From the NCBI GenBank assembly GCA_017654855.1, contig CM030332.1, positions 1,240,001 to 1,304,000 of the forward strand: a DNA stretch of 64,000 nucleotides, read 5' to 3'. This DNA comes from Podospora anserina. Taxonomy: Eukaryota. The notes below the pieces were generated by a model that saw nothing but the letters and a program-made list of their open reading frames with translations, did not search any database and was not told the origin of the DNA. Shown one piece after another: positions 1 to 64,000 of this stretch (its first letter is position 1; each line of letters starts with the position of its first letter). Position numbers and translations under genes: made by a program.

Positions 1-3000
1 GTGAGTATGGTTGATCACCCGTTGAACCACGGAAAAGCCTCTCCGGGGAGGTGGAGTTGCACATCGATAACGGCAAGCGAAGGTTGACACCCTTCATTTG
101 TTACCCACCAGGAGCCTGTACAAAAGATATTGTTGCGGGGTGGTACATTCAGACTGGCTGGGGAGAACAGGCAATCTAAGGGCCGTTGAGCATGATCAGA
201 CGGTATAGATGAGGGGTGTCGATGGTTTTTTTTTTTTTTGAAATGATAGCGTTTTTGAATCTTTATTCCATAGACTCGTTGAACTATCCATGGTTAGATG
301 AGATATTTCAGGATTTCAGTTGATTGAGTGTCATGAGGAGAAACAATTCGAGGCAGTCGGAGCGCTGAGATGTGAGTGAGGCAAGAGCGAAGGCGCAGAG
401 CACTTTGACCCACACCCCACAACAGTTTCATCCACACAGCCCAAGCTAAGGTAAGAAGCTTTGTTGGCAGCACAATGCCCTTTATCCAAGACCAAACACC
501 ACCGATTCCATCTTTCCGTTTCACTTCTGCCTTACACACAGCCGCTCGGATGACAAAGACCTCAGAGTCTCAACGAGGAGCCGTGGCGGTTATGCAACCA
601 ACCCACGCTACTCTCGCAGTTCTACCCGCTGCTCTACCACCAACGAGCAACTGAAAAGACGGCTCTTCTGACACAACAACCTGGATGGACAACACATTGT
701 TTCTCAGTCCACTCCATCTCGCAATAGGCGGTCTACGTATGCAGAGCGGTTCTGTCCATAAGCATTATCTTTCCGAACTGGGATCCCTAGACTCACTTTA
801 TCGCTGTACAATCATATTCTGACAGATATACTATAGCTTTCTCATAATTATTCGTAACATTGGTTCCTCGAGCCAAGCATGATGCCCAGCCAGGTCTGTC
901 ATCGATTATTGCATATCGGAGCTGGAAGAATACCGCCATGCAACAGCACTGTTTGGTACAAGTGGACCTTGCAGCTTTGACTCGCAGAGAGAGCAAATCA
1001 TGTTATCTGCGCTGCAAGCGACAAGCTATCTTCCTGGGGTCCCAAACACCAGCCTCCGTTCGCCCATCGCGCCATTCTGCGGTCTTTCTCTCGGTCGAGA
1101 CCGCAGACGTCGTCGTATTGCTGCCAGCAACGCCATGCACTCCCTCACCCCGAGGCAAACCTGCATCTACCTCACTAGCTCGCACTTGGCTCTGATCTAA
1201 ACGCCACCACCCACGTCAATCCCATTTTTAAGAGCAATTCTGCGCAAGGTTGTGGACCCCCAACCTTCTCGGCAGATCATCTAGACGGAACGGAAGCTCA
1301 CCGTGGTGGCAGACGTTAGGATTTCCGGCCCTGTTCTGATGCGTTTTCAAACATCATCTCCCCAAAAAAAAATGCTCGAGGGGTGCGCGCTGATATGACA
1401 AGTCAAAGTTGGCTTTCCACAACCAATTACCTTCATCCCCCTGTCCCGACAGACTGGTACAGTCGCTGAGCCCTGTTCATAGCTCTGCTGTTGGTTCCTA
1501 GCGCCACCACTCTCCCCTCGCTTTTCATGGGAGAGGGAGGTGGCATATGAGACTGGTTTGACACGAAGTCGAAAGCTGGCATTTTCAGACGGAGGACGTG
1601 TACCACTGACAGACCATATCCTGTTGGAGAGACTCTGGCGTCTTGTCATCCGATCAGATGGGTCGCGCACGGTGATGGGAGCTAAATCCTTCCGCCAATT
1701 CAACCGTTGATGGGGGCTAGGGAAGTGCCACACATGACGTTTGCATGTTGAGCTGCCCTGCGTTGCACATCGATCAAGAAAACCCGTTCCACGAAACCAT
1801 CTTGGTTCTCTCGTTGCTTCTTTTGTCCTCGGTGTGGCTGGCGGTGAGTTGACACTCGCCCGCACCAGGGGTCCACGGACAACTCACCTCGAGTACGACC
1901 TTTCAGGCGCATGTCTGCCTTCCCATTTCAGCTTGGGTAGACACCACAGCTTCACAAGGACCCCCCTGCGTCGTGGCGCCTGATCAGCAAACTCAGCGGA
2001 CAGGAAGGCAACAGGGGCAGAGCGTTGACCATCGTCTGCCAGTCCCACCCCAACCCTCCAAGATGGTTTCATGCAAGCTTGTTGCTCCTTTTTAGCCACC
2101 CATCTGACTAACACCATGCCCTTCTGTACCACACAGTGCTTTCGGTGTTAAGTGTTCGCACATGCCAGGAGACACCACCGCGGCACCAGTGGCTTCCCCA
2201 GCTTCAACGACCTGATCACCCCTGTGTGCGCAGGGTCGATCCCACTGAACCATCACGGTCGTCCCGCGTCTCCACCACCTTTCTGACCGAGTACCCGACT
2301 GGCGATAGTGGAAGGGTTACCATTTCAACGCGAAGGCGACACTGACAGCATCTAGGATTTCTTCGGGAACCATCCAGGCCACCATGGCCGCCTTCCAGCC
2401 CCAAGTCTGAGGGCTCCCAGGGGCCATGATCAGCCGATTCACTCAGCCTTTGTTTCGATGTCCACCGCTAACGAGAACTGCCTCTCCAATGCAACGGCTT
2501 TCAGGTATGGTATTTTCGGACATAAGGGAACCAGGTAAATGAGGCGAAGATTGCAGAAAACGGCGCGCGTGCACACACGATTCCTGGTTCCGGCTCGGCT
2601 GATGTAGTTCCCCCCAACAGTCACCACCACCATGCTCGAGCATTTTAAGCGCCGAACCAACATGCCGCGTCGTGTGAATCGTGTGCGTCTACTACCCTGC
2701 CTACATGACTTTGCCTACCCTCCATCACCACCCACACCCTCAGGGCTGACGACGTTGTGCGTGTTTGCTACCCACACCCATCAAGATTGCTTCTAAAACA
2801 CGCTACTGCAAAATGTGAATAGCCAGCCAACAACTTTTTCAAAACTCCCGCGGGATGACAGAATCTGAGATCTGACTAGGTGCCATCTTCAGCAAGAGAT
2901 TCCATGTCTGTTGATCTGCCCACACAGTACGGATAGGTCAGGGTCTCTACTGTTGCAAAGCCTGAAGAGACCTTCCTTATCCTGGGAAATGAAGCATCGT

Positions 3001-3669
3001 TGCCCCCGTCTCAAGCGCGCTGTTGGTTCATCACGCTTTGATTCATTTGAAAAGATTTACCGCGAGGCCGAGGGCTCTCGCTTGCGGCTGACAATCTTTC
3101 AAGGACAACAACCAACAGAAACAAAATGTCTTGGGCTACTACGACCTTCTTCTTTGGTGAACAATACCCAAGAAATAGTGGAAACTGTAGCATACAAGCG
3201 CCTCTGCGGCGTAAATGTTTGATTGTTACACGTTACACCGCGGCTGAACAAAGTCTGTGATAAACCACGCTTCATGATGTTTGGTTCGTCTCAATACATC
3301 CGGAACGAGATAGGTGGTTCGAGGTGGTAAAAATGCGTAGGAAATCTGACACAGAACCGTGTAGGTAGCTATCAACGTGGAAAAAAAATACGCAAATGCA
3401 AAAACAGGCTGCCGCCTCCCATCTTTCTCCTAGTATAAAGTATGTGAGTGACAATAAATGCGCAAAAAGCAGAGTTGCCAGCCCAGACATTGGAAAAACA
3501 TGCAGCCAGATGCGAGCGAGGTATATCCTTCTAAAGAGCAAAAGGCGGAATCGACAAGGAAAAACAATGAGTCTTTTGAGGGTTAAGCCTGTGTCGAGAT
3601 ATAAATATCAGCATTCTGATGATTTGAGAGAGGTATAAAAGGGAAACATACCACAGACACTAAAAGCAA

Positions 3670-5145
3670 TCACCCTCTTCTCCTACTTGGCGTCGAAAGA
3701 GGAATAAACGACCCGCAGTCAGTGCATTTGATCTCGGCAGGCCGCCAGTGAATTTTCCAGCATTGGCACACCCAAACCGCCTCTTTAGTCTTGCAAAGCT
3801 CAATCAGATCGCCAGGGCGATAGTATTGCTTCCTGATACCGCAGTCAATGCAGAACCGGCGGATTCCCCAAGTCTCTTTGATTCGTGGAGAGTCCGTCGA
3901 TGGCATGCTGCCACCTGCCGCGGTGGAAGACGATGCTGGACTTCCAGTGCTTTCTGCTCTGCTCGCCCGGCGACTATTGTTTGCCGCCGCCGTGACGCTG
4001 CTTCTCGTAAGGCTCGGGTCGTAATGCGGGTTACCTGTCGAAGAGTAGGCCGACACGGAAGACTTCGGCGGCGTCGAGCGAGCCGAGACGGCACCGGGCC
4101 CCGGCGTACTAGCGGAAGAGCCTGTCTCGTTGTTTCCGTCGTCCTCTGGGTGGTTGTTCCATTTGAATTGCTCAAAACACTCCGGACCCTTGATTTGGAA
4201 GCAGTGGTAGCACCCGAATGATCCAGGGTGCTTGGCATCGTACTCCCTGCCGCTTCCACTCGCATTGGAAGAGGAAGCCCGGCCGGGGAAGTAACGGCGA
4301 TAGTATTGTTCCGCATAACGAACTCCAGCAATCTTGTCTTCGACTGGGAGGTTGACAGGGTCGAATTTCTCCTTGAACCAGCGGGAGACTTTGGACACCT
4401 GGAAGCATTCTAGATAGGTGAATGACCTGTGGATCCGGCTGATGATATGGGGAGGCAAGCTCTGCAGTCCCTTGAGAAATGGGGACGGCCCTCGTACTTC
4501 TGGCCGGTATTGGAGCAATGGGGACGTTTGATACGAGTGAAGAGCCGACGATGGAGAGTGGTAAGACGAGGTGGCGAAGTGGGTGAAGTCCAGTCCAGGA
4601 AAGCTCTGCATCGATAGTGGCGAAGGATGGGAGGGAATCGAGCCGACTTGGTAACCGTAGTGTTGCGACTGGGAGTATTGTCTCTGAGAAAGTGACGAGT
4701 AGAGAGTCGCAGGAGGAGCCATGTGCGCCTGAAAATATTGGGATGGGCTCGGCAGCGACAATGTTGTGTGTGCTTGCGGGGTGTAAGACTGAGGTTGAGG
4801 AGACTGCTGGTAGTGAGTGCCGGCTACCAGAGCGTTCCCGATTGCTGAATCTGTCATGCTAGGCACTGGTGATATCGTGCGGGAACTGGTTCCATGCTGC
4901 ATGCTTGGGGGGCTTGAGAGAGATGTCGACGACGACACAGAAGATACAGATGCCGAGCGAGTCTCTGCCTGCTGCTTTGTGGCTGGGTTCGAGGAGGAAT
5001 AATAATTGGACGCATTGAAGGCCACTTCGCGGAGAAGTTCAGGGGTCGAGGATGACAATGGCACTGCCGGAGGCGAAGGAGGGAATACACGGTGTGCAGG
5101 ACCTCCGAAATACTGCTGTTGCGGGTAGCCCGTTACTTCAAGCAT
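3670..5145 (-). CDS. Putative F-box protein with C-terminal Cys-rich (CxxC) region
   Basis: Long ORF with a Ser/Pro/Gln-rich N-terminal half. F-box-like segment LQSLPPHIISRIHRSFTYLECFQVSKVSRWF, followed by CYHC, RRFCIDCG, CQC and CTDC motifs. ATG at 5145 has a good context (AAAACCATG). The frame is open further upstream (ATG 5538, TTG 5745), so the start is uncertain. Confidence 0.7.
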   Translation of the reverse strand: MLEVTGYPQQQYFGGPAHRVFPPSPPAVPLSSSTPELLREVAFNASNYYSSSNPATKQQAETRSASVSSVSSSTSLSSPPSMQHGTSSRTISPVPSMTDSAIGNALVAGTHYQQSPQPQSYTPQAHTTLSLPSPSQYFQAHMAPPATLYSSLSQRQYSQSQHYGYQVGSIPSHPSPLSMQSFPGLDFTHFATSSYHSPSSALHSYQTSPLLQYRPEVRGPSPFLKGLQSLPPHIISRIHRSFTYLECFQVSKVSRWFKEKFDPVNLPVEDKIAGVRYAEQYYRRYFPGRASSSNASGSGREYDAKHPGSFGCYHCFQIKGPECFEQFKWNNHPEDDGNNETGSSASTPGPGAVSARSTPPKSSVSAYSSTGNPHYDPSLTRSSVTAAANNSRRASRAESTGSPASSSTAAGGSMPSTDSPRIKETWGIRRFCIDCGIRKQYYRPGDLIELCKTKEAVWVCQCWKIHWRPAEIKCTDCGSFIPLSTPSRRRG

Positions 5146-8100
5146 GGTTTTGGTTGAAAGGCGTCGAGGTAGAAATGTCAAGGTAGAAGGGTTGTGGGCC
5201 AGGGCTGATAGCCAGGAATGGGAAGGGAACCGGGTCCCTCTTATGAATCTTGAGCGGCTGGCTGCGGGAGCTGTGGTGTTGATGCAGACGGCAGCTGGGG
5301 CGTTGACCGAGTGGTCGGCGGGAGAAGGCTTCGGCACCGGGAGCAGGACTCGTGGATGAAGACTGAATAGGGGGGGCTTTCTCTTCAGGCTCTGCTTGAA
5401 CCGCGACAGTCCAGGAACCTCAACGGCGGGCCCTGCAGACAGGGATGGAGGGGTGAGGGAACCAGATGTGCTGTAGGCTGGGCTGGGGCACACTTTGACC
5501 TGCAGCGGGTTGTGTCGCAACGGGGGAGAGACTTTCATCAAGCCGATTTGAGGCGTCAGGTAGCAGTCGAGGTACCTTATCCACCCGAACAACACACCAC
5601 ACCTTGTCCTGTAGTGATCTGCAACTGATACCTTTGTGAGCTCCTCAGTCGCGTTTTCATTTGGCAAACAAGACAGAGGGACAAGAAACGGATGTCTCGT
5701 TGGAGGACACAAATCAGCCCACGCAGCCCTTTCTAGAAGGGACAAGCGCGATCAGAAATGTCCGGCGACATGGTCTTTTTGAACCCGAGCTTTGATTGGC
5801 ACTGGCCCTGTGAGACTTGCAGGACGAAATCGAGCGTGGCCTAGGCATGACTCTGGACCCGCAGCCCCAAACAGCTCACCCGGGGTACTCTCCGGAGGGC
5901 AGGACACTCACTGTGGTGGTAGCTTGAATCCAGGTCGGCGGGCTATGCGTGAGATGCACGACGAGAAGCTGAAACAGAAATGATATCTCGAAATAGCGCT
6001 GTCCTCGTGAGGAGGTGAGAGACGAGGGAGCAAGCAGGTGACGGGCAAGCAATCAGGCAAACCACATGAAGAGGATGGAATGTGCCGCTCAGGATGGAGG
6101 ATACTCGTGGGGTTTATCCCGTTTCCGCCAAATGGCGCCAGTGAGACTTTCATCGGGCGGTACCTTCCTGGACAAGGGACGTATCGACTAGCCCTACTAG
6201 CCCGTCCACTTTATTACTTCCTGCCCACCTATTGATGCGACAGCAACAACGCAGAGTGCAGCCAGAGAGGTAGGGGGGCATACACAGTTAGGCAGGGCGT
6301 GGTGGTTATGCCAAGTGGACTTGACTAGGGTCCTGTCACGGAGGTGACAACCCCATGCATAACAGATCTTTTTACGCACCGAAGCATGTCAGACTGGACG
6401 GGAAGCTTGTCATCTTGGCTTGCTTTGGCGTGTGGTTTTCGCCCGTCTCCCACACCAGCCAGAGTTGATTTGCATTCATCTACAGAGCGCAGCTGCCATG
6501 TCACGTTCAAAAGGTCCCCTCCTTCCTCTCGCTTCTCACTATCGGTTTGCAAGCAAGGAAGGTGCACACCGCTACGCACGAAATGTGGGAAGGAGGGAGG
6601 GTGGGAACGAAGGTGAGGTGATGAAGTGCGTCGAGTTGCCTGCGCACTGTGTAGGGTTGAGGAGGAAACCTGCCACCCTAATCTCAGGCCATCTCCCACA
6701 CACCTAATGACGGCAACGAACGGTCAAAATCCACTTGCCGTCCGTCAACCCGCCCATATTTTGATCCATGCACAGACGAGGAAAGAAAAAGGGCCACATC
6801 CCGGCAAAGCTCCCACGGGTTGGAGTGTGGAGGGGGAAGGTCGAGCGAGGAAGGAGGTGGTACAGCGTCAGAATCTCAACCCGGCCGATCGCGCGGGGTA
6901 GGGCGTAGGTAACCACCAAAGGCGAAGGACCCGCCCCAAGCCGCTCAACCACAACCCCCAGATGGCAGTCCGGTGCAGATTATGCCCGGGAATGTGGCCT
7001 ATGAGGGAGCGAAGCCTTCCATCCAGAAATAAGCGCACGACCAACAGCATCTTGGCAACCAAGCTGCAGCCAACCAGCTTGCATATATTTGATCCACTGA
7101 CACAGTGTACCCAGACGCTCGGGACGGGCCGCGAATTATGATTGGCGTAGATTTAGGGCCCGAACTGTCGGGAACGCTAATTCAACGTGTGGTGGGTCCC
7201 AGAAAACGAAGGTTTCCAGGAAGAACACATCCCCCTCAGTTTGAAAACCTGTCCTTTTCTGGGTCTCATGCTTTCAAGATTTGCGTGTTCAAGAAGATAT
7301 GCCCTTTGTGTCTGCTGGGAGCAGCGCCTGCCGTTATGTCAAATTTCCCCCGTGAGTGATGGAAAACATAGCAACGAACTCTCCAACAAAAATGAGCTGT
7401 CAAATCTGTCAACAAAACGTGCGGTGCTTGCATCGCGCTTGCCGTACGGGCGGTTTTCTTCCTTCCCATATGTGGCGTGACACAGCGTCATGTCCCGTTG
7501 CCGAGCCCCTGTGATGCTATCCATCTTGACCTCCCCTATCAGCGAAAGAGGATACGCTCGCCCCAGAGTCGTCGACTCGGTTTAGTTCTGCCACAAATCA
7601 CCAAGACAAATATGAGATGATACGGGCCGGTGGGCGACATGATGGGGTAGAATTCGCGGCGAGAGGGCGGCGCAGCTCTTTGGCAAAATCAACGGTTGCC
7701 ACTGATATTTGCCGGCGCCGAGCTTAATCGGATGACACCGTGATGGCTACATACTTGTTCATGCAGTTGGTACCACGACTTTCTTGGGGGCATACTCGTA
7801 GGGCTGGCTGTTGAGGCTCTGGCGCCGTTTCAAACGGAGGACCGAGGTGTCGTGTCATTTCTCCTCAGCTGTGCGGCGTGGGAGTTGGGGACAGCATCAT
7901 GCAGCGCTGACCGACTGCTCCTCCAACCTTGGGAACCATCCTTGGTCTTGGCGATCCAAAATGTCTCTCCTTGTATGCTTTGATCATGGATGGGACCGGT
8001 GGCAGGGGGCCTTGGAAGTGGCATCGACGAGTAAAATTCAAACTTCTGAAAAGGGACGAGGTGGCAGAGCCAGCTATCGACGAACAACATGCAGTTTGCA

Positions 8101-9788
8101 AGCGCTGAACCAGTCTGTCGGGTCCTCTAGCGTGAGAGGGTGCATATCTACTGTTGATGTTGTTGAGATCGAACGTCCCGTGATTTGTCAGAGAACGGAC
8201 TTGCGTCTGCAACCATGTACCACTCGGCGTCGGTGGACCTCGGTTTGTTACATGAGTGAGTTGAGAGATCTGGGATAAATGTGACGTTCTGCCTGTTGTT
8301 ACTGAAATGGAAGGGGGACGGTGGAGAGGGAGGCCTGCCATACCCATGCGCTCACCACTCTCACTGCCATGGCCGCGACGAATGCGGCCCGTCTCTCGGC
8401 ATGTCCACGGCAACTTTTTGTGTGGTTTACCGGCGCCGGTTCAAAATTCACTGCTCGGGGCTGTGTAGCGGGGGGACCGGGGACTAGTGTCAGTAGCTCC
8501 GATCTTTTCCACCCTAAATCAAGTCTCGATATTGCGGCTGCACGGCGGCTACGCTTGAGAAAGCCGTACAAGATGCCTTACTGCAATGACATGACGGCCA
8601 GCAAGTTTCGCTCCATGGCCTGCCTCCAGTAAACCCTTTCCCGAACCTCCGACAACAACATCCGCCGTGGAGTGAAACCTCCTGTCCCGAGCGAGATCAT
8701 TCTCTCAAGATACATCCTCTGATTGGGATAGACGCAAAAGCCTCATCAACGCAGCCGCCGCGCACACCATCCAAATCACAGTTACCTACCAGGCTTCTCG
8801 CCAGATATCTCCTGCAATCACCGCCCCCTGCCCCATATATTTAAGGCTACCTAAGGTAGGCTCGGCTTTTCTTCAACAACGCCACAACGCGGGGTCACCT
8901 CAACCCCCTCGCGGCGCAGCAACCTCACTCGTCAACATCCGGTCGTCGTCGGAATTTAGAACCGGTAGGTTGTAGTGTGTCGTCGAGCGGAGGGCAGATG
9001 GACAGGGTATACCAGGCTTGAAGTGATGTCGGTAAATGGGCTGTGCCTTGCTTTCACATCTGACGTTCCATGCTTGCGGGGCCGGAAAACCCGTGTTGGT
9101 CCGGAGGACGGTGGGGCTTCGGCTTCGGTTTCGCTTCCCCGCGGGGGCTTGGCTGGACGGAGAGCTCTTGCCGCATCGGTATCTTGGAAGGCATCGTCAG
9201 CAATTCTTCGATTTTGACCGTGATTCCTAGGTTTTTTTATAGGTTTTTTTTCTGCATTTGATAAGCAAGAGACGGGCTGATTTTGAGAGTTGATACACTC
9301 CGGATCTTGGTCTGGTCCTGCGCATCTTGATGGCATCCTGTGATCTTTTCCGCCGTTTGATCTCCGGCTCCGGGCTGGTGTGCATTTCCTGATTCCCTTT
9401 ATGGCTACATCTTTCTGTCACAATGGCTTTCGGGTTCGAATTATTCCAGAACAAATAAAAACCCTTCGCTTCAGTTCATTTGGGAGGCTCCCTTGTCGAG
9501 ACTCTTGAGACCTGTTTGGGCGATGGAGATGCGACGGTGACACAAGCGGTGCATTTCCAGGCATCAGAGTTGACAGTTGCTATTGCTTAGTGACTAGCTC
9601 AACAAAAGGAATCCTTTGTGTTGCCGGACGAAAAGAAAGTAAACATTCTGTTCAGATGACCCCTCCTATTCCGACCCTGACCCTAACCCTAACCCACTCT
9701 TTGTCCATCTCCCCTTTCTCCCTTTGACCCTATTTTCGTTTGGTGATATGTTTTTGTGTGGTTTCTCTCTCTTCTCTGGCATGCGGTC

Positions 9789-11341
9789 CTAAGGTGGAGA
9801 AGCTGCTGCCAGTGCCACGGTCGTCAGGATGGGGACCTGTTGTCTCGGTCAGCTTTCCGGTTACTGTGTAAAGAAAGCCAAATGATACTCACCCCTTCGG
9901 TATTATCTGCACTAAAAACGACAGTAGTCCAAGCATCTGCCACCACTCCTCCTGGGACGACCGAAGGTGGCGGGGGGGCGGTAACAGTCACTGTGAGCAC
10001 CCCTCCTGGGACAACCGACGGTGGCGGGGGGGCGGTAACAGTCACTGTAAGCACCCCTCCTGGGACAACCGGCGCTGGCGTGGTCATCGCCGTGTTAATA
10101 TCGCTGGCAACCGGGGATGGAGGAGGAGGCGCGGGAACAACTGTGTCTGGGGCTACCTGGGGAATCACCACCAAGGACGTCGACTCCTGCCAGATTGTGC
10201 TGACAGGCATTCCATTGGAGAATGATGTCACGGGCACCGTCTCAACAAGAGTGACAGTACGGCCTCCTTCCTCTCCTGCTGCTGGTGGAATGACCGGGGT
10301 TGGAGAAGGAGGAGGTAGGGGCGAGGGGGTGGTAGGTATGCTGATGGGGATGGCGGAAATAGTGATTGTTGTGTCTCCGATTGTGGGAGAAGGGGGTGGA
10401 CCGGTGACAATGATTGTTGTGTCTCCGGGTGCGGGAGAAGGGGGTGAACCAGTGACAGTGATGGTTTTCGTAGAGATGAATGAGATGGGCGGTGCGGGGA
10501 AAGGGACGGTGACGGTTATCGTGCTGACTGGTGGTGGTGCCGGGGCTGAGGCGATAACAGTGGGAAGACTTATGGTTATCGTACTAGCTGGCGCGCCGGA
10601 AGGTGAGGCAGTGACAGTAGGGAGAGTGACGGTGATCGTGCTGCCGGCTGCTGTAGGCGAGAGCGCAACAGGGGCTGTGACGGTGATGGTACTTCCAGGC
10701 GGTGGAATGGCTAGAGTTGGGTTGGGGCTAGGGTTTGAGATGGGAGAGAGGATGACCGTCACTGTGTTTACTGGGATCGGCGTGATTGTGACGAGTATGG
10801 GTGTTGGGGGAGGTGGAGATAAGGTGAGGATTATGGGGGAGGGTGTGGAGTCTGAGACAGAGGCGGCAGGCGAGAGAGCAATAGGGGTGCCGACTCGTAC
10901 TGTTGTTGATGCGGCTATCACCGTGGCTGAAGGGGATACCGATGTGATCACTGGTGGACCTTGTGAGACCAGGGGAGACTCCGAAGTAACGACGATGGGA
11001 CCTTGTGAAGGCCCTGAGGAAGGACTGGCCAAGGTAAGAGTAACTGGAGTGGTCGTCAAGGCAGTCACCGCGGATAGTGTGATATTGAGAGATACCACCG
11101 ATGTGGCATTGGCGATTGTCGAGTTGAGTGGACCTGTACCTAGAGGAGGGCTTATGAGCACGCTCGTCTGGTTCTGCGGATCATCTGCTCGGTGGTAGAT
11201 CTTTCGGGGGAAGATGTTGTTCTCGCCATTCTTCTCGTTGACATCTTGAGATGAGGCCCCGTTGAGAATGGGTGCTGGAGCAGCCAGGGTGCCGATGTCC
11301 CTGCTTGCAATGATGTAAACTATAAGAAGTAATAGATGCAT
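9789..11341 (-). CDS. Secreted Pro/Thr-rich mucin/adhesin-like protein; exons 11341-9893 and 9836-9789
   Basis: Hydrophobic signal-like N-terminus MHLLLLIVYIIAS and a Pro/Thr/Val/Ile-rich repetitive body. Intron 9892-9837 (GTGAGT...GCTGAC...ACAG) gives the C-terminus VPILTTVALAAASPP*. Confidence 0.75.
9948..10070. repeat. 54-bp coding tandem repeat, about 2.3 copies (VVPGGVLTVTVTAPPPPS)
   Basis: cctcctggg recurs at 9948, 10002 and 10056 with near-identical intervening sequence. Confidence 0.9.
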
Positions 11342-12488
11342 TTTGAAGGCTTTAAGAAGAGCAGCAAGGCGTCGGTTTTTACAAGCAGCCCGAGAGGTCC
11401 TACTTGGGTTGATCAAGACATGGGACCTTCTTGTAAAGAGTTCAAAGTGAGTGTTTCAACTAAGTACTTTGGCCTGACGTCAAAGGTTACGACTTTGGTC
11501 AGCCTTCCGCAAATAATATATCTGCCTACCTATCCAGCCACTCCAAAGTATTGTCTGCATGATGAAAGACCTTCAGCTCTCTTTTTTGAGCCAAACTATC
11601 CGCGTAATGTGGCCAAAGTGCGTTGTTTTCACGCTTCCGATGAGAAGTTGTTGCACGTGGGAACATCTTGAGGCCTGGAAGAAAGTTAGTATCCAAAACA
11701 AATCGTACTCTCTGAGGTTCACGAAGACTGGACAGGCGGCTCCCAGCATCCGATGTCGAGGAGTTCATGTGCACCGTGTCCTTGACACATCACCCAAATG
11801 CTCCCTGTATAACCAACATGTTGGTTCCTGACGCATCATTTCCGAGTCACCTGTCATGACAAATATCTGGGGATCATGGAAATAATGCTGAAGAAGTATG
11901 ACGAGACATGGGTTTCTGTGGTGTAGGGGGGAGATTTTCGAAATGCGGAGGCAGTATGACACTGTCTAAGGCATCGTGCTGATGTGAATCTCGATCCGAG
12001 ACAACGCATGGCCGGAGATCACCTGTGTGTTTTTGTCAGTCCAGTCCATTCTTTCTGTGTCACCGTACCACAACGTACTCACATGGCAGGTATGGCAAGC
12101 CGGGACCTGTGGCAAGAACATGTAACCACGGGAAATCACATTTGTTCCTGCATATTTGGAAAGTCGGGACGTCAACCGATGGTCGTATCACGGGAGTTTT
12201 GGAGCTCGTATAGGCGGTCCTTGCGTGACAAGTTTCACAACCACACCGAGGGAACATCAACACTCTGAACACGCGGCCAGCAGCCCCATCATTTTCTGTT
12301 ATATCCTTCGTCAGCTCCCACACATGCCTTCCATTGTGTAATATACATTGTTCGATTGCCATCCACATCTTCCCAATGCCAAAAGATGGTCTGAACGTGA
12401 GATGTTGTTGTGTGTCAGTGTATTCCTTGTTGGCACACGCGCCAGTGAGCTTTCATGCCGTAACGCCGCTTATGTGATATGGGTTTGA

Positions 12489-12964
12489 TCAGCCCTGGAG
12501 TATGTAGCTAGAAACTGTTAAATATCGTGCACCCGAAAGAACCGATGGTAATTGAAGACTTACATGCCAACTATGGTGGCCACCGCCAGAGTTATTCCCA
12601 AAATCGTGAGGAATGCAAGCATGAGACCCATAGCTCGCATTTTTCTCTCTTCTTCTTCCTCAACGGTCTCTGTGCGCGGGGCAAAAACACGGACAGTCAA
12701 GGTGCGGCGGGTGGCAGTCGAGTTGTTATTGGTCTCGACTGGGTGGTTGTTGCTCTCAAGGTCGACATGATAGAAAGGGTGAGGAGAACGAGACTCCAAG
12801 GGAATGGAATTCTGATAAACAGCAACAGCCTTGTAGGGGGGGACGTTTTCGGAAGGAGCCGCTTCCTGGATGTTCCTGTCTCTCTCCATTGTCTTGACTT
12901 CCAGACTGTTTCCTGGATGTGGCTGAGAAGTGTTCAGGTTGTGATCTTGCGAAGGAGGCGCCAT
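12489..12964 (-). CDS. Small hypothetical protein with single C-terminal transmembrane segment; exons 12964-12564 and 12507-12489
   Basis: Hydrophilic N-terminal region, then GLMLAFLTILGITLAVATIVG. Intron 12563-12508 (GTAAGT...TTTAAC...CTAG) completes ...IVGIYILQG*. Confidence 0.55.
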
Positions 12965-14360
12965 CGGTACGCAGTTGTTGAACTCGAGATGGCAGTCAGT
13001 TTTACAGTCGGCGACTCGGGAAACTTTCTCTCGTTACTTAGGCGGCGGGCTGTCCTGTCCAGTTTCTGCCTGGCAGTGAAAAGGGCGGTTCTGAGCATCG
13101 TTCCTTCCTTGCCAAAGGAGATATCGGCTTCAGATGACGTAGGTATATTTTATTCAATTACACACCTGGCAGCCACTCCATGCCGGCCTGGCATCTCTTT
13201 GGCTGATTTCGATCATCCTCTTCATAGAGCACATCGACCAGGTGGTATGGTATGGTATGAAATAGTTGCTCCCTCCTGTGAACACACTGCCTGAGAGCCA
13301 CCAATAATGCCATCATCCAATCAGCCCCTAGCCTTCCCCACAAGCGCTCTATTTGAGTGCCTCAGAAATTTGCATGTCTTTGTAACACATCGAGTCACTT
13401 CCACTGTCTCCAGACTGGATCCAACCTCCCATGTGTCGTCTCGGCTGTTGACATCGTCAACCAGCCCCTTTCTACGACAAGGCCGCCAAACAGATTTTGA
13501 TCTGGTTACAACAATGAGAAGACTGATCTAATCACGAAGATGCCTGGCCAATTTGGTGCTTCCAGTTGTGTCAGGACCGCACACCGTGACCGCAACTTCC
13601 CATGCAGTTGGTATTTAGAGATTCTTTGTTCTGGCTTCACTCGGGAAATTGGTTGGTTACTTACCAGCACCGCCAGCCCAACAGTGCCGAGGTTTTTCAA
13701 GCTTATAATACTCCCTCACCTCTCTCCTTCAACACTTGCTTCTTCCATTCTTCAAAACCTTCCGGTCCGTCAGCTTTTCCATCCACACATCACCTCTACT
13801 TTATTCTCCATATTGTGTCTCCAAGTGCTTCAGAGTACGAGCTTCATTAAGTCGAGAAATCATCATACCATATATTCAGCACCAACACGTTTGTCGAACG
13901 CAATTTCTCGATCACGGCACACCGCCTACCCCAAAATCCAGTCCACGACTTTCATCAGTCTCAATCTGAGCATTACCGTTCCTCCCTCGAGACACAATCA
14001 TCTGACATCTTTTCATCATCCATAAGCACACAGACTGGCTCACAGATAGTCATCTCACGCACCAAGACGGCGCCCTTTCCACATCAAACATCTCTAGTGA
14101 CTAACTCCACTGATCATCAGTCAGACGATCACTGTTGTCGCAGCCGTCACCATAGTACCATCATCTCAGTCATCATTTTACAGCATCGCATCTTCACATA
14201 AAACCCTTTTCACCTATTCATAATCTGGTTCTCTGTTAGCAGTTTGCATGTTATAAAGTATCACTCAACACATTTCTCATCTACAAACGGTATCAATACA
14301 CCGATCTTGACGTCTTTTCTCACCTCTCATCCCTCCATTGTTATTTCACTTCTCGCTATA

Positions 14361-15566
14361 ATGGAGCCCATCAAGATCAAGACCACCGTTCTCACCGCCG
14401 ACGCTTTGGCGAAAGCCATGGCCGAGATGCAATCCATCCTTTCCCAACTAACCCCCTCAGAGTACAAAGATGCCCTGGCCATCCAGTCAGGCGACGATTC
14501 CGACCGATCAGCTCAGAAGCTGTTCTCCGACCCGGGGGGCAACGACTCGGTCAGCTCTGACCAAAACCTCACCACCACAACAACCCTTGCCTGTCCCAGT
14601 CATCCAACCACCGACGAACCCACCACCACCGAGACAAAACCCGGGCAAAACAACTACCACATCCTCCCGCACCCGGCCCCGGTCTCCAAATCTGAGCCGC
14701 GGACTGTGAAAATCGGCACGCTAAACAACATCCCCATCTACCACTACTTCTCCCACGCCGAGCAGTTCCTCGCAAGCCAAGAATACGCCACCCCGTTCGG
14801 GAAGCGCTTCCTCCTCGACGAGCCAGACAGCTTGTTGCCTTCCGATGACCCCTCTGACAGGGTTTTCCATCCTCCCGTCCACTCGGAGGAGTGGTGGCCT
14901 GGTCCGGGGAACGCAAACAGGGATTTTCGATTCAAGAAATATTTTGAGATACGCAAGTCGGGGCTTGGGGGGTTGGGGGCGTTTGCTACGGTGGATATTG
15001 AGATGGGTAGGGTTATCTTGCTGGAGAGGCCGCTGCTGTTGACCACGCATGGGAGGGTGGAGGATGATGTGTTGGCGATGCGGCAGGAGGGGAAGGGGAT
15101 TTATAGGAGCTTGGATGGGGGAGGTGAGGTGGGGTGGGTGAGCAGGGTGAAGGATCGGAATTGGTGAGTTTATATACTGGATCTTAAGTTACCTAGTTGA
15201 GGGCGAGTTGGTGGCTAACATGATGTGTGTCTGTGTAGCTTTGATCTGGGAGGTGGGATAGGCTTCTTTGGGATTGCCTCGAGGTTCAACCATGCTTGTC
15301 GGGGTGCGGCGAATGTGAATTATAAGTATGATCATCACAGAAAGGTGATGGTTATGACGGCGAGGAGGGATATCGAGGCGGGGACGGAGCTGTTTATTGA
15401 CTATGGGGCTGGGTCTTCGGCTTGCTTGTATGCCATGTATGGGTTTGTTTGTCGGTGCGGTGGGGGGTGCAGGCGGTTGACGAGGAGGGATTTGGAGGCC
15501 ATGGGGGCTGGGTTGAAGGAACTTGTGAAGTGGGGGTTGGCGAGTGAGAAGGAATTGGCGTGGTGA
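14361..15566 (+). CDS. SET-domain protein (lysine methyltransferase-like); exons 14361-15163 and 15239-15566
   Basis: SET motifs FEIRKSGLGGLGAFATVDI, RFNHAC and ARRDIEAGTELFIDY, plus post-SET-like YGFVCRCGGGC. Intron 15164-15238 (GTGAGT...GCTAAC...GTAG) joins the two ORFs in frame. Confidence 0.85.
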
Positions 15567-17961
15567 TTGGGGGTTTGATAGGGGGGATGAAATGCGGTGA
15601 TTTATGTGGGTGATTTTCTCGCAGTTTTTTTTTTTGGTTATATTTCGCTACTTTGGTGAATTGAACGTTGTGTTGAAGTTTTATTGATGGTCCTGGTGAC
15701 AAGTTGGTTGTACAACAGAACTATTGATACACGTCAGTATAAACGTGTATTGACCGTCGACTTACCATGCGTGTGCTTCACTTGATAAATCCCCGCAGGG
15801 ACAGCGTTGGATCAAGGAAAAGGGGCTTCCAGGCGACAGGCTAGGGGTTAGGGTATGAAGGTCTTGCCCCTTTTTGACCCCTATTTGCTGATGTTATGCT
15901 GCTTCCACACCCATCATAGATAAGCATCATGTTTCCAAGGGAGACCGGGCCTATTGGTAGGGGCGCTCAACAGAAGAGGTATGTCTGTTGCGCATCATGA
16001 CAAAATCGAGCAATCTGCAACCATAAACTCCATCTGACATCCGGGCAAGAGCTCAACGCAAATGGTCCTCTCGTCTTTCGTGAAGCACACAGAAAGGGTT
16101 AAGGTTGATTGATGGCCTCGTTCGTATTCCAAAGTTGAACACCCTATCACACATGCAAGCGTGATATGACACAATATCACTCGAGATATTGAGGCGGCAG
16201 GAGACGGCAGGCCATGAGGAGCTTAACTGGCGGACGGCAAGGCCAGAATCTGCAAGCCTCATCCCAATCTTTCCCGGGACGACCACATCAGGGACACACA
16301 CACACGCACACACCCAGGCAGACAGAGTGGTAGGTGAATGAGCGGACGCGGTCCGGCTGCATGCATCCAAAAGTGCGATATTCTCCAGATTGCCATGTTG
16401 TCCGATGTGGCCTAGTGCATATGTGGTCCATCCCACACTCAGGCCTCGCTACGACGCTGAAGCAAATAGAAACTGATAGCCAGGGCAGGAAAGATAGATG
16501 GGCACGACACCCTCTTTTTGTGAGTGATGTGAAGAAGGGGAAAGGGGTGGGGTGGTAGTATTTGTTTTCCATCCCACGGCCGGCAAACTACTGGCTCATA
16601 ACGCAAGGCCGAGGGTTGCCGACGAGGTGCGTGTGCGTTTGTGTGTTGCCTTGTCCAGTATCAATCACCATTCTTCGTATCACGACTTGGTTGCAGCCTT
16701 CCTGCCAACCACTATGGATGCTTGATTTGAGCAAACACACTTGCTTCTATGATCAGTCATTTTTGCGGAGACACGCCAGCGCTTCTCTGCTCCTTGATAT
16801 CAAGCAGGTCTGATGTAATGTAAGCAGTCGGCCCCTCATCGTGAGATCTGATAAACAAATGGCGATATCGGCACGGCTTTTGCCTTCCTTTGCCTAGAGA
16901 CGGTTGTCAAGTTTCCAAAAAAAGAAAAGAGGGTTCGAAATGAGACAAGATGACGGCTGAATTCGCAAAAGGCCAACTGGATGAGAGGCGGTGAGGCGCC
17001 GGAAAATTGAGTCATAGAAAGCCAGATAGAGCTTCTCTTGGTGTGAGATGCTGGATGGATAGCTAGGGAGATCTCGGCATGTGCATTGGGACGGAAAGCT
17101 ACTTGCTCAAATGCTGTCATGGTCGCCAAGATGAAGCTGCAGCAAGCACGCTAGGCTAATGCAGCAGATCTCGAATCGTTTTGGGCCGTCTGGGGGGAAT
17201 ACAGACACCAAAGCTATATGGATTGGGTGGTCGTCATGGCGAGCACTACCTAGAAATGGCTTGGTCGTAGATTGGAACCGGAAGATAGGCATTTGAACCG
17301 GGCCATCGATAACCAATCGATAATGATACGGACATTGAACCGCTCGTGCTCTGGTGGGAAACCGAGTGGGATACCACCACCGCCTCGGCCGCGGATGCAA
17401 GCACTCTGGGCCGTTGGTGATTCATACGAATAAAACAGGTCGGTGGCGCACGAATGAGAAATGGATTTTGCTCTGGCGTGAATATCGAGCAAATCCTCGG
17501 AGGGAACAGCCGCAACTGGGTGTGAATGGGCTGTTAATTGAGGGGCCGGTGGAGGTATAAGACCCGAATATGAAGAGGTGCAGACGCCGGACGGGCCATA
17601 GTCTGATACGAGGGATAGCCGAGCGCTCAATGCCTGTGAGCACCCATGTGGCTTCTAGAACGATTGGACAATGAACAAAGTGTGCGAGGCACGGCGAATG
17701 TATGTAATCCATGTCGGCACAATCTAGATGATGCGTATACACCCGCTGTATGTCATGGCCGTCTCGGCATCATGAGCATATGTCTGTCTGCCTTTCATAT
17801 GTCAACCTCCGCCGAGAAAAAGACCGGTCTTGCCGGAAAGCTCCGGAGAGCATCGACCTCACCTCTTCGATGCCGTAATGGGGCCGAGGACCCTCGATGA
17901 CATCTTGATCGACCGATCCAGAAAGACAGAAGCTGGTGTGGTGGAGGGGCATCCGGCTTTA

Positions 17962-19255
17962 CTGTGGTGCAGGGGTAAGTTTTGCCTTCTTGTCAAGTAC
18001 TCGCGCTAGTCAAGGTCCACCCTGACGATTGTATTCTACAAAATAATCACCATATCTATAGCTAGTATTTTGTATGCATACCATTCGCTGCAATTACTGC
18101 CTCACACCGACTGGGCATCGAATCCAACAGCGTTTGAAGGTAAGATTCCGGAAGCTCTTGCCAGGCCTCCTCCACGTACCTCTTCAACTTCGCGTACGAC
18201 GGCTTCTCCTCAAGGCCGTATTTATCCTCAATATAATCCTTCATCCAATTCCAACAGGATTCAATAGGGTTTAAATCTGGGGAAAAAGGAGGCCAATCAA
18301 CTACTCTAATCTTCCTATTCTCAAGATCCTTCTTCGTACCGGCCGCTCGATGGCCAGGTGCGCCGTCCTGCATAAAAGAAAGCTGTAAATGGTGTTGCTC
18401 GAAGGTATCGTCAATAAATTTGTGGACGTTAGGAAGGATATTTTTTCGGTAAGAATACTCATTAATCGATCCCCATTCCTTTTCCCAGAAGATACCAGGG
18501 CCTTTAGTTGAGCCGTAAAAGCAGCCCCAGAACATCCACCCTCCTTTTCTCTGGTGCTTTTCAACGATACAAGTAGGGTCCCATTCCTCGTCGATTCGGC
18601 GTGTAACATACTGCTTACGGTGAGGACCACCAACTACCCAGGTTTCGTCACTCCAAAGGATTATACGCCATTGTTCGAGAGTCCAGTCTTTATGTTCTAT
18701 AGCCCAGGCCAGTCGCTTTTGCTGGTTGGCTTCTGAAATAGGAGGCTTCTTCCGAGCAACTCGACGGCGAAATCCGTGGCGGTAAAGGGCGTTGCGAATC
18801 GTAATCCAGTTAAGAAGGGAGTTGAAAAGGGCAATAGAAAGCTCCAGGAAGCTCATCCGACGGTGTGCCTTTGATTCACACACATACCGAATAAGCTCGA
18901 GCTCTTGATCGGCCGTAATAACGCGTGGTCGGCCAGATCGTGGGGCGACCTCGGCCGCCGGGGCTCGTATCGCATGGCGGATTTGGTATTTCGTATAACC
19001 AGTGGTTTCTTGAATTCGGGGTTGGCTAAGGTGGCCGTCGAAATAAAGGGTACGAATTCGTTGACGCTCTTCAGTAGTAAGGTGGCGATTGGGAGCCATT
19101 GTGGTGCTGGCTGGCTGGCTAAGTGGTGTTGAAAGGTGGAAAATACTGGTCTGGAGGAAATTGCGGTAGAATTTTGGCCGAAGTTGGCCTAGCCAAAAAA
19201 ACAAGGCCCTGGGCGGTACTTGACAAGGGGGCAAAACTTTTGTACGTAACCACAG
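17962..19255 (-). mobile_element. Tc1/mariner-superfamily DNA transposon (Tc1/impala-like), full length, 1294 bp
   Basis: Imperfect TIRs at 17962-18000 (CTGTGGTGCAGGGGTAAGTTTTGCCTTCTTGTCAAGTAC) and 19255-19216 (CTGTGGTTACGTACAAAAGTTTTGCCCCCTTGTCAAGTAC). TA target-site duplication at 17960-61 and 19256-57. Contains a transposase ORF. Confidence 0.93.
18062..19099 (-). CDS. Tc1-family transposase, DD34E, 345 aa
   Basis: ATG at 19099 (MAPNRHLTTEE). HTH region with GRPR linker, then WSDETW, FMQDGAPGH and SPDLNPIE, with 34 residues between the second D and the E. No internal stops. Confidence 0.93.
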   Translation of the reverse strand: MAPNRHLTTEERQRIRTLYFDGHLSQPRIQETTGYTKYQIRHAIRAPAAEVAPRSGRPRVITADQELELIRYVCESKAHRRMSFLELSIALFNSLLNWITIRNALYRHGFRRRVARKKPPISEANQQKRLAWAIEHKDWTLEQWRIILWSDETWVVGGPHRKQYVTRRIDEEWDPTCIVEKHQRKGGWMFWGCFYGSTKGPGIFWEKEWGSINEYSYRKNILPNVHKFIDDTFEQHHLQLSFMQDGAPGHRAAGTKKDLENRKIRVVDWPPFSPDLNPIESCWNWMKDYIEDKYGLEEKPSYAKLKRYVEEAWQELPESYLQTLLDSMPSRCEAVIAANGMHTKY

Positions 19256-21260
19256 TACTGACATGGGCTGGCCGAGCCAAAATCTTGGTCAAGAATGAGC
19301 AAGTATGAGATGGCGGTCAACATGTTGCGCCCTAGTATTGCTTTTTAGGGTATCTTCCAATTGGCGAAGCCTCTGCCGCAACTGATTGGCGAAGGAATAT
19401 TATTCCTTGGGGAAGGGACAACAAGAACATGGAGTCCAATTAGATAGCCAAGTTTTCCCACCTTCTCGGTTTCCACGGCTTACGGGACAAAGCCAGCGGT
19501 CCCTTTGGCACGTTTGGTACGGAGATGGTGGTGAGAAAACCGGGGGAGGGTACCCCACGCGGGCTATGGAGTGGACGTCAGTCTCCCGTCTCCCGGGCAG
19601 ATCGGGACCTGCCTCTGGGCGTATGCCAAATGTTGTCGGCCTAGGACCCCAGCCAAACGGAAAGCTATCCGGTTCAGGTGTCATGGTGGCATCCAGAGCT
19701 ATTTGCTGGCTCAACTGGTTGACGACTAAAGGTAGAACGAGTGGCCGTCCCCAAAACTCCAATGCCATTTCATTACGTCTCAGAACACACAACAACCACT
19801 GGCTGTCTGCCTAGATCCGTATACTAACGGGTAGCGGTTTACAGATGTGTGTGGTGAGACCCGTGGGGGTAAAGGAGAGAATGGGTAGGCCGATAAGGTG
19901 CTTTTGTGGCATGATTGGGAGATGCCGGAGGGGAGAGGCTGAGAGGGGCCCCGCCTCGACCAGAGTGTGTGCCAAGTTCAGCGGCACCATCGTGCGTTGA
20001 CCGACGTTACTCTGAATCCCGGGAAGTTGTGTACACGCTTTTAGAACCGGCATGGAGTTTGATGTATATCGCTCATGGAGGCTCGACAGGGGGAGGGATA
20101 TTGACATCCGGGTGAGATGGAGGTCGTCCGCGCCTCTCTTGCTTGTGATACTGCTTGCTGAGTTGGCCCTTCTTTCCGAGTGGTGGCAAGATGAGTTTTC
20201 CCTCATCCGATAAGCTCCGAGCAGCGGATGTTTGATATATCGAGCCACGCCCGAGAGTAATCCGGGGAACTCTCCACAGAGCGATAAGCCACCTCAGAGC
20301 TCACAGGGAAATGTGATGGGTCAAAACGCCATACTATCCGGGCCTGTCGAGCTGGCAACCTGGAAGTGCAGAGTGCAGACCGACCGCCTGTTGACGGCCA
20401 GAGAACACAGGCAGCCGTGACGCAGGCATCACCAGCACCAGGAATCGGATGAGACATCTGGGGGAGAGAGAAAGTTGCGTTGACGGGTGCTGTGCGCACA
20501 AGCTGTGCTGCAGCTGGTTTCCCTTGCAGCATGGATGGAAGCAGCGAAGTTTTTTCTGTGGGCTGCCCTGGTTTTAGTCGAGCGCCAAGACATGGCTTTT
20601 GGCGGGGTTGTTCCCTCTAGCTCCAACTTTCACACCCCACCTTTTCTCAGCCGAGGGGCAGCGAGGCACCACAAGCCAGCGAGGGGCAGCATTTCGAGGC
20701 TTGCCATTTGCTATCACCTATGCACATTCTGCTTCCTTAGACGCGGCCATCTGAGATAAGACATTGTGAGAGGTAAAGTGAGGTTGTAATTTGCCAGGTC
20801 CCAACCATCCCAAAGAGGCAGTCGACACCATCAGGATGAGCCAGAACACGGAGCGAAACGCGAGGGCAGCCTAACCATGAGGAGACATCTCTAACACAGA
20901 CCGGGATACCTCTCATCATGGTGTGTGATGCACAGCGATGCGCCTGCGTCTCTCTTCCTGTTCACCGACTCCACCAGCGGCATGGAATTTGACTCCTTCC
21001 CGCTTGGGGTGGTCCTAGTTTTCTTTTTGTCTCGCCTTTTTTTGGCGGTCGACCAGTGAGTGTGGTTTTACAACGCTGACACCCCCAAGCCCAAGCCTCC
21101 TTCTCCTGCAACCACACACGAGCTTACTACAACCGTCCATTCTTCGTACGCTCCGGCCGCAGCAGGATACGTACCTCGCCTGGCTCTAGGACCTTGGAGT
21201 CAAGAAGCACTTCCTCGCCTTACTTTCCGCCCTCCCCTTCTTCCTCTTTTCTTCTTCACC

Positions 21261-22178
21261 ATGAGCGCCCCCGCCGACTCTGCCCAACCTCTGGCGTCGA
21301 CCAGCAACGATCAGGTTCCCACCTCTGCTGATATCAACACCAGCGATGCCTCGAGAGGACAGTCCGCCTCCGCCTCCGCCAGTGCCTCCGAACTCGCCCG
21401 TACAAAGATAACTCTCCAGGGCGCCCTCAAGTCGTTCCAGGACTTTCCCATTCCCGGTATCAACTTCATCGATATCCTCCCCTTGTTCCAGGACCCCGCC
21501 ATCCACAACGCCCTGCTCCGCGCCCTCGAGCTCCAGGTGCTCGAGTTTGTTGGCAGCTTGAAGCCCGATGTGGTTGTGGGGTTGGATGCGCGGGGTTTCC
21601 TCTTCGGCCCTTCGCTCGCCCTGAAGCTCGATGCGAGCTTCGTGCCCGTCCGCAAAAAGGGCAAGATGCCCGGCCCCTGCGTGACGGCTGCCTATGAGAA
21701 GGAGTACGGCACCGACTTTTTCCAGATGCAAGAGGGTGCTATCAAGCCGGGCCAGAAGGTCCTGGTCGTGGATGACATTATTGCTACCGGTACGTTTTTC
21801 CTGAACTGAACTAAGTGGAATATTGCGCCATTGCGGCGGCCATTCACCACCCCTGGAACCTCCCCGCCAATGGGTTTCCCAAATTTTTTAGCACCGCCCC
21901 CTGCTTTCGAAAAACACCGGCCGCCGTTGCGGTCATACGTTGGGAAACCGCTCAAAAGCTTGGTTCTTCCGAGCTTCCTAAAAAGCCACAAATGAAACGA
22001 GCCTAGACTAACACAATCTTCACTCACAGGTGGATCTGCCGCGGCCGCTGGCACCTTGGTGAAGCAGCTCGGAGGTGAGCTGGTCGGCTATCTCTTCATC
22101 CTCGAGATTGCCTTCCTCAAGGGCCGTGAGAAGCTCGGTGGCGTTCCTACCATTACTCTCCTCGAGACGGATGAGTAA
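21261..22178 (+). CDS. apt1: Adenine phosphoribosyltransferase; exons 21261-21789 and 22030-22178
   Basis: Motifs [28 protein letters not shown] and YEKEYGTD, plus the PRPP motif [13 protein letters not shown] reconstituted across intron 21790-22029 (GTACGT...ACTAAC...ACAG). Confidence 0.95.
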
Positions 22179-23173
22179 AATAGCTCGGCCGACATCGGTG
22201 CTTACACACTGACAACACACACGCAACAACACAATTCGGCGGGCTCTTATCCGACATATCCATATTCGACGGTTTCCGGGCTTTTTTATTTTTCAACATG
22301 AAACAGTTTAAATACCCCTACATTTGTTTTTTCTTACACGGGATGATTATTCGTCAATGATGGGTGTGTGCGCGTGTGGATTTTTCTTGGCCGATAGACT
22401 ACTACTCCTACTGTGATCTTCAGGCAAACGGCATGGGAGCTTTACTGGATGGGCGTTGTGGTTTGTTCAAAAATCCGGAGTGGTGATTTGTGATGTGGTT
22501 GTGGGCAATGACATCATCACTATCAGGGAAAGTAATCAAGTAGACTTTGGGGCATGCTGATTGTTTCTCTTGTTGTACTACCACTCACTACCTACACTCT
22601 CGCCACGTTGCCTCGGTTGTGGGCGACGGGCAAAAATGAATAAAAAAAATAACATATGAATCGCTCTTTCATAGGTTCATGTGAGATATGGGACCAGAAT
22701 AATATCTTCTCGTACTGCAATCAAGTAAGTGTGTGCTGCATCTCCCTCAAATCAATCAATATCACATCACATGCATCGATCATCAGAGGGCAAGTTCGCA
22801 CATACACCCAAACATCAAGGTTCTCAGTCCTACCCTCGAGATGTAACAGCCAGTCTAGATTGATTGACTGCACAAATAGTGGATAAATCCAATGTCGACT
22901 ATGGCAACGGCCCAGCATAAAGTGCAGGGGCAGCATGCAGCGGCCTCTAAAGATGGGATGAAGAAACATACTACTCGTATACATCCAACGCTAAATGCAA
23001 AAAAATAAACACTTCTAACCACCATCATCTAACCTCACATCAACCCAAACACAATTACCGCTCACCAAAAGAATCCATATACACAAAATTCCATACCTTA
23101 AAAATTCACACCACCCACTCCCACCCGTCAATCATATCTCCCTAACCCTAACCCCCCACCTACACCTAAACTC

Positions 23174-26100
23174 CTAATCAACCTCATCATTATCCCCCTC
23201 ATCAACAATCACATTCCTGACCCTGAACCCCGAGCTCTCCACAAACCACCTCCTCGCCAACCCCATCCTCTTCGCAGCCCCAAGCTGCTCATACCCAACA
23301 TCCCCCCCACCAACCATCACCATCGGAATCGGATGCCTCCTCGCAAACCCAGCAGGCGTCACCTGGACCTCATCCAGCAACGGCCTGATCAACCCCGCTT
23401 GCTCCCTCAGATGCGCCGCCGACGACGACTCGGCCCCGTCATCATCCGACACAACCACCACCAGCTGCAGTGACCTGAACGAGGGCGAAAATGCGGGAAT
23501 GTTGGCCAGCTTGGTCGAAAAGTTGCACCCGCCCCTGCGGATGACGATGACCTGGTGGTCTCGCGGGGCAGAGTCGGGGAGGACGGCGTCGCAGGCAGTG
23601 CCGGCCGCGTAAATCGTCGACCAGGGGAAGTGCTCTATCGGGACGGGTCCAAACTCGGGGATGCGAGGCGCGCGGGGTGGGATGATGTGCGCTGGTAGAG
23701 GGGCGGCGCCCAGCCCTGTGGGGGTGACTGCTGTTCGGTTTATCACCAGGTTGTAGGGCAGGGCCTTTTTGGGGGTGGAGGACCTAAGCCCCGGGATGGA
23801 GGTGGCGTCTGGGAGCTGGAGGTCCAATGAGGCAGCAATTTGGTTGAAGAGTGCTTTGACCATGGAGCCAAAAGCTGGAACAGAGACCCGGGGAGAGGCA
23901 ACGGGGGGAAGCTCGGCCTTGGCGAGAAGGTCTTGTAGGAGGTCTGCGTCGAGCTCTTCGAGGTCTTCTTCTTCATGGGTGTCTTCTGTTTGAGACAGTG
24001 GTTGTTGGCCAGCTTTTCTCCCATCGTCACTAGCCGCGGGCTCATCATCAAGCAGGTTGATTTGATGTAACTGTTGGAGTTTGGCGAGAACGGGGTCCTT
24101 GATCAGCGAGAATCTTGGATCTTGGATCTCGCCCAGTATGGCCCGGTCAAAGATGATGGATTCGTCCTTGCCCAGCAAAACGCCATTAACTTTGCTGACC
24201 CGCCACTCACGCTCACCAGTACCACTATCCTCCAGACGCATTGACATCTTGAGTCCCGATAGGCTGGAAACACGGATACGATCCGCACTTAATCTTTCCA
24301 GATTCTGACTGCCCAGTAGAAAGTTGAAGGAGCTGCCTCCAACAGCCTGCTGCGCGTTCGAGGCGAATTCCAGGGTCACCTCCTCTGGCTGGTACAGTTT
24401 AGCGCAGATGCCATTGTCAGGCATAAGCTCTGCAGGGAGTGTCCACGGATAAAGCGTGTAGTTTGAGCGAGCCATGTGTTGACCAGACATTTGCCCTGCA
24501 TCGATAGCGTAGGCGGAAGTTGGGGAAAGCTGGTGAAGATCCAACAAGCGCGCGGCGTGGTAAATGTCATCTCTTGCTGCAACGACCGACCCTGATAATG
24601 GCGTGGTTTGGGGCCGTGGCGGGCATGTGTTTGTGTACTCCTCGTTAGGATAGACAGTCAAGTATTTGCGAGGTGACCGTCGTCGGCGAGGACCATCTTT
24701 TGGCGGAGCCTTGGGAATAATGAGTGGGTGTCCCTCGGTTGTGAAAACATAAGGGGCATCCAAAGAGTTTAGCGGGTGTTCGTCGTCAAAGAGCAAGTAC
24801 ATGTATTTGGCGGTCTCTCCGAGGAAAAAGCTTTCCATGCGGTCGCTCTTTTCGCCATCCAAAACGTTTTGCAGGCCTGCCCAGCCGCAAGGGGTCCAGC
24901 AACGTCTCGTGATATCCCGCAACACCATCTCACCAACGTACAGATACCAGGGGTCTTTGGTGGCGCGATATATGTGGTATGTCGACTCGATGAACTCTGG
25001 CCGCAGCGGCCACCAGCCGAGTCCACCCTCAACTGTCTTATCACGAAGTGAGTACCGCTCAGGAAGCGCAGCATACCTCGTCCATATGGCGGTGTATAAG
25101 AGGTTTGTCTCAATGGCTTCCTCAACCTCACCAGCAAGAACAAGGAGCCCCGAGTAATACGCGCCCAGGCTGTCAACCCAATTGGATACTAAAGATCCTG
25201 TCCAAAGGTTAACGTTGTCATAGTGGGGGTGGTCTTTTTCATTGTAAAGATGGCGCTTGATGGCTGCGTGTGCCAGATGCCATGCTTCCAAAAACGAATC
25301 GGCCGAGTTTTCGGCATCGTTCAGGGGAGGGAAAAGAGCGTTGGGATCCAACCAGTTGTCACTGTCGATGCCGCCCCTGTGTTTGCGTGCAGGAGCCGTC
25401 CGGTTAGGGGGCTCATGTCCAGAGAGTAGAATATGTGACTTCAAAGCATACTCGAAAAAGCTGTCAGCGCCCGCACCAATGACGGCATAAGCTCCGATCC
25501 AGTGGCCTTGCTCGGCATCCACACCAGCCCCTATAAGTCCTATCTGGCTTTTTCTGTACCAGACAGCCCAGAAGGCACGTTTTGCAAGTTGCTCGAATCG
25601 CGGGTCGCCGGTCAGACGACTCAGAACTGTAAACTCGAGCACCAGTGACCCCGCGCCAGCGCTACACGTTTCCGTTATCTCCAGTGGGCCTTCTGGTGGG
25701 TTCATGGGTGCATTCTCATGCATGGGTGAGTTGGTATAAAAGGGGATGCCATGACGGAGGTTGACACGCGGGTATGGCATTCCCGTCTTGGTGTAAAAGG
25801 CCGGCAAGAGCCTCTGTCCCAGATCCAGTGCTAATCTCAAAATTTGCCCATCGTACTTGAACCCGTTTGGCCAAACGATTGGTTGCGAATATAAGGGGTC
25901 ATCCGTCTCGATATGGCGAGGTTTGTATCCGGTTATCGGCAGCGCGCCCACGGCAAACAGATGGGCACTGAGAAGCCCACCAAGGCCTCGAATCACCGTC
26001 TCAAAGACTTGAACCTTGCTGTCGACATCGAACCCACGACCACGCTGGCCTACTCCTGAAGGTCCAGGGCTTCCATCTCCGTACTGTTCGACCAAGGCGG

Positions 26101-26682
26101 CTACCCCATGCTGGAAATCTGCAAGGGCTTTCGGCCCAGTGCCTCGTTCATCTGGTGGCGCAGAAGCCAAGATAGCCAAGGTTGAGAGGCTGTCTATTAG
26201 CGTGAGTGAGTAGTTGCCCAGCACGTCATTGAGCTCGACATTTCGTGGGTTTTTCGCATCGCGGGTCAGTGGGACACATGATACTGGACGGAGCTTGGGT
26301 GGTTAGATGTTAGCTATGATAAAGTTACAAAGTAATCAATGGTGGCGCAAATATGCATGCATACCTCGTCCTCGGGGAAGGCAATATCCATATAATTATC
26401 AAAGCCATGGTAAAACATGTCAACGGTCTCCTGGCGTAACTCTTTTATCCTGTCCGTTGACATGGCCGCAACCCCGACGTGGCCAGGGGCCAGCATCACC
26501 GCCACAAGACACCATAGTAGCATATTCCACCCTATCCATGATATTGGGCGGAGAATCGGCCGTGTGAATATCATGGTACTCTCGGGGGGCATCTGGGCGC
26601 GGGCAGATGCGTCAATGGGAATTCGGGTTGCGTCGGATCGGGAGCCGCCATCGCTAAGCAAATCGCGATGGTCGTGGTCCAT
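23174..26682 (-). CDS. ER degradation-enhancing alpha-mannosidase-like protein (GH47 plus PA domain; EDEM/Mnl1/Htm1-like); exons 26682-26365 and 26293-23174
   Basis: GH47 motifs MFYHGFDNYM..AFPEDELRP, LIDSLSTL, VFETVIR.LGGLLSAH, DSFFEY, LRPEFIES, MESFFLGETAKY and FTTEGHP. C-terminal PA-like RRGGCNFSTK and an N-terminal hydrophobic segment. Intron 26364-26294 (GTATGC...CTAAC...AAG). The start could instead be 26574. Confidence 0.92.
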
Positions 26683-29600
26683 GCCGAAAGGGCATCATAC
26701 AAAGTAAAGCCCGGGCGACCACATGGGGTTACTGTCCAAGTGTCGTGTCGTTGCGATCGTGCCGTCACCAATAATGCCACCTGGACAGCTTTCAAGGTTC
26801 GTGATTTCCAGCTGTTGGAGGCTTGGCGTCAGCCATTGCTGCTGTGGTGTCAAGGAAGGCGTTGCTGTCCTTCTGGAAGGACCCGCTTTTCCTGGCTCTC
26901 GAGACTTGGCAATTCACTGATGAGATGGATTACGTAAACCAGGCCATCAAGGTGCCCGTGTGCGTGACAACGAGCGCCCACAGAGCAAATCCACAATCGA
27001 AGGCTCTCGTGGGACTTTGGATGAGTTGACACTGCTAAGGCTCTCGTGGTTATAGTTTCAACATAAACTTTGACCGAAATGTCAAGATTGTCAATCCACC
27101 AAGCCGCCAGCCACATCACCATGAAGAAGCGAGGTTCGGCTGTGTCGTACAAACGCAACGCTGGGAACGAGCCAGCTATTATGAGATAGATCGAAAGGCT
27201 CTCTTAAGTGAGGCTACTATCGAGTCTCTATGGTCAAGAAAATCTAGGTGGTTACTCTAATAGTCGGCACTAATCCTTCGTTGTACACAGTGCACCCTCT
27301 TGGAGTTCGCGGCCGTTGGTCGACGGTTTACCCACTGGAATGAACAGCCGCCAGCCCTCTCAAGTATTCCAAGTCTCAGTGACTTGTGACAAATTATGTT
27401 ACTTTGCTGCAGCTCGTTTCTTTGCCTTCTACCAAGCTGTATGCACACACCCACACACCTATCCCAACCACATCAGCCGCCGATCTCCAGTTCGTTATCT
27501 TCACCTTCTTTGTGTTTACGTTCCCCAACTGACGAAGTTATGTGTGGGATGACTCTGTTCTGTCAAAGTGGCAAACGGGTAAGAATACCTCACCACCTCG
27601 TGGACCTGACCTGCGACAGGCAAGCCGCTGTCACGAACAGTGATCGTTGCTTTCAAAGCTCTCACCAGTCCTCGCCCCCAACTGCTGAAAACATGGTGAC
27701 CAATCCTCGGCAGAACTCAAGCTATAAGCCGCCGAGGTATCACCTGCACCTGGTATGGACTTGCGAGAATTGTTCAAGGCAGCTAGCAGCGTGGCTTGTT
27801 CCAGCAACCAGAGTGGCGGATCCTGAAGAGCACAAAGTCCAGTCCAGGCCTATCACACCACGCTACCCCGGACGGATGATCTCGAGCCGTCCACGCCCAT
27901 GCATATCAGTCCAGGTTCAGCTTTTCGCGGATGAATCCGTTTGTCCGTCGTTCGGCGGCCGTGTGAGATGTCCCGCTTTCTCCTTAGTAATTTGTGCCAT
28001 GTGCACATTGTACAGACGAGAAGGATTCACTGAGGTCAATGCTCTAATATTGGTAGATTGAGCTGTGTGAAAATACCCGAGTTACCCGACGTCCGGCTGT
28101 CTCGTCTCGATTCAGTATTGTCGGCATGCGGCACAGCGGCTTGTGGGTGGTCGAAAGGAGCTATCTCAGTTAACTCCGAGTACCTACCTACGATTGGAAG
28201 AGGGTGATTGCACAGATAGATGGGGAGCGGTACGGGCTCCACGATCAGCAATTCAGAAAGTGGTTCAGGCGCCTAATAATTTTGGAAATGGGCTCGGTTT
28301 CTTTTTGGTTTTTTTTTGGTTTTTTTTTGGGGGGGGGTGCTCGGTAGTTGCCGTTATCTCAGGCTGGTCAGAGTCCTTCGCCCCCATTGCACTCAAAACC
28401 GCGTGAGTGGGTATGTAATCCTCGAGATAGCTATTGTCGATGGGGTTCGCCCCGGTGTTATTGGTTGTGGAACAGGAGCGTTCAATGTGTGAGAAACTCA
28501 AACTGCCTCCGCGTTTGAACTCTATACATGTGCACCCAAACGGAGAGGGTTATGCAGACAGGTATCACTGCGGATGCTGAATCAGTATCCTATTCGGAAC
28601 TGGCATCTGATTGCCCATCACCTGCGTGCAGTTGTCAGTTTGAAACAAGTATGAATTCGCTGGTAGGTGCGCAAACTCTCAAGTTGGCAAGAGTAGACGG
28701 TAAGTTACTCGTCAGGCATTAGCAAAAGAAAGCTTGACTTCAACTTGCTTTACGTCGAAGAAACGGAAGTCTTGACCAGTTGCTGTTATCTACCTATGTT
28801 CAAGAAATATACGGCAAGGGCCAACAAGAGCAAGCATCCCCTGTCGAGGTGGAGCAGGAAGAGACAGAAGGAATCAGATGAGAGTGATCAGAGGCGGCAA
28901 GTGTAATTCCTGTCCCGCCGTTAGACTTTTAAAGGCTTACTCCCCTTTTTACCTCGCGCTGCCTGTATCTGCCGTGGGTCGAGGCACGTGTCCGCAAGGC
29001 TCCATGGCGGCAGTTGAGCTCCTGTCTTCACAGTAGTTACTCCGTTCTCGCCTTCCCAGCAGCGCAGACGGGATTCATCAGCCCGCTCTTTCCCTTGGAC
29101 TAAACTCCCAACTGAACCTGAAAGCAACCACGGGCAGGTAGCGAAGAGAGGCTCCACTTTCCCAGAGGTATAAACCCCCCTCGGGAAGAGATTGTCTGAA
29201 ACATCACCAGCTTGGTTTCCCGGCATGTTGGATTCGAGGCGTGAGGTTCGTTGTCGAGGTCCGTACTGGCATGATATCGACATGCAGTCCATATGCAAAG
29301 GACTGGAAATATCAACACACTGGTCTGGTATACTTGACCCGCTCATCGACAGTAGAAACCCAATGGAGTTTGCATCCCATGATGAATCGTCATGCTCCCT
29401 TTTCTCTATCTCTGTCCCGTTACAGGCTGTACGATAACTGATTTCCTACACTGTGTATCGTTCAATTCATTTCATATCTAAGCGTTAGTTTGTCCAACCA
29501 ACTCCAAATGTTCTTTTTGTTACAGATCACAACTGACAGAAACCTCCACCAACACATCTCACGGCGCTTGTTTCACATCGGACTTGTTGCTCGCACTCTT

Positions 29601-32600
29601 GCATTCCCGCTCTCCACCCGCAACGGCAACCCGCATCTCGGGATTCCATTCCACACTGTTGGGATGACTTTTTGGCTGTTGGTGGCTTACTGCTTTCTCA
29701 CTGTGTTTGCGACATGGTCCAATCCCCCAGCTTTTTCCGCACTTTTTGTGTAACGAACATCTCACAACAAGCTTTCTTTGTTCCCGCAAACCCGTCCGTT
29801 GGAATGACGGGAGGGGGTTTGTTGGCTGCTGTCTCATGAACTGAGACTTGTTGGTGTTTTTTTTTTCGGTATTTTACCAACAGAAAGAACAAACACACCT
29901 CACACACCCATAGCTTCGGTGTGGGGTGCAGACGGAGGTGGTCATGGGACCCGACACGTGATGTCCTTCATCTTCATCACTTCACCTCCGAGGTCGTTGT
30001 CAAAGCTGACACCGATCTCGGGTTCGGAACCAATGATACCGGATGATTCGTCAATTCGCGATCTCCGATGTCTTGCTCAGGAAGCATCCATATCCGAAGA
30101 AAGAGATGCACATGCGGCTCTCGGATCTCTGTCTTGTTTCCGACCATGTTTCCGAGTTGAAAGATCCGAGAACTTGGTGAACAGGCAGGCCGCAATATGG
30201 CGCCGTATCCGTCATGAAATCCACATCGTCCTGTTTTTTCGTTTCATGGTGTTGTCAACCAGCATCTTTCTCAACGCCTTTCGGCAAAAGTCTTCAGAGA
30301 CTGTGTGATATGTTGATACAGCCTCTCTACTCTCCAACGTGTGCCTCGCAGAATCCCAGACAAAAGGACCGCCCGCTTAGCCTTTGGTCCTTCTCTGCGG
30401 CGCAAAACTCCCTTGGGGCTGTGAACTTTGCTCTTCCCAAGAAAAAAAATAGGCGATACCGAAACGCCTGACTGTGTGTGTGTCTCTCTCACACACAGTT
30501 GCATCTGCTTCGCCAAAGAAAATGGCTGGGCCTCATCGAGATCGATGCAAGATGCTGGCAACAACATTGATGATAACGACAGCAACAACAAAAACCCCGA
30601 TAACTTTCGGTCCCATTCCCCGCCCATCTCCCGAAAACAAAAACCAAAAATCACACTTCACATGCTTTTTAATAGAGCGACGAACCTCTTTCCCTTTTCT
30701 GACCCTAGCACTACAACTCTCCCCAAGGAAACTATCACCTCGTAAATCTCGTGTCGTAACCTGTATGCAACACAGTTCCCCCGATTCAGGTTTCTAGTGC
30801 ATGTCAGGGGGAGTTGTTTTAGCTCTTTAAGGTGAGGTCCGGGCTTCCTTCCCTTCCCCCCTCCCCCTCCCCATTCCCACTTGGTGTGGGAAAGTCCGTA
30901 ATCCGGACCGTAATCCGGATCCCGGGGTGTGACCTAGCCAAGGAACCCCCCGCGTTGGGCTTGAGGGGCGGACCCCGCCGACTCGGCGGTGATCCGCCCA
31001 CCCGCCCGGCGCTAAAACACGCTGTCCACGGTGGGTAACGCCAGTGACGATAGCGTTAACTTGGCGGCGAGGGGGAGTTGTATTAGTTTGAAATACGGGT
31101 TTTTAATACACTATGATACCAGGCCGTGTTTTTTTTGTTTTTTGGCAACGTTACAGGAACCACCAACAAAGAACCAGCCCCCAATCTCCCCGGTAATGGT
31201 GCACAGTACTTTTGTTTTCCTGGGTAAGTATGGTTTTATGGTCCGGGGTTTGGGGTTGTTTTCTCGAGGAACAAGGGGGAAAAGCCACAATACAGTTACA
31301 GTGTGTGATATCAAAGATCAAAGCCTTCCTCACCTCGTCCTCGAGTAGAAGGTCCGCTTGGGTCAAATCGGCCTGATGGATATTGCTCACCCCGTAGCAA
31401 CGCGGTTTAACACGATGTTTTTGCTTGCCCATTTCCAAGAAAAGGGGGCTGTGTAAAAAAAAAAAAAATCCAACCAGAGCAGCAAGCAAGCAGGCCACTT
31501 CATCGACGACGCGCCACTAAAGGGCCGGCGCGCCAGAGACATTAGGACCTTGCAGCAACTGATTTCGTTGTCGTTGTCAATCAATTCTCCACTTGGCACG
31601 GCAGAGGGGGGAAATGCTTCGCTCTTCGCTGTTCGAAAGCGACCCCCAAGATTTTCCCCTTTTTCTTCTTCTTTTTTTGGGGGGTTTTTTTTTTTAACAA
31701 ATCAAGTTTAGCTAGCCTTGGGTTCCTTTGCTTGACGTTCCGCTGGGGCTTACTTGCTTGCTGTTAAGCATCATCATGCATTTTACGGCAATGGTTTGTT
31801 GTTGTTTTCTTGTCCCCGACGAATATCGGACATTAGAACAACAACCAATAGGAATGATGATATCTTTTCCTCTTCGACAAAGAAAGCTCACCGCCGTCCG
31901 CTGAGCAACAAGTCTAGCCTAAGCAAGTCACAGTGGCTTGCTGAGGGAGATACGGTTAGAAAAGTTCCCGTGGGGTTCCGCTCCCAGCTTGCAGAAAATC
32001 ACGATGAGTTGCTCACGTGATAGATGACGAGTCGTCCCCCCAAGACTGGTAGCGTAGCGTTTGTGACCGTTTGTGGGCTTAGGGGCGCAACTTGTCGTTG
32101 ACACTTGCTTAAAACCGGTAGCGTGGTATGTGAGGCTCTTGTGCTCTGCCCCACGAGCAGGGTCTGGTTTGGGCGATTTAGCCCCCGTCGGTTATCGGAG
32201 TGTGGGTTAAATAGAGAGTCTGAGACTTATACTGGATCACAACTGCTGGGTTTTGTCAGCGGCGAGAGAAAGAGAGAGAGATAGGGACAGAAAATGCAAG
32301 AGAAAGGAGATAATCATACCGAATACGCATCACTTGTTCGAGCGAGAATATCTATCTCCTCTCATTCGTTCAGTCGTATCGTGGAGATGCTAAAGTTGGC
32401 AAAAAGGTGATGCATGTCTGCAGTTTAAGAGCAATTGTCCCAAAATGGAAATTCTTGAGTGCTTATTTCTTGATCCACCAGCCCTACGGGGTTTGACACG
32501 GACATTGAGAGGTGGGTTTCTCAACTGAGAGCGGGGGAAAGCATCAGGAGTCTGTCCCTCTCTCTGCCTCTCGAAATAATGTGTCGGTTCTTCATTCAGA

Positions 32601-33387
32601 AGAATGTCTCTGATTGGTATTCCACAAGACATGTCAGATCCTTAAACAGTCTTGCGCCGGGTGTTCAGTCTGACTGCATTAAAACATCATCTCTGTCCAT
32701 GCTGCACGACAAATCTGTAGCAGAAACTGGTGGTTGCACAGCCATCCCGTGCTACCACGAACCCTCTCCACAGTGACACCCAGCCCCCTCTCCTCTCGGA
32801 TTGGCGCGACTCCGCACGCAAAACAGGCAGCCGCTCTCGGTGATTCTGCCCAGATCGACAGTGGGAGCGAAAGGTGAAGCAAATGTACAACAAGATGCGA
32901 GAAGAATCAGAGATATTCAAGTTTTTTGTTCAATTTCTGTCAATTTGCGACAAAAGTTTCGGGAGATACAGCTCTGAGAGAGCCTTCTCATATATCCTAA
33001 AAAAAAATATAAAAAAACAAATAGCCTGCCCGACCAATGGTATCTATACGTATCTGCGGTGCTTTGCCTCCCCCAAGTGTGAATCCATCCTATATTGGTG
33101 ACGCCGTATGAAACACCACGCCCCCCCACCACCACCGTTACCGAACCACACAAAAAATTGAAGGCTACTCTGAATTGGCTTTGTGTTTGAGCCCAGAACA
33201 AGACAAAGGTGAATATGTGAAAATGTTGAGGGTTGTGTACGCGCGAGCATTAGTTATTTCTCCACTCTTTTGCCGAACCCAATGGTGTGTGTGTGTAATG
33301 TAAAGCCGATCTGTGAAACGTGTAGATGAACGAATAAAAGTACAGAATATGTGCATTCTTGTGTGAAAAAAACAGGTATAGTGTTGT

Positions 33388-35374
33388 TTATTGGGCATAT
33401 GTGGCTCTTGTCTGCATCATTTGTTCGCAGGCCTGTCGAGCGACACGCTCGCTTCGGTGATGACTCGGCTCGCGGGCTGCCGAGTGTTGCGATGCGGCGT
33501 CGTCCTCATAAGCAAGCTCCATAGATTCGGGGCTCATGCTGTCTTCGACTTTGGGGGTCTTGTTAAAGATTTGGTCGAGATAGTCGTTTTCTTGTTCCGA
33601 GCTAAATTGGGGGGCGGTGCTGGCGTCGTCGCTCATCATGTCGTAAGAGGCCTGTCGTGCCGCCGCCGCCGCTGCGACATGGTGAGCATGACCCTGGAAG
33701 GCAGGGTGATGGAGACCGAGCCCGTTCGACCAGTCACCCATGACATGTGTGTTGTGATGGCTGTTTTGCGAAGTGGCCCTTCGACGGGCTGCTTTGTTCT
33801 TGCGCCGTCTTGTACCAGTCTTCTCATCAACTGTGGGCTCCTCCATACCAAGCTTGACAAGCATAGCCTCGATGTGCTGTGGCTTCCAGTCCCAAACGCG
33901 ACAGCCACCGCTTTCCTTCATGCGTGCAAGTATAAGTTGATATCTCTTTTCCTCGTAGTATCGGTGGGCTTCCATAAGTCGCTCGATCTGGAAGCACTGG
34001 TTAGCAAAGGAAGACAGAGTCAAGCATTACACATCAGACTGCGCTTACCTCTCTCTTCGGCCAGACACCATACTTGGCAACGGCACGCGAGACCTTCATC
34101 TGAAGAGCCGCCTTTTCCCAGTTGCCTTGGTGCTTCTCCGAGTACTTGGCCTTCATCTCTTCCCACATGCCCTTCCCCTTCTCCGAGATGAACTCTTTCC
34201 GGAGCTGGAAGAGATACTTGTCATCATCGGGTGCATCGTCCCGCAGTGTGAGCTCATCCTGATCACCATCATCCAATTGACCATTCGCGCCTGATTCTGA
34301 ACCTATTTGAGGTGTTGACTTGGGTGTGCGAGCTGGTTTTCGTGCCGGTGACGGCTTCTTGCGCTGCTGGGGTCTTCTTCCGGGACTAAGAGCCGCGTGG
34401 GACGGGTAGCCGCCGAGTAATACAGAGGGATCACGTAAGTCTTCAATGCCTCCAATTCTGGGGGTCGTGTTTGGCCTAAAGTGGGATGGGTTTGGCTGAG
34501 CTAAGACGGGAGCGTGTCCGCCGTTGGAAGGCATGCGATGGTGCATGTGTGGCGGCTGACCCAGATACGGTCCCGACGGCCCCACTTCAACATTGAAGGC
34601 GTGGTACTCCTGGAAAGGCTGGTGTATTATCTCCCCGTTGTTGGCCGAAACATTGTAGGATCCAAGATAGGGGTCGATTGGCGGTGGAACCTCAGATTTG
34701 GGAGAGGATGGGTGGTGGCTCATTGGGGGAGAGTGAGCCATGTACATGTCAAAATGCCCTCCCTCGGTGGCCGCAGGATGGACTGTCATAGGAGAGGATC
34801 CCTGGCTGCTGTTGTTGACGTCGTAACCGCTGTAGTACATCTTGGATGAGTTTGGGGGTGTTGGGACTTGTGGTCCAGGAATGGCCGACTGCGAATGGTA
34901 ATTTCTCATCGGTGGCTTTGAGGTGGCTCTTTGCTGCAAAGGCGGACTGCCGGCTCCAGAAACTGGCGTGAGGAGTGTCGAGTCTGCAGCGGCTGGGTAG
35001 TTGAAAGAAGAGACTCCAGAGATCTGTTTTGTTCTGGTTAGCCTAGGGTGGATACCGTGAGATTGGCTGCCACATACAGCGCTGTAGGGGTCAAGGTCCG
35101 GTGACGAGTAAACAACAGAGGCAGGGCCGCTGGTGCAAGCAGTAGAACCGGGCAAACTATCGTGATGGTGGTGCGCACTTGGCATGAGATACTGGGCGCT
35201 GGTCATGTCGACTGTGATCCGGAGGCGTTTGAAAGACCTCCTGGGAGAACCGCTTGGAGTGCTGGAGCTGGAGCTGGTGTTGACGGCTTCTTCCGAGTCC
35301 GAGCCAAGTTTGTGGCAATCGAGAAAATCCTCAACAAGGGGTGATTCGACGGCTTCCGATCTGTCTTGTTCCAT
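33388..35374 (-). CDS. Putative Myb/SANT-like DNA-binding protein (probable transcription factor); exons 35374-34049 and 33987-33388
   Basis: Low-complexity Pro/Ser/His N-terminal region and a basic NLS-like RRPQQRKKP. Trp-spaced helical domain DDKYLFQLRK...MWEEMKAKY...NWEKAALQMKVSRA...WPKREIERL. Intron 34048-33988 (GTAAGC...GCTAAC...CCAG). Alternative start at 35206. Confidence 0.75.
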
Positions 35375-38300
35375 TATTTCAGCCTCAGGTTCAAGCAAAG
35401 ATTCAAAGAAGATGGCGAGGTTGTGAAGGGCGTTCTCTCGAGATTGTAGTGATGTTACAGTCACTGACACCGGGGCAAGCAGGAGGGATCTCACCTTATA
35501 CGCTGGACTCAATGTCTTGGAGACAATTCTGAGTGCGGCCCAGGCGTGGGGCAGAGTGCGGCGTTGAAGAGAAGGGGGAAGCTTGAGACAGAGGAGCTGA
35601 CCTGACAGGCAAGGAGGAGATGCCGGGAATCTATATTCAGAGAGAGGACGGGAAGATCGGAGCTTGCCAGTGGGGCCCAGGGGGTCAACGCCGGGGGTGT
35701 GTCTTCCCCAGTTCGAGAATGCTTTGCTACACTAGGAAGCACCCCATGTGAATGATGAGGGCACTCTTTGAGCAGTGCCACACACCTCGCCGTGTTTGTA
35801 CTTGCGCACTGCGTATGCGGGAGTGGTCCCAGGCAGGTACCCAGGTACAAGTACGCACCAAAGTGACAAGGCTTTCCCAAACATGGGGGCAGTTAACCGC
35901 CCGTCCACAGTTCGACATATACTGTGTCTTCACAAAAGCAGACACACGCAACAGCCCATACCAACTGGAATCGAAACCGAAACAGAAATCGACAAAGCCA
36001 CTGCTATTCGAACGGAGCGGTTAGTGAGAGCGGCCGGAAGACACACTGGCAGCTCTTAGACGAGGCTCATTCCCAGAGTTGGTCGCCATTGCTATGGCCC
36101 ATCTCTCGTCTCGAAAGGCGTTCTTCCCCAGGCCTGCGATCTTCCATGCAGCAGCCCAGGAACAAGCCCATCAAGGAGGGGTGTATCGTAGCCAAGATCA
36201 TCCTGATTGATGGCTAGACAGACGGCTTGCTCCGCAGGCTCAGACTGGCTCAAGAACGAGTAAACGTGGGGATGCGCCGCGGGGACCGAGAGAGGCAATC
36301 CATGGAGCTTGGAGCCCGACAGGGCAGACACGGAACGTTGTCTTGGATGCATCCAGCACGCAGGGAGGTCAATTCCAGGACAAATTATTAATGCAGAAAC
36401 GGCAGAGAATGTACCTGTTAGCGTTTGCTTGATCGGGCAGAGAGCACCACTCCCAAAATTGAGCCCCGAGCTCAGGCGGCGATAGGGCTCTAGCTTTGGG
36501 GGACGAGAGGGGTCCTTGAACCCGAACAAGGGGGACGCTTTCTTGGCCAGGAGACCAGTCTCCCCCCGGGAGCTCCAATTGTGAAGGCGGCGGAGACAAG
36601 AGCTGCAGGGTGCTAATAAGGTGTGACCAAAGGTGGGGTGCACGACATGGGTGTTGAATCAACCCTTGAATACTGTATTTACCGTAACAGCATGTTACCG
36701 AGCAGCTGGAGTAGGTACCGTGACAACAACCACAATCACCACCGAGATGGTGTGTAGACCCCCTGGCTGGGAGAGGACGACAGAGAGCTTGAGCTTAATC
36801 CAAAGCCCTTGTTGCGCCACCAATGTGGGACACCCTATCCAAACAGCCGCCCCTCTTGCTGTTGGTGGCTCATAGACGCCAAAAGGAACCGTCCGCCCGC
36901 CTGGCATATGTTCATCGTGGATGCTTGCCATAACCGCGAGCTAGCAGCCAACTGCGTAGTTTAGGGCTGTCCCGGCGTCTATTTCGTGTGTCTGTATGAT
37001 ATCCGACAAAGTGATGGTGAGTTATCAGATGGTGTTGTCAGAAGTGCTGGACAAATGCCGAGTCCCAGTTGCGGTAAATACTGGTGATTGTGAGCATAGA
37101 GATCGACCGTTCAGCCGTCACAGGGTCGGGGACAAGACGTGGGGAGTTTGGTAGAGGTGGTTGTACGAGACTAGACAGAATTACCCCGCAGAACTGTATG
37201 GTGTAGAACTTCGAGTCCGTGAAGGTGCCTTTCTGCTCACCGCTTGCACTCCATTTCATTTACCGGCCCACGGCGGCCAGAAACGGGACCGTGAGGATGA
37301 TGTGTAGCCGCAAGGTGGTGAGAAAATGGCCTCTTGGAAGAGCTGGCTGTGAAACCATGAAACGGCTGTGCCAGTCATACCCTGAGACTGTCGTACTGGG
37401 AGAGAGGCTGTGTCACCTCAACCACACCTTCAAGTCTGGCCCGACAATCGCTGCCGAGCTGCAGCAGTAGTAGAAGAGAAAATGGCATGCCATCGAGGTA
37501 AAAAAGCGGTCAGAGAGAGAGATGTGCTGAAGAGATGGCCCACAGGGTGAATGAATGGAAGCCACATGCAAGCGCCATCACTGATGGTGCAAGATGCTGC
37601 TTTGAAATTGGCCATCTTGTCTTGCGTGCGTCGATGCAATGGTGGATGCCGCGGGATTAGGCCGGCTTTAGGCTGGAGGGGAGAGTGGGGAATTATAGAG
37701 CCAATCATAGCACACCTTCTGAAGAAGGAAATCGATGACTATCGTGCATGGGCCATCGTATGTTTCCACAATGTTTCGTTCGCCTTTGGGCTTGCACCCC
37801 AATGCAACATCTTGGCCAATCTTTGTCCCCCAAAGGCTCAAGGGCCAGCCACGACAACAACCCTCCAAGCATCCAAGACACGACAAATGCTCAACACGAA
37901 AAGAACCTTACGTATTCCTCGGCTATCCCAGAACCACCACTGCTGACTATGATTCCCTTTTAGAGTTCTCCAAGACGCTGTGTAGAAATCCGTCTTGTGC
38001 CTTTCACTACCTCGAGGCTTTGTCTCTTCTCACTCTTCTTCCTCACGGGCTCTAAAAACAGCCATGGCTTGTTTCGAACCCTTCGCCGAGCGTGGCACAG
38101 AGCCGGTCGGCCGGTCGGCCATCTGCGTCCTTCAGGGCAGTGAAAGATGCTGTGTGGCCCGGGCACCACAGCTTTGGCGGTTGGCGCTTGAGGTGCGGCA
38201 ATCGTCAAGGGAGCCAATCTCGTCGATTACCGGTCCGCCGGGTACACTAGCCCGCTTAAGCGCGTCTGCCAACCTGAATTTCTTCACAACTGAGATGATG

Positions 38301-41300
38301 AACTCGAAGAATCCGCATGATAGCCGCCTGCCTGAGAACTATTGAGTTTGGGGCCCTCGGATCTATCTACTATCAGTGTGCGACTCGACCAGTTGGGATA
38401 AGGTTTCGAAAGTCAGAAAAGATGATGAACTCTCGCCCATCGCGCTTAAGCAGAGCCGCCATTGGCTGCAGAGGCGACTTTATGCAGCCATCACCACCAA
38501 CAGCCGCTGGTTAACGCGCCCACATTGTGGGAAAACGCGGGGAAAGGGCGAGGTTAGTATGGAAGGCATTGGATCCTTCAAGGGCTTCCCAGAGACTGAG
38601 ATATACGAAAAACGAAAATGAGATACACCTGGTCCTGAGATGATGTTCCACGCCGAAACCCATCGGGGCCTTCAGCTTGACCATGTTGTCATGACATGGC
38701 ATTGCGCTAATGCTGGGCGTTGTCCCGTCCCGCAACTAGCTCTGTCAGTTCGCCAATCAAGCCTTCCACTACAGGGTCCTCGACAGATAGACTTTCTACT
38801 TTTGGCTGTCACCCACCCCGGCAGATGCTCCATCACAGTCATGAAATGAAGCTATTATCTGACCCTGCTGGCAGTGCAATACAACTCAGCTTGTCTAAAA
38901 CTTGACAGTCTCTTTCTCTTATCGAGAAACCCGTGACGCGTCCTTCTCACGGAAACCCAGTGCCTGTCCAGCTTCGAAAAAGCAACGGGTCCCGTTCGGG
39001 GCAAGCTTGGGCCGCAGAGTTGCAGTTGATGTGAGAACTCTGCAGGCAAGCGCCCTCGCAGCATTGCTGGGAGCGAATCTTTGCTCCCATTGGTCACCGA
39101 CGGGCTGTCAACTGCAGCGGACCACACCACGAGTTCATTATGGAGGAGCAGACGACCGCACGCCTGTTCCAGGTTTCAGTCTCGGCCCTGAAATCCGAAG
39201 TTCCGGCCCCGGGCCTAAGGGACCAAGAACTCTCCGCCGTATCCCGCCATCAGCATTTTGCCCGGTTTTCGTCCCTGGTCATGCCACCGTGTGCTCGGCT
39301 TTCCATTTCGTCAGCTGTGCTGCATGCTGGCCGCCGGGCACACTTGATGAAATGTAGGTAACGCAAAAATCACCAACAAACTTTGTCAAGTACCGTCCCG
39401 CCCCGTGTGAAGCCGCCTCCACGGACCCGGTGCTTTGGAACGATGCAATAAGGATCACAACAGCTTGCAACGGATGCGGCCATGTCACTCGGGGAGCGAG
39501 TCGTCTATCGTCTTCTTGCGCCCGGCTGTGGTCATAAATTGACCCCACGCACCTTGGCAGCAGGAGTAGAAAACCCCCAATTGTTATCGGCCTAGGAAGG
39601 GACGGTGGAAGATGACATCCCCACTGGCTTCGCGTCGGCCCGTCTTTGGTGCTCTTGTCAGAATCGATGTATCAATGCGACATGGGGCCCATGGACAAAG
39701 ATTATCATCACGACCAAGTTGTTGATCCACACAACTGTTGGATAGGCCTATCGTGTCCAGTGCTTCGGACCCAGATGCAGACGGGGAAACCAGGGTTGAC
39801 ATCCGGCCTTCTCATGGACTGCGACTGGATACAGCTTGCCCATCGAGTTGATCTCCACACCGCCGCCCTTATCTGCTACCCCTCAGTTCGAATATTCGTC
39901 GCCTCGGGACATCACCATCCGTCAAGCACGGCAGTGTCGCTGACGGTGGCTGTTCGATTTTACCAAGTTGAAGGATGACCCTGTTGCACAACATTGGGAA
40001 TAGAGACCCAGCAGAAGCGAAGGCGCGTCACAGAGTGTTGTGGACGAAAGATGGCGAGCTCCTACCCGCAGTCGTGTAACGAAAGCTAGGTCCTCTTCGT
40101 CGTAGAGAGCGCTGCTCCGCGGTTCAAGATAAGCTTGTGCGACAAGGCTTGCTTGTGCAACTGTCATTCCACGTAACACACACACCCGGCTATCGAAAAG
40201 CCCTCAAGCCTTCTCGGGAGGATATTAAAGATCGGAATTGAGAAGATCAACCGCGTGTTGCGGTGACTCTAACATTTACAATTAGCCGGCCATGATTCAG
40301 TACATACACTGACCATGCAGCCAGTTGCACACGTCCTATCAGTCACCGAGGCTGAGGCCAGCGAGGGTTAGTACAAGTATCATGCAGCCCTGTCAAACCG
40401 GAGCCATAGAAAAGCTACAAAACTACAAAAAGTGGTCTTATTCACGCCGACTGATACCAGGCGGCAACCCAACATATTGAAGCGTCGTCGTCGCCACCCG
40501 TATGCTTGTTCAAGATGAGGTGGAGCTGAGTGGTATCGATATTTGAAATATGGCTATGGTCTTACAAAAACAGCAGTCCACATTGCCGAATCATTTGTCA
40601 GCCCCGCCAACCTTCAGCGTCTGAGTCCTCTATTCCTATTGGCCAGCCCCTCCAAGAATCGAACTTCCTTCTACAGAAGAAGGTCCGTGATTGGTCGGTT
40701 TCTCTCAGAGCAGCCCATGAACACCAAAGCTGGTTCACGTACTGGAACATGTGCGGTTCTCGTCCGGCTGTGATGCTTACCAGCGAGCTCAAAACCAGAA
40801 GCATGTCACTGTACTTGGCGGGCCCACTACACAGCCTTTATTCTTACCTCTCACTCACAGTTATGCCCCAATCTCTGTGGCCTGTCGAATTGCAGGGTCT
40901 CTCTTCGTCCCCGCTTGGTTCTCGGTTCTCTTTTCCTGACTTCCCAAGCCCAAGGTGTCGGACAAAGGAGGATTAAGCATGATCATTTTTGTTCTAACCA
41001 CCTACACTGCTGGAAAAGAAGCCTGCGGCGCTGTTTCTTTGACCATCATATGGGCGAGATCTTGGCACAAGACCAAGAGATTGTTCATTGGATTCAAGAA
41101 TCCCTTTGACTTCTTCACAATCCCCTCATTCTCTATGAAGAAACTATTTACATTCCCAGACATATACTGGAAATTACCGGCGGCGTAGTTGAACAGCGAG
41201 TGTTGTCGACCCTTGCCCCCCAGAAGCTGAAAGGCGGCACCGAGGTCAAGGACCCGAGATGGTCGGCGATGGGTTTGATCCTCACTGGGGTAGTGGAAGG

Positions 41301-44300
41301 CCCTCCCGCCGAGACGGAAACCAGACCATTCACTCTACTCGCCTCAATGCTCGGTGGCGCAACCCTAATCTTCCGCTCATCGATCATCAGAGCCCCCCTG
41401 GTGTCTCTGTTTTTGTGGCTAGACGTCGCGAGTCCCAAGGAGAGCCTGCCATTGCTTGGTAACCTCGGAGAGAGCCTCACAAGCAGGAGGCTAGCACCTG
41501 GTCATGTTTAACAAGCCACAGTTGGTTTGGAGTCAAATCGATTGCCGCGAATAGACATTCGTCTGCTGCTTTGGAATCGTGCTGGCGGCCGCGCCTTATG
41601 AGAGGGTTCCGTCCCTACTCCACTGCTGCTGCCCTATCAGATGGGCACAAGCACTTCGGTAGACGCCCTGCAAGGCAGTGGGTTCTCGGGCAGACATGGG
41701 GGCCGGAAGCATCACCATCTTCTCAGGGTTTTTCTTTTCGCCTTGGTGCGGTCATTTGCTCCGGAGCCGGTTCCCTCCAGCGTGGAACAACCAATTCGCG
41801 CTGCAGAGGCCCCTGCTGCCTGTCTTGCCGTGTGCTATACGGAGACAGAAAGCAGGACGATTGGATCACATTGCAGATGCAGTCATCAACAATTCAGAAG
41901 AAAGGGCATAGTCACCAGAGGACGCGTATGTAATCGTGGTCGGGAGGCTGGAGCCTTTCCCGTCACTGCGGATACATACGGAGGTGTTATCATTCTCTGG
42001 TCTGTCCACGTTCCGTCATGTCTGCGGCCTTCGGGCGGACATATCCAGAATGAACCGCCAGTGCCTGAGGAGCCTAAATCCTTCGAATATCAGCACGGGG
42101 CTGTAGTTGTCCTTGTGAGACCATACCTAATTCTGGAGGCCCCGATGTATCTGCATGCCCTCTCCACCATTGATCAAGCTGCTTGGGGGCCTGAATAATG
42201 GTTGTCGTCCATGGTGATCTTCTCGGTGTACATGAGTGTCCTATGAGACTTCTTCATGTGCATTACGGTCCCAATTTCCCCCTTTTAGCATCACCGTTGT
42301 CACGGCCAGCATCAATATCAACTCAATGCAGGCCCCTCTGCATCTATCATGCCGCCGTCCCAGTCGATACACACATAACCTATCTGGGATGTAACCCCGG
42401 GCCGGTTGTGGCCTCATGGCATCTTTCTTGGTTCCCTGACTCGCGGGCGATCGTCGAGGAAAGGGCCATCCAACCCTATCCGCAGTTTACCCGTCAAGAT
42501 CAAGATGAAACTCGCTACCGACTTGCTTCCTTGACCGTCCCTAGAGCTAGTCCATTCGCACTGTTCTCTCAGCGTGGACGGCCGGTTGATTCTGCAGCTT
42601 CACTCCGTCCAAACATCAAATAGCAAGTAAGAAACAGGTCAAGCCAGATAAACCCAAGATTTAGCGCCACGTTGTCGTCAACTGATGGATGATTAGAGTC
42701 ATGTGGTGGGGGCGTTGGAGAAGATGCTGTTGGTTCTCTGCCCGTTTTCATTTTCGGATAGAAAAACAAGCGCCCGCTCCACACCCTTCTGCTCCCAACA
42801 GGCGCACCCCCATCCCCCCCCGCCGAAGGAAACAAGAATCTCACTCGTCCCATGCGGCCCCGTTCGATGGGAAATGAAGCAGACTAAGCACCTTGATCCT
42901 CTGACTGCAGAAACTTAAGCGCGCCTAACAAGCTAAACAAGCATGTCTCCTGCATTAGAGCAGCCACAAGCCGCGGCAAGGGGAGGTCACATTACCAGTT
43001 ACTTGACTGTACCTTATACAGAGGCACGTACAGCAGAGAAAACCTGGGGGCCGGGGAATCTGACCTGTCGTGTGGGAGTGAGGGTCTGGGGAAAGACGGA
43101 GGTTCGGCGGAACTGTGAGCTGGGTGATTGGGAAGCAGCAACTGCCGCCTTTTGGAACCAGACTTCCAGGCGACAGTCAGGGGACTCATCATCGACAGGC
43201 AAGCAGCTCACTACTGAACTGAGGCTGCCAAAGGGAGGGTACCTATCCGCACACAACACAAGTTCGTCACAGCGATTATCAGGCAACCTCAACAACCACT
43301 TCGAATACTCACCACTCCTTTCCGGAGAGTTTTCCGCCTGACCGGTCGGGCTCGGGTCTATGATGGGAGGAGTCGGAAGGATAGACAGCGCCGGTAGGAT
43401 CATTTACCTCGCCTGTTGTACCAGACTCTGAAGTAGCTTGGTGGTAACGTCACGCGTGACCACTCAGTCATTGAACCCTTACAAAGCAGCCGTATCATTG
43501 ATACCATACCGTAATTACGACCACTCACCGGTCTGGCCCCTTAAATCCGGCCAGCCATGGTCCATCGAAATACGACTGACAGCACCGCATAGTAGAGGAT
43601 CAGCTGATCAGATGATCTTCATCATGTCGACCACAAAGCAACACCTGGACTGGCTGCAGATCGAGCTTATTACACTTCACTTTCAGACTGCTTGTGAAGG
43701 CAAGCATGCTGTCAAAGTCCACACAGTATGAACATTGTTCAACCGCAAATCTCACTATCGAGGAGCTACTAGGTATGCTACAACCTAGGACGAAAACCGA
43801 CATATCCTTCGAAGCAAGCCGAGACGAGTCGAAAGCGGGCTTTTTCTGCGGCCGCTTTCGACCATCCACAGGTTTATGTTTCAGCCCTAGGAGTTACCGA
43901 ACGGGCATGGCGTTGTCCCCTATCTGCAGCAAGTTTGTCATCATGTGAGTGGTTGACGGGGAATAAAGCGGTGATGATGAACAACTGGTGGTATCGGCAC
44001 CCGCGGGTGACCGTTGAGCTGCCTCTCCAGCAAGTCGACGATGTGACCGGCGCCCAACAACTACTACACTTTTTACTCTGTTGCAAAAACTGTAGCTTCC
44101 AACATCATCCACTCTCTAGTCTCGAATATACGATTCGACGAACCATTGCAGCTCGATAGTGCTTACCTACAAGAGTTCAACAGACATGGGTATACGTACT
44201 CTTCCCTCTTGTCAGACTAACAAAATGGAACTGTGCATATCTACGGTAACCTCATGGTACGACAATGGAGAGGCATGAACTCACCAATTTGATATTCAAT

Positions 44301-46796
44301 CCCTGAAAAAACAAACGGGGAACTTTTCGAGGGTTATCTCCCTTTTCGACTTCATTAGCTTCTCTCCTGTTCCTGTCTATGGGTAGACTGATGATACCTT
44401 ACACTAACCGCCTCGCCAACAACAACGCCCTCACATATCCCGCTCACAGGGTAGCTAGCTGCCGCTGTATTATTCGCTGATCGGTCCTTTTGTTCCTGGC
44501 ACTTTTGTTATTTACACACTTAAGCCCATTCCGGTAGTATAGTATGATATGACTGCACAAGAGACAGGGTAATGCAGGGCTAAGTGGGTAAGGTACATGT
44601 ATACCCATGTCCAATAGCGACCCTCAAAATCACATTTGTTGATGTCTGCCGGGCTACCTAGCGAGAAAAGCACCTTACATACATGAAGCATGTGGACATC
44701 AACAACATCAACTGCCTCTTCGTGCCGTGAGCCGGCGGTAAGACCAAACGAAAATGCATGCAACGTGGGGTCGCCAGACAACAACAACAACATCTTCCAG
44801 AGACAATTTTCGTGTTCTAGAAGCGGCACGGGAGAGAGAACACACAAGAAAACGCCTGCGAGGGTGTGGCGTAGCACTTTTTCTCTCTCCCTCCCTCTCC
44901 CCTTTTCACCACTGCTCACTTACACTACATATGCACACTAAAACAGTTTTAGCTCTAGCTCTCGATAACCGCCCGGCGGCACCCCCAGCGCCGCCGCAAC
45001 GGTCATTGCCGAAAGAGAGGAGGTTCTTTTTCTCACCCACGCAAAATACCTAGTGCTGGCATTGTACCTGCTTGCTTTAACCCCAAAAGCAGATCGACCA
45101 GTTAGATTTCTTGCTCTGAAAAGAGATATATTCCATCAGAGGTTAACATCCTGTCTTGGCGCTTAAACACAGCAGCGTTGTCATTGCAGCATCTTGGGGG
45201 CGGCACGCCATACGAACACAAGATCTCTACATGATGAAAAGGTGACGACGGCTTGGAGCGCACAAGGCTTGATTCCATTCGAAACAAGTATGATATCCTG
45301 TTACCCGGGAATAAACAAACACATTCACAATAAGCTAGCTCATCCCCCCCCAACGTCTGCCATGCGCCCTCCCGTCTCTTGTTAGCTCAAGTAGCTCACC
45401 GGCCTTCACCGCGGTGGGCTACCAACCTTGTTAGTTCACCCTTCCAGAATCCTCCCTATCTTGGATTTGGGGCGGCGGCGAGGTCGCCACGCGAGAAGCG
45501 GCGCTGTTGAGACACTTGAGCGGAGACATGGGATGAACAACAAGGGCAGGCAGGCGGGCGGTGGTTGTTGGCGGTCTTGTCCGTCCATTCTGTCTGGTTA
45601 AAGTGTACGAAGCTTGAATTGCGCGGCCTGGCGCAGTGAGGTAGGTGGTGGTGGTGGTGGCCTGTATCATGAGGCAGATTTTCAGGGTTGCAAATTTACC
45701 TTACCGAGAGGTCAGTGTGTGGCTGTGTGTGTGTTCATGATAACTACCTTACCACCGCCTGCCGAGATGGATCAATCTACGTTATCGGGTAGCAAGCAAT
45801 TACGAGCGCGGTTCAGCCCCTCAGAGATAGCAACAAACCACTCTCAAGTCTGAAAAGGGAAACAAGAAGCAAAAGAGGATCAAAATAGTGAAATTGACTT
45901 GTTGTGATCCAATCATGCAATCTTCCCTCATCAAAGCAAACTGATAAAAATGGAAAGGGAGGGAATGGGCAGTGAACGTTTTGTAATAAGGAGGAAAATA
46001 ATAGAAGAGCGGGCGATCTAAAATGAGATTGGTAGGGGAACGGCAGTTTTAGAAGTATGCCTCCAAACCACCTCCGCCAATCCTTCGACTTCCCCCTGAG
46101 GCAAGACCTGGGGAAGAAAGGGGCTGGAGGTATCACTGCTATCCAGTCATGGAGAACTGAGACATGACCGAGCCGAGAGCTGAGTCTCAGGCGGGAGCGG
46201 CCCTGCTGTGACACATGAGGCTGTCTGGCATGTGCTTGAACGAGACCTGGAAACCTGGAAAGGTGCTCCTAGAATGGGCTCTTGAATGCAGTCATATAAG
46301 CCTTGCTCACAACAAACACACCGGCGGTCTTGCTATGAGTAGGTGCTGTATCATTCTTCTCGTGCTCCGCTTGTGCAACTGGCTCTGATATGATGAATTC
46401 ACGCCAATCCTTCTCGCTTCGAACAACCCTCTACAGGTTACTCCTTTCCATCTTTCAAACTTGAACCCGTGCTTTTCTTTTCCGACCATAACCAAAACCC
46501 AATGTTATAACACTACCTGCCTGACCACCTGACCAGATCCCAACCAGAAAATTACCCATTTCATTACTATGTGCGCCAAAATATAGTGGTGGGGTATTTC
46601 ATAAAAAATAATAACCACAGAAGCGCAGAGGTTTTGAAAAGAAAACAAAAAAACATGTACTTCGTTCAAAGAAACAATCTGCCCAAAAAAGATGTCAAAA
46701 GTGACGGCAAAACCAACCATGCTGTGCGCTTGCTTTCGCAAGCTAGGTATTTCTTACAACAACTGACGATGTGTCGGTCTTCCCATGAGCGGCACA

Positions 46797-49397
46797 CTAA
46801 TTAGCATCGATGGGAGGGACAAAAGTGTAGTTGAAGTCGATCAAGCCGTCCAGCATCCAGTGCTGTGGATCCCAGACATCATAGGTGGTGGTGGCGTTGC
46901 CATAGGGCAAACCGTCCAGCATGGCACCGCCACCACCGAGGGCGGAACCGCCTGCGCTGGGCGTGAGGGCGCCGTTCGACGTTGCGATTCCCAAGTTTGC
47001 GGGGATGCTGTGCGGTGGAGGAGCTAAAGTGGTGTCGAGATGAGTCGAAGAGGCTGATGATTCATTAGCTGAATCAGGATGCGTAGGCTGCTTGAGAGCT
47101 ACCAAGGACATTTAGCTTGGAGCGATTCGGTAGGGGAGGGAGGAAAAGAAAGAGCAGGCAAAAGAAAAGCATCAAAACTTACCATCGAGCGTACCCCGAC
47201 CTCTTGCTTGGTACTCTTCTCGCCAATGCCAAATCGAGTCAAATACCAAGCTCATACTATGGCGGCACCGGACTTTTAGCTGCAAGCTGTCGTCGATCTC
47301 TGGGTTATCGTTGGCCTGGAATGAGGGGCTGATGGCGTCGATACGAGCGCCGTTCCAAATCTGCACCATCAGTTCGGCTAACCGCCAGTTCAAGTCGTTT
47401 TGAATCACGCTGGTGGTTCTGATGGCTCGAATGGCGCCGTGGAACAGGTTTCTGCCCCGCTCAAAGTCGATCTGTTTAGCGAAGAAGGATCGCATAAGTT
47501 TGAGCAAAGCGAACCCGGCTGCGACCAGCATTTGCTGAATGTAGTTGGTAGCATACTGAAGGAAATAGGAGTCGCGGACTTGGTACCGATACTCTTGGGG
47601 ACATTGCGACTGCGATTGCGAATCGCCCTCCAGAATGTAGTCAAGATAGCTGGTGGTGGCCCGCCAAAGAGCCATCAGGTCGTCCAGGTACGCGGGTGTT
47701 TTACTGGAGTCAAAGAAGCCAGCCAGGCGGAGATGAAGACCTGCTGCCCGCAAGTGAAGATTAATGATGGGTGAGAGGTTCTGTGACAGAATGGAAGCCT
47801 GGAGCTCGTTGAACTCGCGACGATACACACGCATCAACATGGCGCGGTGTTCGTCGCCCGCGACACCTCTGGGGTCGCTGGCATTGCTATACATCTCTTT
47901 GGATACCTTGTCGCAGAAGCGTTCTATTTGCAGCCTTGCCTCCAGCTCGGGCCCCAAAGAGAAAAGTCCTGATTCGCCGCCGCGAACAGCCAACGTCCAG
48001 TCGTACAGCGTTGAAGCCGGCTGACCATACCCTGTACCAATCGTCTGTGCAACAATATTGCACACTGCCCAAGTCTTGATACGGTCGTGCAGGCCATCAT
48101 TGTTGAGTTCGACGGCGACTCGAGAAAAGTCGTTGATGTGGTTGGGCCGGTGCAGTCCGATGCCGGTGGCAATCTTCATCAGCACCCCGCAAAGGATGTG
48201 CGTGGGGTCGGATGATGTAGTGCTGGTAGGCAACGGCCATGTGCAGAGCAGACATAACGCCTTGACAACGTAGTAGCTCTGTGGAACCTCTCCGATGGTT
48301 GTCCAGAGATATCTTGTCAGGGGACCCGAGAGTTTGGTGAGGATGGTGGGATCGGGCAGAAACCTCCTGCTCGCAACCGCAACGATGGACCAATACAGTA
48401 ACGGGTGCTGTTGATAGTATTGGTCTGGTGTCTGGTTTGGATTCAGAAATGGTAAGAATGGATGATAGCAGTTGAAGAACTGGCTGAACAGCAGACTTTC
48501 ATGTTCTTCTGTGATTCGAAAGTCGTCAAGCTCGCGGGCAATGCGAGGTATCGTATAGGAGCCGCCCCTTTTGAGATGGAGCAAGGATGACACAGCTTCG
48601 TCAGAACCCATCAGGGACGGATTGCGGGTATGCGTATACTGGCTGGCGACGACGGGGGACTGCAGCTGCGAGTGGATAGCCTCATCATCTTCCTCAACCG
48701 TAAAGCCCTGGGCCTTAGCCGCCTGCACGGCACGACGTAGCTTATCGATCTCCTTCTCCATCTCGGCATGCTTCGACCTTTTGCCAATGCGTTTGAAGTT
48801 GGACTCGATCTTGCACTCGAGTTTGAGGCGGTTGCACCTGGAGCAGCCTTGAAAGGGATCCTGGACGACATCGCAGCGCAGCTGGACGGGGGAGAATACG
48901 GATACAGAGGTTAGTCGAGAACGAACAGCAAACTACTACTAGACACAAAACGCCAAACAGATGACGGGAGGGTGCGCTCCGGAGACCGGGCCGGAGAACG
49001 GAGACGGCCGGCCGGCAGCCAGAGTATAATCTAGGGGCATATAGACAAGTGGACTCGGGGCCAGACTCGGCACCGGGTCCGGGTTGACGGTTGGATGTGG
49101 ATGGGATGATGACTCAGAAGACCCTGGGCCTGGGGATGAAAGTAAGCGAGATGCTGTTCTCACCTTCTGCTGGCGGCACTCATTACAGGCACGCTTGACA
49201 CCGGGTAGGCGGCGGCCCTTGGCCTCGGGGGAGGCATCACCACGCTCGGTGACATGGTGGTCGTCGTCTTGGTCGTCGTGGTCGTTGTCCAGCAGACTAG
49301 CTGGGCTGCTGTCGATGATGCTCCGTTTCCGCTTGTGAGGACCAGCGCCGTTCGCGCCATGGCTCCGCATGCCAGCCGCAAACTCGGGGCTTTCCAT
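46797..49397 (-). CDS. leuB: Zn(II)2Cys6 transcription factor, LeuB/Leu3-like; exons 49397-49164, 48881-47183 and 47098-46797
   Basis: Spliced zinc cluster KRACNECRQQK|LRCDVVQDPFQGCSRCNRLKLECKIESNFKRIGKR resembles the Leu3/LeuB family. Fungal TF middle homology region (FFNCYHPFLPFL, ATGIGLHRP) and an acidic-aromatic C-terminus. Introns 49163-48882 and 47182-47099 have canonical sites. Confidence 0.85.
49073..49116. promoter_or_regulatory. Candidate intronic Leu3-type site (CCGGGTCCGG, 49073-49082) and Gcn4/CPC-1 site (TGACTCA, 49110-49116)
   Basis: Exact matches to CCGGNNCCGG and TGACTCA, with a 27-bp gap between them, in intron 1 of the leuB-like gene. Confidence 0.45.
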
Positions 49398-52300
49398 GCT
49401 GCCGGCAGATCAGGTCTGGTCGATGTCGGCCCAATCCAACTTCACTTAAGGCGACCCAAGGCCTCGATAGCAAGTAGCAAGGCAGGCAGTGGTGTTCCGG
49501 GTGGTCTCGGGTGGTGGTGGGGGGGGGGGCCAATGTCGGTGTAATCAGGCGATCAGACGTGTGTGGGCTCGTGGGCTCCCAATCGGCCGTGACGGAACGG
49601 GACGTATCCAGATAGGCTGATGGCCGCGGCAAGTAACAAGACTACGTATACGGGCAGACGGGTGGTCTAGGTGGTCCGGTCTCGCGCGTTGCGATGTGCG
49701 AGTTCTGGAGGTGAAAAAGCCGATTTACGGAAGGCTGGTCAGTCTTTGGCCGCCAAACCTTTCCTTGTATGGGCGGGGACTCAACGAGCGGGGGGAGCTT
49801 CAGCACAGATTTTCAAAAAGTGCGGGGATTGATCTGAACATCTGATTGGCCGCCAGCTGGCCTCATCTCGACAACAGGATGACTCGGTTGCTCCCCTCCA
49901 CGTGTGCAGCAATGGGCCCTGCATGTCGCCATGTCAATCACTCCAAGAGTCGTTCTCGTCGTTGACATTTAATCTGTGGTGCGTATCACTGCCCATCTCA
50001 GACAACACATTCCTGGCACACGGCTACCCAGAGAAACACAGCAGTCGTCAACGACATTGGTGGGACAAGAAGGCCATTGTGCCTCCACGCCGAGTCTTTG
50101 CCAAGGATCCCTCCTGCATCAGGTCACTTGCCCAATCCAAGTCAATCCATGTTCTAGGTGGTGATGATGTTGGGATAGGGTGGTTTGGTTCACAACCCTA
50201 ACCCTGATTGATATCAATGTCTTCCCGTCCACCTTTTGTAACGCCACCTAGATTTACCTGCAGTGACAATAGAACATAGACATAGAGAGAGAGAGAGAGA
50301 GCTGACTGGATTGCCAGGGGTTCATATGAGATCTTTGGCTTCGGACTTCAACCTCCCCGCAAGGCTGAAGTGGGTATCCATTAGCTTCGTTTCTTTTCCT
50401 ACTCTTCCCGAACAGGAAGCTATTCAATCGTCTTATACAATTAGCGGCCGGTGACGGCGATCGTTAGCCATGGCGCAATTGCTCTGTGGATTACCGCTCT
50501 TCCGTCACCCAAAACCGTCTTGACGTTGGGCGCGTTGCGCCTTATCAACAGCCCTTTCGTCGAAATAGCTATCATGTTCACGTTTGGCAAAACTCAAAGG
50601 CATCATGGCAATTAATTTCCGAGGACTTCTGAATTCAGCAGGCAATCTTTCACCACGTCGCGCATATCCAAGTGGTCTGCTCGTACGGAGATCAGTTAAT
50701 TACTGCGGCCGCCTTCTTGTTTCCATCAAGATATATCCTTTTTGGGCACTCTGGTGGAGGCCTGATATCCAGGAGCAATGGTTTTATTCTACTTTTCTCG
50801 TCACCGCCACCCTTCGCACTATCTTGAAGACCCTTCAGGCTGCCTGGTTGGACTGCAGTGGTCTGCACACAGGAACTTATTACTTCCAGTATCCGTAACG
50901 TCTCGGCTGCTATGCTAACAAGGTTCGTCACAAGTTCCTCGCCGATCTCCCCGACCGGTCAAAGCCGTTGATCTGTGAGGGGGGCAGCAGTCGACCATCC
51001 TGGAGTTTGGTACCCGAAATAATACCTGGCACAGTTTGATGGTGCTCCCCTCCGCCGCACTTGGTTCTCGCGGCTACCATCTTTCATCGCCTTGTACCCC
51101 TGGTTCGACGAGTGATATTTGAAACAGCTACGAGCTTGGGGTCTCGTGAAGGTGGCCGAGTGATGGTGCTGAGAACAACCACGTCGCAATTTCACAGCAC
51201 ATCAGCACTGTGTTCCCTGTGTTGTATCTGCACAGTATGGCAAAGTTCCAAAAATGACTTTTGCGTCTGGGTTCCTCGAGGCTGGAAGATGGGCGTCCTC
51301 GCCCCATCATTCACCCTGATCACTAATAGCGGCCCGGAGACTTTTCCTGTTCCATGTTGATCTCCTGTTGCTGCTGTCCAATAGTCCATGGCTATGGGCC
51401 AGAGCCATGGAGGAGGGTTGCCGACGTGGAGATGAATTCCGCCGCCCAGGCGGAGATGATAGACAACCAAGACGCAGCCCTAGGAGATGAGATCACGGTC
51501 TGGCCCCTTGATGCATGTAGCATGCTCTGGCTTGCAGGAACGGCTGACGAATCGGTTCGATACAGAGGGTGTGGTGCCATGAGTCGAAGATTGTATGGGG
51601 TTGTGGTGTGCTTGCTTGTCTGTTACTTGTCTGTAATTTCAAGTGCTATGCGTATCCGTGATCAGGTGGGAGATGTACCAGTACTGGTACCGGTACAACA
51701 ACAGCAAACCCACGTGTGCTGTTGGTTGATGTTCTGGGCCAACATGCATATTTCTGCAGATCGGCTGTTGGTTCTCCCTCCGGAAGCCATTGGCGGCTAT
51801 CGAGACACGCCGAGACGCGAGAAGGATTGGTGATTAAACAAAGAATCTGTCGAGAATGCTATTTCGCTCGCTGCAACTGGCCGGATCTGGCGATGCTCCG
51901 GGGGTGGCTGCAGACCTACCGTGGGGAGGGAGGCGAGGACATATCACCGCCACGTCTTCCCGCATGTAGGGCAGACACAGGTGATTTGACGCGTTTGTTT
52001 GAAAAGAAGACTATGAGGCCGTGGTTGTTGCGTTGATTCGTGGATCGAAGGCACATTGCTGCCTGATAAGCTGCCTTTTATTTCAGCTCACCGTAACAAC
52101 CTTTTACGGTAGTCTGGGGCCAATTGTTTCGAATAATGCCGAAGAACGACGACCGCTGGCGGCCGCCACGGCAGAATACATCGAAATGAATCCTGTACAA
52201 GGGTGGTTGATACCTTCGTCACTGTCATGGCTACAGCATGGTCATGTCCTGTCCTTGCTGGTGCGTTTTACAGCCCACGCCCTGGACAAAAGAATTACTG

Positions 52301-52946
52301 ACAGTTATTATGTCTCCAGGGTGCGGCTGGGCCTGCGAATTTTGACAATTATTTCGATGGTGAATCCAATCTTATTGCGCTAAACATGTTCACTGGAGTG
52401 AGAGTGGAGGGGGTAGAGGGCAGCTTAGGCAACCGACAGGGTGACAGGAACCGTCCCTTCCAGCTCTGGTGGCACAGAGAGTGGAAAGTAAGAACGTCGT
52501 TGAGATAACGAGATTTTATAACGAAGATTTCAAAATCAACATCAATTACTCAAGCCCATTTCGTCTGTAACGAAGACGCATGGGGTACCGTAGGTACCTT
52601 TAGACATACGCACATTTAGAGGGCTTTGACTCGGATAGTTAGCTTCGTAGACGAACTATAGTAATATAACTCAAATAGAATGTGCAACGCACTCATCATC
52701 ATTTCAAAAAGCATTGACCTAGCTCACATCTAATTTGGATGCAAGGTGATGATGGTGGTGATTACCCCTTTTTTACCTAAGGAGGTGGCGAGAGCTCAAA
52801 AATCAGCCACATGCACTAAATAGACTGTGGCTGAAGCTCTTTCTGTCATCAATGACGTTGCACCCCATCGCCAATCGCAAAACGGAAAAGTTGCGAACTT
52901 TGACTCTCTCCAAGCACGATATTTCCCTGAAGATATCGGCTTCAAA

Positions 52947-53694
52947 ATGGGCGGCGCAAGCTCCAAACCAGCACAGAATGCTGTGCGCAAGTTTCCGACC
53001 AGAGCTCCAGGATCAGCGACCCCCTCATCTCTCACAGCTGTGAGAAATGCAACTCCAGAATCAACAACACCACCAGCGCCATCTCCAGCATCTCGAGCGC
53101 AAGCACAGGCTGTACCCCCAAAGTCCACAACTCAACTTGCGCCACGGCCCTCTGTCACGAAGAATGAGTGTTAGTACTGCCTTTCCAACCGATATCCAAC
53201 CAACATTATGTGCTAACAACCTACCCAAAGCCGCCGGTCGACCCTCTCCATCTTCGAAACAAGATTCCTACTCCGCAAACCCAGACAAGACCCCCTCAGA
53301 CTACCCATCCACCGCTTTTGCCTCGCGCCTCAAACAAATGGGCGCTGTCCAGCCTAACCCAACATACTCCCCCTCCTCAATAGCATCGCCGCTAGTCGAC
53401 GCTTCAGGCATTTCCCAGTCCATCTCCGGCCCCCTGTTTCCCTCGGCGAAGAACAACCCTACTCTTGGAGCGCTGGAAAACCGCAGGCGGCTAGAGGAAC
53501 AGGCAAAGCGGGAGATGGAGGACTGGGGCAAGTCTACTCATCAAGGGAAGGAGCTCTTGGATATCGGCACCATTAAGAAGATCTTCGTCCTGAGTGAACA
53601 GGGCGAGTCAGACCAGGCGATTGAGAAACAACTAGGGCTGAAAAAGGGGGTCGTGGCTAAGCTCGGAAGGGACTTTCTCTCCATCGCCTCATGA
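52947..53694 (+). CDS. Hypothetical protein, probably N-myristoylated, with C-terminal helix-turn-helix-like segment; exons 52947-53169 and 53231-53694
   Basis: MGGASSK start fits the MGxxxS motif. Intron 53170-53230 (GTTAGT...GCTAAC...AAAG) fuses two ORFs in frame. C-terminus GESDQAIEKQLGLKKGVVAKLG. Confidence 0.75.
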
Positions 53695-53886
53695 GCATAA
53701 GCAAGTAAAAAGGGACAAGAAAGCAACTTCTTATACCAAGTCCTGCTCCTGCCGGCGTAGGCTATCAGACCCTTGGAACTCCCTCTTGTAAGACTAGAAA
53801 CCAAAGGAAGAACGAAGAGATAGGACGTCTCTTCCTGTACAAATACCATACGATACCCATCTTTGAACTCAACCCCCAGCTCAAGT

Positions 53887-54924
53887 TTACCAAGCACAGT
53901 GCCCTCCGTCCACTCTCAAGTCAGCCCCCGTCATAAAGCTGCTTGCCTCGCTGAGCAAAAAGATGGCCGCGCCTCTGTACTCTTCCGGATAGCTCAGTCG
54001 CTTCAACATGTTGGCATCCGGCCAGGCGGTCCTCCGTTCGGGAAAGGCGTCGAACAAGCCTGCCGTCATATCCGTGACGATGTACCCGGGCGAAAGCGAG
54101 TTAACTCTGATGCCGTGCTCGCCCCACTCCGCGGCGAGGTTTCTCGCAAGCTGCAAGACCGCAGCCTTGGAGGCGTTATACGCCCTATTCATGATCATCT
54201 CATTAGCATCCCCAAGCATGCTCATAAGAAAAGAGGGAATAAAAACTCACGGGCAAATCAACCCCCTATTCGCCACCGTCCCACTCATGCTGCCCACGAG
54301 CACCAAACTCCCCCTCTGCTTTCGTGCAATCATCTCCCTCGCCACCGCCTGCGCGGTCATGAACACGCCCGTGACGTTCACCCCCATCATCTTGTCGACA
54401 TCTTCCTTTTTGTACTCGAGCGCGGGCGTCTCTTGTTGTATCCCCGCCGCGGCGACCAGGCCGTTGATTTTCCCTTCCTTTTCTGCGATGCCGCCGACGA
54501 TGGTCGCCAGGGCGGATTGGTCGCGCACGTCGACTTGGTGGGCGGTTAGGGCGCCGGAGGGGAAGGACTGCTGGACGGAGAGGAACTCGGGGGTTGGGGG
54601 GAGGAGGTCGAGGGCGTGGACTTTGGCGCCGGCGGAGAGGAGGGCTGCGGCTTGGGTTAGGCCTAGGCCGCGGGCGCCGCCGGTGATGAGGATGATGTGG
54701 TTTTGGAGGGAGAAGAGGTCTTTGAACGGCGGGGAGTAAGGGGGTTGGGTTAGGTCGGTTTGGAGGGGGTTGGAGGAGGAGAAGGGTCGGGTGGTGTTGG
54801 GAAGGGGGATGGTGGTGGTCTGACGGGGGATATGAAGTGGGTTGTTTCTGGGGAGTGAGGTGGCAGGTCGCAAGGTCATGGATCTGGCCGCTCTGGATGC
54901 AGTTCTGGGGAGGAGGGAGGCCAT
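53887..54924 (-). CDS. Short-chain dehydrogenase/reductase (D-arabinitol 2-dehydrogenase/polyol dehydrogenase-like) with mitochondrial-type presequence; exons 54924-54251 and 54184-53887
   Basis: TGGARGLG cofactor motif, catalytic S...YNASK, IRVNSLSPGY and VDGG. Arg/Ser-rich N-terminus without acidic residues. Intron 54250-54185 (GTGAGT...GCTAAT...ATAG). Confidence 0.9.
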
Positions 54925-57900
54925 TTTCTGTGGCTTTATGACGCGTTCTTGGGGTGTTGTTCTCTTGAGGGTCTGTGGGGGCTTCCGAGAGTGTGTCTGC
55001 TGGAGGCTTTGTGTCGCAAGCAGTTGTCTCGCTTATCTTTGGAGGAATGTGAAGTCGAGGCAACAATGACAAACGGAGACTGTTATATAGGCTCTCAAGC
55101 CTCTCAAGTCCCTGCATTAGACCACATCTTAGGGCGAGTCTATCTGATACACATAGGTACACATCATACGCCAGTTCTGATGATCAATCACCCTCCTCTT
55201 TCAGATTCCCCTCTCGGCCCCTATCTGCTAGCTCAACTCGATCCTCAAGCCTCAGATTCAAGTCCGAACCGGCACAACCCCAGGATACGGTGCAGCTAAC
55301 AACGCCGTGTCATGCAACCGGTGAGATGGCCCTGGACCGGTCAACTTCAGATCCAACCCTACCCACTCACCCAAGTCCAATAGAACGGGGCCTGAACCAT
55401 ATCAAGAACCGCAGTAGCACGCAATATCAAACGTGGTTGCCTCCTCTCACTGCTACGGCATCGAGATGCAGATTCGAGACCGCCCAGCTAAACGCCGATC
55501 ACTTCGATGTGGGGAAAGCTCGAGGGAGCATTGGATTTTGGAGCAGCGACGGGTTTTCCTCTTGAGGAAGGGCCGAGGGGTAGTAGATATCTGGGCGCGT
55601 GGCCTAAAGTGGTCTCAGCACACAACATGATGTTGACTGATGGTAGAATGACGCCGGCCAGTGGTTCGGGCACCCCGCTCGCACAGTTGATGTCGAAAGT
55701 GGCAGAGAGCGGAGCTATAGCTGCAGCAAGTCGAGAAAGCAGCTAGAGGGGTGTGATTCTCAGCAGCGTCCTTCTATCACAAAGCGTCCCGATCGAGCGG
55801 CGTACATCTCAAGGTGACAAGTCAACCTGCACGAGATGCACCTTGATAAATCCCGAACCAGGTCCCCAGTTGGTCCAGATCGCGACTGGCTCGCTGTATC
55901 CGCGCCTATTGGCTTGAAGCCAACAGGCTGGGTTACTTTCTACCACCATCACATCGATCACCAGTCTGTTGTGAATGGAGGAGATTCTGCCCCTCGAGCC
56001 ATGGCAAGTGTGAGGTAGGACAGGAGAGAAACAGCCGGCTCGCGGCTTGGGCCGGATGCTGTCCTACCCACCACATAGACATTGTCTACACCACCGGAAA
56101 GATTTGAAGCCGCTCCCGCCATGATTCCCGCGCTGACCACTTATCTTGTGGTACACACCTTCTCGGCAGCTGTATTCTCTGTCCCACCATTCGCAGTTCG
56201 ATATCCTCGATTCCTGTTGAGACATGGCCATCGCGAACCTCGTTCCCCCGTTCTCTGATATTTTCGCGAGACATTGCTGAAATGTTCTTTCTATGGAGGG
56301 GTTTGGTCGCCAAGCCCGGATCCCCCGCTTCTGCATGCCGGGTAACGTAACCGCGTTCGGCATCTCCGTGAGCTCGTTGCGAGTTGATCAAGGGAATTAA
56401 AAGGCAGGTCAGCCCTCCTGGAAATCTTCCGAAACCAGGCTCATCTTCCGCAGCGTGCCCGGTCCAGGGGGGCCATCCGGCATGCAGGTTGCGCCTTCCG
56501 GCTCCGACATGCGACCGTACGTAAGAAACCCCCATTCTTTGCGCCGGCTCGAGTTGCGATGGAATTGCTATTTCAGTATTTCAGGCAACCCGCACGAGCC
56601 ATGGTGCCCTCCAAGATGCCCCTTTCAATATCCCGCGGCGGCCCTTGCCTTTCCTATGTCCTATTATCAACACCAATACCTCAACGGCCGAGTTTCATCA
56701 TGACTCAGCGGCCTACTGTAACATGCTGCTCTTGATAAGCATGAACTATCGGCCTTCGTATGGATGCTCCTTTTGCACCCAAAGAGAGCCAGCCGGAGCA
56801 AAAGAAGCGGCGCCAGCAGCAACAGCAGCAATGTCCGGTCCTGGCATAGGTTTGTGCTGATGGTTCCTTTAGCATGGGGTTTGGCGTAGCTGCGACGAGC
56901 GCGCTAATCAACGGTAGGAGGAAGGTTCCCCAAAAGGGACTCGGGTTGTGTCGGTGCGGGCCAAGAATCGGTGCTTTCGGGAAGACCCGCCGGGTCGCCG
57001 ATCTCTTTGCCTTGACGACAACCTCCGGAGCTCCGTCTCCGGACGGGACGGCACCGCACACTACACAACGGGCGGAACACGAACAGACATTTTTTTCTTG
57101 CTGATATCCATATCCCCACAGCGCCATGATGAGTGGTTTAACGTTGTTCCCAGCCGTTCGAATCGGGGGATCTGCAGATAGCCTTCTATTTATTCATTCC
57201 CGACAGTGGACCCTCATCCGTAGCAATTTGCTTTTTTACGAATACCGGTACAGCTAGAAGCCACGAATCGGCGATCGGAAAGACGGCAAGAATCTCTGGT
57301 GGAGAGAGAATCTCAGTAGATGGTCACGAATTCCTTCAGAAATGGCTGATGGTGATGTGAACATGTCGCCAGATGGGGGTTAGGGTCATTGGCACAGTGG
57401 GCAAAGAGTGGCTCCTGTGTGTGGAGGCTGATGATGCTTAGCTGACGCGCCAAACTGTCTTCAGCAATCCGCTGACCGCTTCTCCCCTCAATTCAACGTT
57501 TCACCATGTCTGCGTTAGCCTCTTCGAACCGTCTTCTCGAACGATTTGCCATGGCGTAGCTCACCAGCCCTCCAACCGCAACGTCAATCAGGCCCGAACG
57601 GAACGATCCGTCATGCCATGCGTGGCTTCCCGCGGCTTTCCTTTTTTGACAGAAATGGAGACTTGACACCTCGTTTGATGCTCATCTCTTTGGAGATTTG
57701 CAACTGGAGCCGCCAAGTTGCATGGCTTTCGCTAGGTTTCGCGCCGACGTCTTCCTCAGCAAAAGAAACAGCCATGACCGAGGCTTCAGGCGAAGTCATA
57801 CGATAGCGGATTGCCGAAGCGACGTCCCCATGATGGACCAGGGTCTCGGTGGGTGATGGGTGAGGCGACAGCAGGGGTACCTGAACTCCCGTGTCCAGTC

Positions 57901-59152
57901 TCTCCATTGATATCTTTCGATTTGTGTCCTTCTAGATTTTCTGCCGAACCGCCGCACCCCGACTCGAGCCATTCCATCCAGGACCCTTGGAGATTGCCTG
58001 AACAACACGAGAAGAGCGCTTTCGTCTATTGAGCTGGCGTCAAACTTTACGCCATGGTTCGTCGGAATTTATCGGGCTCAAGCCATGGCCACGGTGCAAC
58101 TCTTTTGATGGGGATATGACAGCAATCTGACAGTGACAGCGGGCTCTCGTTGCTGTCAACCCTTCATTTGTCTCTATCGACAAAATTCCATTCACCATCC
58201 CTGTCTGTTCCCATATCCCGATGACGTCGATTCCATTCCGGTGGGCTCGGAGAAAAATTAACCTCGAAAAACCGCACAAAACGGCAGCAAGCCCGACGAC
58301 ACAGTGGCCTAGCCAGCAATCGACCTCTTGGCAGAGCGGAGAGTGGAAACTATGGCAATATATTTGTGGGATAATATCACTAGGTCCCTCATGAATAGCC
58401 GGCACTAGGTGGGAGACGGTTCTGCTCCGTCGTGCTGGGAGATTGTGTATTTCCAAATAGTCCCGTATGGGTGACTTCTCGAGCAGCAGAAAGAGCGTGG
58501 CGTCCGAAAATCCGCACAGAACCACGCGACCATGGGCTCCTGTGACAGGCATGGCACAGACCCGCAAGGCTGAAGCCATCGCCAAGTTGTGTCGGCAGTG
58601 GAACTCGTGGGACTGGAGCACCCCCTGCACGACACATGGCAGCCTCGAGTGGCAGCGATGGGACCCTCGCAACACGGAAAGACTTTTCCAAACAGCGCTT
58701 CGCGCACACATGTCAATCTGGTAATCTTCTGGTTCATCCTTGCGAGCCGCGACTATCGTACGAGCTAGCTGACCTAGGCCGGACTATGACTCGCCGCGCC
58801 CTTGAAAAAAAAAAACATCAATTTCCACTTTTTCGGTTTCACCCTGTGTGGTATATAGTCAACACCATGTCCCATCACGGCGCCCGCAGGACCGCTGGTC
58901 TTTCACACAGTAGCAGCTCTGTAGTATTTGTAGGCCAAGCAAGAGAATAGCAGCAGCAGCTTGGCACCCACGCCGGTTTCTCGCCCCGTCCATCCGTTCG
59001 TTCGTTTTCTCGATTTATCGGTTGACCAACTTCCACCTCGACATCACCATCATCATCCCGAGTGGTAATAAGTCCAAGGGACACATTCGATAGGGGAGGT
59101 ATACTCACAAACACCCACAAAACGCCGTCAGACAGCAGCAATTTGGCTCAAA

Positions 59153-60400
59153 ATGGCGCTCACATATCAACAATCAAAACTGGTCAAGGACACCATCCCG
59201 GCCCTCCGAGAGCACGGTGAGAAGATCACGACCATCTTCTACAAGAACATGCTTCGCGACCACCCGGAGTTGAACAACTACTTCAACAGCGTCAACCAGA
59301 AGAATGGCCGGCAACCGCGTGCCTTGACCTCTGTCATCCTCAGCTTCGCCTCCAACATCAACCACATCAGCGAGCTGATCCCCAAGTTTGAGCGCATGTG
59401 CAACAAGCACTGCTCTCTCGGTATCCAGCCTGAACACTACGAGATTGTCGGCAAATACCTGATCATGGCCTTCACCGAGGTGCTTGGCCCAGCAATGACA
59501 CCGCAGGTGCACTCGGCTTGGGAGAAGGCGTACTGGTTGTTGGCCAAGATGCTCATTGGGCGGGAGGCGCAGCTTTACAGAGACTTTGAGTCGTGGAGCT
59601 CATGGCGCAAGTTCAAGATTGACCGGGTGGTGCCAGAGACGGAGGATATCTACTCCTTCTATCTCGTGCCACAGGACGGCAAGAAGTTGCCCAAGTTCTT
59701 CCCAGGACAGTACATCTCTTTGCGGGTGAACGGCCCGGAGGGCTATCTCCAGTCAAGACAGTACTCGCTCAGTGAGGCGTGGAAGCCTGACTACTACCGC
59801 ATTACGGTCAAGAGGGATGAAGGCGCCAGGTATTCCAACTCGGTTTCACAATCGTACTTTCATCCTGGTGTTGTGTCCAACCTCTTGATCGACTCGATGC
59901 CCGCTGGCACCATGGTCGACGTTTCTCACCCCGCCGGCGAGTTCTTCCTCGACACCAACAACTCCAGCAACGTCCCCATCGTCCTCATCTCGGCCGGTGT
60001 CGGTGTTGCGCCCATGGTCGCCATTGCCAACGAAGTCGTTGCGACACAACCCAACAGGCCAATCTCGTGGATCCACGGCTCCAGGAAATCGGTACCGTTT
60101 GAGGAGCACATCACACACCTGAGACGCACCAACCCCAACTTCCACACCAACATCTTCAAGACACACCTTGCCGGGAGCGACGTGGTGGGGGTAAACTACA
60201 ACTACGACTTCCGCATGGACCTCGCCAAGGTCAACCCCGACGACCTCCACCTCAACCACGGCGGCACCGAGTACTTCATCTGCGGTCCCGAGCAGTTCAT
60301 GCTGGAGATGTCGGATTACCTCAAGAGCCAGGGCGTGCTGACCCAGCGCGTCCATTTTGAGCTCTTCTCGACCGGTGACCTTGCGTTCAAGCACCAATGA
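59153..60400 (+). CDS. fhbA: Flavohemoglobin (nitric oxide dioxygenase)
   Basis: Globin domain (FYKNML, QPRAL, NKHCSLGI.PEHYEIVG), FAD-binding RQYSL, and NAD-binding ISAGVGVAPM, ICGP and HFELF. Single exon. Confidence 0.95.
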   Translation: MALTYQQSKLVKDTIPALREHGEKITTIFYKNMLRDHPELNNYFNSVNQKNGRQPRALTSVILSFASNINHISELIPKFERMCNKHCSLGIQPEHYEIVGKYLIMAFTEVLGPAMTPQVHSAWEKAYWLLAKMLIGREAQLYRDFESWSSWRKFKIDRVVPETEDIYSFYLVPQDGKKLPKFFPGQYISLRVNGPEGYLQSRQYSLSEAWKPDYYRITVKRDEGARYSNSVSQSYFHPGVVSNLLIDSMPAGTMVDVSHPAGEFFLDTNNSSNVPIVLISAGVGVAPMVAIANEVVATQPNRPISWIHGSRKSVPFEEHITHLRRTNPNFHTNIFKTHLAGSDVVGVNYNYDFRMDLAKVNPDDLHLNHGGTEYFICGPEQFMLEMSDYLKSQGVLTQRVHFELFSTGDLAFKHQ

Positions 60401-62392
60401 GTGTGAGTTTTTCTCACGGAGATGACGGACGACGACGACGACGAAGCGGAGTTATCCCCCTTTGTGACATGCCGAGATGATGCTCGCTTTTCAGCATCCC
60501 GATCTTTTCTTTTTGCGGGCTGAGGAGAGTTCCTTGGTCAGTCTGCTTCAGGCAGGACCGGAGCAGAGAGCAACATTTCCGTGCATACATACATACACGT
60601 ACACACATATTTGTACTGACAAAGGAGGAAGAGAAATGGGGGAGAGAAGAGAAGAAAGAAAAAAAAGCACGTTTTCGATACCCAGGGCCATTACATAATC
60701 TATCTATGGAATTCTTTTTCTCGTCTTGGCTGGCGTTCCTGGAAACCGGTTTTTTTTTTGAGGGAGGCGGGGGGAAGGGGGTTTGTTTTCCGTACACATT
60801 GTTTGTCGAAAAAAATTGCGCGTGGTTGTCTTTCGTTTTTTGCTGTATAAAATCTCAGGGGTGGTTTGGGGGAGGGTGAGGGATAGGCATGGGCTGCATT
60901 AAAGAGATAAGGTGTAGCGGTTTTTTTTTATTACGGGGAATACTATCAAACATTTTTCCTTTTTGGAGGGTGACGGGGAAAGGTGGGCATGATGGTGTTT
61001 TGTCTTTTTTATTTTTATTTTTTTGGATTGTTTTCTGTTTATGTTTGTGTGTGTCGTTTTTGCAATGTTTTTAGAAGTTGGTCATTGTCATTGTCATCAT
61101 CATCATCATCATCATTATATCTAACTTTATTCTGCATTCATCTCAACACTTGGTGTTTGAGATAGGGGAGGGAGGGGGGTTGCTTTCGTTGTACATAGAG
61201 AATTTTTGGCCAGCACACGGCAGGCAAAAAGGGGGTGGTTGTTAGTTTGTATATATATACACCTGTCCCCTTTTGTATCTATCTGGGGCTTTTACCGTAC
61301 TCGCTGTTGTAATGCTTGATACTCACTCACACTCTGTACATGATGAGTATGGTGATATATGTCGGTTTATGTTATCTATTTCGTCTCATGTGGTGTTTTG
61401 TTTTCACCGCTGGGCTCCAAGTGTCTGGTTGCTGGGAGAGGAGGTTTATGCAGGGTGCATAATTAAGATTTTTCTTGCATAAACCCTTCTCGTTATGCTT
61501 CATCTCTGTATGACAGCCGCCGCACGGACCATATTTAGCCGGTTGTGCATATTTCCGAGGATAACTGTTCATCCAGCAGGAAGATGGATATTGACAACTC
61601 TTTTACTGAGTTGGTGTTGGACTACGATTTCTGGGGTCTTTTTTCTCTTTTCGGGCTAATTTGTTTCTGATCCATCAGGGCTCTTTAATCGAGATCACGG
61701 CGGAGGGTGAGGCTAGGGCTAAGGCCCATCAATTAGGTATCTTTGATGTATGGTCGTATTCCAAACAGCACTCTTCCATTTGTTGTCCATCTCCTTCCCG
61801 GCACGCAGTTGGGAGGCGGGACAGAAATAACCCCCCCAGCTTGGGTGTTGCACTGTACATATTTATCTTGATGTGTTTCCTATAAACAAACAACTAGAGC
61901 AGATAACACCTCGCAAAACAAAGACAATTCATAGCATCTCAATACCATGTGCCCTTACCAAAACAAAATTCTCCAGACATACATACACACACATTTGCCA
62001 CCCTATACCTACCCAAAGCCTGACCCTGATAACCGCACAAAAAAGAAATAGATATCCTGCCCCAACCACCCAGCAAATAAAACGCCAAAGACATAACACA
62101 ACCCTGAACCCCCAAGCTCCTTAAATAATGCTGATAAATGGGTCACTGATTTGCTCAAGACGCCTATCTCCTGGCAACTTTCCGTTGACGCGTAGAGCGA
62201 CGCTTGGTATCCTACACCGCTGACTGCTGCTCCCCTTGCTTCTCATCCGCATTACTGAGCTCCAACGCCTTCAGACTTGCATCGCACATTGCGACATCTC
62301 CGTCGACATCTTTGGGCAGACGGTTCTCTCGAGGTGGCTGTTGCTCCGGCTGTTGTTCCGGCTACTGCCCCAACTGCTGCTGCTGACCCTCT

Positions 62393-62415
62393 TGCTGCTG
62401 CTGCTGCTGCTGCTG
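62393..62415. repeat. (CAG)n microsatellite downstream of the GCN5 stop; encodes polyQ in the GCN5 frame
   Basis: Run of ctg triplets on the + strand, read as CAG on the - strand. Confidence 0.85.
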
Positions 62416-62535
62416 TGAAGATGCCGATGCCGACGCTGCCCGAGCCGCAACAGTACTGTTCCTCGAACTAACCCTTGTCGGTGGGCGACCCCTCCCACGC
62501 TTTGGCTTTTGCTGCTTCTGTGGCTTCGCGCCCAA

Positions 62536-63804
<1,269 letters not shown>

Positions 63805-64000
63805 GTTGCGCGCGGCGATTCCGGGATGAAAGCGAGTGAGGGCTGTATATGGGCGACGGCTCAAGCTGTCAAGCTTCTGGCGCCATTCATTTCGATGGCA
63901 AGCGCCGGGGATTGATGGAAGTTGTCGCGTTACCGATTGACGATGGCTCCGATGATGATGCGGAGAGAAGTGGATCTCGGTTCTCGAAGCTGCCACTTGC

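Follow-up and report, generated by a model that had tools for sequence, protein, structure and literature searches.

A candidate stop-loss extension of GCN5 with an AT-hook-like motif in Podospora anserina

In Podospora anserina, the reading frame of the acetyltransferase gene GCN5 continues past its UAG stop codon into a basic tail that carries an AT-hook-like motif. Comparison with related loci suggests that this in-frame tail is a feature kept by selection, and on that comparison a conserved stop-loss extension of GCN5 is probably real. The explanation that we favor, and consider reasonably probable, is that the 171 nt behind the stop encode a conditional C-terminal tail that is reached by editing of the UAG and whose conserved hook acts at chromatin. 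The gene lies in what we call the window, the whole 64,000-nt stretch of DNA that was analyzed (contig CM030332.1 of assembly GCA_017654855.1, positions 1,240,001 to 1,304,000). A preliminary description, made from the letters of the window, had proposed an AT-hook tail behind a ladder of UAG codons, each open to editing. The in-frame tail with its AT-hook-like motif, which looks to be kept by selection, is supported by the TAG, the predicted hairpin, the motif in seven lineage groups and the mRNA; the ladder is not supported.

Sexual-stage mRNA editing is documented in Sordaria, Neurospora and Fusarium. Such editing abolishes the stop codon in hundreds of fungal genes (323 to 403 among the 4,292 TAG-ending genes of F. 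graminearum; PMC4817773, PMC13123824 and PMC13684035), and the value of the added tails is disputed: they have been described as adaptive degrons (PMC13123824), and stop-loss editing has been described as mostly error (PMC13684035). In this dispute (PMC13123824 vs. PMC13684035) the rebuttal holds that conservation 3′ of the edited stop discriminates between the two views and is hard to get. GCN5 appears to be such a case, with a motif in frame past a conserved TAG in tails that are otherwise unalignable. F. graminearum needs GCN5 to form perithecia and ascospores (PMC12884345), so a stage-specific, DNA-contacting isoform would also link RNA editing to chromatin regulation in fruiting-body development, and would do so testably.

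The GCN5 gene, its mRNA and the frame behind the stop

Exon 2 (Table 1) matches the Pfam families Acetyltransf_1 (4.1e-10) and Bromodomain (1.8e-25, residues 247-329 of the exon 2 product). The protein is 86-96% identical to fungal GCN5 proteins among the 120 matches listed, with 96% identity to Chaetomiaceae GCN5, and by protein similarity it groups with the Sordariales. With a GNAT domain, a C-terminal bromodomain and close orthology to named GCN5 proteins, it belongs to the GCN5/KAT2 class.

Table 1. Features of the GCN5 locus (positions within the window)
Feature	Position	Strand	Remarks
GCN5 exon 1	63670..63804	-	ATG 63804-63802; 45 codons, MAKDTKRK...PFPEK; joined to exon 2 in RNA contigs, 4/4 runs
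GCN5 intron	63586..63669	-	84 nt, GT..AG (CT..AC on + strand); joint 63585/63670 in 4/4 RNA runs
GCN5 exon 2	62539..63585	-	349 codons; GNAT acetyltransferase domain and bromodomain; C-terminus ...IPEWSHLES
GCN5 stop UAG	62536..62538	-	A at 62537 is the candidate stop-loss editing site; the codon, as UIG, would be read as Trp
Predicted small hairpin	62526..62546	-	UAG in 5-nt loop; 4-bp inner stem and 3 outer pairs
In-frame extension	62365..62535	-	57 codons; 58 residues with Trp at the edited stop
AT-hook-like motif KPKRGRGRPPTR	62473..62508	-	RGRP core 62482-62493; in-frame conservation in relatives
RVSSR, second basic/Ser motif	62461..62475	-	directly behind hook; R[RV]SS[RG] or RSSRR pattern
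CAG-rich repeat	62383..62446	-	polyQ in frame 0; length differs between strains
Second in-frame UAG	62362..62364	-	likely terminator of the extension; predicted unpaired; unchanged in RNA contigs
Ladder segments 2-4	62155..62361	-	49 + 15 + 2 codons, ending in UAG, UAG, UGA; probably plain 3′ UTR
Remaining 3′ UTR	61713..62154	-	down to the limit of the RNA contigs

The RNA data are contigs of four runs, taken from 16 presumed-RNA runs that match 0.89 of words; the contigs are spliced and hence derived from RNA. In all four runs, spliced mRNA covers the entire region behind the stop, from 62538 to a 3′ limit between 61713 and 61832 (61713 in X8, 61786 in X16, 61791 in X15 and 61832 in X1), so that the GCN5 3′ UTR measures at least 704-823 nt. 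The preliminary description had considered an mRNA that ends before the AT-hook, and the contigs speak against this: they span the whole region in every run. Contigs of this kind report a consensus, to which minority editing, strand, level and true 3′ ends are invisible.

The sequence reading of the preliminary description, a UAG-gated frame with KPKRGRGRPP at 62508-62479, was reproduced letter for letter. Frame 0 runs for 57 codons behind the stop (LGAKPQKQQKPKRGRGRPPTRVSS...QQQQLGQ) to a TAG at 62364-62362, for 49 more to a TAG at 62214-62212, for 15 to a TAG at 62166-62164 and for two to a TGA at 62157-62155. The tail is basic (K+R 0.18) with a hydrophobic fraction of 0.07, and it contains no in-frame ATG upstream of the hook. 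GC content is 58.6% in the post-stop region versus 44% in the following 400 nt. The CAG repeat measures 67 nt in the RNA contigs of all three runs that bridge it versus 64 nt in the window (+3 nt); this stretch is repeat-masked.

Conservation of the motif and evolution of the tail

For comparison we used 80 metagenome loci with GCN5 3′ flanks, of which 49 had readable ...PEW[ST]H[LM]... tails; together with the window these form 39 lineage groups. The frame of the AT-hook, which the preliminary description had marked as a point for comparison, proved to be conserved: RGRP with basic flanks, in frame 0 and unbroken from the TAG, was found in 7 of the 39 groups (the window, L001, L003/L010, L004, L005, L021 and L032) versus 0.12 expected, with the caveat that the lineages entering this count, like those in the stop codon counts below, are not independent. 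The background rate of RGRP is 19 in 289,278 codons over six frames, and within the first 100 codons frame +1 held it in no group and frame +2 in one. Among the nine motif-bearing groups, eight carry it in frame 0, seven of them unbroken. The exceptions are L006, with the motif in frame +2, and L036/L037, with the motif in frame 0 but after four stops; no simple intron (GT[AG]NG[TC]...YAG, at least 40 nt) rescues the hook of L006 or L036.

The hooks of the relatives read K/R-R-R-G-R-P-(P/S)-(G/R)-R, and KPKRGRGRPPTR has both the GRP core and the R/K-rich flanks that define an AT-hook (PMC5519978). Within the RGRP core, codons vary synonymously: the first R is AGG, CGA, CGG or CGT, G uses all four of its codons, the second R five and P all four; since these sequences were chosen by the motif, it is partly built in that the core shows no amino-acid changes. 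A Pfam search returned no family at E <= 10 for five of six tail peptides, and for the sixth (from L021) it gave weak matches, with AT_hook absent among the best 25 of 66 families. Single hooks seldom pass the HMMER filters against a model as short as Pfam AT_hook, so the lack of a match is weak counter-evidence. The second motif, R[RV]SS[RG] or RSSRR, a pattern that was defined post hoc, is present in the in-frame tails of six groups out of 39 versus 0.15 expected.

Outside these motifs the tails diverge rapidly. When the window tail is compared with those of its relatives as DNA, only the hook region reaches E = 0.05 and the remainder is at chance level. The hook lies 11 residues into the tail in the window versus 23-80 in the relatives, whose in-frame tails are 33-92 codons long. 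Seven relative sequences carry the hook in frame; their tails terminate 4-20 residues past it, with TGA in five of the seven, and what lies beyond reads as nonsense. Protein-guided alignments give dN/dS of 0.21-0.62 for the tail. In composition, Sordariomycete-like TAG tails are basic (K+R 0.18-0.33, hydrophobic fraction 0.07-0.18; the examples are the window, L001-L005, L007, L012, L013, L021, L025, L032 and L078), and hydrophobic tails (0.49-0.70) were seen in L017 and L077, which end GCN5 with TGA, and in L029, which ends it with TAG.

These features bear on two alternatives. The stronger of them, which we still judge to be unlikely, agrees that the tail is translated after editing and makes it a generic disordered tag that would destabilize GCN5 and so lower its dosage in the sexual stage, the hook having no role in DNA binding. 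This role has been demonstrated for the FgDBF2 tail and, in GFP fusions, for six other tails (PMC13123824), the linker in GCN5 is fast-evolving and predicted to be disorder-like, and several Sordariales-like lineages (L002, L007, L012, L013, L025 and L078) have long basic tails that lack RGRP. A tag of this sort, however, leaves unexplained why R-G-R-P and R-x-S-S-R are conserved within tails that otherwise cannot be aligned.

The other alternative is that the region is untranslated 3′ UTR, its GC-rich block and RGRP words being an RNA or DNA element or the decaying vestige of a C-terminus that was once longer. Several observations fit. Frame 0 is no more open than frame +1: the 384 nt past the GCN5 stop contain five stops in frame 0 (GCN5's own included), one in +1 and three in +2, and of the 28 TAG lineages with sufficient flank, 12 have their longest open stretch in frame 0 (p = 0.19), whose open length does not differ significantly from that of +1 (Wilcoxon p = 0.31). 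We had considered open-frame length as evidence for coding and rejected it, since +1 is the more open frame in the window and frame 0 is not significantly longer across the relatives. The frame is lost in L006 and stops are gained in L036/L037, and genuine non-coding conservation lies close by, in the form of a block just past the tail's stop that is shared by six Chaetomiaceae-like loci. In DNA alignments, differences at the three codon positions number 44/49/69 in the tail, a third-position excess that is weak (p = 0.039). It is nevertheless evidence for coding when set beside the counts for the downstream UTR (85/93/92, p = 0.81) and for the CDS (3/6/45), as is the pair L003 and L010, with 18 differences in 159 nt of tail and 63 in 240 nt of UTR. 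Indel lengths show no clear preference for multiples of three (11 of 30 in tails, 15 of 56 in UTRs). Extended GCN5 is also absent from the annotated proteins searched: 119 of the best 120 PEW-matching proteins end 7-11 residues past PEW, the best 120 matches to a profile of C-terminus plus tail span only 38-42% of the query, and no hard-wired extension, in which a sense codon would replace the stop, was present in the 17 examined of 60 library matches (50% identity clusters), where the longer proteins were mostly models read into an intron, or unrelated. Against an untranslated region stand the frame of the motif, the termination of the tails soon after it and the core residues, which are kept while their Arg codons alternate between CGN and AGR and every codon for Gly and Pro is used: an element acting as nucleic acid would preserve nucleotides, and here it is amino acids that are preserved, which argues against the RNA-element reading. 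We consider it improbable that the tail is never translated.

The stop codon, its predicted hairpin and the case for editing

The UAG that opens the tail is itself conserved, another point that the preliminary description had marked for comparison. GCN5 ends in TAG in 31 of the 39 lineage groups (TGA in five, TAA in three), and TAG is kept despite C-termini as varied as HLE, HLEP, HLES, HLENS, HLESS, HLEPS, HLEPEK/R, HLEA, HLAD and HMEK. The intron-bearing loci of HLAE type (26 resolved, 5 not) have TAG in 14, TGA in 11 and TAA in one, and their tails look non-coding. Groups of the HMEK/HLAD/YKDEK type, outside the Sordariomycete-like set, have TAG in seven of eight; the editing literature that we searched yielded no report of editing for them.

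Fungal editing sites have U at -1 in 85.7% of cases and A or G at +1, and 62.4% of them lie in hairpin loops (PMC4817773). The context in the window, ...UCU-UAG-U, has the preferred U at -1 and G at +1, the weakly preferred U at -2 and, at +2, a U where G is preferred (PMC4817773). The hairpin predicted around the stop has a minimum free energy (MFE) of -6.7 kcal/mol (+/-15 nt) and a probability of 0.98 that the A is unpaired. Across the 31 TAG lineages, the A of the UAG is predicted to lie in a hairpin loop in 30, and under a stricter loop rule in 22, a rule that 87 of 305 UAGs elsewhere in these transcripts pass (Fisher p = 7e-6); these are per-sequence predictions on related, partly conserved sequences. 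Shuffled, composition-matched flanks gave means of 20.1 (loop) and 11.3 (strict rule), and the observed counts exceed those of all 200 shuffles. The mean MFE z-score of the stop regions is only -0.54. Covariation does not support the inner hairpin: 12 gap-free sequences contained no pairs with double changes and had 75% of cells paired versus 73.8% after shuffling. A MAFFT alignment of 19 stop regions, which followed the coding part and put the TAGs out of register, gave no consensus fold.

In the consensus contigs of all four RNA runs, for which the growth stage is unrecorded, there is no A-to-G change at 62537, 62363, 62213 or 62165. Since minority variants drop out of contigs and any growth stage could lie behind these runs, an unedited consensus limits editing and does not refute it. 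In keeping with the preliminary description, which knew of no account of such a tail on GCN5, no main text that we found links GCN5 (ngf-1, NCU10847, FGSG_00280, FGRRES_00280) to stop-loss editing or to an AT-hook tail; supplementary site lists, which may include GCN5, fall outside this search.

The preliminary description had gone further, with successive edits producing isoforms of up to +127 residues. A still wider reading has an edited SAGA/ADA isoform steering acetylation by means of its AT-hook to AT-rich DNA derived from repeat-induced point mutation (RIP), while further UAG edits grade the tail from +58 to +127 residues; we find this doubtful. If it held, selection would be acting on what the stop-loss tail encodes as well as on its existence, with a direct bearing on whether such editing is adaptive. 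Most AT-rich DNA of the Sordariales does come from RIP, which is active in the same developmental window, and all four UAGs of the window are predicted to be unpaired. The ladder finds no support in the comparison with relatives, whose tails end shortly past the hook: the later segments match nothing, with only weak, chance-level similarity to the relatives' tails or UTRs, and 62155..62361 is probably ordinary 3′ UTR.

A different route into the same tail is readthrough of the UAG by the ribosome, which would give all cell types a small, constant fraction of GCN5 with a hook and would require no editing. Readthrough would account just as well for the comparative signs that the in-frame tail is translated, the contigs of the four runs are free of A-to-G changes, and TAG is frequent outside Sordariomycete-like lineages too. 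Known readthrough contexts include UGA-CUAG and UAG-CARYYA; here the base after the UAG varies (U, G or A), as do the codons that follow, and they do not appear to match these contexts. The use of TAG over the leakier TGA, together with placement in a loop, is instead the published signature of fungal editing (PMC4817773, PMC13123824), and we consider readthrough to be quite unlikely. Still less can be said for removal of the stop by alternative splicing or translation of the hook from a separate small downstream ORF, which we think very improbable: the long 3′ UTR would leave room for either and L036/L037 would need four stops removed ahead of the hook, but the contigs of all four runs have no splice joint in the 3′ region (minor isoforms could escape), seven groups have a frame that is open all the way from the stop, as splicing would not require, no candidate intron restores L006 or L036, and three of the eight hook-bearing sequences have no in-frame ATG upstream of the hook, which makes an independent ORF unlikely.

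A proposed mechanism and its relation to known systems

Returning to a conditional tail reached by editing, the route that we infer, from the bypass and its stage to DNA binding and a biological role, would run as follows. On unedited mRNA, GCN5 would terminate at ...EWSHLES. The fungal sexual-stage machinery of TAD2/TAD3 type, which prefers U-A-G in hairpin loops, would deaminate the A at 62537 to inosine; the UAG codon would then be read as Trp, and 57 more codons would be translated up to the UAG at 62364-62362. The product would bear a disordered, basic tail with a K/R-R-G-R-P-P hook followed by R-x-S-S-R, ~35 residues past the bromodomain. By analogy with the AT-hook and bromodomain of BRG1/BRM, the hook may provide a minor-groove DNA contact beside the acetyl-lysine reader, and this contact would alter the site or the residence time of GCN5 complexes on chromatin during sexual development.

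Programmed readthrough likewise exposes short functional motifs that lie in frame past a stop and are conserved between species, as in the cryptic peroxisomal targeting signals of fungal glycolytic enzymes. Those cases use UGA in a defined downstream context, however, whereas GCN5 has UAG followed by a variable base. The several in-frame UAGs of GCN5 resemble the two tandem edited UAGs of PUK1 (PMC4817773), but those of PUK1 precede a conserved kinase domain, and the second UAG of GCN5 precedes sequence that is unmatched in relatives. In BRG1/hBRM, as in the GCN5 candidate, a GRP core with R/K-rich flanks lies within tens of residues of a bromodomain, and there the AT-hook acts together with its neighboring bromodomain in multivalent DNA binding (PMC5519978). 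The BRG1/hBRM hook is N-terminal to the bromodomain and constitutive, whereas the candidate hook of GCN5 is C-terminal to it and needs the stop to be bypassed.

The closest likeness is to stop-loss editing itself. GCN5 shares the UAG, the U at -1, the G at +1 and the predicted loop with FgDBF2, FgMOB1 and FgCDC14 of F. graminearum and with wc-1, and for DBF2 the same four kinds of evidence have been brought together, including lineage-wide over-use of TAG and a disorder-like tail (PMC13123824). The wc-1 gene of Sordaria macrospora, which gains 131 aa by stop-loss editing, is a precedent for a tail with a recognizable module (PMC6794485). What would set GCN5 apart from these known cases, editing here being a candidate only, is that its tail keeps a specific motif of a DNA-binding type and not just length and disorder.

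The GCN5 gene and its transcripts

Pfam assigns GCN5 a GNAT acetyltransferase domain plus a bromodomain whose end lies 20 residues short of the stop, and the protein is 86-96% identical to the best 120 fungal GCN5 proteins. The top matches come from Chaetomiaceae and its N-terminus is closest to Cladorrhinum, which by this protein comparison places the organism in the Sordariales.

Coding structure of GCN5 (window positions)
Feature	Position	Strand	Detail
Exon 1	63804-63670	-	45 codons
Intron	63669-63586	-	GT..AG, 84 nt, between exons 1 and 2
Exon 2	63585-62539	-	349 codons
Stop TAG	62538-62536	-	

This stretch is contained in 22 public runs from one organism, none recorded as RNA; 16 were guessed to be RNA (0.89 of sampled words), and four of these, from four studies, were compared with the window. 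Contigs from all four contain the spliced joint between exons 1 and 2 and are therefore RNA-derived. The GCN5 contigs span from 63921-63961 down to 61713-61832, which implies a 3′ UTR of at least ~700-820 nt that includes the whole candidate extension, that is, the GCN5-frame codons up to the second in-frame UAG (62364-62362). The preliminary description had asked whether the mRNA runs past the AT-hook-like motif encoded there, and in all four runs it does; no splice joint was found in the 3′ region of these contigs. All four UAG adenosines carry the genomic base; contigs drop minority variants and the runs are of unknown growth stage, so this is compatible with editing as much as with its absence. 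In all four runs the GCN5 coding sequence of the RNA strain departs from that of the window at two sites (63001 C>T and 63241 C>A, + strand), both synonymous changes at third positions of TCG serine codons, and its CAG repeat at 62383-62446 is 67 rather than 64 nt long (+3 nt; 3 of 3 bridging contigs).

The convergent neighbour of GCN5 is a single-exon flavohaemoglobin gene (59153-60400, +; Globin, FAD_binding_6 and NAD_binding_1). Its RNA contigs run beyond the stop to ~61286, over a masked repeat (60996-61126), and ~430-550 nt between them and the GCN5 contig ends are uncovered.

A basic motif behind the stop

A metagenome contig scan gave 80 loci with a GCN5 C-terminus. Those with a directly readable PEW[ST]H[LM] tail (49, plus the window) formed 39 lineage groups by shared 11-mers around the stop; the other 31 have an intron right after PEWS, and 26 of them were resolved separately and 5 left out. 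GCN5 ends in TAG in 31 groups, TGA in 5 and TAA in 3, and TAG is kept although the preceding residues vary. As background, the 4,292 TAG-ending genes of F. graminearum are roughly 30% of its total. HLAE-type intron-bearing loci have mixed stops and stop-rich, hydrophobic read-through text.

An RGRP core with basic flanks follows in frame 0 (the GCN5 frame), with no stop since the TAG, in the window, L001, L003/L010, L004, L005, L021 and L032: 7 of the 39 groups, versus 0.12 expected from a background of 19 per 289,278 codons. Within the first 100 codons, RGRP occurs never in frame +1 and once in frame +2. L001-L005 and L010 are Chaetomiaceae-like, L021 is more distantly Sordariales-like, and L032 is unplaced. 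The core is spelled with four codons for the first R, all four for G, five for the second R and all four for P, CGN/AGR switches included, a pattern of amino-acid rather than nucleotide conservation. Selection by motif makes the invariant core residues partly a matter of construction; the putative hook is independently backed by how far it exceeds background, by its frame and by its codon turnover.

In the relatives the tail runs from the TAG through a variable Ala/Gly/acidic linker to K/R-R-R-G-R-P-(P/S)-(G/R)-R and, 4-20 residues later, a stop (TGA in 5 of 7), past which the text is stop-rich nonsense. The window's hook lies close to the start of its tail, not the end. Three of the eight hook-bearing sequences have no in-frame ATG ahead of the hook. 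A second pattern, R[RV]SS[RG] or RSSRR, defined post hoc, is found behind the hook or alone in 6 of 39 groups, the Fusarium-like L028 among them, versus 0.15 expected. Four pairs with little overlap were aligned as DNA. Their differences at the three codon positions number 3/6/45 for the coding sequence; for the tail they are 44/49/69 (p = 0.039), and for the UTR that follows, 85/93/92 (p = 0.81). In protein-guided alignments, dN/dS lies at 0.21-0.62 across tails, compared with 0.01-0.17 across the coding sequence. These alignments suggest weak constraint on the linker, with strong constraint confined to the motifs. Sordariomycete-like TAG lineages have basic tails with few hydrophobic residues, and several TGA lineages and Leotiomycete-like ones have hydrophobic nonsense after the stop. 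Of the conservation that the preliminary description had proposed to test, the UAG is kept in 31/39 groups and the in-frame hook in 7/39; apart from the hook, the window's tail cannot be aligned with the other tails as DNA. Indel lengths show no clear tendency towards multiples of three, and the Pfam AT_hook model is not among the matches listed for the six tail peptides (E <= 10).

L036/L037 have the hook behind four stops, and the Chaetomiaceae-like L006 (1221-1490) keeps the hook-coding DNA, RRGRPPGRGGRRV, but in frame +2 with respect to the GCN5 TAG; no simple intron was found that repairs either. Such exceptions may reflect genuine loss or faulty assembly. For L006 the alternatives are a true frameshift that removed the tail and a misassembly of G-rich runs.

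Several other features were observed in these flanks. Directly behind the tail stop, the 3′ UTRs of all six Chaetomiaceae-like GCN5 loci (L001, L003, L010, L004, L005 and L006) contain a conserved non-coding block of ~25 nt, TGATTGCATT(T/G)TTTATTGGCGTTG; no counterpart was detected in the window. An IR[IV]R.RSSG block is common to L028 (RIRIRLRRSSGH) and the Lasiosphaeriaceae-like L012/L031 (RSIRVRRSSGLE), the rest being unalignable; RRxS resembles a basophilic kinase site. SSVASCIV is common to L002 and L012 near their tail ends. The divergent L053 (1182-1988; HLEPS-TAG) has 268 in-frame open codons past the stop, far above any other tail, with poly-T(hr), acidic and basic runs and the end RRRRRRRGSS.

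Among annotated proteins, none of the best 120 GCN5 matches reaches as far as the tail; coverage of the query is 73% for every one, and 119 of 120 match PEW and end 7-11 residues past it. With a profile of the last 40 residues, Trp and the tail (eight sequences), the best 120 matches among 90%-identity clusters cover only 38-42% of the query, and none of 60 matches from the 50%-identity library (17 fetched) is a GCN5 with a hard-wired hook. The long matches among those fetched are for the most part gene models that run on into an intron, or else unrelated. P0172, a GCN5-like bromodomain fragment of 94 aa from that library, reads WSYLEP-W-ESYAPL, with Trp at the relatives' stop position, which stems either from TGG in the genome or from editing of the transcript. 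P0195 (290 aa) is a bromodomain-only protein with a hard-wired basic tail (ARRRSTGPSALAAR) after PEWSHL.

Open frame and RNA context

The preliminary description had read the frame past the GCN5 stop correctly to the base. An open frame there is not unusual, and the GC-rich composition of the post-stop region (58.6%) by itself favours openness. The 384 nt after the stop contain five stops in frame 0, GCN5's own counted, and one and three in the other frames. The 28 TAG-ending lineages whose flank reaches 300 nt or more have median open lengths of 49.5/38.5/24.5 codons in frames 0/+1/+2; frame 0 is longest in 12 of 28, no significant excess (p = 0.19), and does not differ significantly from frame +1 (p = 0.31).

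Of 31 TAG lineages, 30 have the A of the stop UAG in a predicted hairpin loop. A stricter rule, requiring a loop of 3-8 nt and a stem of 3 bp or more, is satisfied by 22/31 GCN5 UAGs versus 87/305 of the remaining UAGs in those transcripts (p = 7e-6), and 0 of 200 flank shuffles reach the observed counts (means 20.1 for the loop and 11.3 for the stricter rule), counts that come from related lineages with partly common stop-flanking sequence. A direct test of inner-stem covariation on 12 sequences was negative. Given this and the kinship of the lineages, the hairpin is predicted consistently, which does not prove that a structure is under selection.

In the window, all four UAGs are predicted to be unpaired, unlike the A in the final UGA, which is predicted to be paired, and it is mildly unusual that the three further frame-0 stops are all UAG. 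The idea that editing these would yield isoforms of up to +127 aa fared poorly: relatives' tails stop soon after the hook, and segments past the second UAG match nothing in a comparison set without a close relative of the window's species. Such longer isoforms are quite unlikely to exist.

Proposed stop-loss editing and comparison with known systems

A-to-I editing of the GCN5 UAG would abolish the stop and add the tail in frame. According to the available text of PMC4817773, fungal editing sites have U at -1 in 85.7% of cases and A or G at +1, 62.4% lie in hairpin loops (more among highly edited sites), and UAG is one of the most edited triplets. F. graminearum has ~4,292 genes ending in TAG (PMC13684035), of which ~9% (403/4,292) are stop-loss edited in the parts available of PMC13123824 and PMC13684035; because of its RNA context and conservation, we place GCN5 above that prior. 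By analogy with BRG1/hBRM, where an AT-hook lies beside the bromodomain (PMC5519978, available text), a hook beside the GCN5 bromodomain may provide extra minor-groove DNA contact. The tail might instead be destabilising, as in DBF2, which we consider unlikely. Plain ribosomal readthrough of the UAG would make a protein identical to that expected from editing and is a less probable route.

Both stop-loss editing and tails that carry a function have precedents; wc-1 gains 131 aa (PMC6794485, available text). In line with the preliminary description, which knew of no such account for GCN5, the gene was not found as a stop-loss gene, or with an AT-hook tail, in the main texts searched; supplementary site lists may include it. 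GCN5 is an unusually valuable test case because the sequence of its tail, and not just its presence, appears conserved. The comparative evidence for DBF2 consists, in the portion available of PMC13123824, of over-use of TAG, a hairpin-embedded TAG and a disordered tail; GCN5 resembles it in all three (TAG over-use, a predicted hairpin at the TAG and a disorder-like tail) and differs in adding a conserved motif.
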